From Planctomycetota bacterium (GTDB lineage Bacteria; Planctomycetota; UBA11346): DNA of 64,000 bases. Where the stretch lies: positions 41,691-105,690 of the forward strand of contig JANQLF010000053.1 of NCBI GenBank assembly GCA_028280785.1, given 5' to 3'. Both the position numbers and the translations under genes were made by a program. The notes under the pieces were generated by a model. It saw only the letters and a list, made by a program, of their open reading frames with translations, made no database searches and was not told where the DNA came from. Each line of letters opens with the position of its first letter. The stretch's first letter is position 1. Shown here in pieces: positions 1 through 64,000 of this stretch.

Positions 1-96
1 TGTATCTTGAAATTTCAAATAGGCCGCCAAGGAGGCGTGTGCAGCTGCCAAGGTGGCAAACCCAACTGGGACATCGTCCTTGATGAGTATATACAT
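1..96 (-). CDS. Hypothetical protein, N-terminal 32 codons only (gene runs off the left edge). The N-terminus looks PTH2/DUF2000-like.
   Basis: Manual translation from the ATG at 96-94 gives MYILIKDDVPVGFATLAAAHASLAAYLKFQDT, open to position 1. Purine-rich SD-like words (AAGGAG, GAGGTG) lie within 15 nt upstream. The sequence resembles the N-terminus of the 7914..8246 ORF (YIVIK...SAHAAITAY). Confidence 0.4.
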   Translation of the reverse strand, partial: MYILIKDDVPVGFATLAAAHASLAAYLKFQDT

Positions 97-131
97 TTTC
101 ACCTCAGACTCCTTTTATCCATTCATCAGAA

Positions 132-488
132 TTAAAACACATAGAATAAGTACCATATGCCAGCATAGAGAGGAAGAGAAATCACCACAAAAATTAGCAT
201 CCATATTTTATCCCCATACCAACTAGTCACAACGTGCTGCTCTTCGACGATTTCCATTTCATTTTCAATATTATCTTCATGAATTGGCATTCTTAAGAAT
301 TCTAGTAATTTCATCATGATTAAAAATGGAGCAAGCGGAAGTGATATTGTTCCCATAACAACACAGTATAGCAAGCGCTTCAGTCCTGATTCGTCCGGGA
401 ACTCTCTTATACTAATTCCTCGCCAAATCATTGCATTGATGAGCCATACAGCACACAGAATGAAGCTATCCGCAATGGTCCAGTTCAT
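132..488 (-). CDS. Small integral membrane protein, function unknown
   Basis: 118-aa ORF with several hydrophobic helices. Its start overlaps the stop of the upstream NUDIX gene by 4 nt. Confidence 0.5.
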   Translation of the reverse strand: MNWTIADSFILCAVWLINAMIWRGISIREFPDESGLKRLLYCVVMGTISLPLAPFLIMMKLLEFLRMPIHEDNIENEMEIVEEQHVVTSWYGDKIWMLIFVVISLPLYAGIWYLFYVF

Positions 489-889
489 CTCAAGGATTCT
501 CGTAAGCTATGCAAGGCGATCTGCTGCTCTGGTCTGATTTTCTTTATAGCCTCGTCTATAGGAATGATGACTCGTTTTCTTATATCTGATTCATCCCATT
601 CTTCTGCAATATGTTGCACTTGCATCGCATACACATCGACACGACAGATACCACCCCATTTCTCATAGGTGTATTCACACAACTGCTCACCGACTACATC
701 ACCAAAAATACCGGCCTCTTCTTCCGCCTCTTTCAGAGCAGATGCTTGCGGGGTTAAATAGTCTTCGACATTCCCCTTTGGAATACTCCATTGGCCTGTA
801 TTCAACGAGGTAATCATAATGACCTTAATCACATCATTCTCTATGATATAGGGCACTACCGCAGATTGGCTGTATACTGGTTTTCCCAT
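485..889 (-). CDS. NUDIX hydrolase
   Basis: Nudix-box-like GNVEDYLTPQASALKEAEEEAGI (Gx5.x7 KEAxEEAGI). 134 aa. Overlaps both neighbouring genes. Confidence 0.8.
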   Translation of the reverse strand: MGKPVYSQSAVVPYIIENDVIKVIMITSLNTGQWSIPKGNVEDYLTPQASALKEAEEEAGIFGDVVGEQLCEYTYEKWGGICRVDVYAMQVQHIAEEWDESDIRKRVIIPIDEAIKKIRPEQQIALHSLRESLR

Positions 890-1314
890 TACTTATTGCT
901 TTTCCACTGACTGTATTTTTCACTAATGAGAGCTGATACCCGCTGTGCATTTTCTATAGTGTCTGGTACATGATAAACAGATTCAAAGTCTTGATCAAAG
1001 AGACCGCTTATATCATTTAAGTATTCGCCATCTACATAGTAATCTTTAACAAAGGGTAAAACTTCCTCCGAACAATCATCATCCCAAAATTTTTCATCAC
1101 AGGCATCAAACAAAAAATCGCGCCCCGTGCGTTGCCCAGACTTCACCGCCTGAATAATCTCTTCCGAAAAATCATCTTCAGTGTGATCTAAACCAAGATG
1201 GTCATTGGTAATTATCCAATACAAAAAGAACCCAATATGCGTACCGCCAGCTTCTATTGGTAATCCTTCAGGGAAATCACCGCCGTAATGCCAGTCTGCT
1301 CTGTCGATTGCCAT
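889..1314 (-). CDS. Hypothetical acidic cytosolic protein
   Basis: 141-aa ORF (ADWHYGGDFPEGLP...THIGFFLYWII) with no TM segment. Its stop overlaps the start codon of the downstream NUDIX gene by 1 nt. Confidence 0.5.
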   Translation of the reverse strand: MAIDRADWHYGGDFPEGLPIEAGGTHIGFFLYWIITNDHLGLDHTEDDFSEEIIQAVKSGQRTGRDFLFDACDEKFWDDDCSEEVLPFVKDYYVDGEYLNDISGLFDQDFESVYHVPDTIENAQRVSALISEKYSQWKSNK

Positions 1315-1335
1315 CGATTTTCTCCGTTATAATTG

Positions 1336-2076
1336 TTACCAGATTTTCCACCATGGTTTTTTATGAAGAGGTTTCACATCACCAAAATTAAATAACATCC
1401 AACATTTCTTATCGTCATCCCAAAAGGACAAAGAAGACAAATCAATTTCAGTAAACTTCACCCACTGATCAGGTGGACTCCATTCGTCAGTACCTCTACT
1501 TTGCCCATAAAATGGCGATGGGGCCCACATAATTTTTATCGAATCCGTCGCAACTTCCATCACCCAACCCATAAATTCAACACCATCTTTAAACGTAAAT
1601 CCATGGCTATCGCCACAATCCTCAAACTTAACAAATAAGTCGTGAAAGGTCGCGGGACCCGAGTTGCTGGGGATCGACTTGTTGGGTAAGTATTTCCTTG
1701 CCAATTCACATTGGGTGGTGACAAATCCACTGAATGACTCCTCCTCTGCGAGATCAGCGATAATTACTGTTATAGTTCCGTCGCGATTAAACACGCAACT
1801 TGGAACACACATTGGGTCGAAGTCTGGATAGTGCTTTAATGCCAGTAGGCAGTATGCCGCAATTTGATTCGATTCATTTTTCAATCCATCGATTAATAGC
1901 TGTCTATCATTCGGGTGATACTTGGCCCATGATTCAACCAACCGCCATTGGAGTGTTTTTTCGGGACTCCATCCTACATGCAATAAATGAACCATGTTAT
2001 CGCGCAGCCAGACAGCCTTCATTTTTTCGAATGATTCTTCAGCACCGCCCTTTAGAAGCCTTCGGATCTCGAACAT
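1336..2076 (-). CDS. Hypothetical protein
   Basis: 246-aa ORF in the same strand array. No motif recognised. Confidence 0.5.
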   Translation of the reverse strand: MFEIRRLLKGGAEESFEKMKAVWLRDNMVHLLHVGWSPEKTLQWRLVESWAKYHPNDRQLLIDGLKNESNQIAAYCLLALKHYPDFDPMCVPSCVFNRDGTITVIIADLAEEESFSGFVTTQCELARKYLPNKSIPSNSGPATFHDLFVKFEDCGDSHGFTFKDGVEFMGWVMEVATDSIKIMWAPSPFYGQSRGTDEWSPPDQWVKFTEIDLSSLSFWDDDKKCWMLFNFGDVKPLHKKPWWKIW

Positions 2077-2183
2077 TTAATTACCTAAGGCCCAGGCCAG
2101 CGAAGCCGCGCGAAGCGAGGCTTCGCGTTATGAAACGGATTGTTGGATGGCTAATAATTGCATCGTACATTATTGCCACCCTA

Positions 2184-2501
2184 TCACCAATTCGAATATA
2201 AAAAATAAGCGATTGAAATGAAATTGACACAAATAATGGCTTTTTGATACATCAGACAATTTCGCCGTATCAACAAAATGATAGACACCGGAATTACCAA
2301 ACTTGCGACAAGAATATAATAAATGTTCAAAAATAGAAATGTTAGACCGTCATTTATAATACGGTCAAAAATGACATAAATAGTGGGATACCAAATAAGC
2401 AACAATCCAACCAACGATAATATTGTAATAGATATATCATGTTTTATTGCTTCTGCATTTTGATTTACTTCAACGGTCATCATTGGCTTTCTTAAGTCCA
2501 C
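2184..2501 (-). CDS. Small membrane protein (3 TM), function unknown
   Basis: 105-aa ORF, very AT-rich, with hydrophobic helices. Confidence 0.45.
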   Translation of the reverse strand: MDLRKPMMTVEVNQNAEAIKHDISITILSLVGLLLIWYPTIYVIFDRIINDGLTFLFLNIYYILVASLVIPVSIILLIRRNCLMYQKAIICVNFISIAYFLYSNW

Positions 2502-2586
2502 CCTACCGTATTATTATAACGAAAACCCTATAACAAGGAAAAGCAGAGCATTATCTCACAGGTCTTTTGACACAGAAAAATCTATT

Positions 2587-2615
2587 CGGACGTGGACGTC
2601 CGCGTTCCCAGCAGC
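2587..2615. repeat. Solo copy of the hairpin-plus-TCCCAG motif (copy D)
   Basis: CGGACG-tgga-CGTCCG is followed by cgTTCCCAGcagc. It lies immediately 3' of the four-helix-bundle gene stop. Confidence 0.5.
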
Positions 2616-2618
2616 TTT

Positions 2619-2957
2619 TTACCTGAGTTGTGCCATGAAGGCTGAGAGCATCGCGCCAAGGTGTCCGATTTGGTCGTGGAGTGGATGCTCGGTGTTGAGT
2701 TTGCCTATGTCGCTAAGTAGGGCGATTTGACTTTGTAATTCGGTGTTGGATGCGCGGGCGTAGCCGAGAAAACGTAGACATTGTTTGTTTGAATCCTGTG
2801 CGGTACCTTCTGCTATATTTGACACCACTGAAATCGCTGAGCGTTCGAGTTGATTTCGTAGGTCACCGAAGTGTTGAGCCTTGCTGCAGAGTTGATGAAT
2901 GCTGCGCAGATTTTCTCTGGCTTTTTGGTAGATGCGTAGGTTGTTGATGTTGTGCAT
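2619..2957 (-). CDS. Four-helix-bundle protein (23S rRNA intervening-sequence protein / Avd family)
   Basis: 112 aa. The family-typical pattern is present: YQKA..L....H.L...........NQLERSA.SV.SNIAEG........Q..FL..A..S..EL..Q. An AAGGAG lies 8 nt upstream of the ATG. Confidence 0.8.
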   Translation of the reverse strand: MHNINNLRIYQKARENLRSIHQLCSKAQHFGDLRNQLERSAISVVSNIAEGTAQDSNKQCLRFLGYARASNTELQSQIALLSDIGKLNTEHPLHDQIGHLGAMLSAFMAQLR

Positions 2958-2978
2958 TTATTGCTCCTTATAATTCCT

Positions 2979-3000
2979 GCCGTCCGCTTGCGCGGAAGGC
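2979..3000. repeat. GC hairpin in the 5' leader of the four-helix-bundle gene, a reverse-oriented relative of the hairpin family
   Basis: GCCGTCCGC-ttgc-GCGGAAGGC forms a 9-bp stem with one mismatch. It uses the same GTCCGC/GCGGA words as copies A and D. Two further GCA-triloop mini-hairpins follow at 3006-3028. Confidence 0.4.
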
Positions 3001-3109
3001 GTCAAGGCCACGCAGTGCCGCGCAGCGGTTTGCCTTTACGCTTGAGCACATGTGGTAAGGTTGGAATTACTGTGGAGCTGGTTTGGGGTTGGTAAGGGTT
3101 TTTTATTTT

Positions 3110-3404
3110 GAGCCTCGATCCTGGAGCCTTGAACCTCGAGTTTCGAGCCTCGACGTCGATGATCGAAATTCGAGGATCGACGTTCGAACATCGATTTCGA
3201 CATGCGTCTTTCTCCACTGCTTTATCTATAGTGTCGTTTGGAAATTTACTTTAATCCCCTTGCTTAATGCGGACAGGATGTCCGCGGTCCCAGGGACACC
3301 CATTCCACGCCCAAACTGTAATTTTAAATACCGATATACTTTTTACGTATGTCGATATCGAGGCTCTAGGATCGACGCTCCAGAATCTAAAGTCAAAGCT
3401 CTAG
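3110..3404. repeat. MITE-like repeat element, copy A (heptad arms plus internal hairpin)
   Basis: The left arm (3112-3200) is 13 tandem 7-bp units ending in TNGA. The hairpin GCGGAC-aggat-GTCCGC plus ggTCCCAGgg lies at 3269-3295. The right arm (3351-3404) is a mirror array of units ending in TCNA. Confidence 0.75.
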
Positions 3405-3521
3405 TTACATAAAGTGAAAATTGTACCATTTCCCTCCCCCATTCCCGTCCTCCCACCATAGACACCCAAGTCACAACAATTACCGTAGTCCCGTTGCCTA
3501 TTGACCATTTCTGGAGTCATC

Positions 3522-6371
3522 ATGCCTGTGTTACATATTTTTATTTCCGTACTACTCATCAGTTTTTGTTCGTCATTAAACGCTGCTGAAAATACCGTTG
3601 GCGCCGGTGCTGTAATACTCACACCAATCGCTGACACTTATATCGCCACCTATCCTCCTGGTCGTCGTGATGCGCGGGCTAAGAATAGTGAACAAGGTGG
3701 CAATGCCGGTAAAACACTGCGCTTAAAGATCAAAAAATATGAAAATATTCCACTGTTTAAATTTGATTTCTCTGCAATCCCTAAAGGCGCAACCATAAAC
3801 AAGGCCTATATCGACATAAAATTAATGAATGGTGCACAACTGAATCAAATAACTGTTTCTTCTATACATGCCGATTGGAATGAAGGCAACGGCACTTTTG
3901 ATGATGGTAAAAATTACGATCTCAATCATGAGGGCGCCTGTTTATTTGGTCCAAAAGGAATCAACTCTAGCTGGCGCTCATTTGCTAACAGTGATTTTTA
4001 TTTCATGTATAATGGCGAAGGCGGCAGTGCGATGCGCATTGTAAAAGCCACCATGCTGGATGACGGCACGTGTCGCATCCCGGTTGATCCCTACGTCCTG
4101 CATGCAGCGATAGAAAATGGTTCTAGTTTAGCGTTCACTGACCACACCGCTACGTTTACCGGTGATGGCGCGAACATTTTTTTCCATTCTCGTGAAGTTG
4201 CTGGCAAGGAACCAAAACTCACGGTAACATGGTCAATGTCTAAAGATCAAAGCGCACCTGCATTTAAAAGTATAGCTCTAGCCGAGGCTGGACCTGTTCC
4301 AGGTAGCATTCGCCTTGCATTACCAGCCGCTGGCGATGATGGCGATAAAGGTACGGCCTTAGGTTACCGCGTATGGGTTAACGATAAACAAATCCCTGTA
4401 GTTGATTTACCACGTCCGCAACGCATTTGGCGCAATTGCATATTAGAAGGCTTCGAACCTAGTGCGGCACTAGCCATTAAAATAGAAGCTTTCGATGAAG
4501 CGAATAATACCTGCACCACAACTATCACCACCAAAAGCACTGGCGCTTTTACCGGCGCACTGGCAGATGCATTGGCCGATCAAAACGCAGAAGGACAAAA
4601 GGTTTCTTCTGCTGATTTTTCGGCTCAATTAATTGATGGCATGACCTTAATTAATCCACTGACCGGTACGCTCTCAGTGAAACAGCAGCGCGGCAAAGGT
4701 CTGCTGCCGATCAAGCGTTTCGGTGCTGTCAAAGGTGAAGCCGTTGGTCTGCAATGTTTGATTAATGCAAAAACCCCGCAACAAGGCCTACGCATCAGTG
4801 CCAGCGACTTAAAAAATGATAAGCATCTTATTCCAGCGAGTCAGATTGAATTCTTTAACGAAGTCTATGTCAAAATGGAAAACAATTGGATAGCGGATAT
4901 TTTACCACAATTAAACGCAGGCGACACCTTCTCAATTCCAAGTCAAAAAGACCTCAGCACACAACAAGCGCATTGCATTTATATTGATGTATGGGTGCCT
5001 AAAACAGCTGCCGCTGGTCTTTACGCTGGTACCATCACGGTTCAGTCCTCAGAGGAAACTATTGAATTACCGTTAGAAATCATGGTTCGCGACATCACCT
5101 TACCGGATGAGTTAAGTTTTACCGTTGAGATGAATGCGTATGGACACAGTAGCGATAAAAAAGTTTTCCATGAAACCTATCGCCTCTGCCATAAACATCG
5201 TTTGAGTTACAATGTGCTTGGTTACGGCCACTGGAACCCACGATCTAAAACGACGCCTGTTTTAAATAGTGATGCCAATCCTGATATCGCTGCCAAAGAT
5301 GTGAAGATAACGGATTGGTCGGTATACGACGAGTTTTATGGTCCGATATTCAGCGGAGCTTTGACCAAGGACCTGCCACGCGCAGGCATCCCAGCAACAC
5401 ATTGGTACCTCCCTTTTCAAAGCTCATGGCCTTATTTACTCGAAAAATGCAATCCACATTTATGGAAAAGCCGCGTTAAACCAAATGACGATAAAAAAGC
5501 CTATATTGCATGGGAACAGTATCTTGCTGAAAATGACCTCATGTTTGACGATCACCTAAGCGCTGATTGGCATCTGGTGAATAAAAATGTTGCCCAGCAA
5601 TTTAAAGATCACTTTAAAGAAAAAGGCTGGACGAAAACCAAGATGCAAATTTTCGATAATCATAAAATGTATTTTGCTTCGGGCAGTCGCAGCTTATGGG
5701 TGATGGATGAACCGCGTTATGGGCGCGATTACGAAGCGCTTGCTGGCATCTACAAAGCACATGAGTCCTATCTAGGTGGCGGCTCTATTAACACGCAAAT
5801 GCGCGCCGATATTTCTACACCACAAAAAATGGGTATGTTTATGGACGGCGGCATGGATGAAGTCGTCGTCTCGTCGGCCATCAATTTATACAGCGCTTAT
5901 TTGCGCAATTATAATTCAGCGAATGGAACTACGCTGTGGTGGTACGGCGGTGGCTCCGAAGCTGATAACGATCCAGCTGCAGTGATTGCCTTATTCACCA
6001 ATAAATGGTCACTCGGCTGCGTTGGTGGTATGCCAGTCTACACCAGCTTTGCCGGATCAAATGATTGGACTAAATCACATCGTCTGCGTGTCGTTCGCTT
6101 TGCTGAAGGCAGTGGTTTACCAGTAGCCAGTTTCCGCATGAAAGCTTATCGCCGTGCCCAACAGGACATGGAGTTGTTTAATTTGCTCGCGCAGAAAGAT
6201 GGATTCAATCGCTGGCACGTCGCTGATCTCATTAACAAAGAAGTTGTTTTAAAAATGACCACTATTTCTACGCGTCCAGACGATCCTGGCTATTCAACAT
6301 TTGAAGGTTTAGATCTTGCTAATTTTGATGCACTGCGGGAAAAGGTTGTTGCTACTTTGTTGGCTAAGTAG
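3522..6371 (+). CDS. Large secreted protein, possibly a glycan-active enzyme (DUF4091/GH123-like C-terminal half, tentative)
   Basis: The ATG at 3522 has a GGAG 5 nt upstream; the ORF-track start at 3501 is a TTG. A signal peptide is present (MPVLHIFISVLLISFCSSLNA/AE). The N-terminal region looks beta-sandwich-like, and an FN3-like segment lies near residues 250-340. The family call is only a weak recollection. Confidence 0.7.
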   Translation: MPVLHIFISVLLISFCSSLNAAENTVGAGAVILTPIADTYIATYPPGRRDARAKNSEQGGNAGKTLRLKIKKYENIPLFKFDFSAIPKGATINKAYIDIKLMNGAQLNQITVSSIHADWNEGNGTFDDGKNYDLNHEGACLFGPKGINSSWRSFANSDFYFMYNGEGGSAMRIVKATMLDDGTCRIPVDPYVLHAAIENGSSLAFTDHTATFTGDGANIFFHSREVAGKEPKLTVTWSMSKDQSAPAFKSIALAEAGPVPGSIRLALPAAGDDGDKGTALGYRVWVNDKQIPVVDLPRPQRIWRNCILEGFEPSAALAIKIEAFDEANNTCTTTITTKSTGAFTGALADALADQNAEGQKVSSADFSAQLIDGMTLINPLTGTLSVKQQRGKGLLPIKRFGAVKGEAVGLQCLINAKTPQQGLRISASDLKNDKHLIPASQIEFFNEVYVKMENNWIADILPQLNAGDTFSIPSQKDLSTQQAHCIYIDVWVPKTAAAGLYAGTITVQSSEETIELPLEIMVRDITLPDELSFTVEMNAYGHSSDKKVFHETYRLCHKHRLSYNVLGYGHWNPRSKTTPVLNSDANPDIAAKDVKITDWSVYDEFYGPIFSGALTKDLPRAGIPATHWYLPFQSSWPYLLEKCNPHLWKSRVKPNDDKKAYIAWEQYLAENDLMFDDHLSADWHLVNKNVAQQFKDHFKEKGWTKTKMQIFDNHKMYFASGSRSLWVMDEPRYGRDYEALAGIYKAHESYLGGGSINTQMRADISTPQKMGMFMDGGMDEVVVSSAINLYSAYLRNYNSANGTTLWWYGGGSEADNDPAAVIALFTNKWSLGCVGGMPVYTSFAGSNDWTKSHRLRVVRFAEGSGLPVASFRMKAYRRAQQDMELFNLLAQKDGFNRWHVADLINKEVVLKMTTISTRPDDPGYSTFEGLDLANFDALREKVVATLLAK

Positions 6372-6610
6372 AGCTTCGATTTTAGATCTTTGAGCCTAGA
6401 ACGTCGAACCTTGATGTCGAGGATCGACATTCGATAGGCGTTTAAAATATTTGTAAATTCTCAGTTCTACTCGCCATTTTAAAAGTATTCCTAGTTAGTG
6501 CCGATTCGGAGATCGGCGATCCAGACACTTATACACTTGCATTACTTTTCGTATATGTCGATGTCGAAGTTCTAGGATCAAGGCTTGAAAGTCGAAAATC
6601 TAATCTCAAG
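6371..6610. repeat. MITE-like repeat element, copy B
   Basis: The left arm (6373-6434) is nine heptads: gcttcga ttttaga tctttga gcctaga acgtcga accttga tgtcga ggatcga cattcga. The hairpin GCCGAT-tcggag-ATCGGC plus gaTCCAGac lies at 6500-6526. The right arm (6557-6610) is colinear with the right arm of copy A. Confidence 0.75.
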
Positions 6611-6612
6611 GG

Positions 6613-6840
6613 TTAATAATCATCACATAAATACAATGATAATGGCATTGTTATTGGAGCAGTCAGCAATCCAACTAAAATAAAGAATGCAAATAGAATT
6701 GTCATTAATGGATAACGAAAAACACCAAATCCAGCAAACGTTTCATGAACGTCTTTTCTATATTTTGGACTCATCAGGTAGTACCACATCGGGCAACCAT
6801 AAGTTATCAGCTCGAACAAATTTAAGATCCCAAGTAACAT
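6613..6840 (-). CDS. Small membrane protein (hypothetical)
   Basis: 75-aa hydrophobic ORF lying between repeat copies B and C. There is no other support. Confidence 0.35.
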   Translation of the reverse strand: MLLGILNLFELITYGCPMWYYLMSPKYRKDVHETFAGFGVFRYPLMTILFAFFILVGLLTAPITMPLSLYLCDDY

Positions 6841-6915
6841 AATGGCGACACTCTAGCAGCTGTCAGACGCACGGGTGCTGAAGTCCTAGAATGGGCAAGC
6901 ATCAAAGCGAACTTT

Positions 6916-6979
6916 GCGAGTAAGGACTCGCGTCCTCGGGAATATCGAGGCTCTAGGATCGAGGCTCGAACATCGATTT
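6916..6979. repeat. Condensed partial copy C of the repeat element
   Basis: GCGAGT-aagg-ACTCGC plus gTCCTCGGg is followed directly by five heptads: atatcga ggctcta ggatcga ggctcga acatcga. Confidence 0.6.
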
Positions 6980-7636
6980 AAACTTCTCCAAATTCATCGG
7001 CACCCGCCCCTGCTCATCAACCTGAAACCAATGCGCTCCACTCTCAGTACAAAATTCGCCATCTTCGCGTTTATGATTACCTATATGCAAGACTTCCGCG
7101 GCTGAACATTTCATCGTCTCGCAAATCGTTTCCATTATGCGGGTATCAGGTTTAGCCATGCCCATTTCGGCACTAATAAACATACGTTCGAAATAAACAT
7201 CGAGCTTTAAATCGGCAAGGATACCACGCACCCGTTCATCGAAGTTTGAACACACAACCAACGGAATTTTTTGCGATTGCACAAACGCGAGCATCTCATG
7301 AACATTGTCGAGCACATACCAATGCTCACCTTTACCAAATCCGTAAAACAAATCATCACAAAATGCTTCACTGACTTGAAGATTATGAGCTAATAAAAAA
7401 GTATAGCGAATAACTTGGTGCCAGAAATGTCGCGCGTCGGCTTGTGTCTTACCGTAAGCCAATTGGCACTCGCGCCGTGCTTTCATAAAGCCGGGTTTGA
7501 ATTGTGCGCCAATTGCCGCAGCTTCGACCTGATAACCATGGCCCTGTGCATAGCTGGCATAAATTTCACCGACGGATGGCTGTGGTAAAATCAGGGTCCC
7601 ATGCACATCACAGCTAACGACCTGTATCTTTGGCAT
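6953..7636 (-). CDS. HAD-IA family hydrolase (REG-2/HDHD3-like)
   Basis: Motif I is SCDVHGTLI. I place the start at the ATG 7636-7634 (MPKIQVV) rather than the ORF-track start at 7705. The last codons and the stop lie inside repeat copy C. Confidence 0.75.
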   Translation of the reverse strand: MPKIQVVSCDVHGTLILPQPSVGEIYASYAQGHGYQVEAAAIGAQFKPGFMKARRECQLAYGKTQADARHFWHQVIRYTFLLAHNLQVSEAFCDDLFYGFGKGEHWYVLDNVHEMLAFVQSQKIPLVVCSNFDERVRGILADLKLDVYFERMFISAEMGMAKPDTRIMETICETMKCSAAEVLHIGNHKREDGEFCTESGAHWFQVDEQGRVPMNLEKFKSMFEPRS

Positions 7637-7776
7637 GGTTTTATGATTCCGACAAATTGAAATGGAGAAAGTGTCCGGTTTGACATAAGTCTTGCATCTC
7701 TTCATTCACCCAGCAGGATAAGTGCATAATGATTAATAAATATTCTTTTGTTTGTTCACGAAAAATGCATTGGACC

Positions 7777-7858
7777 GCGAGGTGCAAGGGCTAGGTGATT
7801 CATTACGTTCAAGTTAGAACTACCTCGCCCGCAACGCTCACCGCCTTGTGGGTTTTTT
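7777..7858 (+). ncRNA. Candidate small structured RNA or 5' leader ending in an intrinsic terminator
   Basis: A long-range stem pairs GCGAGGT (7777-7783) with ACCTCGC (7822-7828). A terminator-like hairpin follows: CCCGCAA (7828-7834) pairs with TTGTGGG (7846-7852), with T6 at 7853-7858. No upstream plus-strand gene exists for it to terminate. Confidence 0.3.
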
Positions 7859-7913
7859 AATGAATTTTTCGTAAACACTGCATTAGCAATTATTTAAGAA
7901 AGGAATTTCAGAA

Positions 7914-8246
7914 GTGGCACCGATTCAATACATCGTGATCAAGCAAGGTGTAGCCGCTGCAAAAGTGCCGTCGATTTCGGCACACGCTGCGATTACTGCC
8001 TATGTGCATTGGCATGGTGAAAACGAAACGCAAGCATTTGCCGATTCGCTAAGTGAGCAGGAATCGCGTAAATTGCGTGTTGTTGTGGCTAATCCGACTA
8101 TGTTTGCACGTTTGAAAGAAACATTTCAAACCTACGTCTTAACTGATGGACAAGCAAACAACGAAGAGGTCGCACTCGTACCTAAGATTGAGGAAGATTA
8201 TCCGGATGATTTTATCAATTTACCAAACTGGTATGTCAATGCGTAA
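7914..8246 (+). CDS. Hypothetical protein, PTH2/DUF2000-like N-terminal motif
   Basis: 110 aa with a GTG start. IQYIVIKQGVAAAKVPSISAHAAITAY is paralogous to the partial ORF at 1-96. Confidence 0.5.
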   Translation: MAPIQYIVIKQGVAAAKVPSISAHAAITAYVHWHGENETQAFADSLSEQESRKLRVVVANPTMFARLKETFQTYVLTDGQANNEEVALVPKIEEDYPDDFINLPNWYVNA

Positions 8247-8388
8247 ACAACTTTTTGCTGGAGAAACCATGAAAGCAATTTCATTGCCACGTGCGGTTAA
8301 AGCGTGGACTGTGAAGAACAGCGTAATGATTAACTGTGCGTGTGGTTTTTTCCACGCAGCAAAATGCCGAATAACAATGGGGTCGTGA
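8239..8388 (+). CDS. Possible small Cys-containing ORF (49 aa)
   Basis: The sequence is MRKQLFAGETMKAISLPRAVKAWTVKNSVMINCACGFFHAAKCRITMGS. Its ATG overlaps the upstream stop in an ATGCGTAA arrangement. An internal ATG at 8269 has a GGAG upstream. Confidence 0.25.
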   Translation: MRKQLFAGETMKAISLPRAVKAWTVKNSVMINCACGFFHAAKCRITMGS

Positions 8389-8418
8389 TGATGACTTGTG
8401 AAGAACAGCACATTACGG

Positions 8419-8445
8419 CCTCGCCCTTCTCGGCGAGGTTTTTTT
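8419..8445 (+). terminator. Rho-independent terminator
   Basis: CCTCGCC-cttctc-GGCGAGG is followed by T7. Confidence 0.7.
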
Positions 8446-8472
8446 GTCTCAACTATAAAGAGGATGTGAACA

Positions 8473-8607
8473 ATGCGTAAACATCGTTTTATTAGTATGC
8501 TCCACATCGCTGTGCGTCGTCGTACTGGCTTTCGCCCGTATGCACAGGAAAAGCGTGTGCGTTCGTTTCCTCGTCGGCGTCATCAAGTACGTAAGCGTGC
8601 CTCTTAA
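8473..8607 (+). CDS. Possible very basic 44-aa protein
   Basis: The sequence is MRKHRFISMLHIAVRRRTGFRPYAQEKRVRSFPRRRHQVRKRAS (14 Arg, 3 Lys). An AGAGGA lies about 9 nt upstream. It falls below the ORF-track length cutoff. Confidence 0.3.
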   Translation: MRKHRFISMLHIAVRRRTGFRPYAQEKRVRSFPRRRHQVRKRAS

Positions 8608-8608
8608 A

Positions 8609-9667
8609 TCATTTTCCATAGGGAGGCAGCAAACGACGGAAACCGTGCAATAAAACAATAATCAGAAATAATATATTTCGGAATGGAATTAATGGCCACG
8701 CATAGCCCACCGGCTTAATCGTCTGTGGGTCTTGCGTCCATTCCATTAAGCGGATGGCCGCGCGGTCGAACACAGCTAGACTGCGCGGCCATTCTATTAA
8801 TCCATCCAACCAATCCTGTGGAATAACCGCACTACCATTATCAAGACCAGCAAGTGAGCCAATAATTGCACCGGTGGTATCAACATCACCACCGCAATTC
8901 CAAACTGCCTCAACGCTTGCTTTAAAATCACCGCGATGTTTTAAGAACGCACAAATAACAATCGGCACCGTGTGCATAACATAACCGCTGATGCCATGTG
9001 CACGTCCCATATTTTGCGCACATTCATCAACACTTTTTCCTTCTTCAACATCGGCTTGTAATTGTGTAATAGCATGCTGCCACACGTATTCGTCACTGCA
9101 GGCAAATAAATCTTGCCACAAGGTCAATTCAGGATCACCACGTACAATCCACGCAGCCATATCAGCAATGGCAATCGCCCCTGCTTCCGCCAATGGATTA
9201 TGATGGGTAATAGCCGTCGATGCTTTAACAAATAAGTGTCGTCGTTCGGTGTCCTCTGCAAACATTGCACCCAATAATGCAACGCGCATTGCTGCGCCAT
9301 TACCGCCGGAATTAACTCCTGCTCGATGAGCGGGCCAACCACACCACAAACGAATAATCGCACGTGCGGTAGCGAGCCCCACGCCTGCTGGCAAACACAC
9401 AAACCACCAACGCAATTTCCAGGCTAATGATTTTTGGAATGCGACGCTGTTACCACCGCTTTTTATTAATGCCTGGGCAACAAATAATGTTTGCTCCGAA
9501 TCATCGCTGATCATACCTCTGCCACAGAAGAGCCGGTGCCGCCAACCTTTTTTCTCATAAAATGCGGCAACACGCTTGCGACTCAAACCTTCGGCAGGCA
9601 AACCGACTGCGTCACCAACAACGCATCCATACAATAAACCACGTAAGTGCTCTTCATTCAGCGGCAT
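8609..9667 (-). CDS. ADP-ribosylglycohydrolase family protein with a hydrophobic C-terminal tail
   Basis: Motifs present: GDAVGLP, SDDSEQT, GNGAAMR and [10 protein letters not shown]. The C-terminus is [20 protein letters not shown]. Confidence 0.85.
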
Positions 9668-10193
9668 TGTTATCGCGTAATTCCTCTAAGGTACGATCAT
9701 AAATTTCGTGATCGTAGCGACTAAAACAGCAACAGATAATGCGCTCTATTGATGCATGTGCGCTCAATTGCGCCAATAATTCACCAAGTGCAATACGGCA
9801 GGCCCGTTCGATCGGAAATCCATAAATACCGGTCGATACACAAGGAAAGGCAATCGAGCTTAATTGATGTTCTCGCATTAATTCACAGGAGCGTCTGTAA
9901 CAGGATAAGAGCAGAGCATCCTCGTCATAAACACCGCCATCCCACACAGGACCTACTGTATGAATGACATGCCGCGCCGGCAAATTGTAGCCAGCCGTTA
10001 TTTTTGCATTACCGGTTTTACAACCATGTAGATCACGACATTCATTAACTAACTCTGGACCAGCGGCGCGATGAATGGCGCCATCAACACCGCCACCACC
10101 GAGCAATGACGAATTCGCCGCATTCACGATCGCATCGACATCAAGTTGACAAATATCCCCTTGTATAATCTGCAATCGATTTTCTGCGCTCAT
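9654..10193 (-). CDS. Macro-domain protein (YmdB-type O-acetyl-ADP-ribose deacetylase-like)
   Basis: Motif GDI...[26 protein letters not shown] is present. It overlaps the downstream ARH gene by 14 nt and the upstream gene in an ATGA arrangement. Confidence 0.9.
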
Positions 10194-13100
10194 TCCACTG
10201 CCTCGACGCTCATGACCTGATATTGAACAGGATCAATTTTTATTTCCCAAATCGATTTGGCTTGACGATCCAAAATTAATGGAATACGCAGATCCTTTTT
10301 CTCTGTATTGCTCAAGACCAATTCATAATCCCCATAGAATACATTATGCTTAACACGACCATGAATAGGCACAGTACCTTGTTCATGTGAATGCAATTCC
10401 TCGTGAATTAATTTTTTCAGATGAAAGAAAGCCGGCTTAGGCTTGCCTTCTTTATCAACAATACCTGAACCGGTCATCCAGGTCTGCGCGCTGGTACCCC
10501 ACATATTAATCACATCAACAGTAGGGTGACTAAAGCAGGCTTTATATATCAACGCATAATACTCGCCCTGTAAATCAGCATTCCATTGGCCACCACGCAC
10601 ATCGCCGAGTATCGTTTTATTTACATGCATGCCGAATTCACTGATGTGCACGCGCAGGCCTTCATCCTGAAAAGCATCCAAGGTTTCATAGAGAACATTT
10701 AAATCAGCATATAAACCAAAGGGACGATGACCGTGAAAGGCAAAGAAGTCTAATTCAACCCCTTGTTTACGCAGCCATTTCACTTCGTTCATCCCACGCA
10801 ACAAATCCTGATTGCGTTTTTTACTGCCTGGTTTTTGCTTGGTATAGAAACGCGCACAATCACTAATGCCGAGTTTTGCTTCCGGCATACGCTCACGAAA
10901 TAACTGGAAGGCTTTAACTGATTCGCGCAATAAATGTTTCTCATTCACCACTTGCCAATGTTTAATATGTTCACCATAGCGATCGATAATTTCATTGGTG
11001 TGTTTTAATAGTGCTGCCTGCTTACCCTCTTTATCTTTTTTCTTAAGCCATTGTGGATAATAACCAGTTACAAAATGATATTCGATATCAACGTTATTGG
11101 CCGCACACCATTCAACATAGGCATCTAAATCATCCCAAAAGCGCTGACCTTCAACTGGCTCGGTATAAAACCATTTGGCGCTATAGGGAATGGTCGACCA
11201 ATTAAATACTTGTTTAAAATGCTCTAAATCCGTGTCTTTGACAATTGGTGGGACAAAGCGCTTTTTCTTATTCTGTTTATGCTGTTTAAAAAACGGCAGG
11301 CCTGCGCCAAAACCGAAGTCATGCTTTTGCAGCGTTAAAGCGTACGCAGTATTTTGCAGCGGTTTGCCATCAGCATCGAGAATGCGCAGTTCAAAGTCAC
11401 GTTTGCGGTAACGCTGAATATTTGGTTCAATGGTATGTTTAACGAAGGCTTTTTGCGCCTGCCACAGTTCTTCATTTTTAACAAAATCAGGTGTTGGCGG
11501 TGGTGGCTTCACCTCCGGTACGCATAACTGCCATTGTTGATTATGGTAAACCTGTTTTAATTCAGTCGGGCGACTGCTTGGTAGTACGAGATAATTCAGC
11601 TTCCAATTATCAGCTAAAGCCAATAACTCTTCATCATTTGCATAAATATAACTACGACCACGATCTTCGAGATTTCGTTCTAATTCATTGATGCGTAATC
11701 CTAATTGCAATGCGCTCATGCGCTCTCGCCATTGATCAGCGTAATCCGGCATAAAATACAATTGTGTGCCATCGCGCCATTCACCAACGATGCTACGCTC
11801 GGCATGTATGCGAAAACCACTGCGATTCGATGGGCTGGCAATCAAGGCATCTTTTTCTGTATTAAATTTAACCCAATTTTGAAGGTCTAACCATGCATTG
11901 CTGTTTTGTTGCAACATCGGGCTCAGCATCATTAAAAAGGCAGTGCTTAAACCGAGTATACTGAGGTTTGCCTGCGTTACGAATCCTGGCCAATTTGGGC
12001 GGCCAATGCGAATAATAACTCCGAGTATACATAATAATGACAAGCCAATAATACTTATGCGTATCCAGGTCCAATCGACAAATATCTCTGATGAAAATGT
12101 AAACAACGGAATCGATAGATAAAAATAACTTAATAAAACACAGATATGTAAGGCGCCTACACAGGCTGCTCCGCGCCAGGTTAGGGATCCAACCCATAAA
12201 CTCAGTAGGGTCGCCACAGACAGCAATACATATAAAAATCCTTGAAGGCCTGGAATCGCAGCACAGATACAACTACAACTTAAAACTGCGGCTAAGCACA
12301 TATATGGCACTTCTTTTTCTCGCCAGGCTCGAAAAATCCCATGTCCACACAACAAGCACACCAGCAACAGCATTAATCCGGAAGAGCGCCACAACTGCGC
12401 TTTCACAATGCTGACCGAACTCGTACCGATAAAACCAACGAGTAAAAACAGCATGAACACCAACCAGGTTGCCACCGCCATACGCCGATGAAACGGCTCG
12501 CGTACAAACGGCAGCGCCAATGCGCCAAATAAAACTATTTGTGCAAAACGAGCAATACTGCCATCACCTTCTTCCCATAAATGTATTGGGAAACTATGGT
12601 GTGCTGATCGTATCTCCATTAATGCCCACCATTGGTCACCGATCGTTTGGCGATTAATCACAATGTCGATCAAGGTCGGCAGGGCACAAACAAATGCGAC
12701 ACCAGCGATAAGGCCCAAACGCCACAATTGGCGTGGTGGATAAATTGCTAATGACATTGCCGCGATAAATACCGCAGCATAGGCCGCATGCAGCGCATGA
12801 ATATTAAATAATAAGCCGAGCAATAATCCGGCCATTATATGACGTTGTTGCCAAAAAATAACCAAGCACCACATCATCCACGGGATGCTTAACCAGGTAT
12901 GGGTAAAGCCGATGCTATAAATATCAGCACCTGCCAAAGCATGATGCTGACCTATTAACACCATCAAACTGCAAATGATTCCTGACCACAATTCACCAAA
13001 CAAAATATACGACGCATAGAGCAATGCACCAAACAAACAAGCGCTACAGACAATATGCAAGACCGCATAGACAATTTGGTAATCAACCAAGACGCATATA

Positions 13101-13387
13101 TATGCTAATAATTTATAAGCATAAGATGGATAATAATTAATTGTTTCTATAACAGCTGGATCTTGCGCATATAATTGTGGGTTAATTAAATATTTCAGAT
13201 ACGGGATTTGAATGGTTTGATTACCAACACCCAAACTATAACCAGCAAGACAGACTTGCAGTATGCCAAATGCGACTGCTAATAAAAAAATCAACATGCG
13301 ATAACGTCGACGTTCCACATGCGCAGCATCAAGATCCGCTAGTATTCCATTGCGCTCAAAACGTTCTGAGTAAGCTGTCCACACCAT
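10190..13387 (-). CDS. Polytopic membrane protein (about 14 TM) fused to a C-terminal GH10-like TIM-barrel domain
   Basis: The N-terminal roughly 500 aa are hydrophobic helices. The C-terminal part carries GH10-like motifs: [19 protein letters not shown] (acid/base Glu), ISEFGMH (nucleophile Glu) and INMWGTS. The true start could be the internal Met at 13297. Confidence 0.7.
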
Positions 13388-13835
13388 GGCTATCGCTGTT
13401 TACCCTCGTTTCCCTAGCATACTTATAGTTGCATCCAGCATCGCGGCTAGCCTATTGGTCGGCTTTGTCTCAATGAGTCAAGCACAGGGTCGCTTAGATG
13501 CGCTCGAACAGCAAATCGCTACTAGCGACGATCCTGCCTTATGGCTTGAATTCGCGAATGGTTTATTCCAACAAAAACACTACGCAAAATCAGCACAAGC
13601 GTATGCGCATATTTTAAGCCAAGACCCCTATCATCGACGTGCACAATTTCAGCGTGCACTTGCACTTGCTCAGGCCGAACTCAGTGACGATCTTCATAGC
13701 TACATGGAGGCTTTAACTTATGAACAAGCCTTACTGGCCAACGAAATTTTCTCACGCGCAGAGCTTAAAGCTTTTTTACATGAAGAGCGCTTTCAACATT
13801 TAGCGCACGAAGCACGAGTACAAGCGGTTGATTAA
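13386..13835 (+). CDS. Small secreted helical (TPR-like) protein
   Basis: 149 aa with a signal-like N-terminus (SILIVASSIAASLLVGFVSMSQA/QG) and a helical repeat-like remainder. Confidence 0.45.
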   Translation: MAIAVYPRFPSILIVASSIAASLLVGFVSMSQAQGRLDALEQQIATSDDPALWLEFANGLFQQKHYAKSAQAYAHILSQDPYHRRAQFQRALALAQAELSDDLHSYMEALTYEQALLANEIFSRAELKAFLHEERFQHLAHEARVQAVD

Positions 13836-14253
13836 GCTCGCTCAACGCTGTCTCGCTGATAAGCGCTTCCGTTTTTTAATCAGCGGTGGCCTTGGTTTTG
13901 TCGTCTACATGGGATTACTAGCAGGATTTTTCCAACTACCCTTCACCCAAACCAGCAATCTCAATATCGTTGTCACAAACATAATTGTCACTGAGTTATC
14001 TATGTTGTTTGCTTTTCGCATGCATAACCATTTTACTTGGCAACATGATAAGGCACATAGTTTTGGCAAACGCTTCCTCCAATTTCACATCGCATCCGGT
14101 ATTGGTTTGGCCTTACGCCACCTAAGCTTTGGCATCATGGTTTATACAGGCATCGATAAATATATTGCAGGCGCCGTGAGTTCGATACTCGCTGCAATCG
14201 TCAACTATTTTTGTTATGACCGCATCGTTTTTAAGGCGGCAAAAAATGACTGA
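13828..14253 (+). CDS. GtrA-family membrane protein
   Basis: TTG start. RFLISGGLGFVVYMGL is followed by four TM helices. It overlaps both neighbouring genes. Confidence 0.7.
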   Translation: MIKLAQRCLADKRFRFLISGGLGFVVYMGLLAGFFQLPFTQTSNLNIVVTNIIVTELSMLFAFRMHNHFTWQHDKAHSFGKRFLQFHIASGIGLALRHLSFGIMVYTGIDKYIAGAVSSILAAIVNYFCYDRIVFKAAKND

Positions 14254-15001
14254 ACGTGTATTAAGCGTACTTATGCCTGCCTATAACGAAGCTGCGACTA
14301 TAGAAACTATTGTCGGCAAAGTGCTCGAGCTGCCAATGCTCAAGGAATTGATCATTGTTAATGACTGCTCAACTGACAACACCGCCGAAATTATTGAATC
14401 AATGGATAGTGACCTTATTACGCTGATAACACTTGAAAAAAATAGCGGTAAAACCGCAGCTATAAAAGAAGCCATTAAACATATCAATGGTGATATTGCG
14501 ATCATTCAGGATGCTGATTTAGAATATGACCCTGAAGAGATTCCGTTGGTAATTGATCCCATTCTCAAGGATCAGGCCGATGTTGTTTATGGCTCTCGTT
14601 TTCTCGTACGTCGCGCTGCGCGGGTCTTGTATTATTATCACTATATCGGCAATAAAGTACTCACCGCTATATCAAATGTTTTAACCAATTTAAATATCAC
14701 TGATATGGAAACTTGTTACAAAGCTTTCCGCGCACCAATTATCAAGCATTTACCGTTGTCGAGCAAAGGCTTCGGTATGGAAGTTGAAATCACGGCGATG
14801 ATCGCACGCCAACGCTTACGGATATTTGAAGTACCCATTTCCTATTACGGTCGCACTTATGAAGAAGGCAAAAAAATAGGACTTAAGGACGGCATACACG
14901 CGCTATGGTATTTGTTTTACTATAATTTAATTCGTCCGCGAAAACGCATATGTAAAGAGTATTTTAAGAAGGTAAAATCTGAATTAGAGCCTGAACCTTA
15001 G
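14246..15001 (+). CDS. GT2 glycosyltransferase (polyprenyl-phosphate sugar synthase, GtrB/Dpm1-like)
   Basis: Motifs VLMPAYNEA, IIVNDCSTDNT and IQDADLEYDP are present. I chose the ATG at 14246, which overlaps the gtrA stop by 8 nt. Confidence 0.85.
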   Translation: MTERVLSVLMPAYNEAATIETIVGKVLELPMLKELIIVNDCSTDNTAEIIESMDSDLITLITLEKNSGKTAAIKEAIKHINGDIAIIQDADLEYDPEEIPLVIDPILKDQADVVYGSRFLVRRAARVLYYYHYIGNKVLTAISNVLTNLNITDMETCYKAFRAPIIKHLPLSSKGFGMEVEITAMIARQRLRIFEVPISYYGRTYEEGKKIGLKDGIHALWYLFYYNLIRPRKRICKEYFKKVKSELEPEP

Positions 15002-15879
15002 GTACCCGCTCTTTCCTTTTCTTTTTCTAGTAATTCAGCCTGATGCTTCAGCCGCGGTGGCACTATGCGCTCGCGCTCACTCGTAATGTGAAAATCCAAA
15101 TACTCTACGCTGAGTGCATGTAAGACTGCACGCTCGACAGGCGAATAATCACTGCCATCGGTGCGATGAAAACACATTGGTTCCTTAAACGAGCAGCATG
15201 GATTGATGATGAAGCGCGCTTTTTCTGAATGATTAAAACTCGATGCGTGCAACATATACGGATGCATCAGAATCACGTCACCGGCCTTAGCCGTTGCCTC
15301 AACAAAATGTTCACACTTCTCAATTAATCCAGCTTCAGAAAAATCAAAGGGACTAAAGCCTTCCGGACGATCACGCAAGAATTCAGCAACGTGTCTGATA
15401 GAATCCGGTGCGATAAAGGTACCGCCACCATGTGGATCGATGTCACTAAATACAATAATGGTTAATAAGGCCTGCTCGGGACTATCTAAAAAATGTTTGA
15501 AAAAATCGCCGTCTTTGTGCCAACCTTTAACGCTCGGACTTGGTGCCTGCCATTCTTGGTCGCGACCCATGCCGTAATTGGCAATAAATCCATTCGACCA
15601 GCGAATATTATCGCCGTCAATGCGATCTTTACCGCCGCATAATTCGCGGATCGCCTCTACTGCCAATGGAGAAATTTCTTTGGCTGGGATAATTTCAGTA
15701 GAAGGCATGTGAATTTTACCGACGGGCCAAGTGCTGCGGTCATGTTCATCGATGCCGTTGCGCTTCCAGGTATCTTGTACCCAGCGATGTGCTATTGATC
15801 CGGGCGAGCAATCAAAGGCTCCGTGTAAATGCACGTAACCGTTCTTAATAAAGTCTTGGATCTGAGCTTCTGCTAACAT
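14998..15879 (-). CDS. PhyH-like Fe(II)/2-oxoglutarate dioxygenase family protein
   Basis: The N-terminus is FIKNGYVHL, with an HxD at WHKDGD and a distal His in MHPYMLHAS. Confidence 0.6.
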   Translation of the reverse strand: MLAEAQIQDFIKNGYVHLHGAFDCSPGSIAHRWVQDTWKRNGIDEHDRSTWPVGKIHMPSTEIIPAKEISPLAVEAIRELCGGKDRIDGDNIRWSNGFIANYGMGRDQEWQAPSPSVKGWHKDGDFFKHFLDSPEQALLTIIVFSDIDPHGGGTFIAPDSIRHVAEFLRDRPEGFSPFDFSEAGLIEKCEHFVEATAKAGDVILMHPYMLHASSFNHSEKARFIINPCCSFKEPMCFHRTDGSDYSPVERAVLHALSVEYLDFHITSERERIVPPRLKHQAELLEKEKERAGT

Positions 15880-16092
15880 TTCTCATTCCTCTAACGCGGT
15901 AGTTTACCAAAGTCCAACTGAGATCAAAAGATAAAAACCGTATAAACCATCGGGTTATTATCGCAGTCGTTTTTATGTTCACGGTTATTAAACACAGACT
16001 GTTTAAAATGGGAGTGAAGTGTTCTATTTAGACAAAAAACCGCTAGCACTGCCGATCTCAGGGCATACACAAGGCGCTTTACGGAGGACTCC

Positions 16093-17205
16093 ATGCTCAT
16101 AGGCACCATCGAAGAAATTAAGAACCACGAATACCGTGTTGGTTTAACACCTGCTTGCGTCAAAGCCTACGTTCGCGCCGGTCATCAGGTACAGGTGCAA
16201 AATGGCGCTGGTCGCCATGCCGGTTTCTTCAATGCAGACTACGAAAAAGCTGGGGCAACAATTGTTGATGATCCCAAGGCTATTTGCGATGCCTGCGATA
16301 TGATCGTCAAAGTAAAAGAACCAACTGAGTCTGAGTTCAATTTATTTCATGAAGGACAAATTCTCTATACCTATTTACACTTAGCTGCTGAAGAACAGCT
16401 GTGTAACGTGTTAATGGAAAAGAATGTTAAATCGGTGGCTTACGAAACCATTGAGGACGACAATCGTCGTTTACCGTGCCTACGCCCAATGAGTGAAATT
16501 GCCGGTCGTTTATCAGTTCAAGAAGGCGCTAAATATCTAGAAAAAACCTTTGGTGGTCGCGGTGTTTTACTTGGTGGTGTTCCCGGTGTTCGTCGTGGTA
16601 AAATTGCCATTCTTGGTGGCGGCATTGTTGGCACCAACGCATTAAAAATGGCGGTTGGTATTGGTGCTGATGTACACATTCTTGATATTAACGGTGATCG
16701 CCTTGCGTATTTAGACGATATTTTCGGCAGCAGCATCACCACGCTCTACAGCAGTGAAGCGAATATCGAACAAGCATTGATCGAAGCCGATGTGGTTATA
16801 GGTGCGGTTTTAGTTCCTGGTGCCAAAGCACCGCGCTTAGTGCGCAAAGAGCATTTGCAATTAATGAAACCGGGTGCGGTTTTAGTTGATGTAGCGATTG
16901 ACCAAGGTGGCTGCTTTGAAACCAGCAAACCAACGACGCATGATGAACCAACCTACATCATCGATGACATCGTGCATTATTGCGTTGCCAATATGCCCGG
17001 CGCAGTGGCTTTGACCTCAACCCTCGCCCTCACCAGTACGACCCTGCCCTATGGTTTAGAAATCGCCAACAACGGCTTGGAAGCAGCTATCAAATCCAAT
17101 CGCTCGATTGAAAAGGGCGTCAATGTCTACGCTGGCCAATGCACGTATGAAGGCGTTGCTGAAGCCCTTGGCATTGACTACACCTCGATTCATTCGCTGA
17201 TTTAA
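16093..17205 (+). CDS. ald: Alanine dehydrogenase
   Basis: MLIGTIEEIKNHEYRVGLTP is followed by the NAD-binding ILGGGIVGTNA, and the length is full (370 aa). Confidence 0.9.
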   Translation: MLIGTIEEIKNHEYRVGLTPACVKAYVRAGHQVQVQNGAGRHAGFFNADYEKAGATIVDDPKAICDACDMIVKVKEPTESEFNLFHEGQILYTYLHLAAEEQLCNVLMEKNVKSVAYETIEDDNRRLPCLRPMSEIAGRLSVQEGAKYLEKTFGGRGVLLGGVPGVRRGKIAILGGGIVGTNALKMAVGIGADVHILDINGDRLAYLDDIFGSSITTLYSSEANIEQALIEADVVIGAVLVPGAKAPRLVRKEHLQLMKPGAVLVDVAIDQGGCFETSKPTTHDEPTYIIDDIVHYCVANMPGAVALTSTLALTSTTLPYGLEIANNGLEAAIKSNRSIEKGVNVYAGQCTYEGVAEALGIDYTSIHSLI

Positions 17206-17321
17206 GCAACTGTCATTGCAGCTAATTTTCCTCTTGGTGAGACCAACTTGCCAAAGTCCACGCGTCCTATAGACAGGTAAGCCATTCGCGCTGAAAACGT
17301 CTAGGACAAAGAGGAATTTTC

Positions 17322-18290
17322 ATGACAAGTACTGCGATAGATAGCACTTATGTAAATGCTCTGCACCAAGTTGAGAGCGAAGTCAGCAAGATTCTGATTG
17401 GGCAAAAAGATATGCTACGCGGCCTGCTCATCGGTCTGCTCTGCGATGCCCACGTCTTACTTGAGGGCGTACCTGGTCTGGCAAAAACAACGGTGGTCAA
17501 AACATTGGCCCAAGCATGCAATGCTTCTTTCAATCGAGTCCAATTCACTCCTGATTTACTGCCTGCCGATATCGTCGGCACGCGCATTTATGAAGGTGGA
17601 GATTTCCGAGTTCGCCAGGGTCCAATTTTTGCGCAAATAATTTTAGCCGACGAAATTAACCGTGCGCCAGCTAAGGTGCAGAGCGCACTGCTTGAGGCGA
17701 TGGAAGAACGCCAAGTGACGATTGGCGATGAAACATTTAAATTACCACACCCCTTCATGGTACTCGCTACACAAAATCCGGTTGAACAAGAAGGTACCTA
17801 CCCCCTTCCTGAAGCACAAACCGACCGCTTTTTAATGAAGCTCTTAATTAATTACCCCGAACAAAGTGAAGAGCGCTTGGTTCTTGATCGTTCACTCGAA
17901 CGCGAAAAACCACAAGTGAATGCTGTACTCGAAACTGAAGTTTTACAAAAAGCTCAAGAACAAGTTCACAATGTTTTTTTAGATGACCGCCTAAAAGATT
18001 ATTGCGTCAGTCTAGTACGAGCGACGCGTGATCCGAAAGAAGCGGGCATTAATGATTTAGATGGATTAATTGAAATGGGTGCCAGTCCACGTGCAGTTAT
18101 TGGTTTAGCACAATCAGCACGAGCTAATGCTTTTATCGACGGTCGCGAATACGCGACACCGCAAGACATTAAAACTGTTGCTGCAAACGTTCTGCGCCAT
18201 CGCGTGGTACCGAGCTATGAAGCAGAAGCCGAAGACCTCGGTCCGGATGATTTAGTCGGGCGTTTATTGGAGCATGTACCGGTACCATAA
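17322..18290 (+). CDS. MoxR-family AAA+ ATPase (Bat module)
   Basis: Walker A is GVPGLAKT and Walker B is ILADEINRAPAK. QNPVEQEGTYPLPEAQTDRF is also present. Confidence 0.9.
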   Translation: MTSTAIDSTYVNALHQVESEVSKILIGQKDMLRGLLIGLLCDAHVLLEGVPGLAKTTVVKTLAQACNASFNRVQFTPDLLPADIVGTRIYEGGDFRVRQGPIFAQIILADEINRAPAKVQSALLEAMEERQVTIGDETFKLPHPFMVLATQNPVEQEGTYPLPEAQTDRFLMKLLINYPEQSEERLVLDRSLEREKPQVNAVLETEVLQKAQEQVHNVFLDDRLKDYCVSLVRATRDPKEAGINDLDGLIEMGASPRAVIGLAQSARANAFIDGREYATPQDIKTVAANVLRHRVVPSYEAEAEDLGPDDLVGRLLEHVPVP

Positions 18291-19203
18291 AACGGCGACG
18301 CAGATGGATACTGAACTCAAACATATTTTACGCCAAGTAAAACGCATCGAATTACGCACGCGTCAAGCCATGAACGATTTGACGGCCGGTGCCTATAAAT
18401 CGCGATTTCGTGGCCAAGGTATGGAGTTCGAAGAAGTACGCGAATACGTCCCCGGTGATGATGTGCGCAGCATCGATTGGAATGTCAGCGCCCGTGCCGC
18501 AAAACCATTTGTAAAAGTGTTTCGCGAAGAGCGCGAATTAACGGTGATGTTATTAGTCGATGTTTCCGGCTCGATGAAGTTTGGTGCCATACCCGGTTTA
18601 TCGCCGCGTAGTAAAATGGCTGCCGCTGCTGAAGCCGCTGCCGTGGTTGGCGTTACCGCCATGCAAAATAAAGATAAAATTGGATTAATTGGTTTTCATC
18701 AAGAAACAGCCGTACATGTACCGGCACGACGCGGTCGCAATCATACCATGCGATTAATGCGTGAAATTCTCACACAAAACACTTTGCAAACGCAAACCAA
18801 TATCGCCCACGCTCTAGAAGAATTAAATCGTGTCGAACGCAAGCGCACTGTGTGTTTTATTGTTTCTGATTTTTTAGGCGATCTTGAACAATTACCAGAA
18901 ACGCTGCGTCGCGCCAAACGCCGGCACGATGTAGTGGGCCTTCGCATTAGTGATCGCAATGAAGCCAGTCTTCCTGAACACAATGCACCGCTGTTAGTAC
19001 AGGACCCCGAAGGAACGGATTCACTGTGCTTAGAAAATAATAAAAAGGCGCGCAAAACCTACAGCGACCTTTATCAGAAACAGCGTCGGCAATGCGAACG
19101 TGCGTTTCGCAGTGCCAGTTGTGATTTAGTTGATATTGATACCAGCGATTCATGCATTGCCGCCATTCAAGCGTTTTTCCGACGCCGGAGACGGCGTTTA
19201 TGA
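18274..19203 (+). CDS. DUF58 protein (vWA-like partner of MoxR)
   Basis: Motifs G.GMEFEEVREYVPGDDVRSIDW and LLVDVSGSM are present. The start is either 18274 or the ATG at 18304. Confidence 0.8.
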   Translation: MYRYHKTATQMDTELKHILRQVKRIELRTRQAMNDLTAGAYKSRFRGQGMEFEEVREYVPGDDVRSIDWNVSARAAKPFVKVFREERELTVMLLVDVSGSMKFGAIPGLSPRSKMAAAAEAAAVVGVTAMQNKDKIGLIGFHQETAVHVPARRGRNHTMRLMREILTQNTLQTQTNIAHALEELNRVERKRTVCFIVSDFLGDLEQLPETLRRAKRRHDVVGLRISDRNEASLPEHNAPLLVQDPEGTDSLCLENNKKARKTYSDLYQKQRRQCERAFRSASCDLVDIDTSDSCIAAIQAFFRRRRRRL

Positions 19204-20108
19204 AATACCTCTTTGCACTCGGTATTTTATGCTGCGTCATTTGTAGTTATGCCAGCGAATCCGTTCGTATTGATATGTACGCTGACCGCGAACAAGCTGC
19301 TATCGGTGATGAGCTAACCCTCACCATTACCTATGTGTGGCCGAGTGATTGGACCATCGAAAAAGAACCCAATCCGGCAATGACCTTAAGTAACATGAAT
19401 GTGTTTATTGTTGATGCACCGCCGGTTGATCGACTTGTTTTTGGTAACGAACAACAATTACGTTGGACCTTTACTATTTTAGCGCAACAAAGTGGCGCCT
19501 GGTCTTTGCCACAACTTGGATTCGAAATTACTGATCCACAAGGGCAAACACACACGACATCAGCACCAAACATCATTATTCAAGTTGGCGTCGACGAAAA
19601 ACCCCCGCGTTTATCCGAGCCAAGTCTCGCCTGGACAACACAAGACAGCACCGATGCCGGCATTCATCAATCTTATTGGTGGATACTCATACTTATTGTT
19701 TTAATTATTGGTGGCGTTTTGTTTTGGTACCTGCGCAAGCAACAACCTGAACAAATCGTAAAACCGATTGAACGATTCGATCACACCATTGCCCAAGCAC
19801 GTGCAGCCAAGGATTCCAAAGAAGCTGCTGCCCTACTCAGCCTCGCGCTACGCACCTATTGTTCGGAAATTTGGTTATTTGATGGTGTTGCGGCAACTAA
19901 TCGTGAAATGCGCTTTTTCTTACGCCGTCATTTAGGCTCCAAAGAATTATCGTCTATTTGCCATATTTTAGATGGCGTCGAAGATTTTCGTTGGGCGCCA
20001 GATGGTGAATTAGCCGATAATGTTAATGCTTTTATTAATGACAGCGTTCAATGGTGTCAGTCGCAAGAGCAAGCGCGTCAAGCTGCCGAAGCGGAGGCAG
20101 CGGCATGA
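19200..20108 (+). CDS. Bat-operon membrane protein (DUF4381-like position)
   Basis: The ATG at 19200 overlaps the upstream stop (ATGA). It has a signal peptide (MKYLFALGILCCVICSYA) and one central TM helix. Confidence 0.55.
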   Translation: MKYLFALGILCCVICSYASESVRIDMYADREQAAIGDELTLTITYVWPSDWTIEKEPNPAMTLSNMNVFIVDAPPVDRLVFGNEQQLRWTFTILAQQSGAWSLPQLGFEITDPQGQTHTTSAPNIIIQVGVDEKPPRLSEPSLAWTTQDSTDAGIHQSYWWILILIVLIIGGVLFWYLRKQQPEQIVKPIERFDHTIAQARAAKDSKEAAALLSLALRTYCSEIWLFDGVAATNREMRFFLRRHLGSKELSSICHILDGVEDFRWAPDGELADNVNAFINDSVQWCQSQEQARQAAEAEAAA

Positions 20109-21172
20109 ACGAATCACTGATATTCGACAGTATGTGGTGGCTCTTATTATTACTGCTGCCTTTAGCATTACTTATTTTACATGAACGTCGTGGCGGTGCC
20201 CAATTTGGGGCTTTTCATCTATTACAAAAAGCGCTTAAACCAAGCAAAGGGCCAATGCTTTATCGCATCATCATGGCCATCGGCATTAGCAGTCTCATCA
20301 TCGCTGCAGCGCGCCCACAATACGGTAGTCAAATAAAAGAATATACATCTGATGGTCGTGATTTAATGCTGGTCATCGATCTTTCGTATTCGATGAAATT
20401 AGATGATATGACTAATGCCGATAATGAACGCATATCCAGGTTAGCTGCGGTATTCCAAGCAGCCCACGGATTTATTGAAGGCAGGCCAAATGATCGTATT
20501 GGACTGGTTTTCTTTTCAGACTTAGCATTGAACTCCTGTCCGCTCACGCTCGATCATGCAACGCTGCACGATATTTTAAAACGGACGCAATCCACACTCG
20601 AAGCCATGTGGAGCCGTGGACGACAACGAGGCTTGGATCATCACGAACAGTTTTTATTAGGCATGGGCACTAATATCAGTGCTGGTCTTGGTTATGCGAT
20701 TAAAACAGTCGATCAATCAAAAGCAGATGAAAAAACCTTAGGCAAAGCTTTAATTCTTATTACTGACGGTAAAAACAGCCGAATATATGAAAATCCAATG
20801 ATTGCGGCCAAACATGCAAAAAACCTAGAATTGCACATCCATTCAATTGGTGTGGGTGATCCAAGAGGATCCTATACCGAAACTGACGTCATCGGCAGAA
20901 AGCATATAAAAAATGTAACCGCCGAAAATCTTCCAGACATGAACTTACTCAGACGGATTGCCAAAGAAACATCTGGTATTGCAATGCGCGCCGGTAACCG
21001 CGATGAACTGAAAACAGTATTTGCAAAAATAGATGAATTAGAACCGAGTCCGCGCAATGAATTAACGCGCGATAATTATACCGATAAGTTTATGTGGCCA
21101 TTATTAATTGGTCTTATTTGTTGTAGCTGTGGCTTGCTTATTGAACCACGTTTACGTGGAGCCTTGGCATGA
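20105..21172 (+). CDS. batA: vWA-domain membrane protein BatA
   Basis: N-terminal TM helix and the MIDAS motif DLSYSM. The start overlaps the upstream stop (ATGA). Confidence 0.8.
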   Translation: MNESLIFDSMWWLLLLLLPLALLILHERRGGAQFGAFHLLQKALKPSKGPMLYRIIMAIGISSLIIAAARPQYGSQIKEYTSDGRDLMLVIDLSYSMKLDDMTNADNERISRLAAVFQAAHGFIEGRPNDRIGLVFFSDLALNSCPLTLDHATLHDILKRTQSTLEAMWSRGRQRGLDHHEQFLLGMGTNISAGLGYAIKTVDQSKADEKTLGKALILITDGKNSRIYENPMIAAKHAKNLELHIHSIGVGDPRGSYTETDVIGRKHIKNVTAENLPDMNLLRRIAKETSGIAMRAGNRDELKTVFAKIDELEPSPRNELTRDNYTDKFMWPLLIGLICCSCGLLIEPRLRGALA

Positions 21173-22152
21173 GCTTCGCACATTTCTGGGTTCTGAGTTT
21201 CATTCCATTATGCATCCTCGCAGCATTTTTACAGCTATGGTGGCGACAACGCATTATCAAACAACAAGCAAGCATTGGCACGACGGCTAAACATTTGTGC
21301 AAGCAGGTCAATACGTTCAGTATGCACTTGCGGTTTTTTGGATCGTGGATCGCCATACTCTTAATTGTTTTTGCTGTTGCTGGGCCCCGTTGGGGAAGTG
21401 GTGAAGTCAAACGCAATGCCACTGGTGCTTATGTTGTTTTTGCTTTGGATTGTAGTCGTTCGATGTTAGCTGAAGACCTCTACCCAAATCGCATGCAGCA
21501 TGCGCATTTTAAAGCACTGGATATTATGAAGGAAAATCCAGAGCATCGTGTAGCGCTTTTACCCTTTGCGCGCATTGCGACCTTACGCACACCATTTACA
21601 GGTGATCACGTTGCCATAGCTGAAATGATAAAAGATTGTGATCCGGATTTATTTCCAGCTAAATTTGGCTATCAAGGAACGGCAATTGGTGAAAGCGTTC
21701 AAGAATCGTGTCGACTTTTACAGGAACATCTCGGTAGCTCTTTAGCCATTGTGGTGCTGAGTGACGGCTCTGATTCGAATAGTGACAGTATCGATGCAGC
21801 GATCGAAGCTGCCAATAAACATGGCGTGCGCATCTACGGTTTATTTTTCGGTGATGAAGATCGTGAAGTCAGCCTGACTATAGATGGTAAAAAACAAATT
21901 ATGAAAGCCGATAAAGGTACCTTGGATAAACTCGCTCTTGAAACCGGCGGTATCAGCGTCAACGCCACTAACGACAACAGTGACATCCTCGCCTTATCGC
22001 AGCATATTCGCACCCATGTGAGCCAAGAAGAATGGGAAGAACGACAGCGCGTTATCGCACTTGAACGTTACCAATTATTTTTAATTCCAGCAATACTCTT
22101 GTTAAGTTTAAGCCTACTCTTACCAAGTCGCAGGACTATTCATTATGCGTAG
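21169..22152 (+). CDS. batB: vWA-domain membrane protein BatB
   Basis: MIDAS motif DCSRSM, a C-terminal TM helix and an ATGA overlap with the upstream stop. Confidence 0.8.
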   Translation: MSFAHFWVLSFIPLCILAAFLQLWWRQRIIKQQASIGTTAKHLCKQVNTFSMHLRFFGSWIAILLIVFAVAGPRWGSGEVKRNATGAYVVFALDCSRSMLAEDLYPNRMQHAHFKALDIMKENPEHRVALLPFARIATLRTPFTGDHVAIAEMIKDCDPDLFPAKFGYQGTAIGESVQESCRLLQEHLGSSLAIVVLSDGSDSNSDSIDAAIEAANKHGVRIYGLFFGDEDREVSLTIDGKKQIMKADKGTLDKLALETGGISVNATNDNSDILALSQHIRTHVSQEEWEERQRVIALERYQLFLIPAILLLSLSLLLPSRRTIHYA

Positions 22153-24103
22153 TCTTCTATTAATTATTTGTTGCTTGGGATTACTGCCTGCTGCTTCCTC
22201 GTGGCAACGCGCAGAAGAAGCAGCGCGCATAGCAGAAACCGACATTCACAATGCCATTGCTCGTTTACAAGATTTATTATTGGATGAGCCTGAGCTTCAT
22301 GTCGCTCACTATAATTTAGCCTGTATTTTACTGAATTATCAATGGCAAGCTGAAGATGATCAGCGTTTTGGCTCGCAAACACGCAAGCTCGCTAAACAAG
22401 CATTAAATATGTCTGAATTGCCAGACATAGACCCACTCGCATTAGCCGCTGAACATTTTCAACGCGCCGTCGCATCACCGGTTAAAAAACTTGCAGCACG
22501 TGCCTGGCATAATTTAGCGCTAGCACGCTATAAACAGGGTCGTTTAGAAGATGCGCTCGCCGCAGCGGTGAAGGCTTGTGAATTATTTCCACAAGAGCAG
22601 GCTTTTTTACAAACGCGCAATGAATTGCGCCGGGTCTTTTTAGAGCGCGCTGATGAAGCACGCCGCAAAGCTGAAGAAGAAGCCAAGCGTTTACGTATTA
22701 TTCAAGCGCCCCTACCTGATGCATTTGAAGGGAAATCTTATACAGCACAGATTCAAGCGAAAGGTGGCGCTGGCGAACCCTATATGTTTAGCCTCGGCGC
22801 TGAACAAACATTACCTGAAGGTTTAAAACTACCTCCCCCTGAACCTACGGCGACAGCTAGTCGAAAAAGGCCTGAATCGATGAGGAATGATACCATAATT
22901 GGTATTCCGAATTCCAACGCAGTCGGTGAACATCAAATTAAATTTATTGTTAAAGACAGCGCCGATGCAACAGATGAGGCTGAGCTATCCATAAAAGTCT
23001 GGCCCAAACCTAAAATCACTACTGAGCACCTGAACGAAGCAATTATTCAACAATCGTATTTAGCTGAACTACATTGCGTAGGTCTTCCCCATCCAACATG
23101 GTTTATTGAGGGACTGCCTAAAGGATTAAAACTGAAGCAAAACACTGGTCCACGAGTGAGCATCGGCGGTACCGCTGAAGAATTGGGCACGTTTACACTC
23201 AATATGACGGTACGAGATGATAAAAACGATTTAATTGCTGTGCATAGTTTGCCATTAGTTGTCAGTGATTCATTCGCGCCTGACACCACTGGTATGCCAC
23301 CAGCAACCGCATGGTCGCCCTATACTCATCAACTCAGTGTGCGTGGGCCCACTCAACAATATAAATATTTCAGCCAAGGCGCTGGAGGATTTACTATAGA
23401 CGAACAAGGTCTCATCGGTGGTACGCCAGAAGAACAGGGTGATGTTGATTTCCCATTAAGCATTAAAGCAGATGACGGACGCGAACGTAGTTTTGTTTTA
23501 CAAATGAAAGTCAATCCGCCCCCCGTCATTGCAGAAGAAGCTGAAATTAAATTAAATATCGGACAATCACTCCAACGAAAATTAAAGGTCGAAGGTGGCA
23601 CAGCACCCTATACCTGGACCTTAGTCGAGGGTTTATTACCTGACGGTGTTCGCTTAGACGAATCGGGCTACATCACTGGAGCAGCAAGCCTCGCTGAAGA
23701 AGCGCCGGTCACCATCGCCGTTGAAGACCGCTGGTCATCGCGTGGCACTAAAGAAATAAAACTCATTTTTGAAGCAAAAGATCCAAATCAACAACAAGAA
23801 CAGCAGGATCAACAGCAGCAAAATCAAGAAAACCAAGAACAAAATCAGGATCAGCAGAACCAAGAAGACCAGGGCCAAAACCAACAGCAAACTGCTGACC
23901 AACAGGAAAATCAAGAAAATCAACAAGAGCAAAACGACGCACAAGCCGCACAGCAAGAAGCACAGGACCAACAGGAAGGTCAAATAAAACAGGCCGATGT
24001 GCAACGCTGGCTTGATTCACTCCCAGAAGAATCAAAACGCGCTTTGTTAATGCAGTTACTCGATGGCAAACATAATCCGCAGCCGGACAAGGAACCGTGG
24101 TAA
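22145..24103 (+). CDS. batC: BatC-like TPR protein, expanded with four Ig-like (He_PIG-type) repeats and a Q/N/E-rich tail
   Basis: It has a signal peptide and an N-terminal TPR-like region. Four repeats fit the pattern ...Y...L...GG..PY.W.L..GLP.GL.L...G.I.G. A low-complexity tail lies near residues 545-615. Confidence 0.65.
   Translation: MRSLLLIICCLGLLPAASSWQRAEEAARIAETDIHNAIARLQDLLLDEPELHVAHYNLACILLNYQWQAEDDQRFGSQTRKLAKQALNMSELPDIDPLALAAEHFQRAVASPVKKLAARAWHNLALARYKQGRLEDALAAAVKACELFPQEQAFLQTRNELRRVFLERADEARRKAEEEAKRLRIIQAPLPDAFEGKSYTAQIQAKGGAGEPYMFSLGAEQTLPEGLKLPPPEPTATASRKRPESMRNDTIIGIPNSNAVGEHQIKFIVKDSADATDEAELSIKVWPKPKITTEHLNEAIIQQSYLAELHCVGLPHPTWFIEGLPKGLKLKQNTGPRVSIGGTAEELGTFTLNMTVRDDKNDLIAVHSLPLVVSDSFAPDTTGMPPATAWSPYTHQLSVRGPTQQYKYFSQGAGGFTIDEQGLIGGTPEEQGDVDFPLSIKADDGRERSFVLQMKVNPPPVIAEEAEIKLNIGQSLQRKLKVEGGTAPYTWTLVEGLLPDGVRLDESGYITGAASLAEEAPVTIAVEDRWSSRGTKEIKLIFEAKDPNQQQEQQDQQQQNQENQEQNQDQQNQEDQGQNQQQTADQQENQENQQEQNDAQAAQQEAQDQQEGQIKQADVQRWLDSLPEESKRALLMQLLDGKHNPQPDKEPW
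23770..23990 (+). repeat. Low-complexity coding repeat (CAA/CAG/GAA/AAT-rich) encoding the Q/N/E/D tract of BatC
   Basis: The tract reads DPNQQQEQQDQQQQNQENQEQNQDQQNQEDQGQNQQQTADQQENQENQQEQND. Confidence 0.8.
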
Positions 24104-25647
24104 TGTGGCGTTTACTCTTTTGCCTGTGTATCTGTACAGCGCTGTTTAGCGCCGAAGCGAAATGGGAATTTCCTAGTTCCGTGGTTCCAAATGTGCGTAT
24201 TCGCGTACCGATAAAAATTACCAATTTCCCTGAGCAGATAAGTCAATGGGACCAACCAAAAATGGAGCATGTTAACTGGTATGCCATTCAACGTGCTGGT
24301 CATTTTACCTCAATTATCAATGGGGTGAAAACACAAGAGCAGACCGTACTTGTCACCGTCAGCTTCTCGCAAGTTGGTGAATACACCATACCCCCGGTAA
24401 CCTTTAGTGCCCGCAGCGGTGCTCAGGTAAAAACCGAAGCAGTAACCGTAAAAGTTCAAAAAAGTAATTTTGAAGCAAACGGCGAATGCGTCGCTGAGAC
24501 ACGATGCTCTTCCACCCAGGTTGTACCCGGCGAAGTCTTTATTTTACACTATCAAATCAGCACACCGATTAAAAAGCGCTATGCCATTAACAATTCACTC
24601 GGCTTGCAAATTCCAGAAGACGTAATTCAAGTGAGCGATGTCAAAATCTATGACAGTGAAAAACAGTATAGCAGCAATGGTGAAATGTGGGAAGTACGTA
24701 AATACAGCATCGAATTAAAATGCACCAAGCCTGGATCGTATACATTTTCAGGACAACAAGAATATTTTTCTATTAACCGCCGGTTTATGCACAATTCTTA
24801 TGAACGTGCTGGCTCTACGCCGATAAAACCAACAACGGTCACCGTTATTCATTTACCCACAGATGGCCAGCCAAATAATTTCACTGGATTAATCGGTGCC
24901 GTCGATCTAGACGCCAGCGTCGACCGTGAACGCATACCCTTAGGTAAAAATATACAGCTACAAATTACAGCGAGCAACGGCCAGGTTGATATGCTCAGTG
25001 GCATTAAAGTTCCGCCTATTGATGGCTTAACTATTTATGAAGGTGATTATGACGTTAGTGAAGATGAAAAAACCAAAACGTATTATTGGACCTTGGTCCC
25101 GCAACGTGAGGGCAACTTTATTATTCCTGCAATTACAGTGCCCTACTTTGACAGTAAGGATAGACAATACCGATCGATTAAAACCAAACCACTAGCCCTC
25201 ACCGTTATTCCGGGCAAGCAACGTGATTTGAATATGGTTGGCACGCAAACAAACACGACAAGCAGTCCGTTACTTAATACGAGTGGCGCAGGCCTAGCAT
25301 TGCCAAGTCCACTCTACGGTGATGCCAGCGCTGCCTGGTCTCACCGCAGCATATGGTTTGCCCTGATCATTGGCATTCTTGCAGGCATTGGCATTTCTTG
25401 GGCAACAACACGACGTAGCTCTGATACTAACCCTGGACCATCGATCAAAAAATCACTGATTAAATCATTAGAAGAAAATGATGCCAATACGGCCAACCAA
25501 ATAATTCATCAACTCATACCGCATCTCAGTGCAGCTGGTAAATCACAGGCTGATGCATTAATCAAACAAATAGAAGCAGCGCGTTTTGGTGGCGGTAAAA
25601 TTGACAATTCCTTTATTCAACAAGCAACGGCATTGGAATTAGCATGA
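24103..25647 (+). CDS. batD: BatD-like oxygen-tolerance protein
   Basis: The ATG at 24103 overlaps the batC TAA by 1 nt. It has a signal peptide, repeated beta-rich modules, a C-terminal TM helix and the expected operon position. Confidence 0.65.
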   Translation: MWRLLFCLCICTALFSAEAKWEFPSSVVPNVRIRVPIKITNFPEQISQWDQPKMEHVNWYAIQRAGHFTSIINGVKTQEQTVLVTVSFSQVGEYTIPPVTFSARSGAQVKTEAVTVKVQKSNFEANGECVAETRCSSTQVVPGEVFILHYQISTPIKKRYAINNSLGLQIPEDVIQVSDVKIYDSEKQYSSNGEMWEVRKYSIELKCTKPGSYTFSGQQEYFSINRRFMHNSYERAGSTPIKPTTVTVIHLPTDGQPNNFTGLIGAVDLDASVDRERIPLGKNIQLQITASNGQVDMLSGIKVPPIDGLTIYEGDYDVSEDEKTKTYYWTLVPQREGNFIIPAITVPYFDSKDRQYRSIKTKPLALTVIPGKQRDLNMVGTQTNTTSSPLLNTSGAGLALPSPLYGDASAAWSHRSIWFALIIGILAGIGISWATTRRSSDTNPGPSIKKSLIKSLEENDANTANQIIHQLIPHLSAAGKSQADALIKQIEAARFGGGKIDNSFIQQATALELA

Positions 25648-26324
25648 TGATGCGTTGCCTCGTATTATGTCTCTCCTTATTTAGCATCGATATTCTGGCT
25701 AGCGATGCGGCTTATGATGCCTGGGGGCAAAACCGACCCGGCGAAGCCGTGTCTCTTTTATATGAACGCGCACAAAAATCCGACGCCTGGTATGATTATT
25801 ACGATCTGGGCTTGGCAGCGCATGATAATCGTGAATACGGCAAAGCGGTTGCCTGGTTATTAGCCGCTCATCTCCGTGCACCAAGTGAGCAAGAACCAAA
25901 ATGGGCATTGGAAGCCATGGAAATTCCTGTGCCGCCTAGCTGGCTCGATAAACTAGGCCCCCTCGCTATTCCCGGCACAGGATGGTTGGGCGTCTTGTTG
26001 ATGCTTGGCGCTGGCTGCTGCATCGGCATGAGCATTGTCCATCACGGATGGCGTTGGCGACTATTGAGCGTGGCAGGTTTATGCTTGGTTTTGGCCCTAC
26101 CGGGCAGCGTGGCCCATAGCGTTGACAGCCAACGCAATTTGCATGCCTGCGTTCGTGACTGTCCGTTGCTGGATGCCACTGGTCAGCCATTGCAAACACT
26201 ACCCGCAGGAACCATCGTCATCGAGGAAAGAAAACTCGCCAACGGCCGATTACTCATACAATTGACCACCGGACAACGCGGGTTTATCGATAAAACTTAT
26301 TGTGATGCAAAACCAGACTCTTGA
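25644..26324 (+). CDS. batE: BatE-like TPR plus SH3b protein
   Basis: It has a signal peptide, a TPR-like segment and two TM helices. The C-terminal SH3b-like segment reads LPAGTIVIEERKLANGRLLIQL..GQRGFI. Confidence 0.65.
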   Translation: MMMRCLVLCLSLFSIDILASDAAYDAWGQNRPGEAVSLLYERAQKSDAWYDYYDLGLAAHDNREYGKAVAWLLAAHLRAPSEQEPKWALEAMEIPVPPSWLDKLGPLAIPGTGWLGVLLMLGAGCCIGMSIVHHGWRWRLLSVAGLCLVLALPGSVAHSVDSQRNLHACVRDCPLLDATGQPLQTLPAGTIVIEERKLANGRLLIQLTTGQRGFIDKTYCDAKPDS

Positions 26325-26625
26325 ACCACAAATCGTAACGCACAGCAAAACCAAGACTATGCCGCAATGGCACGTGGTGCTGCTCGATGATGATGATCAC
26401 AGCTATGAATACGTGATTACCATGCTCATGCGCTTGTTTGGGCACAATGCATCACAGGCCTATCAGATGGCACTCGAGGTCGACAACGCTGGCAGCGTGA
26501 TTGTCGATACCTGCAACCGTGAACGAGCCGAACTCAAGCAGGAACAGATCCATAATTTCGGTGCTGATCCGTTGATTCCAAACTGCACTGGTTCAATGAC
26601 CGCCGTCCTCGAGGCTGCTCCCTAA
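26305..26625 (+). CDS. clpS: ATP-dependent Clp protease adaptor ClpS
   Basis: The core sequence is WHVVLLDDDDHSYEYVITMLMRLFGH...A..MALEVDNAG. The ATG at 26305 overlaps batE by 20 nt. Confidence 0.85.
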   Translation: MQNQTLEPQIVTHSKTKTMPQWHVVLLDDDDHSYEYVITMLMRLFGHNASQAYQMALEVDNAGSVIVDTCNRERAELKQEQIHNFGADPLIPNCTGSMTAVLEAAP

Positions 26626-26670
26626 GGTTAGCGAGATTGCCTGTCCAAGCCGTGTTCACAAACTATAGCG

Positions 26671-28434
26671 GTGGACACAGCAGCTCACCAACAGATAGAT
26701 ACAGTACACCGCTTTGCGACTCCTGAGCATATCAGTTTTGAGTTTCGCTTAGCAGGTCCGATGGTGCGAGCGCTGGCCTGGCTCATCGATCTCTTAGTTG
26801 AAATTCTCATTATCATTGTCGCCCGCTTAGTCATCGGCCTTATCGCACCGAATCTGGGATTCTTATCGGGCATGATGTTGATTACCGTCTTTTTGGTGCT
26901 GTGGCTGTATAATTTATTGCTTGAATGGTTATGGCAGGGATTTACGCCCGGTAAAAAAGCACTTGGCATACGCGTCATCAGCTCAAATGGTTTACCGCTC
27001 ACCTTTAGTGGATCCTTCTTACGCAACACATTGCGTTACGCTGATTTTGCACCGTTATTTTATGGCGTCGGCTTAGTCTCCATGTTTTTAAGCGGGCGCT
27101 TTCAGCGTCTTGGCGATATTGCTGGCAACACCTTGGTAGTTTATGTACAAGACTCACGTAATACCAAACCATTAACCATTAAAAATAAACAAGTAGAAAA
27201 ATTATGTGATGAATTGAGTCCCGAGGTTTTGAGCTTAGTGGATGCTGAAACGGTAAAGGCGATTGCTGCCTATGCCAATTCACGCTTACATTACCACCCC
27301 GATCGACGCAATGAAATTGCCGCGCATTTAGCCGTCCCCATTGCCCAACACATTGGCTTAACTGATTACAAACCCGACATTTTACTCAGTGCTTTATACA
27401 TGCTCTTATTCCATGGTGACAGCGAACAGTCGATGGGCTCGAAGGCCGCACAGTTCCTCAGTAAACGTCGACCACTATGGCAGCGTCTCGAAAAACTGCT
27501 CAACGCCAAACCATCAGTGCAAAAAGAACATGCTGAAGAAATAGCCCGTCATTACCGTGCCGTCTGCGCTGATTTAGCCTTGGCCGATGCCTATCAATTA
27601 CCGCCACAAAATATTAATTACCTACATGGACTTGTTTCGCGGGCTCATTTACGTTTTTACCAACGTATTCAAGTTAAATTCAAAGAATTATTTACACTTG
27701 TTTTTCAAACTATTCCAGGGCGTTTATACAATGACAGTTGTTTACGCATCGCCGGTATTGCCTTCTTCGGCGTCTTTTTCTCTTGTCTTTTAATTGGCAG
27801 TATGCAAACCGATATTGCAGCAGATTATCTAGGAAAAGATCGACTGGCACATTATGAAGATATGTATGTGGAACCAGTCAATCGCGGTAACTTCGAAGAT
27901 AGTTCAGAAATGGGCGGCTTTTATATCTTCAATAATGTTGGCATTTCATTTCAGTGCTTCGCATCTGGAATATTAATTGGAATAGGCAGTCTGATCATAC
28001 TCATCTATAATGGCATTTTTCTTGGCTTAATTTTTGGCTTTATGGCTTCCGACCAAGTTGATCCAACAGTACAATCCCACTTCTTTGAATTCACTACTGC
28101 ACATGGTCCCTTTGAATTATGTGGGATTATGCTATCTGGCGCCGCTGGTCTACGGCTTGGCTTTGGTTTAATTATTACCCGTGGTCTACCGCGTTTAGAG
28201 TCGCTACAGCGATCAGCGCGTGAAGCCGTGCCACTGATGTGCGTTGCGGCAAGCTGCGTTGCGATTGCTGCACCTATTGAAGCCTTTATCAGTCCATCAG
28301 CCTTACCAATCGCTGCAAAAATTAGCGTTCAATTACTGTCGATTGCTGTTCTGCTCGGTTATTTCCTACTTGGTGCCAAATATAAAGAGGCTGATTTAAT
28401 GAAACAGCAAGAGGTTCTCTATGAATCTCAATGA
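26671..28434 (+). CDS. Fusion protein: N-terminal RDD domain plus C-terminal SpoIIM-like membrane domain
   Basis: GTG start. The RDD-like region includes RALAWLIDLLV....GKKALGIRV. The C-terminal multi-TM region looks SpoIIM-like (FTTAHGPFELCGIMLSGAAG). Confidence 0.7.
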   Translation: MDTAAHQQIDTVHRFATPEHISFEFRLAGPMVRALAWLIDLLVEILIIIVARLVIGLIAPNLGFLSGMMLITVFLVLWLYNLLLEWLWQGFTPGKKALGIRVISSNGLPLTFSGSFLRNTLRYADFAPLFYGVGLVSMFLSGRFQRLGDIAGNTLVVYVQDSRNTKPLTIKNKQVEKLCDELSPEVLSLVDAETVKAIAAYANSRLHYHPDRRNEIAAHLAVPIAQHIGLTDYKPDILLSALYMLLFHGDSEQSMGSKAAQFLSKRRPLWQRLEKLLNAKPSVQKEHAEEIARHYRAVCADLALADAYQLPPQNINYLHGLVSRAHLRFYQRIQVKFKELFTLVFQTIPGRLYNDSCLRIAGIAFFGVFFSCLLIGSMQTDIAADYLGKDRLAHYEDMYVEPVNRGNFEDSSEMGGFYIFNNVGISFQCFASGILIGIGSLIILIYNGIFLGLIFGFMASDQVDPTVQSHFFEFTTAHGPFELCGIMLSGAAGLRLGFGLIITRGLPRLESLQRSAREAVPLMCVAASCVAIAAPIEAFISPSALPIAAKISVQLLSIAVLLGYFLLGAKYKEADLMKQQEVLYESQ

Positions 28435-29215
28435 ACTCAGTATATCTGTACGCGAACGCAGTTTAGCCGAAATCTACGATCTCAGCTTTTTAGTCTGTCG
28501 TCGTTATTGGTGGCAATTAGGCCTCCTCATTTTTATCTGCTATGCACCAATTGCAGCGTTTAATTATCTATTCCTCTTTCAAAATGTTCATGATAGTAGT
28601 CGTATCATGATGTTTCACTACTTAATTGTATTTTGTGAAATTCCACTCATTACTGCGGCAGCGACAACCTTTCTTGGTAATGCTCTTTTTCATGGCAATA
28701 CCGGTATTCGCTATTGTCTGAGCCAGGCATCTAAAAAGTTTTTTTGTCTTTTCTTTTATGGCGTTCTCAAAGGCACTTTAATCATTGCGCCAGCACAGAT
28801 GGTCGAGGTCTATATGCTCGAGCAACTTAAAGGTAGCCGTGCCTGGAAACGCGGCATGCGCTTGATGTCAGGCTGGCGACAGGACTACCTAGCTCAAATG
28901 ATGATTAATAGTGGATTAGTGGTCTGTTCATTCATTTTATTTAATTTGTTAATCCACCATGCCGGCGAATTATTTATGTACTCACGAAATCCATTCCAGC
29001 TATCCACGAAAGTGTTCGAGGCAGTTGCGGATAGCTCACCTGCATTTGCACTTCACGAGTCAATTATTGGCCATCTCTATTTATTCCCCCTGATAATGTA
29101 TTTTACCGTAGTGCGTTTCCTTTCCTATATCAACTTACGGACCGTACGCGAAGGTTGGTCGACTGAACTACAAATTAAAATTGCTGCGCAACGGCTTTTT
29201 GGAAATAAGCAATGA
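28421..29215 (+). CDS. Integral membrane protein, function unknown
   Basis: 264-aa multi-TM ORF. It overlaps the upstream gene by 14 nt. Confidence 0.5.
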   Translation: MNLNELSISVRERSLAEIYDLSFLVCRRYWWQLGLLIFICYAPIAAFNYLFLFQNVHDSSRIMMFHYLIVFCEIPLITAAATTFLGNALFHGNTGIRYCLSQASKKFFCLFFYGVLKGTLIIAPAQMVEVYMLEQLKGSRAWKRGMRLMSGWRQDYLAQMMINSGLVVCSFILFNLLIHHAGELFMYSRNPFQLSTKVFEAVADSSPAFALHESIIGHLYLFPLIMYFTVVRFLSYINLRTVREGWSTELQIKIAAQRLFGNKQ

Positions 29216-29910
29216 GAATTATAATACTATGTCTGCTTATTCTTGCTCAGCTACCGGCTGAAGACGTGATCCAAGAAAAATTAAGAGATCAAAATGCAGG
29301 CTGGTATAATACGCAACAGGACCAAATACAACGCACGAGCATCAGTATTGACACGCGTAACGACCAAGAAGGCAGTGGTGCTACTGGTTTGTATGATCTT
29401 TTGCTTATGTTTATCTATGGCATTATTATTGCGCTGGTTATCTATTTGGTTTATGTATTCATCAGCACCTTTGTCCGGCACAAAGAAATCGTTCAGGAAC
29501 AAAGCAGGATTAATGACGGTGCAAACCACGTCAAATCGATTCAGGTCAGTGACCTACCTTTCCAAACCCAAACACCTATCGATAACCCTCGAGCAGCACT
29601 GGATAATGCCTATCAGCAAAAAGACTGGGCTCATGTCGTCATATTTGCTCTTTTGCTTTTATTGACGGAATTCCATAAATCGCAATTGCTTCATTTGCGT
29701 CGCGGAAAAACCAACCGCTCTTATTTACGCGAAATGCGTAGCGCACCAAAAGAATTTCAACGTACCCTACAGTTGAGCGTGCAATTATTCGAGCAAAGTT
29801 TCTTTGGCCATGTGGATATTGCCAATAACCAAGTGCAGCAACTTTATAAGCGAGTGTGCGAAACCCATCAGCATCTCCAAGATGAACGTCAGGAACATGT
29901 TCATGCGTAA
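29212..29910 (+). CDS. DUF4129-like membrane protein
   Basis: It has a signal peptide, one TM helix and a C-terminal helical region (SYLREMRSAPKEF...LFEQSFFGH). The context matches MoxR/DUF58 clusters. Confidence 0.5.
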   Translation: MRIIILCLLILAQLPAEDVIQEKLRDQNAGWYNTQQDQIQRTSISIDTRNDQEGSGATGLYDLLLMFIYGIIIALVIYLVYVFISTFVRHKEIVQEQSRINDGANHVKSIQVSDLPFQTQTPIDNPRAALDNAYQQKDWAHVVIFALLLLLTEFHKSQLLHLRRGKTNRSYLREMRSAPKEFQRTLQLSVQLFEQSFFGHVDIANNQVQQLYKRVCETHQHLQDERQEHVHA

Positions 29911-31114
29911 GTGTTCCTGTTTATTAATTATCTTGTTTTTAGTTTCATGTAATACTATAGAAACTCATTACGGAGGCTCCGCTAAACAGAGCATTAATGG
30001 TAGTCGCATCCTGAAGGCAGTTTGGACTGATGCCCTTGACTTACAATTTCACCGTTATCGAAGCGACAAATTAGACAAAGCAGATTTGCTCATTCATTTC
30101 GTTGAAGACATCCAATTCAATATTAACGACAATGGCTTTGATTTAGATGATCTGGCCCGCATCGAGGAAGATAACGATTGGGATGATCAAATAGATTTGC
30201 GCAGTCACGCTCAGTGGATTCGTGATTGGCTCAACGCCGGAAAGAAACGCCAATTCGTACTCATACTACGTGATGGCAATGTCGCGCCGCAATTATGCAA
30301 TACCTGGGCCGATGAGTTAGAGGCATCGATAAAGAATAATCCGGGCAATGATAAAAACGAAGAGTTACAATTGCAGGTTGATGAACTACGCAAACTCGCG
30401 CTAGCGAATTTCAGCACGCCGTTAGTTGAATACCCAGATTCAGAGGACTTTTATTTCTTCAGCGTGCATGGCCGTGAAGCACAACAAGCACAACAGGTAG
30501 AAGGCATCTACAACGGACCCGCCCCTGCAACGCTGCGCACACGATCGTCTTTGTCAGCCAAAAAAGCTAAGCCGCTTTTTGTTGTTGATCGACGCAATTT
30601 TGGCATCGAAGTACCATTCAAAAGCAGCCGACTCATTATCATCGCCAACGCAACAGCGATGCTCGATGCGGCCTTGGTCGACCATCATGCGCGTAACATG
30701 CTCAATGCATTGACCGAACACATACAAGGATGGGAACACCAGCATGGCGTGTGGCTCCACCACCCTTATCCACGCAGCCATACACCTGAGCCGCCAAATG
30801 TACTAGCAATGTTATTTAGTCAGAAACCATTTAATTATATTATTATTCACGCCTTTGTCTTTCTGTTTGCTTTTCTTTTTTGGAAAGCCTGTTGGCTTGG
30901 TCGCAAACGATCGCGCCGACGCGCCGTGCAAGAACAGTTCGACCGTCACGTCGAAGCGCTGGCCTTTCAACTAAGCAAACAAAAAGACTATACCGGACAG
31001 CACAAAGCCATAGCTCGTGCCGCTGGTAAAGAAACAAACTATGAAGCGATTGCTAATGACGCAGAGGCCATCGCCAGTATTCAAAATATGTACGACGAAA
31101 AACATAAAGGTTAA
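29903..31114 (+). CDS. DUF4350-like lipoprotein with a C-terminal TM helix
   Basis: The ATG at 29903 (or 29897) overlaps the upstream stop. A lipobox is present (LFLVSC). The family call rests on context and is tentative. Confidence 0.5.
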   Translation: MRKCSCLLIILFLVSCNTIETHYGGSAKQSINGSRILKAVWTDALDLQFHRYRSDKLDKADLLIHFVEDIQFNINDNGFDLDDLARIEEDNDWDDQIDLRSHAQWIRDWLNAGKKRQFVLILRDGNVAPQLCNTWADELEASIKNNPGNDKNEELQLQVDELRKLALANFSTPLVEYPDSEDFYFFSVHGREAQQAQQVEGIYNGPAPATLRTRSSLSAKKAKPLFVVDRRNFGIEVPFKSSRLIIIANATAMLDAALVDHHARNMLNALTEHIQGWEHQHGVWLHHPYPRSHTPEPPNVLAMLFSQKPFNYIIIHAFVFLFAFLFWKACWLGRKRSRRRAVQEQFDRHVEALAFQLSKQKDYTGQHKAIARAAGKETNYEAIANDAEAIASIQNMYDEKHKG

Positions 31115-31117
31115 TGT

Positions 31118-32137
31118 ATGGACATGACACCAAACCCCACTCCGCATGACGATGTAGCTGATCCTATCGATACAGATCCGGTACAAGAGACGCAAAACAT
31201 TATTCACGCCATACGCAGTGAACTCAGTAAGCTGTTTATCGGCCAAGAACATTTAGTTACTGGCGTCATTACCGCTCTGATAGCCAATGGCCATGTTTTA
31301 GTCGAAAGTCTACCTGGACTTGGAAAAACTTTATTAGTCAAGGCTGTGAGTAAAATTGTCGGTCTCGACAGTAATCGTATTCAGTTCACTCCTGACTTGA
31401 TGCCGAGTGATATCACTGGTAGCCATGTATTTGATATGGCTGAACGTCAATTCGTTTTCCACAAGGGACCAGTATTTACCCAGTTTCTACTTGCTGATGA
31501 ATTTAATAGAGCACCGGCGAAAACACACGCTGCTTTATTAGAAGTTATGCAAGAGGGTCACGTTACCCTCGACGGCCAAACCCATGTGCTGCAAAAACCA
31601 TTCTTTGTCATGGCCACACAGAATCCGATTGAAAATGAAGGCACCTATAATTTACCTGAAGCACAATTAGATCGCTTCCTATTTAAATTAGTATTGGAGT
31701 ACCCAGAACAAAATGAGGAAAAAGACATCCTGCGCTTATTCCTTGCAGGTACATCACCATATGATGTCCTCGAAAAAGATGTTTCTGCGGTGACCAATGC
31801 CGAACAGTTGCGCGCAATGCAAGATCAAGCAGCACACGTCGTTGTTGACGATAGTGTTGTCGATTACATTACCAATATTGTCCGGCAAACGCGCAACTAT
31901 CCGGGCTTGTATTTAGGTGCGAGCCCGCGCGCCAGCATTTCTATTTTAACCGGCAGCCGGGCATTGGCCTTGATGAATGGTCGCAATTTTGTTGTGCCTG
32001 ATGATGTCCGTGACGTGGTACTCATGTCCTTACGTCATAGGGTTATTCTCAGCCCTGAAGCAGAAATTGAAGGCAAGACGGTTGATAATTTACTAGAACA
32101 ATTAATTCAAAGCATCGAAGTGCCACGAGGACGTTAA
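31118..32137 (+). CDS. MoxR-family AAA+ ATPase (second module)
   Basis: Motifs SLPGLGKT, LLADEFNRAPAK and QNPIENEGTYNLPEAQLDRF are present. It is a clear paralogue of 17322..18290. Confidence 0.9.
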   Translation: MDMTPNPTPHDDVADPIDTDPVQETQNIIHAIRSELSKLFIGQEHLVTGVITALIANGHVLVESLPGLGKTLLVKAVSKIVGLDSNRIQFTPDLMPSDITGSHVFDMAERQFVFHKGPVFTQFLLADEFNRAPAKTHAALLEVMQEGHVTLDGQTHVLQKPFFVMATQNPIENEGTYNLPEAQLDRFLFKLVLEYPEQNEEKDILRLFLAGTSPYDVLEKDVSAVTNAEQLRAMQDQAAHVVVDDSVVDYITNIVRQTRNYPGLYLGASPRASISILTGSRALALMNGRNFVVPDDVRDVVLMSLRHRVILSPEAEIEGKTVDNLLEQLIQSIEVPRGR

Positions 32138-33475
32138 GTGAACGGTATTTACCCATCACGCTTACTGGTCCTACTCTTACTTGGGCCATGCCTGCTCTCG
32201 GCCATGCTGATCTTTGATGATCGATTGGCTGCAGGCATCTATCTGCTTGATGCTGTTATTGTTATCTTGGTATTATTTGATTTTTTTGCTGGACGCATTA
32301 ATCCGAAAAACGTTCACATTGAAACGCGCATTCCAAGTACTTGGTCATTAGGACGCAGCGAGGATATTTTAATTCGCTGTGAGTACCATGGACAACGCCC
32401 GCGACTTGGTCGCATTCGTCTCGATTTGCCACCGCATGTTTACGCAAAACCTGACGTCGTTGGTGTTGTCCTTGATGAAAAACACATTCTCGAAATCAAT
32501 CTCCAAGTCTATGCTAGTCAACGTGGACGCGTTGAACTTGACGGTGTGTTTGTCGAAGTTCGCAGCATATTTGGTTTGTGGAATTCCCATTACCAACTCG
32601 GCAAGAAGCAAACTGTCTTTGTTTATCCAAACATTAAACAATTAAGTGACTACGCACTGTTAGCACGCACTAACCGTCTCGCACTTATTGGCGTTCGTAA
32701 AATGCGCACGATTGGTGGTGATACTGACTTTGAACGTTTACGTGATTATCAATCTGATGATCCCATTCAGCGCATTGATTGGAAGGCCAGTGCCCGTCGC
32801 GATGAATTAATCGTTCGCGACTATCAACCAAACCAAAGTCAAAGCATCATGCTCATGATCGATGCCGGTCGGATGATGGTAACTAAAAACGAGGGCAGTG
32901 ATAAACACCAATACACGATGTTGGATCACGCAATTAACGCGAGTTTATTACTGGCTTACGTGGCCATTAAACAAGGTGATCGTGTCGGTCTTATTGCTTA
33001 CGCCGATGGCATTAAACGCTTTGTCCCCTGTGCTGGTGGTGAAAAGCAAATTCACAAGCTGATTCACGCCGTACATGATGTGCATGCCGAATTAGTCGAA
33101 AGCCATCACGAGGAGGCATTTTTATATTTACAAAAAATGGAGCGTAAGCGTAGCTTGGTCGTGATGTTCAGCCATGTACTCGACGATGTCAACGCCATGC
33201 ACATTGAACAACAATGTAAAAACCTTGTCGGCCGTCATCTCCCCCTCGCTGTTTTACTACGTGACCAAAGCTTGCACCAACATGTCGAGCAAGCGCCAAC
33301 CAGCTCAAAGAAACTATGGTTGACTACGGCCGCTGCTCATATTTGTAATTGGCGCCAAGATTTAATTGACCGACTCAGCGCACATGGCAGTTTAGTCCTC
33401 GACAGCGACCCTGATGATCTCAATGCTGGTGTTATTAGTCGCTACTTGGAACTCAAAGCAAAACATTTAATTTGA
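32138..33475 (+). CDS. DUF58 protein with an N-terminal membrane anchor (second module)
   Basis: GTG start directly abutting the moxR stop. Motifs DFERLRDYQSDDPIQRIDW and MLMIDAGRMM are present. Confidence 0.8.
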   Translation: MNGIYPSRLLVLLLLGPCLLSAMLIFDDRLAAGIYLLDAVIVILVLFDFFAGRINPKNVHIETRIPSTWSLGRSEDILIRCEYHGQRPRLGRIRLDLPPHVYAKPDVVGVVLDEKHILEINLQVYASQRGRVELDGVFVEVRSIFGLWNSHYQLGKKQTVFVYPNIKQLSDYALLARTNRLALIGVRKMRTIGGDTDFERLRDYQSDDPIQRIDWKASARRDELIVRDYQPNQSQSIMLMIDAGRMMVTKNEGSDKHQYTMLDHAINASLLLAYVAIKQGDRVGLIAYADGIKRFVPCAGGEKQIHKLIHAVHDVHAELVESHHEEAFLYLQKMERKRSLVVMFSHVLDDVNAMHIEQQCKNLVGRHLPLAVLLRDQSLHQHVEQAPTSSKKLWLTTAAAHICNWRQDLIDRLSAHGSLVLDSDPDDLNAGVISRYLELKAKHLI

Positions 33476-33476
33476 A

Positions 33477-34295
33477 ATGAACCTTTTATTTGACACACAT
33501 TGCCATTTGACCCATGGCAAACTAAACAACGAAACAGCAGAGATTATTCAGCGTTCAAAGGACGCCGGTTTAATGCATGCGATAACGATTGGCACCGGTA
33601 TCGCCGATGGCAAGGCCTGTCGCGAACTCGTAGCACAGCACCCGGATTTTTTACATTGCTCCATCGGCATCGATCCATTTTCATGCCATGATGCCGGCGA
33701 TGCCTTACCTGAGCATCTGCAAGAACTTGATAGTTTATTAGGCAGCGGTGACTTTGTTGCTCTCGGCGAAGTTGGCCTTGATTATCATTATGATTTAAAA
33801 CCACATAAAGAACAACGTGAAGACTTCGAAGCACAATTAGCGCTAGCGCAAAAGCATGACTTGCCGGTTATTATTCATGTACGCGATGCTCATGAAGACA
33901 TGCTCGATTGTTTAAAGCAACATCCTGAAAACCGTGGTATTATTCACAGCTTCACTGGTGGTCCAACAGAAGCTGAAGCCTATCTGGCTCTCGATAAATG
34001 GATGTTGAGTTTTAATGGAATCTGCACGTTTAAAAATGCCAAGGACGTTGCTGAAGCTGCCGTCCTTACACCAAATGACCATTTATTAATTGAAACCGAC
34101 AGTCCTTACTTAGCACCCGTACCCTTACGTGGGAAGCGCTGTGAACCTGCCTATGTCTCTCATACTGCCGCATTCTTAGCCGAACAACGCGGTCAGCGTA
34201 GTGACGATATCGCAGCTTGGACTTGTAAAAATGCTTGTCAGTTATTTGGCTTGATGGAACTGTGGCCAGAACAAGCTCCTCCCTGGCAAAGCTAA
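33477..34295 (+). CDS. tatD: TatD-family metal-dependent hydrolase/DNase
   Basis: Motifs LFDTHCHL, GEVGLDYHY, IIHVRDA, IHSFTG and IETDSPYL are present. Confidence 0.9.
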   Translation: MNLLFDTHCHLTHGKLNNETAEIIQRSKDAGLMHAITIGTGIADGKACRELVAQHPDFLHCSIGIDPFSCHDAGDALPEHLQELDSLLGSGDFVALGEVGLDYHYDLKPHKEQREDFEAQLALAQKHDLPVIIHVRDAHEDMLDCLKQHPENRGIIHSFTGGPTEAEAYLALDKWMLSFNGICTFKNAKDVAEAAVLTPNDHLLIETDSPYLAPVPLRGKRCEPAYVSHTAAFLAEQRGQRSDDIAAWTCKNACQLFGLMELWPEQAPPWQS

Positions 34296-34381
34296 GTACA
34301 CCGCATTACTGCGTCTACGTCAGCGAAAGTATGCATTGATGCGTGGCAAATTAATGCACACTAATCAGCAGGAGTTCAGTC

Positions 34382-34753
34382 ATGAAGTGTCCAAAATGCA
34401 GTGGAAACCTCAAAGCAGTTATTGCCAATGGTATTGAAATTGATCAATGCGATAATTGTAATGGTATTTGGTTCGATGTTGGTGAACTCGATTGGTTATT
34501 AGATGTACCAAAGCTCGAAGTTAAGGATGAGGTCAGTAACGAACATCCTGTCCTAGATCAGCAACGCGGCGCCTGCCCACGCTGTGGCGGTACCGGTCAC
34601 ATGATTCGTTTATGGATGCCAGATAGCGATATTTATGTTGACGCTTGCCCCACCTGCTCAGGTCGTTGGTTAGACGGCGGTGAGCTGAGTGAATTACGCA
34701 ATGCCAAACGTGCTGAGCAATTACGCAATTTCATGAAGAGCGCAAAAAAGTAG
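34382..34753 (+). CDS. Tandem TFIIB-type zinc-ribbon protein
   Basis: There are two CxxC...CxxC units (CPKC..CDNC and CPRC..CPTC), each followed by WFD/WLDGGEL. Confidence 0.7.
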   Translation: MKCPKCSGNLKAVIANGIEIDQCDNCNGIWFDVGELDWLLDVPKLEVKDEVSNEHPVLDQQRGACPRCGGTGHMIRLWMPDSDIYVDACPTCSGRWLDGGELSELRNAKRAEQLRNFMKSAKK

Positions 34754-34765
34754 GATCGCAAAACA

Positions 34766-35215
34766 ATGGACGCAGGTAAACTTGTAGGAAATTATTTACG
34801 CATTCTTGGGTTCGCATCGCTTATCTGTATGTTGGTAACCATGCTCTACAATAATATCGTTACCATAAACCTCAGCTTTATTCTGTTAATTTGGGCGGGT
34901 AGCGAATTAACCCGACACAATGCCACTGCTCGTACCTGGATCATACGTTTTTCGTTTCTAGCCATTGTCCTCACTATTGGGACCTGTGTGTATATTGGCT
35001 TAATGAGTAAAGAAAATGTAACCCTCGTTCTCTTTGGCGTCTTATTAAGCAATATACCGATTTGGCTCTTTTATGTCACTATGGGTGGCATTGTTATTCT
35101 GTGCGCCGTGCCGCCATTCTATTTAATTCGTGAAGGTGCATCTGCATTTGGAAATGAGCAGAGCATTGAACACTTAGGGGACCGCACAGACAGTCCAACT
35201 GCCGTAGAGGCTTAG
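34766..35215 (+). CDS. Membrane protein, function unknown
   Basis: 149 aa with four hydrophobic helices. Confidence 0.45.
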   Translation: MDAGKLVGNYLRILGFASLICMLVTMLYNNIVTINLSFILLIWAGSELTRHNATARTWIIRFSFLAIVLTIGTCVYIGLMSKENVTLVLFGVLLSNIPIWLFYVTMGGIVILCAVPPFYLIREGASAFGNEQSIEHLGDRTDSPTAVEA

Positions 35216-36942
35216 TCCTTCTTGTTCAGGACTAAATCGCGCAAGAAACAGTTACCATTTTTTACACAAAATTCGACCGACGTTATTTTTTGCGTAAATG
35301 CACGCAATTTATGCTCGACGGATCCAAGCGTAATTGACCATCCATCATCTGATTGTTTGATAGATAACGGCCATTCACGAGGCGGTACTAACGAAGAGCT
35401 CTTTAAGCTTGCCGCCGATGTCTTTGGCGGATTCATGGTTATGGCGATAGTGTCAAAACCCAAATCATTGAGTGTGCCTAACCACTCTGATCCATCTGCA
35501 AAATAAAGGTGTATTTCCAATGCATCAAAAGCAGAAGTCTTCCCTTCATCGAGCATTCCACCAACAATACCATTCAATGATTGTATTGCTTGATCAACCT
35601 TTAATTCCAAATGTGCAGTCTCATCTTTTTTAGCAAAGCCAACGATACCAGCACCTGTTTCTTCAGGTCCCCAAATACCATTTTTCTTTGACCACCAATC
35701 ACCTAGACCTTGTCCCGCCTGAATTAAAACTTGTTCAGAGGTTACCGCTGGCTTATGCACTTTTGGTATTGGATCCTGTTTTATCTCTGGTGTTTGTGTT
35801 TGCTCTTGGTTATTTCCATTGCCACCACCTAGACCAATGACCAATCCTACAATAACAATGACCATAATTCCAATGACGATTGGCAGAGGAGATTTTGATG
35901 GCTCTGATTTTTTAGAAGGTGCTGCTGCTGCACTAGTTCCACTCAGCAATTGGTCAATGCGTTCAATCAACAGATCATAATTCTGTATACGATCATCTGC
36001 CGACTTTGCCAACATGTCTTTAATTAATACAACAACGTCGTTAGAAATTTCTGGATTAATATCTTGTGGATTCGGGGGATTCGTATGCAGTTTTGATTCC
36101 ATCAACTGCGTCAAACCTTGGCCACTAAACGCTGCTTGTCCGGTTAAGGCATAATAGAGCACACAACCAAGTCCGTAAATATCTGCGCGCAAGTCAACAT
36201 TATCGGGATCATCAAATTGCTCAGGCGCCATGGTTGCCGGCGTACCCATAATGACGCCTTGGGCCGTGAGCTGCATATCAGCACTCGCATCAGGCCGAGC
36301 CAAACCCAAATCTACTAATTTTGGTGTAAAAGGTAAATTCGCTGAAGCATTATGGCAAAGCAGAATGTTCTCTGGTTTCACATCGCGATGAATAATACCA
36401 TTCTCATGCGCATAACGTAGCGCTTGACCAATAGTTTTTATCACACCAAGTGCATCATTAGTATTTAAATTGCCTTTTTTATGAACCCATTTTTCCAAGT
36501 CTGAGCCATCAATGAATTCCATAACCAAAAAACAATTACCGTCATCAGCAACACCAGCTTGATAACAGGCGACGATATGTGGATGATTTAATTGAGCGAG
36601 AATTTTTGCCTCACGCTGAAAACGATCACTGAATTGCGTCGATCCACCAGTAAATTGTTTTAATAATACTTTTATTGCTACTGATCGATCTAAATAGCCT
36701 TGACGACCTTCATAGACCACGCCCATACCACCACGACCAAGTTCACGGACTATTTCCGTATCTGGTATATTCGGTGCTTGGATTTTATTATCGTCTTGGA
36801 TTAAGGTTTTGTCTTCACCAGCAATTTGGGTTACATCAGTATCGCTTACCTGCCCATTGTCGGCAATGCGCGTAACCTCAGTATCCATAGGCTCATCACC
36901 GGCACTGCTCTCACTAATTAAGGTGTCGTCATTATCAGCCAT
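35212..36942 (-). CDS. Ser/Thr protein kinase with a TM helix and an extracytoplasmic C-terminal domain (DUF1080-like, tentative)
   Basis: Kinase motifs are present: GRGGMGVV, AIK, HRDVKPENILL, DLGLA and GTPATMAPE. A TM helix (IVIGIMVIVIVGLVIGLG) precedes the C-terminal domain. Confidence 0.85.
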   Translation of the reverse strand: MADNDDTLISESSAGDEPMDTEVTRIADNGQVSDTDVTQIAGEDKTLIQDDNKIQAPNIPDTEIVRELGRGGMGVVYEGRQGYLDRSVAIKVLLKQFTGGSTQFSDRFQREAKILAQLNHPHIVACYQAGVADDGNCFLVMEFIDGSDLEKWVHKKGNLNTNDALGVIKTIGQALRYAHENGIIHRDVKPENILLCHNASANLPFTPKLVDLGLARPDASADMQLTAQGVIMGTPATMAPEQFDDPDNVDLRADIYGLGCVLYYALTGQAAFSGQGLTQLMESKLHTNPPNPQDINPEISNDVVVLIKDMLAKSADDRIQNYDLLIERIDQLLSGTSAAAAPSKKSEPSKSPLPIVIGIMVIVIVGLVIGLGGGNGNNQEQTQTPEIKQDPIPKVHKPAVTSEQVLIQAGQGLGDWWSKKNGIWGPEETGAGIVGFAKKDETAHLELKVDQAIQSLNGIVGGMLDEGKTSAFDALEIHLYFADGSEWLGTLNDLGFDTIAITMNPPKTSAASLKSSSLVPPREWPLSIKQSDDGWSITLGSVEHKLRAFTQKITSVEFCVKNGNCFLRDLVLNKKD

Positions 36943-38462
36943 TAACGCGCCCGTTTAACATATCCCAATAATTCCCTGGTGGATGGCCGGTCACCCATGT
37001 TGGTACCGATATAACCGTAAACCACCTTGCCTGATTTATCAAGAATAATGGACGATGGTTTAGCCAAGTCCTTTTGGATTTTTAATTCTTTAACCAATCC
37101 TAAATTGACATCTAAGACAATATTTAAGTTGCTCGCATCACCACCAACACTTTCAACTGCCTTTAAAAACATTGGGATCGTTTCGGCAGGACCAGGATAC
37201 ACAATATACACTTCATTATCCAAAGCTTTGAACTCTTCTACCTTTTCAGCCAAGGCGCGCGTCTGGGTTGAACAATAGACACACACCTGTCCGGCAAAAC
37301 CGCGCATCACAATTATCGTCGCGCTCTTTTTATCCTCCAATGATTTCAAATCTACCAATTGCCCGCTTATGTCAAAAAAGCGCGTGCGTGGCAAGGGCTT
37401 TTTCATCCACTCTTTCTGCATCTGGCGCTTTTTATTGCCGCTGCTGTAATGATCATCATCACCAGGCATAAACTTTTTGTAACGCAAAATCAAATCACCG
37501 GCTTTCTCCTCTTCGCGCTTAGTCCACAAACTGTCAATGTGCACTACTGGCGTTAAAGCTGGTTCGTCTTTCTTCGAAACGATTATTTCCTCGACACTCG
37601 GCGCGGCTTCTGCTTCGGGCTCCTGTTTATTGAGCTGTGAAAAAATACTCTGCAAAGCTTTTTTAGCTTTCTGATAATCACCGATTCGTGATTCACTATC
37701 CGCAGTGCCAACTAAATTCCCATCGGCGACAAAGACATTGATATGCTCAGTGCTTTCCTCAACACTGTGCCCATTTTCATTTAACAAGGTGAAAAATTCT
37801 TGTTTGGCATCAAAAGCTCCAAGTACTCGTTTATCCGAAGCAGCACCAACCAAAAGCGCTTTATCGTTTTCATAAAGTCCAAAGATGCTCATGTCGTTTA
37901 ACTTCGCTTGTCGCAGCTCTATATTTTCAGGTGAACCTTTGCTCACTGTTTTACCATCAATACGCCACGGTCCGATACGTACACCATCATAGAATAAACC
38001 GTAATTGGCAGGCTTACCATCAGCCGCATACCATTGCCACATACCATGTTTAATACCTGCTATGTATTGCCCGATGGCAAATAAGGTTCCGTCTTCACGA
38101 AAATAATACCACAGGCCGTCTTGGCGGTCATTGTCATAACGACCACGTGTCTTTACTTTACCATTCTCATACCAGTAGGTCCAAGTCCCTTGACGATGCT
38201 TAGACACATAATCGCCTGACTGCTTCTTTTTGCCATTCGGATAATAATAGGTCCACGGACCGTCTTGATAATCCTTGAGCCAGGCCCCTTCTGATTTAAG
38301 TGTGCCATCAGGATAATAATATTTCCAAGCACCTTCTTGCTTATGGCTTTTTATTTCACCACTGACTTTTACTTGACCACTCTCGTAGGTATCTTCAACA
38401 ACACGATTCGCTCCACCGCAGGAAATACACAATAAACATATGGCACTTAAAACATAACGCAT
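36942..38462 (-). CDS. Lipoprotein with N-terminal MORN-type repeats and a C-terminal thioredoxin-fold (AhpC/TSA-like) domain
   Basis: The lipobox is LLCISCGG. The repeat G.W.YYYPNGK... recurs about five times. The C-terminal domain has a VCVYCSTQ motif. Its stop overlaps the kinase start in a TAATG arrangement. Confidence 0.7.
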   Translation of the reverse strand: MRYVLSAICLLCISCGGANRVVEDTYESGQVKVSGEIKSHKQEGAWKYYYPDGTLKSEGAWLKDYQDGPWTYYYPNGKKKQSGDYVSKHRQGTWTYWYENGKVKTRGRYDNDRQDGLWYYFREDGTLFAIGQYIAGIKHGMWQWYAADGKPANYGLFYDGVRIGPWRIDGKTVSKGSPENIELRQAKLNDMSIFGLYENDKALLVGAASDKRVLGAFDAKQEFFTLLNENGHSVEESTEHINVFVADGNLVGTADSESRIGDYQKAKKALQSIFSQLNKQEPEAEAAPSVEEIIVSKKDEPALTPVVHIDSLWTKREEEKAGDLILRYKKFMPGDDDHYSSGNKKRQMQKEWMKKPLPRTRFFDISGQLVDLKSLEDKKSATIIVMRGFAGQVCVYCSTQTRALAEKVEEFKALDNEVYIVYPGPAETIPMFLKAVESVGGDASNLNIVLDVNLGLVKELKIQKDLAKPSSIILDKSGKVVYGYIGTNMGDRPSTRELLGYVKRAR

Positions 38463-38482
38463 GATTCGTCCTTCTACTTTCG

Positions 38483-40099
38483 TTAGAGCGCTTGGTAACC
38501 AGGTAGACCAGTGATGTCTACGTCATCGCATTGTTCAGGGATTAAATTTTGTTGTGCATATTCTTTCCAGATATCGCTGTGAATAAACACGGTGTAAATA
38601 TCTGGGTCAATATGGCCCTCAAGGCTCATTTTCCCAAGTATATCCAATGCAACCGATAAGGGCATTGGCTTTTTGTAGGGACGATCGCGCGCAGTCAGCG
38701 CTTCAAAGATATCGGCAATACCCATTACCCTGGCTTGCACTGACATTTGTTCACGCGTTAAACCACGTGGATACCCTTTACCGTCCATGCGCTCATGATG
38801 ACCGCCAGCAAATTCAGGAACGCGTTTTAAATTCTTCGGATATGGTAAGGATTCGAGCATTTTAATAGTTGCGACAATATGGTGATTAATGACCTCACGC
38901 TCGTCATTGGTCAACGTGCCTTTACGAATGCTTAAATTGCGCACTTCATCATCAGTTAAAAGCGGATGCTCGCGTCCATCAAGACCCATCCAACGTTTTG
39001 AAGCAATGCGGTCAATATGAGCGAGGTGCTCATCAGACATGAATTCACCGCCAACATTGGAGCGGCGTAAAAAATCGAGATCGTCTTCAATTTCTTTAAC
39101 CGTGTCATGATAGGCTTGCTCAGCGTCAGCTGGATCAGTGCCATTGATGATAGAACGCAATTTTACCAATTCAGCGTCACGCTTAATTAATTCAAAACGT
39201 GTCTCAAGTAATTCAATGCGGTCGAAAATAGTTTGTAATTTAGTGGCCTTATCCATAACCCATTCAGGCGTTGTCACTTTACCGCAATCATGCAACCAAC
39301 CAGCAATTTTTAATTCATAGCGATCTGACTCGCTCATGGTAAATTCAGCCAATGGGCCTTTATCACAAGCTGCAACTGCATCAGCGATAGCCATGGTTAA
39401 TTCAGGCACGCGTCGGCAGTGGCCCCCTGTATACGGTGATTTGTCGTCGATCGCCGTAGCAATTAATTTAATAAAGGATTCAAATAAATCCCGCATATCC
39501 TCAACCAATTGGTTGCGGGTCAGTGCCATCGCCGCTTGCGAAGCTAAGCTCTCGGCAAGAGATTGCTTATTATCATCAAAAGGAATGGGTTCGTTTGTTT
39601 CCGGATCGAGCGAATTAATTAATTGCAGTACACCGATAATTTCATCTTCATGATTTTTCATCGGCACGGTTAAAAAAGAAGTCGAACGATAGCCAAGTGC
39701 TTTATCAAAAGCCTTCGTTCCAGAAAAGTCAAAACCGTCGGCGTCATATGCGTCTGGAATATTAATCGTCACATCCGAAAGCACACAGTGCGCAACAATC
39801 GACGAACTATTCGGCGTGCCATCGAGCTTGTAGAGCGGCACCGGCTGCAAGGTTATCTCTTTGCCACTCATCCCACCCATCGCGATGCTCAACGAATCGG
39901 TGCGTACGATTTCAAAGGCCAGGTGATTGTCTTCAGTGACCGAATAGATGGTGCCACCATCGGCATGACAGAGGTCCTTAGCCGTCAGCATGATCAACTC
40001 GAGCAACGACTCTGGATTAGCCTCTTTGGATAAGGCTATACCGACATCGTTGAGTCGCTTTAAAGTTGCAGCTAAATCTAAGCCGTTGACGCTCGTCAT
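38483..40099 (-). CDS. GAF plus HD-GYP domain protein (c-di-GMP phosphodiesterase-type)
   Basis: Motifs HDCGK and HHERMDGKGYPRGL are present. I chose the ATG at 40099 with a GGAGAG upstream; the ORF-track start at 40126 is a TTG. Confidence 0.85.
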   Translation of the reverse strand: MTSVNGLDLAATLKRLNDVGIALSKEANPESLLELIMLTAKDLCHADGGTIYSVTEDNHLAFEIVRTDSLSIAMGGMSGKEITLQPVPLYKLDGTPNSSSIVAHCVLSDVTINIPDAYDADGFDFSGTKAFDKALGYRSTSFLTVPMKNHEDEIIGVLQLINSLDPETNEPIPFDDNKQSLAESLASQAAMALTRNQLVEDMRDLFESFIKLIATAIDDKSPYTGGHCRRVPELTMAIADAVAACDKGPLAEFTMSESDRYELKIAGWLHDCGKVTTPEWVMDKATKLQTIFDRIELLETRFELIKRDAELVKLRSIINGTDPADAEQAYHDTVKEIEDDLDFLRRSNVGGEFMSDEHLAHIDRIASKRWMGLDGREHPLLTDDEVRNLSIRKGTLTNDEREVINHHIVATIKMLESLPYPKNLKRVPEFAGGHHERMDGKGYPRGLTREQMSVQARVMGIADIFEALTARDRPYKKPMPLSVALDILGKMSLEGHIDPDIYTVFIHSDIWKEYAQQNLIPEQCDDVDITGLPGYQAL

Positions 40100-40175
40100 C
40101 GTCTCTCCGGGCTCAGAGCATAGCAACGCATGCCCCTATCTACCAGCCTCCGCAGCCCATACCCCCCATCAGTGA

Positions 40176-41309
<1,134 letters not shown>

Positions 41310-41340
41310 ACTAACTCTGCCTATAGTATTCTGAATTATT

Positions 41341-41374
41341 AAACCCCTGCGGTTATCGCAGGGGTTTATTTTTA
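41341..41374. terminator. Bidirectional Rho-independent terminator
   Basis: AAACCCCTGCG-gttat-CGCAGGGGTTT is flanked by A/T runs. It lies between the convergent ilvC and 41379..41906 genes. Confidence 0.8.
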
Positions 41375-41378
41375 TTCA

Positions 41379-41906
41379 CTACAAACCGCCGTAATCTTTG
41401 GCCCATTCAACATATTTAAGTAAAGGATTATAAGCCTGCTTTAGCTTGGTGATCTCAAAATATCTGAACCACTTCAGCCTAAAACCCAAGGTGTCAAAAT
41501 TGTTTAACTTAAATTCTTCAAGATCAATGTTGCCAGGGTTTTGAATATCTGGCTTCGCTCTCCCCATCCACTCAACAGCCTTTATGTTCTCAAGCATTAT
41601 TGTCGTCCCATTGTAAATAATTCTATCATACAACACTCTAACTGACCCGCTCTCAGTGCTTATGATAACATCGTGGCCGCACTCCTCCCAATTCTTATTT
41701 TCAACATTTTTGGCCGCTTTCTTGAATTTTGATTTGAGCATTTCAATCAATTGATCTTTGCTCTTAGGATTCTTTTTAGCTAGCCTTCTTCTAGTTTTTT
41801 GCATCTCTGGCGAATTCATACAAACGGCACAATAACCAAATAAGCGCTCAGCCGTGTCTGTGAGAATCATATTGTCACATCTAATACACTTAACTTTTTG
41901 AACCAT
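41379..41906 (-). CDS. Hypothetical protein with an N-terminal zinc ribbon
   Basis: Motif CIRCDN...YCAVC is present. The gene is AT-rich and overlaps the tilS stop by 17 nt. Confidence 0.5.
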   Translation of the reverse strand: MVQKVKCIRCDNMILTDTAERLFGYCAVCMNSPEMQKTRRRLAKKNPKSKDQLIEMLKSKFKKAAKNVENKNWEECGHDVIISTESGSVRVLYDRIIYNGTTIMLENIKAVEWMGRAKPDIQNPGNIDLEEFKLNNFDTLGFRLKWFRYFEITKLKQAYNPLLKYVEWAKDYGGL

Positions 41907-43212
41907 TTATCTTCCTCACCAAAACACAAACATCCCCAACCGCTGCCTTCACCCGATCAGCAATCGTAAATCCTGGAATCCACACAACGCCTTCATCATC
42001 CGCAACAACAATTAAACTCGCACGCTCCTGCACAGGAAATTTCTTATCGGACAAATACTGAAATAAATTCTTAGTTCCAGGTGCACCGAGGGCCTGCCAG
42101 GATTCACCTTCACGAATATTACGCAAAGATAAATCACCTTTGATAGTATCTTTTTTAATGCACGCCTCATTCGCCGAAAATGCTTTTAAATCTTCAACAA
42201 TAATTTCTTCCAGGACGTAGCGATCATCACCAACCGTCATGCCACTTTTCAATCTTACTGGCTGTAATTCCTTATATTCCTGAGCCCAACTAATGCGGCC
42301 TTGGTTGCGATAAAAATGCCAATCGCCTAAATCGATCTGCTTGCTGGTTTCACCGTGCAACAGGTCTTCGAAACGTTGAATATTCTTTTTCGACACGGGT
42401 AATTCAAAAGCCATCAATAATCGCCGCCAAAAACTGCCGCGCACCTCTTCTGACCAAACGTTCAACACATCGACCATGATATGAGCATCGGTTAAACAGG
42501 CTAACCATTCACTATCGATGATCGCCTCAATAATGTCGACTTCATCACGCATGGCTTCTGCTTCACGCAAAATTTGACTTTTGTAATGTGGGTTTTCTTG
42601 CTGCATTTTGGGGATGAGATTATGGCGCAAATGATTGCGGAAATACCTTAGATCTTCATTGCTTGTATCTTCACGCCACGGAACGTTATTTATTTTAGCA
42701 TAGCTGCGTAATTCATCGCGGGTAATATTCAACAACGGACGGACTAGTCGCACACTGCCTAATTCGCGTTGTGCACGCATACCTACCAAACCGTGCTTGC
42801 CGGCCCCGCGCAGCTGATGCATCAATATACTTTCAACTTGATCATCTTGGTGATGAGCCGAACAAATATATTCTATGCCATTTTCTTCAGCTATTTCTTG
42901 TAACTCACGATAACGATAATCACGAGCACATGTTTCGATGCTCTTCCCTTGCGCTTTTGCTAAACCTGCAATATCAGCCTGACGAAGTTTTACGATGACA
43001 TTATGCCCATCACAGTATTCTTTTACCAACGCTGCATCGAGATGACTATCTTCACGCAATTGGTGATCGAGATGATAAACCATGACCGAATAAGGAGCCT
43101 TAATTAATAGGTCTAATAAAACCATGGAATCACAACCACCACTCACCGCCACCAACAAGGAAAAGTGGGGTGTTGGCAAGCCAACACATCGTTCCAAGAG
43201 TTCTGCACTCAT
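41890..43212 (-). CDS. tilS: tRNA(Ile)-lysidine synthetase
   Basis: The PP-loop is VAVSGGCDSMVL, and the length is typical (440 aa). Confidence 0.85.
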   Translation of the reverse strand: MSAELLERCVGLPTPHFSLLVAVSGGCDSMVLLDLLIKAPYSVMVYHLDHQLREDSHLDAALVKEYCDGHNVIVKLRQADIAGLAKAQGKSIETCARDYRYRELQEIAEENGIEYICSAHHQDDQVESILMHQLRGAGKHGLVGMRAQRELGSVRLVRPLLNITRDELRSYAKINNVPWREDTSNEDLRYFRNHLRHNLIPKMQQENPHYKSQILREAEAMRDEVDIIEAIIDSEWLACLTDAHIMVDVLNVWSEEVRGSFWRRLLMAFELPVSKKNIQRFEDLLHGETSKQIDLGDWHFYRNQGRISWAQEYKELQPVRLKSGMTVGDDRYVLEEIIVEDLKAFSANEACIKKDTIKGDLSLRNIREGESWQALGAPGTKNLFQYLSDKKFPVQERASLIVVADDEGVVWIPGFTIADRVKAAVGDVCVLVRKINGSKS

Positions 43213-43219
43213 GATTCTA

Positions 43220-44041
43220 CTATGCGACAGGTTTTATATTTTGTAAGGCTTCTTCGGTTTGCTGGCGAACAATTTTCGATGTCAGCATATCAACCAACGT
43301 TGGCAGAACATCAATCGTATTGGCACGTAAACTATAATTAGCAATTGAAGACAACGGTGTTTCTTCGGAATTAATTTCTACCACTGGATTTCCGGCCATG
43401 GCCATTTCTGGTGCAATCTCAGCAACTGGCTGGACCAAACAAGAAGAACCGATAACCAAACAGGCATCAGGTTGGAATATTTGAATCGCGCGCATACCAC
43501 ACCGCGCAATCGATTCGCCATACCAAATAGAACCAGGTCGGACATCAGCACCACATTCTGGACAGGGCATAAAACTGTAAGAGTTATCAGCGGTATCGTG
43601 AGCGGACCAACCACAGTCTGCAGCACAGGTCGTTTCAAATAAATTCCCATGCAAAGAAATCACACCGTGCACACCAGCACGTTCTAATAAATCATCTTCG
43701 TTGGTAGTAGCGACAATAACCCGACCTTCGTCATAATGCTCTTGCAATAATGCCAAACAGCGATGACCCGAATGCGCTTCACAACCTGCAATTTTTAGGC
43801 GTCGTTCCCTGTACCAATCCCAGACCATATCTGGATTGGCCTTAAATGCTTCTGGGGTCGCCAATTCTTGAGCGCTGTAATTTTCCCAGACGCCCCCATC
43901 GCCCCTGAATGTCGGAATGCCAGAGTCGGCACTCATACCTGCCCCAGTTAAAACCAAGAGCCGGCGACAATCCTGTAAGCATTCTGCAGCATTAGCTATA
44001 TTACCCTGCAGGTCAGGACTCATAAGCGCGCAGTTTGACAA
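43220..44041 (-). CDS. cobB: Sir2-family NAD-dependent protein deacylase
   Basis: Motif GAGMSADSGIPTFRG is present, with Zn-ribbon cysteines CAADC...CPEC. Confidence 0.85.
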   Translation of the reverse strand: MSNCALMSPDLQGNIANAAECLQDCRRLLVLTGAGMSADSGIPTFRGDGGVWENYSAQELATPEAFKANPDMVWDWYRERRLKIAGCEAHSGHRCLALLQEHYDEGRVIVATTNEDDLLERAGVHGVISLHGNLFETTCAADCGWSAHDTADNSYSFMPCPECGADVRPGSIWYGESIARCGMRAIQIFQPDACLVIGSSCLVQPVAEIAPEMAMAGNPVVEINSEETPLSSIANYSLRANTIDVLPTLVDMLTSKIVRQQTEEALQNIKPVA

Positions 44042-44129
44042 CTACCGCCCTAGGTCCAAGCGTTAACTATGTATAAAGGCCGGAATTTGGGACTAGACGA
44101 GGCACACACAGGCTCCAAGATGGATTTCG

Positions 44130-44426
44130 ATGGACACACGTAACTTTAGTAATATCAATGAGTTCTGTACGACACTTTGTGAAAATGGACTCGAAACGGT
44201 AATACTCTGCTACACCGATGAATGGGGGCCGAGTCAGGGTGAAGGCCACAGTGTGCATTGTGGTCCACGCCAAGAGATGCTTGCCCTCGCCTATCATGAA
44301 GGCGCCATTTGGCGCTGCACCTGGAGCGGTGAAGATGCCGAGCGCAGTAAGGTCCAAGCACTCGTAGAAAGTTATGGACTCAAGTGGGAAGAGCGCTCGC
44401 GTAATAATGCGAAGTATGGTGAATAA
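44130..44426 (+). CDS. Hypothetical small protein
   Basis: 98-aa ORF, the only plus-strand ORF in a minus-strand neighbourhood. No motif recognised. Confidence 0.35.
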   Translation: MDTRNFSNINEFCTTLCENGLETVILCYTDEWGPSQGEGHSVHCGPRQEMLALAYHEGAIWRCTWSGEDAERSKVQALVESYGLKWEERSRNNAKYGE

Positions 44427-44468
44427 ATAGTTTTTGGTTCTTAGTTTTTGGTAATTGGTTATTGGTTT

Positions 44469-45332
44469 TTAGATCGCGCGCACTTCTTCGACATCTTTTT
44501 TTATTTGCGCCGCTAATGCATCGATGCCGTTAAATTTCTGTTCATCGCGAATGCGCTGTAGCCATTCAATCCGCAAGGTCTGATCATAACAATCACCCGA
44601 CCAATCTAATATATGTGCCTCGACACTTAACGGGCGATCATCGCCGATACTTGGTAAGTGCCCAACATTAATAGCAGCACGTAATTTGTAATTGTCTAAA
44701 TAAACATCCGCAGCATAGACTCCAGTTGCTGGAATTACATTTTCAATATTTTGAATATTCGCTGTTGGAAATCCAATGTGTTGACCACGTCCATCGCCGC
44801 GTAGTACGATGCCGGCATTAACATAGGGTCTTCCCAATAAACGAGCAGCTAATGCACAATCACCTGCTTCAATGGCTTGACGAATGCGACTCGATGATGC
44901 CTGCTCTCCATCAATGCTCACTAGGGGTACGGTCTCAACTGCAAACTTAAATTGTTCGCCCAATGTTTTCAGTGTCCTTACATCACCACTGCGCTTAAAA
45001 CCAAAGCGAAAATTCTCACCCGTCACCATTGCGGCAATGTCAAATCGTTCTTGTAAATATTCGATAAATGCTGGCGGCTGTAAATTGCGCACGTCCGCGA
45101 ATGACACTTCAATAATTTCTATGTTCTGCCCAATTTCTTGTGACCATGATTGCAAGACGCGTTGACGCTCATCATCGGTTAATAAGGGCTTACGCTCTTC
45201 CCAACCAAGCACGACGGCCATACCCGAAAAGCTGAGCAAAGCTCCTTGCCCATGGGCACAAGCGGTATCGATTAATGCACGATGACCAAGATGCAGTGCA
45301 TCGAATTTTCCTATTGCCAGAGAAAACGCCAT
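44469..45332 (-). CDS. ribF: Bifunctional riboflavin kinase / FAD synthetase
   Basis: Motifs GKFDALHLGHRALI and GDGRGQHIGFPTANI are present. Confidence 0.88.
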   Translation of the reverse strand: MAFSLAIGKFDALHLGHRALIDTACAHGQGALLSFSGMAVVLGWEERKPLLTDDERQRVLQSWSQEIGQNIEIIEVSFADVRNLQPPAFIEYLQERFDIAAMVTGENFRFGFKRSGDVRTLKTLGEQFKFAVETVPLVSIDGEQASSSRIRQAIEAGDCALAARLLGRPYVNAGIVLRGDGRGQHIGFPTANIQNIENVIPATGVYAADVYLDNYKLRAAINVGHLPSIGDDRPLSVEAHILDWSGDCYDQTLRIEWLQRIRDEQKFNGIDALAAQIKKDVEEVRAI

Positions 45333-46378
45333 TATTCATCCAACCATTGAATCGTCGCAGTTTCGATGTGCTCATTCCATAAATCTGACTGCGCCATCAG
45401 CGCATGGCAGGTTTTAATATCGCGTTTCATCGCAGCTTGGGCGAACGCTTCACCGGTTTTCGATTCTTTAGCCAGTAATTTTCCTAAATTTGACATTTTG
45501 CGTCGCAAGCCACCTTCGTTGCGTTGGTAACTTTCATCAGTTAAGCGAATATCTAATTGGCCACGATGATAACCGCTCGGATTTTGTGACCACGCTATGA
45601 TATCTTGCCAAGCCTGCAAAGCTTCAACATAACGCTGTAACGCTAAAAAATGTTGGCCGCGATTACGCACACGGTTGGCATCACGATCTATAGCTAAGGC
45701 AACCATTCGCCTGACAAACACTGGTTGTCGCGATTCCTCACGATCAGCAACTAAAACTGATAAACGATAAAAATATTCAGCTAATTGAAACGAACTTAAT
45801 TGCTTACCCATTGGCATGGCAATTTCGCTTTGGTAGGTTTTCACCGCAGCTTCTATTATTGGTTGCCAAGTGACGGATTCTATGCGTTCCATATAGGTTT
45901 CACCCTTATGGAAAAACATCCAGGCTAAATGACGCAATAAACGTTCGCTACTCGGATTCACTTGAACACCACGTAAATTTGCCTTCAAACCAGCAAGATA
46001 CCAAGACCACTTATCATCTTTTTGATCAACATAATGACCAATATTATACGCCATATCCCAGGCCATGTATTCCCACACGCGCTCAAAGCGCGGTTGCACC
46101 CGACTAATTAAATCAAAAAGCGCTACACTTTCATAATAACGAGCATCGTTTTTAGCCTGAATGGCGCGTAACCATAAAAAGTCAATCGCCATGCCACGAA
46201 AGCCGCCCAACATTAAGGTGCCAGCAATTTCACCAGCAGGTAATTCAGCGAAAAATGATTCTTGCTCCTGACGTTGAGCCTGTGGCCGTGCATCAAAGAC
46301 AAAAAAGCTAGCCCATATTTGTGCAAGAATTAATAAGCCCAATCCCATACCGGCTAACTTCAACGGAGGTAGATTCAT
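45332..46378 (-). CDS. Membrane-anchored helical-repeat protein, function unknown
   Basis: The ATG at 46378 overlaps the permease stop (ATGA). It has an N-terminal TM helix. Its stop overlaps the ribF start (TAATG). Confidence 0.5.
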   Translation of the reverse strand: MNLPPLKLAGMGLGLLILAQIWASFFVFDARPQAQRQEQESFFAELPAGEIAGTLMLGGFRGMAIDFLWLRAIQAKNDARYYESVALFDLISRVQPRFERVWEYMAWDMAYNIGHYVDQKDDKWSWYLAGLKANLRGVQVNPSSERLLRHLAWMFFHKGETYMERIESVTWQPIIEAAVKTYQSEIAMPMGKQLSSFQLAEYFYRLSVLVADREESRQPVFVRRMVALAIDRDANRVRNRGQHFLALQRYVEALQAWQDIIAWSQNPSGYHRGQLDIRLTDESYQRNEGGLRRKMSNLGKLLAKESKTGEAFAQAAMKRDIKTCHALMAQSDLWNEHIETATIQWLDE

Positions 46379-47676
46379 AATTCCCTCCGCAACATAACAA
46401 ACCAAGCAATCAGCAAGAAGCTCAAGCTAAACGTTCCATAATAAAACCAGGCATCCATCACGATTGGCCAGCCAACCGCTTGACCACCTGCCAAGGTTCC
46501 TTCTACACCATAACGATTGAAATCAGGAATAATAAATTGCATAAGCTCCAAAAAGCGCACCAAAAAATTCGGTAATTTTCCACTGCCGGTCATGTCTTGA
46601 ATATAACTCAAGGTCAATGCGCCAAAGAACGCCGTTAATCCAGCTAATAAGGTAACGCCAATATTTGAAAAGCAGGCACATAAAAGCGCAATGGCCGTTA
46701 AGTAACCAACCTGGGCAAGTACCACGCAGCCACCGCGTTGCATGTTAGTAAAAAAACCACCACCTGACAGGGCAATTAAGCAACTATCAAATTTCTTAAA
46801 GCTCAATGACGAATTAATGTCATTACGCGTCACGGTAATAATGCAGGTACCTTCAGGACTAATTAATTCCTGCGCCAAACGAAAGCGCATATAGTCCTGG
46901 TTTAAATCGACATGATTATCACCTTTATCTTTCATTGTCGCACCAGATTCTACCGGTTTGCCATCAGGTCGAAACGATCCGTAAGGCGATTCGTCTGAAC
47001 AGACCAACAATGTTTGCTGAGCAGATTCGGACGGGCGCGCACTCACTGCTATATGTGATTGATAGTGAGCTGGATCTATTGCACGTAAACGACCTTTTAA
47101 TAATAAAACTAAATCACCTTGATTCGTTGGCAATTTCGCCAAGTCCCAACGAATAGCCCCACCTTTTTTAGTACCAGTTAAGGTGACGCGCTTAGTGTCG
47201 AGCGGACTCGTCTCACCGAAAATATCAACACGTTGCCAATCAACTGGCTTATGAACCGTACGCATTTCTGGAATAGCATGGTCTGCCGTAAGATGCACAA
47301 CCAAAGTACCCAAGGTATTTAAAATAAGTACCCCAATCGCAATGGCGATTTGCACCCCTAACCAGCGACCACATACATAGGCCGACATCGGCAACGGTTT
47401 TGGGAATAAGGTTAAACTGACTAATTGCTCACGGTCACGCGTAATCGTTGCTGCTACTAATAAAATTGCGAAGAGTGTTGAGATAAAATTGATACTGCCT
47501 GAAATAGTAACAACCGATAATTTTAATTGCGCCGATGCATCAACGGCCTGCAAGGATGCCAGGGCAACTAACATCACGGCAATAACAGCCAATAAAACAA
47601 TCCATGTTTTTTGCCTGCCAATCTCGCAGATACTTAAGGAAGCCATGGCCCAGGTTGCGCGCCACCAATGGGTCAC
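46375..47676 (-). CDS. ABC-2-type permease-like membrane protein with a large extracytoplasmic loop
   Basis: 433-aa multi-TM ORF lying directly downstream of the ABC ATPase. Confidence 0.55.
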   Translation of the reverse strand: MTHWWRATWAMASLSICEIGRQKTWIVLLAVIAVMLVALASLQAVDASAQLKLSVVTISGSINFISTLFAILLVAATITRDREQLVSLTLFPKPLPMSAYVCGRWLGVQIAIAIGVLILNTLGTLVVHLTADHAIPEMRTVHKPVDWQRVDIFGETSPLDTKRVTLTGTKKGGAIRWDLAKLPTNQGDLVLLLKGRLRAIDPAHYQSHIAVSARPSESAQQTLLVCSDESPYGSFRPDGKPVESGATMKDKGDNHVDLNQDYMRFRLAQELISPEGTCIITVTRNDINSSLSFKKFDSCLIALSGGGFFTNMQRGGCVVLAQVGYLTAIALLCACFSNIGVTLLAGLTAFFGALTLSYIQDMTGSGKLPNFLVRFLELMQFIIPDFNRYGVEGTLAGGQAVGWPIVMDAWFYYGTFSLSFLLIAWFVMLRREL

Positions 47677-47677
47677 C

Positions 47678-48547
47678 CTACGCCTCGTTTTCTTGCTTCG
47701 TTACATCTTGTTGCGGTGCAACAATTCGGCGAAAATACGATTCCAAACGTTCACGTGGATGATCAACGTTAATCAACGCTTCGCCTGCTGCTGCTTTGAC
47801 TGCATCGAGTTGCGATTCTTCGCCAGCCTTTATTTCCACAACCGTACGATCTTCACTCATTAACAATTCATCGACTCGACCACATGCTTTTAATTGACCG
47901 TTGTGCAAAATAGCCAAACGATCGCAGACATCTTCAACATCTGCCAATAAATGTGAACACAGCAGCACCGTTTTGCCACGCTGTTTTAAATCGACAATTA
48001 AATCTTTTACTTCAGCTGTACCAATTGGATCTAATCCAGAAGTCGGTTCATCTAATATTACTAAATCTGGATCGTTAATTAATGCCTGGGCTAAACCAAG
48101 ACGTCGGGCCATACCTTTTGAATATTCACCCAAGCGACGTTTACGTGCATGGTCTAAACCAACCTGTTTAATTAAGGCATCGATACGCGTATCTAAAGTG
48201 GTCTTATCAAGTCCGAACAATTTTCCGTAGAACGACAGCGTCTCTTCGGCATTAAGAAATTTATACAGATAGGTTTCTTCCGGCAGATAACCGACACGAC
48301 GCTTGGCATCCTGATTGCCAGGATCTTGGCCAAACATAAATGCGTCACCATTGGTCGCATTGAGTAAACCTAGTAAAAGCTTAATGGTCGTTGTCTTGCC
48401 AGAACCATTCGGCCCCAAGAGCCCAAAAATTTCACCCTCTTGGATTTCGAGATCGAGTGGTTTGAGCGCTTCGACACGCGCCCGACCCCAGAAATCGGCG
48501 TAGGTCTTACTTAAACCCTTGATTTGAATCACTGCTGCTTGAGCCAT
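47678..48547 (-). CDS. ABC transporter ATP-binding protein
   Basis: Walker A is GPNGSGKTT, the signature is YSKGMARRL and Walker B is LILDEPTSGLD. Confidence 0.9.
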   Translation of the reverse strand: MAQAAVIQIKGLSKTYADFWGRARVEALKPLDLEIQEGEIFGLLGPNGSGKTTTIKLLLGLLNATNGDAFMFGQDPGNQDAKRRVGYLPEETYLYKFLNAEETLSFYGKLFGLDKTTLDTRIDALIKQVGLDHARKRRLGEYSKGMARRLGLAQALINDPDLVILDEPTSGLDPIGTAEVKDLIVDLKQRGKTVLLCSHLLADVEDVCDRLAILHNGQLKACGRVDELLMSEDRTVVEIKAGEESQLDAVKAAAGEALINVDHPRERLESYFRRIVAPQQDVTKQENEA

Positions 48548-48733
48548 TGGCCGCCTATATCAGTGCCGGTGAACGATCTGGCAAGTATAAACTCGGATTC
48601 TCCTAAGTCCTTGTCTCAAAAGCGGCAAGAACTTGCCAAGCGAGTCAATATCTGTCTGACCTGTGATTCACAGTCTGCGGCATCGTCGTGCAGCAAGTAC
48701 TGGCAAGCATGCCACTGAGACCAGGATAGGGCC

Positions 48734-49096
48734 ATGCGTTTAACCTGCTTAAGTTTGATTTTGATGACCGCTTTGCTCAGTGGCTGTGGCAATGGCTACA
48801 TGCTCTACGAGACACGCTACATCCCTGAACCAGGTGAACGCATTAGCACCGCTGAATATGCGCAGCTACCATGGAAAGAACCGTACATCAATGGCCAAAG
48901 CGCCCCGCATTCACCAACACGCGATGCCATTCCACGCTATCAAAAGCCAATCATCTATGGCACTGATCGCGATCCAAAAGCGTTTGCTCACGATGGTGAC
49001 TACTCTCAAAGCGGTAAAGGTTATCAAACCCGTGAGCGCATCGAGAACGACGATAAAGACGTGCCAGCTAAGGCACCTAAAATCAAGCCGTTCTAA
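48734..49096 (+). CDS. Lipoprotein, function unknown
   Basis: The lipobox is LLSGC. 120 aa. Confidence 0.6.
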   Translation: MRLTCLSLILMTALLSGCGNGYMLYETRYIPEPGERISTAEYAQLPWKEPYINGQSAPHSPTRDAIPRYQKPIIYGTDRDPKAFAHDGDYSQSGKGYQTRERIENDDKDVPAKAPKIKPF

Positions 49097-49154
49097 TCTC
49101 GTAAATTTTCAACTCACTGCTTTTTATACCTAGCGCATCGCTCGGAGTATTCGC

Positions 49155-49787
49155 ATGCCTATTATTGATCCTGCTATCGAAGCTTACGCCCATGATCGTA
49201 CCAAGCCTGAATCAGATATCTTACAGGCCTTGGCTAAGAAAACGTACGCCGAACGTCCTGACGCCGGCATGTTGTGCGGCAGACTCGAAGGCCGCATTTT
49301 ACAATTCCTGTGTACATTAACCCAAGCCAAACGCTGCATCGAAATCGGTATGTTCACTGGTTATTCTGGTTTGAGCGTTGCCGAAGCTCTTCCTGATGAT
49401 GGCGAATTAATTTGCTGCGACATTAATCCTGAAACCGCTGCATTTGCACAATCGTTTTATGATCAAAGTCCTCACGGTAAAAAAATAACTGTAAAATTAG
49501 CGCCAGCACTCGAAACCATCGCCACACTCTCTGGGCCTTTTGATCTCGCATTTATCGATGCCGATAAAATAAATTACCAAGCTTATTACGATGCCACCCT
49601 GCCACTCATGCGTTCGGGTGGGATTATTGCTGTTGATAATACCCTTTGGCATGGCGCTGTACTCAACCCACAAGATGAAGACAGTAAATGCATCGATGAC
49701 CTTAATCGCTTTATCGAAAATGATGCACGTGTTGATAATGTTTTATTACCAGTACGCGATGGTCTGCATCTAGCGATGGTAAAATAA
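49155..49787 (+). CDS. Class I SAM-dependent O-methyltransferase (CCoAOMT/TrmR-like)
   Basis: Motifs IEIGMFTGYS and AFIDADK are present. 210 aa. Confidence 0.85.
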   Translation: MPIIDPAIEAYAHDRTKPESDILQALAKKTYAERPDAGMLCGRLEGRILQFLCTLTQAKRCIEIGMFTGYSGLSVAEALPDDGELICCDINPETAAFAQSFYDQSPHGKKITVKLAPALETIATLSGPFDLAFIDADKINYQAYYDATLPLMRSGGIIAVDNTLWHGAVLNPQDEDSKCIDDLNRFIENDARVDNVLLPVRDGLHLAMVK

Positions 49788-49792
49788 TATAA

Positions 49793-51274
49793 TTACAAGA
49801 TCCATAAAATAATTAATAGGCATAAAAATGCACCGCGCCACAGTAATTGACTGGCAGCATGTAATGGCAAGAAAAGCAAAGGCCATAAGCATAAAACATA
49901 TATTGGCGGTGCCTCAACCTGTAAATCTGCACCGGGAAATCTTGCCAAAAAAGTACTACAAGCATCAAGCGCTTGAAAACTCCAATCACATAACACGTAT
50001 AATCCTGACCACGGGCCACTCGCCCACACACTCATGCATGCCAACCACATACCGCCGCAAGCAATTGCCACAGTCACCAGCGGTGTAATTAAAACGGTTG
50101 CCAATGGCGACCACGGATTACAGACACCAATATGAACTGCTAATATCGGCGTGACCGCTAATGTGGCTGCTAATCCTATCAGCATGCCATCAATTAAAGA
50201 TCGAAGCATATAAAGGCCCAATTTCCAGATTGGACGATCTAACGGCCATGCTTGCAGTGGTAGATGTTGTAATCGCAAGCGCCGCAAGGCTAATCCTAAA
50301 CTTAAAATACCAGCAACGGCCGCGGCACTTAATTGAAAGCTTAAACCACGCGCAGAAATTGGATCCCACAAAACTAAAAGAATAATCGTTAAACTTAATG
50401 CAGCATAAGGATGCAAATCACGTGCAATGAGATTGGCAACAATAATAATCATGCCCATTAAAACCGCACGTTGTGTTGGAATAGCAAAGCCAGTCATCCA
50501 TAAATAAAAGCACAATACTCCAATAAGCACAATTTGCGCTGGATACCACGGCATAGCGACAAGACGCAAACAACTCGCCACCAACACAAAAACAATGCCA
50601 ACATGCAGGCCACTGACGACTAAAACATGTGCTACACCTGCGTCACGAAATTGTTGCTTGGCCTCACGTGGTGCTGATCCCAATAATAAAGCTGCTGCAA
50701 GTCCTTGATGTGGCGCCAGTGCATCAACATGCTGCCATAAATCTGCGCGCGCAGATTGCTGCTGTGATTCTTTTAATTCCATAGATGCAACGCGTAATTG
50801 CCATGAGTGATATTTCTCATTCCATTCGCATAAACCGCGCACCCGATACACATCATCAACTTTGCACACTGGTACCGCTGGCACATACGCATGCAGATAA
50901 CGCTGTAATTGAAGTCCGGCTGGCTGATGAATTTCTAAACTGTTAAAACTCAGCGATTGGCCAAATTCTGATAGAACAACACGTCGTATTTGTACATCAC
51001 TGTCCAAAAAAAAGGGCTGCTTGTTGGCGCTATCTTGCTGACTGCTCAACAAAGCGCCCATAAAAAAAACAACGCCTGCAAAAATCACAAAGCGAGTATG
51101 TTCGTGCTTAATAAGCAGACCGCTGAAACAAAACACAATCATAACACAACCGAACAAAAATGGATGTACTGGTAGCGACAAGCCACTCGCTGCGCCAATA
51201 AAGAGACCCACTGCTACAAAGGTGAGCAGTGGGCTTTTAAGATGTACTGGTTTTATTACGTCGTTGTCGTTCAC
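49793..51274 (-). CDS. comEC: ComEC/Rec2-family membrane protein (no metallo-beta-lactamase domain)
   Basis: Motif AHVLVVSGLHVGIV is present in a multi-TM protein of 493 aa. Confidence 0.75.
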   Translation of the reverse strand: MNDNDVIKPVHLKSPLLTFVAVGLFIGAASGLSLPVHPFLFGCVMIVFCFSGLLIKHEHTRFVIFAGVVFFMGALLSSQQDSANKQPFFLDSDVQIRRVVLSEFGQSLSFNSLEIHQPAGLQLQRYLHAYVPAVPVCKVDDVYRVRGLCEWNEKYHSWQLRVASMELKESQQQSARADLWQHVDALAPHQGLAAALLLGSAPREAKQQFRDAGVAHVLVVSGLHVGIVFVLVASCLRLVAMPWYPAQIVLIGVLCFYLWMTGFAIPTQRAVLMGMIIIVANLIARDLHPYAALSLTIILLVLWDPISARGLSFQLSAAAVAGILSLGLALRRLRLQHLPLQAWPLDRPIWKLGLYMLRSLIDGMLIGLAATLAVTPILAVHIGVCNPWSPLATVLITPLVTVAIACGGMWLACMSVWASGPWSGLYVLCDWSFQALDACSTFLARFPGADLQVEAPPIYVLCLWPLLFLPLHAASQLLWRGAFLCLLIILWIL

Positions 51275-51276
51275 GT

Positions 51277-52710
51277 TTAGACGTGCAACTCGCTACTTCC
51301 AGCAAGCTGTTCAGCGTATGGCTTTAACACAGCGTCAACTTCTTCGCTGAGAAAGCGTTCGACTTGCTGCGGAGCACGACCAATAAATGTAGATGGATCC
51401 ATCAAGGCTTCAATTTGATCGTGAATCGGCTTGAAATAATCAGACTTTTTAATCCGTTCGATTAAATCGTTGTCGCCACCCTCTTGTTTAACTACGGCAG
51501 CGGCTTCATGCGATAAAACACGAATCTGTTCATGGCATTCCTGACGATCACCGCCAGCTTTCACAATGGCCATGATGAAATTCTCAGTCGCCATAAATGG
51601 CAGCTCTTGCATGATGCGACGTTCGATAACTTTTGGATAAACGACCAAGCCCTCAGACACATTTTGCAAAATACCTAAAACTGCATCAGCCGTTAAAAAT
51701 GCCTCACCTAAAGAAATACGACGATTCGCCGAGTCGTCCAAGGTGCGCTCCATCCATTGAACTGCTGCGGTGTGTTGGGCATCAGAGACCAAGCTCATTA
51801 AGTGGCGCGCTAAACTGCAGCAGCGTTCACTGCGCATCGGGTTGCGTTTATAAGCCATAGCCGATGAACCGATTTGATCTTTACCAAATGGTTCTTCGAT
51901 TTCTTTTAAGTTCGCTAATAAACGAATGTCGGTAGCAATTTTATGTGCGGTAGCACCAAAGCTACCAAGCGCAGACAGAATATCGACGTCAACTTTGCGT
52001 GAGTACGTTTGACCAGTGACGATAAAGGCGCTGTCAAAACCAGCAGCCGCAGTAACTTTGCGATCAAGTTCTTCAACCTTATCGTGGTCACCCTCGAATA
52101 ATGACAAAAAACTCGCCTGGGTTCCAGTGGTACCTTTAACGCCACGGAAGCGTAAATCAGCGCGCGCACGCTCGATGTTACGAAGATCCATGACTAATTC
52201 TTGCAACCATAAACTCGCACGTTTACCAACGGTGGTTAATTGTGCTGGTTGATAGTGAGTAAAACCTAAGGTTGGCAGATCTTTATATTCATCGGCAAAT
52301 TTACGGAAACGATCAATAACCCGCGCTAATTTTGGAATTAAATCATCAAGGCCATCGCGCAATACGATTAAATCTGTATTGTCTCCCACATAACAACTGG
52401 TTGCACCGAGGTGAATGATGGGCGCCGCACTTGGACAACACTCACCAAAAGTGTGGACATGAGCCATTACATCATGACGACGTTTTTTCTCTTCAACCGC
52501 TGCTAATTCATAATCAATATTTTCGATGTTAGCTTCCATCTCAGCGATTTGCGCATCACTGATATCTAAACCCAATTCTTGCTCGGCTTTTGCCAACATA
52601 ATCCACAATTTTCGCCAAGTCTGAAACTTTTTATCGTCGCTAAAAATGTAGGCCATTTCGGGTGTAACGTAGCGGCTGACCAATGGACTTTGATAACGAT
52701 CTTTACTCAT
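51277..52710 (-). CDS. purB: Adenylosuccinate lyase
   Basis: The signature is [15 protein letters not shown]. Confidence 0.92.
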
Positions 52711-52816
52711 ACAGGCTCATCCTCACTGGGGGCAACAAGTCTGCGATTCTCTGTGCCAAGACAAGCCCGTCAGAATGCCCGCTTGTAGCATCGGCGGCAA
52801 TTCAATACTAAGAACT

Positions 52817-53605
52817 ATGGATAGCCTGCGCATTGCCTGTCTGCATATGGATGCTGATGCTGATATTGAAGCTAATTGTCAGCAGATCAGCGCTGCTATT
52901 CATGCTGCTGCTGAGAACGGTGTCGATATCCTACTCACACCTGAGTGCGCACTCTCAGGCTACCCCGGTGCTGGTCGTGACGATTACCAAGACATCAACT
53001 GGTGCAGCTACGATGGCTTTGAAGACCTGATTCATACCCGCGCACAACAAGCCGGCATCGCCGTGGTCCTCGGTACGATTAGCATGGCCGATGGAAAACT
53101 GTTTAATGACGCCCTTTTTTGTGGTAATGAAGCAAACGTTACTCGTTATCACAAACGCTGCTTAACTCCCTTCGATAAAAACTTTTTTACCGACGCCAAT
53201 AAAGCTTGCGTCGTTGAATTCAAAGGCTGGCAACTCGGACTATGCATTTGTTTTGATGTGCGATTCCCGCATACCTGGGGTGACGTTGTTTGCGCTGGCG
53301 CAGATGCCGTACTCAGCATTGCCCACATGGCAGGACCAGACCCTGACGACAATGTTAAAAATACCGTAGTGCCACAACACTACGCCAGTCGCGCTGCTGA
53401 ATGGGCAACGCCCTTGGTCATGTGCAATACCGCACACGAAAAACGCTGGTTGGATAGCGGCGCTTGGGATCCACGCGGCATGCGCATCGATACAGAGCGC
53501 AAGAATAATTTATTTATTTTCGATATGAAAAAGCGCGATGCTTTTGACCCCTGGTACTCTCAGATTTACCAAGACGCCGTTAGCTATCATCGCCGTAACG
53601 ATTAA
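52817..53605 (+). CDS. Carbon-nitrogen hydrolase (nitrilase superfamily)
   Basis: PECALSGYP carries the catalytic Glu and GLCICFDVRFP the catalytic Cys. I chose the ATG at 52817. Confidence 0.8.
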   Translation: MDSLRIACLHMDADADIEANCQQISAAIHAAAENGVDILLTPECALSGYPGAGRDDYQDINWCSYDGFEDLIHTRAQQAGIAVVLGTISMADGKLFNDALFCGNEANVTRYHKRCLTPFDKNFFTDANKACVVEFKGWQLGLCICFDVRFPHTWGDVVCAGADAVLSIAHMAGPDPDDNVKNTVVPQHYASRAAEWATPLVMCNTAHEKRWLDSGAWDPRGMRIDTERKNNLFIFDMKKRDAFDPWYSQIYQDAVSYHRRND

Positions 53606-54909
53606 GCGACTTCTGGCTTTAGTTCGCTAACAGATTTCTTTTTGTTGGGGCAACGACTTTGCCACCACATCGATAAACCTTCAGCCATAAAGCCAGCAAC
53701 AAGCGCACCGGCACCGGTAATGTGATTTAAAATGCCGAGATAATAACAAGCGGCGGTGAAGCCGGTTATCGAAATAATCCGTAGGAATCCGCTAATACCC
53801 ATGCGTCCGGTTTTATGTGTAACCATAGCAATGCCGTGGTAGTAATTGCGAATGGTTAGGAAAACAGGAATCAAGCACAAGACCAAGATCGCTTCTTGAG
53901 CCATCTGAATATGCATTTCATTTTCAACACCAAGCAAGTACATGAGGAACCAAGCATGCAACGGCGTAATGGCAATAATCAACATACCGCTCATGACAAT
54001 GGCGAAAATCTTAATCATAAAGCGACGTACACCGTCACGATCTTCACGGCCAAAGGTAACGAACAAATGTCTAAACTGATTAAGCATATTGTAAAACATC
54101 ATGGTAAAATCGAAGACAATGCGTAAAATTGCGATGGTTAAATCGGCTTCGGCAGTGCGACGAATAAACGCATAAATAACTGGCCTACTGGTTGCAAACA
54201 TCGACGAGGTAAACGCAACCGGATAAAAGAAGTGCAGCGCTTTTTTATAAGTCAAATCTGCAACAGGTTCATCAAGCTGTGGGCGCTTATACAGAACCAA
54301 ATAGACCACATATGTTGAAATTAAATGGACTACGGTTGGAATGATATGAGCCAGTGAGATAACCCAGACCGGATCGTAGCCATTATACAAACCGATTAAT
54401 AAAACAAAAATGGTCGTAATTAACATCACGGTGTTTAAAATAGTCACCCAACCAGTTCGCTCAGACTGAACGAGTAATCCCGTATAATATTGAGCCAAGA
54501 CCGTAATTAAAATCAGCGGCGATAATAATTGCAAATACAATATCGCTTTGGCCTGCTGCTCACCCATCATATTAAACACATTTTCAATGAGATAGACACC
54601 AGTTGGCGTAAATCCGCAAATCAACAATGGCAGTGATAAACAACAAGCGGCCAAACACACAAAACGCAGGCACACACGCGCTGCTTGGTCAGTGCGCGCC
54701 AAAACATTGGTCATTTGCGGGGTAAAAATAATCCCAGCATGACACATGCGATACAAACTCGTGGCCACAGCAAAAACAGCTAATTCACTGATCGCATCAG
54801 GATAACGACTTAAAATACCATTTTTAAACTGCGCTGCTAATATCATGGCCAAACCGGTTAAGGCGAGTGGCCAATAAAAGGCCCAATAGCGGCGCGTTTC
54901 ATCTGTCAT
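53602..54909 (-). CDS. 12-TM MOP/MATE-like transporter (tentative)
   Basis: 435 aa with about 12 hydrophobic helices. No decisive motif was found. Confidence 0.5.
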   Translation of the reverse strand: MTDETRRYWAFYWPLALTGLAMILAAQFKNGILSRYPDAISELAVFAVATSLYRMCHAGIIFTPQMTNVLARTDQAARVCLRFVCLAACCLSLPLLICGFTPTGVYLIENVFNMMGEQQAKAILYLQLLSPLILITVLAQYYTGLLVQSERTGWVTILNTVMLITTIFVLLIGLYNGYDPVWVISLAHIIPTVVHLISTYVVYLVLYKRPQLDEPVADLTYKKALHFFYPVAFTSSMFATSRPVIYAFIRRTAEADLTIAILRIVFDFTMMFYNMLNQFRHLFVTFGREDRDGVRRFMIKIFAIVMSGMLIIAITPLHAWFLMYLLGVENEMHIQMAQEAILVLCLIPVFLTIRNYYHGIAMVTHKTGRMGISGFLRIISITGFTAACYYLGILNHITGAGALVAGFMAEGLSMWWQSRCPNKKKSVSELKPEVA

Positions 54910-55034
54910 GTTTGTACCAAGTTAATAAGAGAACTGAAAAAATCCTTCTCTTATTCTTTGAAACTGACACATATATTCTAACATAAGCGATTTTACACGC
55001 TCATATAGGTACGAATACTCTCTTTTAGTGAAAT

Positions 55035-55631
55035 TTACTCTTTTGGCAGCGGCTCTGGAATCGTTACCACGAAGTCTGCGCCCTTGGCTTCCATGTAGAC
55101 CTTTGGTCCATCATCTAAGGAATAATCGATCCATCCCTTGGTAAAAGTAAATCCTTTAGGAAAATAAGGTGCAAAATCTTTCTTGAAATTAAACACATAC
55201 TCACCGCGACCAATTTTCATTTGTACATGCTTAATTAAATCGTGAGGGATTTGCCCCTGTTTCTCCATATCGCCATCTGCTAACGCGACTTTTAAAATCT
55301 TGATTCGCGATGGCTTCATTTCGATATTGAGGTTCTTGCCAAAAATACTGCCGACCTCTTCATCCTGCTTTTTAAGACCTTCAATTAACTCAGTGATGGC
55401 CATCGCATTATTGAAATGGCCCTTGCGCGTTTCCGCCTTGAGCTCTTTCTCGAGCGCTTTAATCATTTTATCTTGAGAATCTTGAATGTCTTTTTTAGCT
55501 TCTTGAATAATTTTCGTTACTTCTTCTTGGTGTGAATCAATTTTTTTCTGCACTGCTGGTGGTAATTTATACTCTTCAGCGCTCAACAGGTTTAATCCCA
55601 TCAACACAGCAACAATACAGACGATTCTCAT
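55035..55631 (-). CDS. Secreted protein, function unknown
   Basis: The ATG at 55631 gives the signal peptide MRIVCIVAVLMGLNLLSA. A coiled-coil-like N-terminal half follows. Confidence 0.5.
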   Translation of the reverse strand: MRIVCIVAVLMGLNLLSAEEYKLPPAVQKKIDSHQEEVTKIIQEAKKDIQDSQDKMIKALEKELKAETRKGHFNNAMAITELIEGLKKQDEEVGSIFGKNLNIEMKPSRIKILKVALADGDMEKQGQIPHDLIKHVQMKIGRGEYVFNFKKDFAPYFPKGFTFTKGWIDYSLDDGPKVYMEAKGADFVVTIPEPLPKE

Positions 55632-55778
55632 TGCAAACTCCAAAGTTTATCTTTTGAGCCCTTAGCAGGAGAACAACTAAAAATCAGCACGCATCGCTGA
55701 GTGCAGATGATGAACTCCACAAAATAACCCGAACCAATGTGGCACGGGGTTTTTTGTAAGACGCTAACAGATAGATGC

Positions 55779-56192
55779 TTAGCAGTGCTCTTGCCAAGAC
55801 TCAGCAAAGGCTGCTGCGATTTGGTCAGCAAAGCGACCTTCAATTTGATGACGATGCAACATCCAAACCACTTCGCCGTCTTTCAAGAGTGCCGCGCTTG
55901 GACTACTTGCTGGATACTCAGCAAAATGGCCACGTGCCTGGGCAACAGCCTCACCATCAACACCTGCGAACACCGTGCAGATTTGGTCAGGCTTCTTAGC
56001 AGCACCTTGCATAGCACCGATCAAACCAGGTCGAGCGGAACCTGCGGCACAGCCGCAAACAGAGTTAACGTAAATCAAGCAGGTACCGTCTTTTGCAACA
56101 GCAGCATCTACTTCATCTGGGGTTGTTAGTTCAGTTACACCAGCGTCTGCCAATTCAGCGCGCATGGGGTTGGTCAATTCTGGGGGATACAT
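55779..56192 (-). CDS. BrxA/BrxB-family bacilliredoxin (DUF1094)
   Basis: Motif VNSVCGCAAGSARPG contains the CGC redox site. Confidence 0.8.
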   Translation of the reverse strand: MYPPELTNPMRAELADAGVTELTTPDEVDAAVAKDGTCLIYVNSVCGCAAGSARPGLIGAMQGAAKKPDQICTVFAGVDGEAVAQARGHFAEYPASSPSAALLKDGEVVWMLHRHQIEGRFADQIAAAFAESWQEHC

Positions 56193-56287
56193 ATCTACTC
56201 CTTTATGCTGCTAGTCTGCTGCCCAGTAAGCGCCAAGGCAATGCGAATCCTGGCAAGGGCACCTATGCTCCACGCATAGGCATTGCT

Positions 56288-58198
56288 CTATTTGTCTTTA
56301 AGAATGAACTTAGCCACGGGTTTGGGTGCCATACGCACCCCACGGGCACTAGCACCTTGGAATGGCACTTCAGCCATATCGAATTTGGCTTTTTTCAGCT
56401 TCTGACGCGGAGCCAAGACCAAGTCCATATCAACCTTGGACTTATCATCACCTACAAAGATATGGTCAACGCGACCAGCCTTGCCTTTGATAATCTCATA
56501 CTCGCGATTACGCGTGAATTTCTCAATTTTAAATTTCTTGGCAAAGGCGTTCTTTTTCTTGTCGCGATAAATGACGGTAAACTCTATGCCTTTTTCTTGA
56601 TCGAAGACTTCGTAGTAAACAGGTTTGGCTGAAATTAATATCTTATCATCTGGCGAACAGATTTTATAAGCGCCATCTTTACTAACGATGAGTACGCGAT
56701 CGAACTCGGTGAGTGTCAGATTATACTTCTCATCGCCCTTAATCGCCGAACCAAAGAAACCGCTCTTTGGATCATAACTGACTTTAATATTAGAGCGCGC
56801 CACCTCTTTAACATCGACTTCTTCAATCGATTCAACCTTGGTACGACGCGGGTAATCTTTGCCATATTTATCCAACAAGCCATTTAAATAGGTAATGGTT
56901 GTTTTCTTCATATTGCGCAACTTGGATTTGATTTCTTTAATCGCCGCAACAATATCGTCGATGTCTTTACGCGTTTTATTGATATCGTACTTAGAAATGC
57001 GACGAATACGAATTTCAAGCAAACGCTTCACATCGTCGTCATTCATTTCACGGATGAACATTTTCTTATATTTGTTCATTCCGGTATAGACAGCCTTGGT
57101 GACCGCTGCTTCGGTCTTACACTCTTCAATCTGCTTATAGACACGTTTTTCGATAAAAATTTGTTCGAGCGTTAACCAATGTTGTTTATTCTCAAGCTGA
57201 TCGAGCTCCCATTGCAATTCGCGCTTGAGGAGCTCTACCAAATTGTTAGTCAACTCTACGAGAATTTCCTTCACCTTCATTATGACTGGGTGACGGTCGC
57301 GAATGACTACAATATTGGAAGAAATATTGACTTCACAGTCTGTGTATGCGTAAAGCTGTGGAATCACTTCTTCGGCGTAAACACCACGCGGTAAGGTTAA
57401 TTCGATTTCCACCTTGTCCGTGGTGAAATCATTAATGCCACCGATTTTAACGCGGCCTTTTTGCGCTGCATTTTCAATCGATGCAATCAGGCTTTCGGTT
57501 GTTGTTGATGCAGGTATTTCCCTAATGACCACGCGCTTATCACCATCAGCTTCTATTTTAGCGCGCAGCTTAATCTTGCCCTTGCCATCAGCATATTCCG
57601 ACACATCCATTAAACCGCCATGTGGAAAATCAGGGTATAGTTTATAACGCTTACCTTCTAAAATTTTAACCTGAGCCTGTAATAATTCTTTAAAGTTATG
57701 CGGCAGAATTTTGGTTGCCATACCTACGGCGATACCTTCCGTGCCGAGCATTAAGATAACAGGCAATTTTACTGGGAGACAAACCGCCTCCTGCTTACGA
57801 CCATCATAACTGGGCTGATAATCGGTGAGGTGCTTATTAAATAATGTTTCACGGGCCAACGGGGTTAAACGACATTCGATATAACGCGCGGCAGCCGCTT
57901 TATCGCCAGTAATCGGATTACCGAAATTTCCTTGTTTTTCGATGAAATAATCCTTATTCGCCAACACCACCAATGCATCGCCAATCGATGCATCGCCATG
58001 TGGATGCAATTTCATGGTTTCGCCAATGATGTTCGCTACTTTATGGTATTTACCGTCGTCCACATTACCTAGTGTTTGCAAAATACGACGTTGAACCGGC
58101 TTGCAGCCATCGCGAATATCCGGAATTGCGCGATCGATGATCACGTAACTGGCGTATTCGAGGAAGTTGCCTTCCATCATTGGTTCAAGATTGGCCAT
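56288..58198 (-). CDS. parC: Type IIA topoisomerase subunit A, short form (ParC-like)
   Basis: Motifs DGCKPVQRRIL and AAARYIECRL (active-site Tyr) are present. At 636 aa it is shorter than typical GyrA. The ParC versus GyrA assignment is not certain. Confidence 0.85.
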   Translation of the reverse strand: MANLEPMMEGNFLEYASYVIIDRAIPDIRDGCKPVQRRILQTLGNVDDGKYHKVANIIGETMKLHPHGDASIGDALVVLANKDYFIEKQGNFGNPITGDKAAAARYIECRLTPLARETLFNKHLTDYQPSYDGRKQEAVCLPVKLPVILMLGTEGIAVGMATKILPHNFKELLQAQVKILEGKRYKLYPDFPHGGLMDVSEYADGKGKIKLRAKIEADGDKRVVIREIPASTTTESLIASIENAAQKGRVKIGGINDFTTDKVEIELTLPRGVYAEEVIPQLYAYTDCEVNISSNIVVIRDRHPVIMKVKEILVELTNNLVELLKRELQWELDQLENKQHWLTLEQIFIEKRVYKQIEECKTEAAVTKAVYTGMNKYKKMFIREMNDDDVKRLLEIRIRRISKYDINKTRKDIDDIVAAIKEIKSKLRNMKKTTITYLNGLLDKYGKDYPRRTKVESIEEVDVKEVARSNIKVSYDPKSGFFGSAIKGDEKYNLTLTEFDRVLIVSKDGAYKICSPDDKILISAKPVYYEVFDQEKGIEFTVIYRDKKKNAFAKKFKIEKFTRNREYEIIKGKAGRVDHIFVGDDKSKVDMDLVLAPRQKLKKAKFDMAEVPFQGASARGVRMAPKPVAKFILKDK

Positions 58199-58215
58199 AA
58201 ACTAGTATCCCATTT

Positions 58216-60033
58216 TTAACTAATATCAGCGATCAGGTTCTTCTCAATAAAGCGGCGGCGCTCAGGGCTATTTTTACCCATAAAGAAGTCCAAAGCCTTC
58301 TCCACTTCGCGCATATTCTTCACATCAATTGGTACTAAGCGTATGTTCTCATCAATAAATTGTTTGAATTCTTTAGGGCTAATCTCACCGAGACCTTTGA
58401 AGCGTGTAACTTCGGGTGAAGTGATTTCCTCGAGTGCTGTGTCGCGCTCTTCTTCACTATAACAGTAACGCGTTTCCTTCTTGTTACGTACACGGAAAAG
58501 AGGTGTCTCTAAGATGTAAACATGCCCCTTAATCACTAGGTCTTCAAAGAAACGCAAGAAAAAGGTCAATAATAAGTTACGAATGTGCATGCCGTCAACG
58601 TCAGCATCTGTTGCAATGATAACTTTATTATAACGCAGATCTTCGACACTCTCTTCGATACCAAGCGCACGCATAATGTTATAGAGCTCTTCGTTTTTAT
58701 AGACGGTATCGCGCTTCAAGCCAAAACAGTTTAATGGCTTACCTTTCAATTTGAAAATCGCCTGGGTATGCACATCACGTGATTGCACCATTGCACCGCC
58801 TGCCGAATCACCCTCAGTAATAAAGATAGAGCTTTCCTCACCAAGTAAGTTTTTCTTGTCGGTGTAGTGAATCTTGCAGTCAATTAATTTTGGAATGCGA
58901 ATGGCTGTTTTCTTCGCTCGTTCGCGTGCTTCTTTTTTAACCGAAGCCAGCTCTTTGCGGACTTTTTCGTTTAACTTAATTTTATTAAGTAATTTCTCGG
59001 CAATCTTCTTGTTTTCGTGCAAAAAACGCAGGACCGCGTCTTTCACGGCCGGTACGATATCGCCGCGCACCTCAGTATTGCCTAATTTGTTTTTTGTTTG
59101 CGATTCAAAAACCGGTTCTTTGATTTTTATAGCAACACTACCGAGCAAGCCATCGCGGACGTCCTCACCAGCAAAATTTTTACCGGCGTATTCGTTCACG
59201 CCTTTGAGCAAGCCTTCGCGAAACGCACTTTGATGAGTACCACCATCGTTGGTATACTGACCGTTTACAAAGCTGAAATAACTCTCGCCATATTTATCAG
59301 TATGGGTAAACGCGAACTCAAGCTGCTTGTCTTTGACATGACAAATCTCATAGAGCGATTTCTCACCGCCGAGTTCTTCGAGCAATAAATCCTGTAGTCC
59401 ATTCTTACTATAAAATTCTTCTTTATTATACGAAATACGTAAACCACTATTGAGATACGCATAATAACGTAGACGGCGCGTTAGATAATCATCCAGGAAC
59501 TCGTAGGTACCAAAAATTTCTTCATCAGGTGTGAATACAACCTCGGTTCCCTGCTCAGTTTTGCGATCAGCGCCCTTTTTATCCTTCTTCAGCTTGCCTT
59601 GCACAAATTCAGCACGACGAAACTTCTTCTCGCGCCAACTCGTCACCATAAATGCAGATGACAACGCATTCACTGCCTTGGTACCAACGCCATTCATACC
59701 TACTGAGAATTGGAAGACATCGTCGTTGTATTTACCACCGGTGTTAATTTGGCTGACACAATCGATGACTTTGCCTAACGGAATGCCGCGACCATAATCG
59801 CGGATAGTAATCTGCTTACCGTCACGGGTAATCTCGATCTTCTTGCCTTCACCCATGATGAATTCATCAACTGAGTTATCGATAACTTCTTTGACTAAGA
59901 CATAGATACCGTCGGCGGGATTCGAGCCGTCACCGAGGCGGCCAATATACATACCGGTGCGTAAGCGGATATGTTCGAGTGGATCGAGCGTTTGAATTGC
60001 TTTTTCGTCATATTTGACCGGTTTTTTGGCCAT
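58216..60033 (-). CDS. parE: Type IIA topoisomerase subunit B (ParE-like)
   Basis: Motifs DNSVDE, GRGIP, GVG, and the Toprim EGDSAGG and DADVDG are present. Confidence 0.88.
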   Translation of the reverse strand: MAKKPVKYDEKAIQTLDPLEHIRLRTGMYIGRLGDGSNPADGIYVLVKEVIDNSVDEFIMGEGKKIEITRDGKQITIRDYGRGIPLGKVIDCVSQINTGGKYNDDVFQFSVGMNGVGTKAVNALSSAFMVTSWREKKFRRAEFVQGKLKKDKKGADRKTEQGTEVVFTPDEEIFGTYEFLDDYLTRRLRYYAYLNSGLRISYNKEEFYSKNGLQDLLLEELGGEKSLYEICHVKDKQLEFAFTHTDKYGESYFSFVNGQYTNDGGTHQSAFREGLLKGVNEYAGKNFAGEDVRDGLLGSVAIKIKEPVFESQTKNKLGNTEVRGDIVPAVKDAVLRFLHENKKIAEKLLNKIKLNEKVRKELASVKKEARERAKKTAIRIPKLIDCKIHYTDKKNLLGEESSIFITEGDSAGGAMVQSRDVHTQAIFKLKGKPLNCFGLKRDTVYKNEELYNIMRALGIEESVEDLRYNKVIIATDADVDGMHIRNLLLTFFLRFFEDLVIKGHVYILETPLFRVRNKKETRYCYSEEERDTALEEITSPEVTRFKGLGEISPKEFKQFIDENIRLVPIDVKNMREVEKALDFFMGKNSPERRRFIEKNLIADIS

Positions 60034-60121
60034 GCAGCCCCTCGCGTGAAGAGCCTAACATGAGGCATCCGATCACAGAATCAAGAAAATGGTTCTGAGC
60101 ACGCTTTTAGCGTCTATTCAC

Positions 60122-60904
60122 CTAATTTGCTTGGGTATCAGTGCTTTCGAAAATTTTATCAGCAGAAGTAGCAATAAATCCGTCGAATAAATTACCATCA
60201 GCATCAGGATAACGCTGAGCGAATTCAACATAACAACCCGGCAATTCTTTTGCCTCATCCCCGAATACCATGCTGATTGGCGCAGCTAAGGTCGAAGCCT
60301 GGCGTAATAATTGCGCTTCGCTGCCCTTTATTAATCCGCCACTTTCGTTCATGGCATAACCTGATTCCTGCAGAAATGTTACTAAGTCAGCAATATCTGC
60401 GAATCCATCAAGGTGATTTACCGAAACGGTAAAATGATTTGCGCGCCAACCAAAGGCATACAACCACGCAGCGTATTCACTGTGGGCCAATAAGTTTTCA
60501 TACGTTTCGACGTTGCAAGACCACGGGCGACCTGGATGACGCATGTCCACTGGCTCGGCACTTAATAACGGCACCAGTGTATCGCCAACAGACACATCAA
60601 ATTCATCTAAGCACAAGGCGCTGATAAAAACACGCGGATGGCCATCGGCATGGGCGAGGTAACGTGCGCGCAAATGCTTGGTCTCAAATCTGTACACATC
60701 ATCGGTAAACTGATAACCGCAGTCTTCAAAGGCTTTGGCTAAACACTCAATCCCACAGTCAGGATGATCGATCGTGCGCAGAGCAATGTGATCGTTGTGT
60801 ACGTTACCGCGCTTACTCAAAAGTTCATGGATCTCGGCGGCCTGCGGACTAATCTCACAGTAATCTTGCCATAGATTGGTAAATAAAGTTTCGACATCAC
60901 TCAT
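60122..60904 (-). CDS. DUF1338 (HglS/YdcJ-like 2-oxoacid dioxygenase/decarboxylase family) protein
   Basis: Motifs DHIALRT and NHFTVSVNHL are present. The ATG at 60904 overlaps the astD stop by 8 nt. Confidence 0.6.
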   Translation of the reverse strand: MSDVETLFTNLWQDYCEISPQAAEIHELLSKRGNVHNDHIALRTIDHPDCGIECLAKAFEDCGYQFTDDVYRFETKHLRARYLAHADGHPRVFISALCLDEFDVSVGDTLVPLLSAEPVDMRHPGRPWSCNVETYENLLAHSEYAAWLYAFGWRANHFTVSVNHLDGFADIADLVTFLQESGYAMNESGGLIKGSEAQLLRQASTLAAPISMVFGDEAKELPGCYVEFAQRYPDADGNLFDGFIATSADKIFESTDTQAN

Positions 60905-62375
60905 CACCGTGCTCCTGAATTCCGGTTGGTAAGGCGCCAAGGCTCAAGGTATCTGCTTCAATAGATGCGCAGGTATAATGACAAAAATCAACGGCGTGCC
61001 ACGCCGCTGCGCGATGATTACCCGATTGGCCAATGCCACCAAACGGCATGTTCCCACTCGCACCGGTAATCTGTCTATTCCAATTCACAATCCCTGCACG
61101 AATCTGCGCAATAAATTGATCATAGAGTTTTTTATTATCGCTAATCAGTCCAGCTGACAAACCATATGCGGTATTATTTGCTTCATTAATCGCCGATTGG
61201 AAATCGGGCACACGATAAACCTGTAAAAGTGGCCCAAATATTTCTTCGTCTTCTACCTCTAAACCTGTTACATCTAAGAGACCTGGACTCAACAAGGTTG
61301 GATGTGCTTCATCAATGCGTTCACACAAAGCCAAGACTTTTGCACCATCAGCAATGAGTGCTGCCTGTGAGGACAGTACCTGTTCAGATGCCTGTTCGTG
61401 TATAACGCCAGACATAAACGGTTCTTCATCACTCATAGGATCACCGACGCGAATGCGTTTCATCATCGCCAACAATGCATCTATATAAGCATCGCCTTCC
61501 TCACCTTCCGGAATGATAAGTCGACGAGCACAGACACAGCGTTGACCTGCGGTAATAAATGCTGATTGCACCATTAATAAAGCAGCGGCTTCAAGATCTT
61601 TTGCTTCCCAGACCACCAGTGGATTATTACCGCCCATTTCCAGAGCCAGCATAATTTCAGGGCGACCCGCGAAGTGCTTATGAATAGCAGCCCCACCGCG
61701 ATACGAACCCGTGAAAAACACAGCGGCGACATCCTCATGCGCCAATAAAGCTTTACCGCTGCGTACATCACCTTGAACGAGATTGATAACGCCTTTGGGC
61801 AGGCATTTACTAAAAATATCTACTAAATAAGCACCAACCGCTGGACAAACTTCACTTGGCTTAAACACAATAGTATTGCCAGCCAATAATGCCGGGACAA
61901 TTTGGCCGTTGGCTAAATGCGCTGGTAAATTAAATGGGCCAAGCACCACACAAACACCAAGTGATTGTTGACGCGTACGCCCTTGGGCTGTTCCCACCTC
62001 CATGTGCTGATCGGTGCAACGAACGTTCCATGAATTAATTGTTGCATCAACTTTGCCGATTAATGCGGCTGCTTCTGTTTTGGCTTCCCACAAAGGCTTG
62101 CCATTTTCGCGGGCAATTAATTCGCTTATCTGTAATTGATGGTCGCGTAAATGGTTTTGATATTTTTTCAAAATATCGATGCGTCGGTGCACATCTAATC
62201 CAGACCAAGCTGGCCATGCGCTTTTTGCTGCTTGCATAGCAGCATCGACTTCTGATTCGCCAGCATGTTGACCGCTCCATAATAATTCACCACTATACGA
62301 CTCGAATGACTCCAAGGCTTCGATGCCAGCATCGATCCATTCACCATTAATAAAATGTGATGCAGGACTGCTCAT
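60897..62375 (-). CDS. astD: Succinylglutamate-semialdehyde dehydrogenase-like aldehyde dehydrogenase
   Basis: Motifs FTGS, LEMGGNNP and TAGQRCVCARRL are present. The ATG at 62375 overlaps the astA stop (ATGA). Confidence 0.85.
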   Translation of the reverse strand: MSSPASHFINGEWIDAGIEALESFESYSGELLWSGQHAGESEVDAAMQAAKSAWPAWSGLDVHRRIDILKKYQNHLRDHQLQISELIARENGKPLWEAKTEAAALIGKVDATINSWNVRCTDQHMEVGTAQGRTRQQSLGVCVVLGPFNLPAHLANGQIVPALLAGNTIVFKPSEVCPAVGAYLVDIFSKCLPKGVINLVQGDVRSGKALLAHEDVAAVFFTGSYRGGAAIHKHFAGRPEIMLALEMGGNNPLVVWEAKDLEAAALLMVQSAFITAGQRCVCARRLIIPEGEEGDAYIDALLAMMKRIRVGDPMSDEEPFMSGVIHEQASEQVLSSQAALIADGAKVLALCERIDEAHPTLLSPGLLDVTGLEVEDEEIFGPLLQVYRVPDFQSAINEANNTAYGLSAGLISDNKKLYDQFIAQIRAGIVNWNRQITGASGNMPFGGIGQSGNHRAAAWHAVDFCHYTCASIEADTLSLGALPTGIQEHGDE

Positions 62376-63397
62376 GATTGCGTATCCGGATAAGCTGGAG
62401 CCCAACGTAATTCATCACCGAGTTTCAGGCCTAAGGCATCCGCCGTTGCTTGATCGACTTGCACACCATCGGCATCGCTGTGCAGCGGTGCCAAGACACA
62501 GCGATAATCTAAGTGTGCATTACTAATCACGCACAGATCTTCCGTTTGTACTACCTCAATTGATGTAATGGCTTGACGCCTGGAATGTTTAACACTGTAA
62601 ATATCTTCGACTTTAGAACGAACAATCGGACCAGCTTCGAAAATATCAATTAATTCGGTTTTATGAAAACCCTGCGCTTCGAGTAATGCCAGCGCTGGTC
62701 TGGTATTCGCATGCACCTCGCCAATGACTTCTTGAGCAGCTTCTGGTAATAGCGGCACATAAATCGGATGCTTCGGCATCAGATCACCAATAAATCGCTT
62801 ATCGCGCACACTTAAAAAGTCAGCCTGCTCCAATGGCATGTCGATGAAATGTTTAGCGATGGCTTCCCAGAACGGTGAATGACCATCAATATCCAACTTA
62901 CCACGCATTTCAGCAATGACTTGCTCTTCAAAGCGATTTTTAAATTCAGCCATGAACAAAAAACGGCTCAATGATAATAGTCGCCCATTGCCACGTTGAC
63001 GATTTTTAGGTGATAAAAATAAACTACATATTTCACTCGGACCATTATGCTCAGAATGCACACATAAAATTGGAATGTTTTTATGTACTTGCAATTGTTC
63101 GCATTCATGGGTTTCGTGTTTTATTTCATAAGCATAAAATGGCAGGTAACCGCCAGTCTTCGCTTCGATGCCACAGATACCAACGATGTGTTCGATTTCC
63201 AAATCTTCGAGTACAAACAAATAACCTTCGGCACCAGCTTTTTCCACGTCCTTAGCAAAACTCTGCTCGGATAATTGAATACGCCTGCCTAATACCTCAC
63301 GGTCTGGTGGTAAGGTTGTGAGACCAGATAAGGCCTGACCAACCAAGACCATCAAGGCATCTAAATCTGAACTACGAATAGGTCGAATGGCATACAT
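62372..63397 (-). CDS. astA: Arginine N-succinyltransferase family protein
   Basis: MYAIRPIRSSDLDAL...GLTTLPPDREVL..RI..SEQSF fits the typical AstA N-terminus. 341 aa. Confidence 0.85.
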   Translation of the reverse strand: MYAIRPIRSSDLDALMVLVGQALSGLTTLPPDREVLGRRIQLSEQSFAKDVEKAGAEGYLFVLEDLEIEHIVGICGIEAKTGGYLPFYAYEIKHETHECEQLQVHKNIPILCVHSEHNGPSEICSLFLSPKNRQRGNGRLLSLSRFLFMAEFKNRFEEQVIAEMRGKLDIDGHSPFWEAIAKHFIDMPLEQADFLSVRDKRFIGDLMPKHPIYVPLLPEAAQEVIGEVHANTRPALALLEAQGFHKTELIDIFEAGPIVRSKVEDIYSVKHSRRQAITSIEVVQTEDLCVISNAHLDYRCVLAPLHSDADGVQVDQATADALGLKLGDELRWAPAYPDTQS

Positions 63398-63399
63398 AG

Positions 63400-64000
63400 C
63401 TATGCTTTCACAGTACTACGCAGTGTATCTCGAATAATTGCCAGTGCACCATCAATATCAGCTTCGGTGACCGCGGCGATAGGAATTAAAAAACGAATAC
63501 GCGTAGGATTCGTACCGGCAATAAAACTTAAAACCCCGGCGTTGTATAAATCCTTAGAGAACTGTACGGCTTTATCTTTCTCACCTTTAAACGGTGTAAA
63601 TACGACCATCGCTCCAAAACCAAACGGACCCGCAACTAAATCAGGTTCTTGCTCGGCAAGCTTGGCAAGTCCATCGCGGAAATACTGACTCATCTTTGCT
63701 GCACGACCGTCAGTGCCAAACAAGCCCGGTTCGGTCATGGTCGTCAAAATCGATTTTGCCGCGAAAATAGCTGAGGTGCTTGAGGTAAAGGTTTGACTGA
63801 TCAATCCCGCACGTGGTTGCAAGTCAGGTTTATATAAGGTTGCACACACCTGCGACATTTTACCAACTGAAACCATATCAACATCGGCATCTAAACCGAA
63901 GTGTTGAAATGCAAATGCGTGATCACTGCGACCAAAGGTCTGAATCTCATCTATATGTACCAGAATGTTATTATCTTTTAAAACTTGAATTAATGCTTTA
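63400..64000 (-). CDS. Class-III PLP aminotransferase, C-terminal part only (the gene continues past the right edge)
   Basis: The frame stays open upstream of the ORF-track Met through position 64000. Manual translation gives ...KALIQVLKDNNILVHIDEIQTFGRSDHAFAFQHFGLDADVDMVSVGKMSQVC... It contains a DEIQT motif and a PLP lysine in a GKxxQVC context. Confidence 0.8.
   Translation of the reverse strand, partial: KALIQVLKDNNILVHIDEIQTFGRSDHAFAFQHFGLDADVDMVSVGKMSQVCATLYKPDLQPRAGLISQTFTSSTSAIFAAKSILTTMTEPGLFGTDGRAAKMSQYFRDGLAKLAEQEPDLVAGPFGFGAMVVFTPFKGEKDKAVQFSKDLYNAGVLSFIAGTNPTRIRFLIPIAAVTEADIDGALAIIRDTLRSTVKA

Follow-up and report, generated by a model that had tools for sequence, protein, structure and literature searches.

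Inverted heptad arrays beside a PF05635 gene in a Planctomycetota bacterium: a probable element resembling rRNA intervening sequences outside rRNA

Arrays of 7-bp units that face each other in inverted orientation may belong to a transposable element, to a set of protein-binding sites, to a decayed simple-sequence repeat or to a structure that acts in RNA. We address this question for a locus in a Planctomycetota bacterium, in a stretch of 64,000 nucleotides (contig JANQLF010000053.1, positions 41,691 to 105,690 of the forward strand) that is referred to here as the window and provides all coordinates below. An earlier note, made from the sequence alone, had drawn attention to inverted arrays of TNGA units around a hairpin at 3110–3404 and had described them as a MITE-like element of a type that it could not place.

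Heptad arrays and hairpins in the window

We searched the 64 kb with a chain detector that requires at least five units at 7-bp or 6-bp spacing, at least three of which must be TCGA. Exactly five degenerate TNGA/TCNA heptad arrays were returned, at 3108–3200, 3352–3403, 6369–6434, 6558–6609 and 6945–6976, and none was returned in 200 first-order Markov simulations. The observation of heptad arrays is confirmed and is far beyond chance. The frequency of TCGA across the whole window is not unusual (320 observed, 243 expected). All arrays, together with the hairpins described below, are confined to 2.58–6.98 kb. In what follows, Y denotes the TNGA arrays, which have C-rich spacers, R the TCNA arrays, which have G/purine-rich spacers, and H the hairpin; the full copies of the module are called A and B.

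The left arm of copy A (Y1, 3108–3200) comprises 14 TNGA units, starting at 3108, 3115, 3122, 3129, 3136, 3143, 3150, 3156, 3163, 3170, 3177, 3184, 3191 and 3197, with successive spacings of 7, 7, 7, 7, 7, 7, 6, 7, 7, 7, 7, 7 and 6 bp. The array is as the earlier note described it, except that its count of 13 units has to be raised by one, as the TTGA at 3108 also fits; its figure of 11 TCGA was reproduced when 3108–3200 was recounted (3115, 3136 ... 3197). Spacers are C-rich in the outer half of Y1 and mixed in the inner half. Read on the minus strand, Y1 is a G-rich array upstream of a gene for a four-helix-bundle protein, to which we return below. The array is predicted to fold on itself around CGACGTCG with an energy of −39 kcal/mol. 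The Logan contigs break inside Y1 with a 19-nt overlap; we rejected this break as a sign of extra copies because Y1 is itself a near-palindrome. The right arm (R1, 3352–3403), which had been read as a mirror-image run of TCNA units, contains eight such units with purine-rich spacers, starting at 3352, 3358, 3365, 3372, 3379, 3386, 3393 and 3400 (spacing of 6 bp, then 7 bp). The two arms of A are thus unequal in length (93 and 52 bp).

A second copy had been mentioned in passing, and it exists: the 27-mer quoted from it lies at 6369–6395, within an arm of ten TNGA units (Y2, 6369–6434) whose unit order is homologous to that of Y1. The other arm of copy B (R2, 6558–6609) consists of eight TCNA units and abuts the 3′ end of a 75-aa minus-strand ORF (6613–6840). 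The conserved junction cttttTACGTATGTCGAT stands before R in both A and B. Beyond these two, a third, partial copy, made up of a hairpin and a TCNA arm, is located at 6916–6979. Its arm (R3, 6945–6976; five TCNA units) overlaps the 3′ end of a HAD hydrolase ORF on the minus strand (6953–7705), whose last residues, KSMFEPRS, and stop are encoded by R3. We also considered a coding reading of the arrays, based on ORFs at 3036–3203 (minus strand) and 3083–3412 (plus strand). It was rejected since the period is 7 and not 3 and the peptide KSMFE(R/P)RS recurs wherever the array is read, which makes these ORFs by-products of the repeat.

The hairpin motif H is defined by a 6-bp GC-rich stem, a loop that contains GGA, and a TCC no more than 8 nt beyond the stem. 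The window has four instances of it, starting at 2587, 3269, 6500 and 6916 and all on the plus strand, and nothing similar is present elsewhere in the window. H0 (2587–2612) is a solo hairpin, CGGACG-tgga-CGTCCG followed by cgTTCCCAG, situated immediately 3′ of the four-helix-bundle gene; its minus-strand sequence resembles a terminator stem with AATAGATTTT after it. H1 (3269–3298) has the form GCGGACA-gga-TGTCCGC followed by ggTCCCAGGG, H2 (6500–6526) the form GCCGAT-tcggag-ATCGGC followed by gaTCCAGAC, and H3 (6916–6941) the form GCGAGT-aagg-ACTCGC followed by gTCCTCGGG. The stems differ (CGGACG, GCGGACA, GCCGAT and GCGAGT) yet all of them pair, the changes being compensating. In both full copies the distance from Y to H is 65–70 nt. 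Read along the plus strand, the locus is ordered H0, four-helix-bundle gene (minus strand), Y1, H1, R1, a GH123-like gene (plus strand), Y2, H2, R2, the 75-aa ORF (minus strand), H3, R3 and the HAD hydrolase gene (minus strand).

The order of the units is kept between arms of the same type. Measured against shuffles of heptad units, R1, R2 and R3 resemble one another with z values of 5–7, and Y1 resembles Y2 with a z value of 4.8. This shared unit order indicates that arrays of the same type are copies of one another and not independent stretches of low complexity. Together with the four compensating hairpins and the homologous modules found elsewhere (see below), it bears out the claim that the locus contains a discrete, repeated, non-coding module, as opposed to local low-complexity sequence.

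Pairing of the arms and the transposon reading

The earlier note had interpreted the arms of A as imperfect terminal inverted repeats, and had proposed that their similarity be compared with that of shuffled heptad arrays. On that comparison the arms are not significantly better than the shuffles, with a z value of 1.8 for the alignment and of −1.5 for the duplex energy against shuffled heptad units, and their interpretation as specific terminal inverted repeats is at most weakly supported. All Y arrays can pair with all R arrays, with energies between −46 and −57 kcal/mol except for Y2 with R3 (−32.6 kcal/mol), because the complementarity resides in the composition of the units. Pairing that is barely better than that of shuffled heptad units, and the ambiguity as to which arm partners which, also count against the cassette reading that is set out below.

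The best specific partner of R1 is Y2 (z −2.7), which lies on the far side of the 2.9-kb GH123-like gene. The unit may be Y-H-R, or it may consist of R and Y pairs that bracket genes. In a homologous locus from a metagenome (L299, see below) R and Y are directly adjacent, and this arrangement, taken with the R1–Y2 match, suggests that the GH123-like gene sits between the two halves of one hairpin. The gene (3522–6371, plus strand) encodes a protein of 949 aa with a GH123 N-domain if translation starts from the ATG at position 3522; the TTG at 3501 is another candidate start. R1 and Y2 stand on either side of the gene, and Y2 opens with the TAG triplet that is its stop codon. We rejected the idea that the arrays belong to this gene, since its orthologues elsewhere are without them: no arrays were found at GH123-like orthologues of 49–51% identity.

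Other parts of the transposon reading were assessed on the sequence directly. No target-site duplications are present at the ends of A or B, the flanks of which share no direct repeat (ttttattt and ttacataa for A; ggctaag and ttaataat for B). The statement that the window lacks a transposase is supported, in that domain scans of 45 of the 49 ORFs with at least 150 aa turned up neither a transposase nor an integrase; genes of the RAYT or IS200 type were not seen either. The three and a half copies share one orientation and fall within 4.4 kb, and so cannot be called dispersed; further copies were found neither in the other 57 kb of the window nor in about 10 kb more that came from the same sample. 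Of the MITE-like description, a repeated, discrete module with no transposase among the scanned ORFs is supported; target-site duplications, specific arms and dispersal are not. The element in the window is better described as part of a PF05635-associated cassette resembling the intervening sequences (IVS) of rRNA genes than as a MITE.

The modules do share features with MITEs and with REP/BIME elements, all of these being short, non-coding, hairpin-forming intergenic repeats in several copies with no transposase of their own, and the GC-rich H hairpin with its conserved flanks is REP-like. They differ in having neither target-site duplications nor clearly specific terminal inverted repeats, in arms built of degenerate heptads and in their link to a four-helix-bundle gene. 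We also rejected a reading as integron attC sites, which have GTTRRRY and RYYYAAC cores: the element ends, GTTACAT and GTTAATA, do not fit GTTRRRY, core sites are lacking, and the scanned ORFs contained no integrase domain. The window itself is ordinary chromosome, with MoxR/vWA/Bat operons, TilS, RibF, IlvC, PurB, ComEC and a type IIA topoisomerase pair, and belongs to an uncultured lineage near Planctomycetota MAGs. No rRNA or other Rfam family was detected in it at gathering thresholds or at E values up to 5, a tRNA scan gave no match, and there was no significant match to the PADLOC defence models.

The PF05635 gene and its relatives in other genomes

The gene next to Y1 (2619–2957, minus strand) encodes a four-helix-bundle protein of 112 aa that is assigned to PF05635 (23S_rRNA_IVP) and TIGR02436, with profile matches at E 6.6e-22 (PF05635) and E 4.4e-22 and a match to PDB entry 2GSC at E 5.9e-19. 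The closest homologous proteins (P0002 and P0003) are 81–82% identical to it. 2GSC, the only solved relative, was deposited as five chains; PMC4990558, with reference to Lin et al. 2006, describes it as a homopentameric toroid. The earlier note missed both the adjacent gene and the inverted heptamer arrays that usually flank members of this family. Its remark that such arrays resemble the targets of ring-shaped oligomers forms an interesting coincidence with the five chains of 2GSC, binding of the arrays by the protein being putative.

The start codon of the gene lies 153 nt from Y1, whose spacers are G-rich on the minus strand (GGC, GGT, GGA). The gene is not bracketed; there is an array on its 5′ side only, and H0 lies downstream. 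Upstream of the ORF we identified a conserved leader of about 110 nt (2958–3070, minus strand). It aligns with the leaders of Planctomycetota homologues through a segment beginning GTGCTC, through GGCCTTGAC and GCGCGCGA, and through AAGGAGC-N-ATG. The predicted fold of the leader has 29 pairs, nine of which show compensatory changes.

To place the gene in a wider context, 139 homologous loci were fetched, 59 from a genome collection and 80 from metagenomes. Period-7 arrays were called where lag-7 identity reached at least 0.69 over 42 nt, a threshold below which the degenerate arrays of the window itself fall. Such arrays adjoin the ORF in 35 of the 139 loci; 183 control regions at distances above 700 nt contained none. 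Within 350 nt of the ORF they were found upstream in 25 of 127 and downstream in 20 of 134 cases; the same survey gave none at lags of 5, 6 and 10, and 8 and 9 at a lag of 8. The flanks are also related to each other in inverted orientation. In 61 of 110 loci the match between the upstream flank and the reverse complement of the downstream flank exceeded the 99th percentile of permuted pairs, as against 13 loci in the direct-orientation control. The period of these inverted-repeat arms is 7 in 25 loci, 8 in five, 6 in two and 9 in one, and is unclear in 28. The median arm is 31 nt long, or about four to five units, and it is the upstream arm that is rich in G (0.30, with C at 0.19).

The heptads themselves differ between lineages, and include gtttcga/gtttcaa, gttcaag, ggtttag, aatcgaa, gtctcag, gtcgcca and gtaggcg, among others; annotated carriers belong to Acidobacteriota, Planctomycetota, Actinomycetota, Gemmatimonadota, Caldiserica, Kiritimatiellia, Bacteroidota and other groups. 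Since arrays of the TCGA type were present in only one of the first 59 homologous loci, the association is with heptad periodicity and not with TCGA as such. When mismatches were counted in 58 inverted-repeat loci, G.U and A.C were found 72 and 64 times; this lack of a G.U excess means that there is no signature of selection on pairing in the sense-strand RNA. The mismatch counts, like the array on one side only at the local gene, speak against a mechanism that acts through an RNA stem. In one locus (L180) the arms and ORF fill the spacer between atpG and atpD; one arm starts 3 nt past the stop of atpG and the other ends 4 nt short of the start of atpD. Where its two neighbours are on one strand, the gene has the orientation of both in 47 of 53 cases, a figure for which the baseline is uncertain because middle genes are usually co-oriented anyway.

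Among the closest homologues with readable DNA, modules like those of the window can be recognized. The locus at 59% protein identity (L298) has units of the tcga-aag type upstream; on its downstream side it has TCGActaTCGActaTCGA, which continues up to the end of the contig. The locus at 57% identity (L300) has the TCGA heptads TCGAtcgTCGAaccTCGAtttTCGA about 200 nt upstream. At 51–52% identity (L299 and L301/L302), two or three tandem modules precede the gene in its own orientation. Each module comprises, in this order, a TCC-loop hairpin of the form CTGGGA-N-CGC, some 65 nt of sequence, TCNA heptads, TNGA heptads and two small hairpins, and the modules are followed by the conserved leader and the ATG. 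The minus strand of the window has the same order as L299, namely the reverse complements of R1 and H1, about 70 nt, the reverse complement of Y1, the leader and the gene. Moreover, the L299 hairpin GGATCGCCGATCTCCGAATCGGCA, from an unrelated metagenome contig, is identical over 24 nt to the reverse complement of H2 in the window. A Brocadiaceae MAG contains at least 12 copies of the gene, many of which lie at the end of a contig; upstream sequence is long enough for six copies, and these show C-rich heptads, a TCC-loop hairpin with further compensating stems, and the leader.

Heptad hairpins also occur without an ORF. In Sporomusa ovata, where Rfam places the 16S rRNA at 2570–4304 of the fetched locus (L062), TCGA-heptad hairpins are found inside the 16S (at about 2645–2770), just after the 16S and after the 5S gene. 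Dispersed hairpins of this kind are present on three contigs of one Syntrophales MAG, and also in L095, L080 and L043. A search of the genome collection with the 18-mer TCGARGYTCTAGGATCRA gave 21 scattered matches, about the level expected by chance, of which only the three from Syntrophales are relevant. The pattern (TCGANNN)x4-TCGA gave more than 120 genome-wide matches; among 120 of these, 70 are perfect microsatellites and about 19 have varied spacers. Perfect (TCGANNN)n microsatellites are common in the intergenic DNA of many genera, and the first 120 loci with microsatellites gave no tblastn match to the window protein. The four-helix-bundle gene is thus not linked to TCGA microsatellites in general. 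Overall, we have observed the anatomy of the modules, their repetition, the covariation of the hairpin, homology across organisms and the association of heptamers with PF05635 genes.

A proposed cassette resembling rRNA intervening sequences

The locus is best read as an IVS-like element outside rRNA. We put at roughly 60% the probability that its arrays are the repeat arms, or modules, of a selfish IVS-like cassette family that travels with PF05635 genes. A module would consist of a C-rich TNGA array (Y), a GC-rich hairpin with GGA in its loop (H) some 65–70 nt further on, and a G/purine-rich TCNA array (R); since Y and R are generically complementary, a long duplex with imperfections can arise from any such pair. 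Across the family at large, R and Y lie on either side of the four-helix-bundle ORF, which is the architecture of the stem-and-ORF IVS of 23S rRNA. In the subfamily represented by the window, modules in addition stack in tandem upstream of the gene, and in the window they would have spread over four neighbouring intergenic spaces. Such a spread would account for a GH123-like gene that is bracketed by R1 and Y2, and for two other genes that end inside or against an array.

With respect to mechanism, we infer either a stem that is processed by RNase III or arrays that are read by a ring-shaped protein. By analogy with rRNA IVS, the arms could fold the insert into a stem-loop in transcripts, and this stem-loop could be processed by RNase III, whose cleavage in a heptamer-containing stem has been demonstrated for Coxiella (PMC4990558). 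We propose that such processing would allow inserts to be tolerated in transcribed spacers, even within operons, without harm.

The comparison with rRNA IVS that contain an S23p ORF, as in Coxiella burnetii and Leptospira, supports the cassette reading. In Coxiella, the 23S IVS carries an S23p ORF and three to four tandem heptamers (GACAGAT) in its stem, their number varying among strains, and RNase III cuts at the first heptamer repeat (PMC4990558). The protein family is common to the rRNA IVS and the window. In both, complementary arms make a long stem, predicted in the window, with the ORF inside it or next to it, heptads occur in the arms (tandem heptamers in the Coxiella stem, TCGA-heptad arms in the 16S IVS of Sporomusa), and the behaviour is that of a selfish insertion. 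The window modules differ in that they lie between protein-coding genes, with no rRNA in the window, and in that the ORF has one array only and is not enclosed by a stem. They further add the conserved H hairpin and leader, and are stacked and spread over several intergenic spaces. Members of the family have been reported in other settings as well, with a PF05635-family gene between the cas genes cmr3 and cmr2 (PMC3936711) and 23S_rRNA_IVP genes in 16S and 23S insertions of CPR bacteria. Our search of open-access papers found only the remark on heptamers in Coxiella; it brought up no general account of inverted heptamer arrays on both sides of PF05635 genes. The rRNA IVS and their S23p ORFs have been recognized for more than 30 years and, to our knowledge, the origin of the former and the function of the protein are still unexplained.

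An alternative that we regard as unlikely is that the arrays are binding sites, in DNA or RNA, for a pentameric ring of four-helix bundles, used for autoregulation or for mobility of the protein's own cassette. Arrays adjoin the gene in a large share of loci, and heptads that vary with lineage in a constant architecture would be expected if protein and sites co-evolve. The median arm of 31 nt holds about four to five units, 2GSC has five chains and has been described as a toroidal homopentamer (PMC4990558), and a related bAvd model weakly matches a homologue. On the other hand, copies B and C (the partial copy) of the window and the Syntrophales and Sporomusa rRNA hairpins are arrays with no gene nearby, the strand asymmetry of the arms is unexpected for a symmetric operator in dsDNA, and the Coxiella S23p is apparently not translated in vivo (PMC4990558). 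Replication slippage offers an explanation of another kind, in which the arrays are functionless heptanucleotide simple-sequence repeats that have since decayed, heptamers being the commonest long class in prokaryotes. Heptanucleotide repeats are indeed abundant (PMC4679880), the 70 perfect repeats among 120 TCGA matches show how common (TCGANNN)n is in the intergenic DNA of many genera, and the number of heptamers varies among Coxiella strains. We nevertheless consider slippage quite improbable, as the TCGA core is kept while the spacers differ, the order of units is conserved between copies and the two array types are complementary and arranged as inverted pairs. Coupling of the arrays to a covarying hairpin at about 65–70 nt, in both the window and L299, and their strong enrichment beside a single gene family (0 of 183 controls) point the same way.

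A classical MITE, that is, a non-autonomous DNA transposon with terminal inverted repeats whose transposase is encoded elsewhere in the genome, is in our view very improbable. The repeated copies of 240–300 bp with inverted arms, in a window without transposase, fit this description, as do the homologous modules in another organism and the dispersed ORF-less heptad hairpins of the Syntrophales MAG. Against it stand the absence of target-site duplications at A and B, arms that are not clearly specific as inverted repeats (z 1.5–1.8) and are 93 and 52 bp long, and the clustering of copies within 4.4 kb in one orientation. In addition, the family is tied to a gene that does not encode a transposase, and no related transposase-bearing element was present in any fetched locus.

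Two further groups of heptad systems help to define the cassette reading. The heptanucleotide repeats of cyanobacteria (STRR), of Beggiatoaceae (TAACTGA) and of the Haemophilus hmw promoter are likewise intergenic, with a 7-nt unit, and often lie near gene starts or ends (PMC4679880). Those repeats are direct, near-perfect and composed of a single unit, whereas the window has degenerate arrays of two complementary types, which form inverted pairs and are tied to a hairpin and a gene family. With regard to proteins that read short repeats, parallels are provided by the omega repressor on the 7-bp heptad operators of pSM19035, by the ParG/ParR iteron arrays and by TRAP on spaced triplets. What the window has in common with such systems, namely heptad operator or centromere arrays bound by ribbon-helix-helix proteins (omega) and spaced repeats read by TRAP-type rings, is that contiguous 7-bp units with a conserved core lie beside the gene for a small oligomeric protein that binds, or here may bind, nucleic acid. 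The window differs from them in the four-helix-bundle pentamer fold, in binding that is putative and in arrays that also lie far from the gene.

As a tentative extension of the cassette reading, which we hold to be possible and not probable, PF05635 genes might be carried, and perhaps also driven to spread by their own product, in a widespread class of bacterial selfish cassettes with inverted heptamer arrays at their ends. No earlier description of this class is known to us, and the rRNA IVS would be its special case within rRNA. The ring protein might then read its own heptads, in RNA or ssDNA, for spread or processing, and the ORF-less heptad hairpins of the window, of Syntrophales and of Sporomusa rRNA might be non-autonomous derivatives.

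For the family as a whole, PF05635 genes outside rRNA are usually bracketed by inverted 7-nt arrays, a pattern that extends over seven or more bacterial phyla and candidate phyla. A spacer within an essential operon can be taken up entirely by such a cassette, as between atpG and atpD, and ORF-less heptad hairpins form dispersed families. Annotation is affected too: the arrays break assemblies, extend neighbouring ORFs, as at the end of the HAD protein, and can pass for MITEs or microsatellites. What was a curiosity of rRNA genes would become a general class of insertion elements with a defined, searchable architecture, and two hypotheses present themselves for its ring-forming protein, which may be a reader of the heptads or passive cargo in a stem processed by RNase III.

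A conserved leader and a broken assembly

The four-helix-bundle gene (PF05635; 2619-2957, minus strand) is preceded by a conserved leader of about 110 nt, located on the same strand at 2958-3070. Its elements occur in the order GTGCTCGCCGTCAAGGC ... GGCCTTGAC ... GCGCGCGA ... AAGGAGC, and the leader is kept across Planctomycetota loci (the window together with L158, L159, L160, L162, L164, L186, L157, L165, L166 and L171). The predicted fold comprises 29 pairs, with compensatory changes in 9 of them, and the leader has no entry in Rfam. It could represent a structured 5' UTR or a promoter block. Y1, the TNGA heptad array upstream of this gene, is where two Logan contigs of the window's own sample, SRR20820735, break off, overlapping by 19 nt at 3145-3163; the short-read assembly was broken by this near-palindromic array.

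The heptad-module region is adjoined by an adjacent pair of ADP-ribosylglycohydrolase and Macro-domain genes (8609-10193). On the 5' side of the window, in L142, lies a series of small minus-strand ORFs, two of them encoding ankyrin-repeat proteins and others a NUDIX protein and a photolyase.

Repeats of other kinds

The sole further period-7 tandem repeat within the 64-kb window (44428-44479; GTTATTG / TAGTTTTTGGTTAT, about three to five copies) is not of the TCGA type and is without a hairpin module. It sits at the 3' end of a riboflavin kinase/FAD synthetase gene. A 652-aa ORF (22145-24103), which encodes a He_PIG domain protein and belongs to a MoxR/vWA/BatD operon, contains a low-complexity stretch rich in Gln, Asn and Glu (23780-23990), whose period ranges from 9 to 24 nt. 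Elsewhere, perfect intergenic (TCGANNN)n microsatellites, 7 to 20 units long, occur in Vibrio, Halomonas, Pseudoalteromonas and Enterovibrio (loci L007, L017, L024, L028, L059 and L010, among others), often immediately preceded by a terminator hairpin.

Cassettes and ORF-less hairpins in other genomes

In a Terriglobales MAG (L180, 1955-2410), the spacer between the ATP synthase gamma and beta genes is filled exactly by a four-helix-bundle gene and inverted AGTTTCR heptad arms, placing this cassette in the interior of an essential operon. Among loci of the GH123-like gene, L296 differs from L293 at 5990-6720, where a 161-aa ORF is added between the GH123-like and LRR genes. This ORF, which has no Pfam match and has the inverted sequences aaccacatagagcacaaagatcacaaag and ctttttgtgctatgtggtt on its two sides, may represent a further small cassette.

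Heptad hairpins also occur without an ORF. One rrn operon of Sporomusa ovata (CP146301, L062) carries TCGA-heptad-armed hairpins within the 16S rRNA gene, in the following spacer and after the 5S gene (2645-2770, 4320-4460 and 4680-4760), and these look like small ORF-less intervening sequences. Three near-identical intergenic hairpins composed of GGNNCGA / TCGATCC heptads, located on three contigs of the Syntrophales MAG SMAG_U15191 (L129, 3065-3150; L135, 990-1075; L141, 3815-3910), constitute an ORF-less dispersed heptad-hairpin repeat family.
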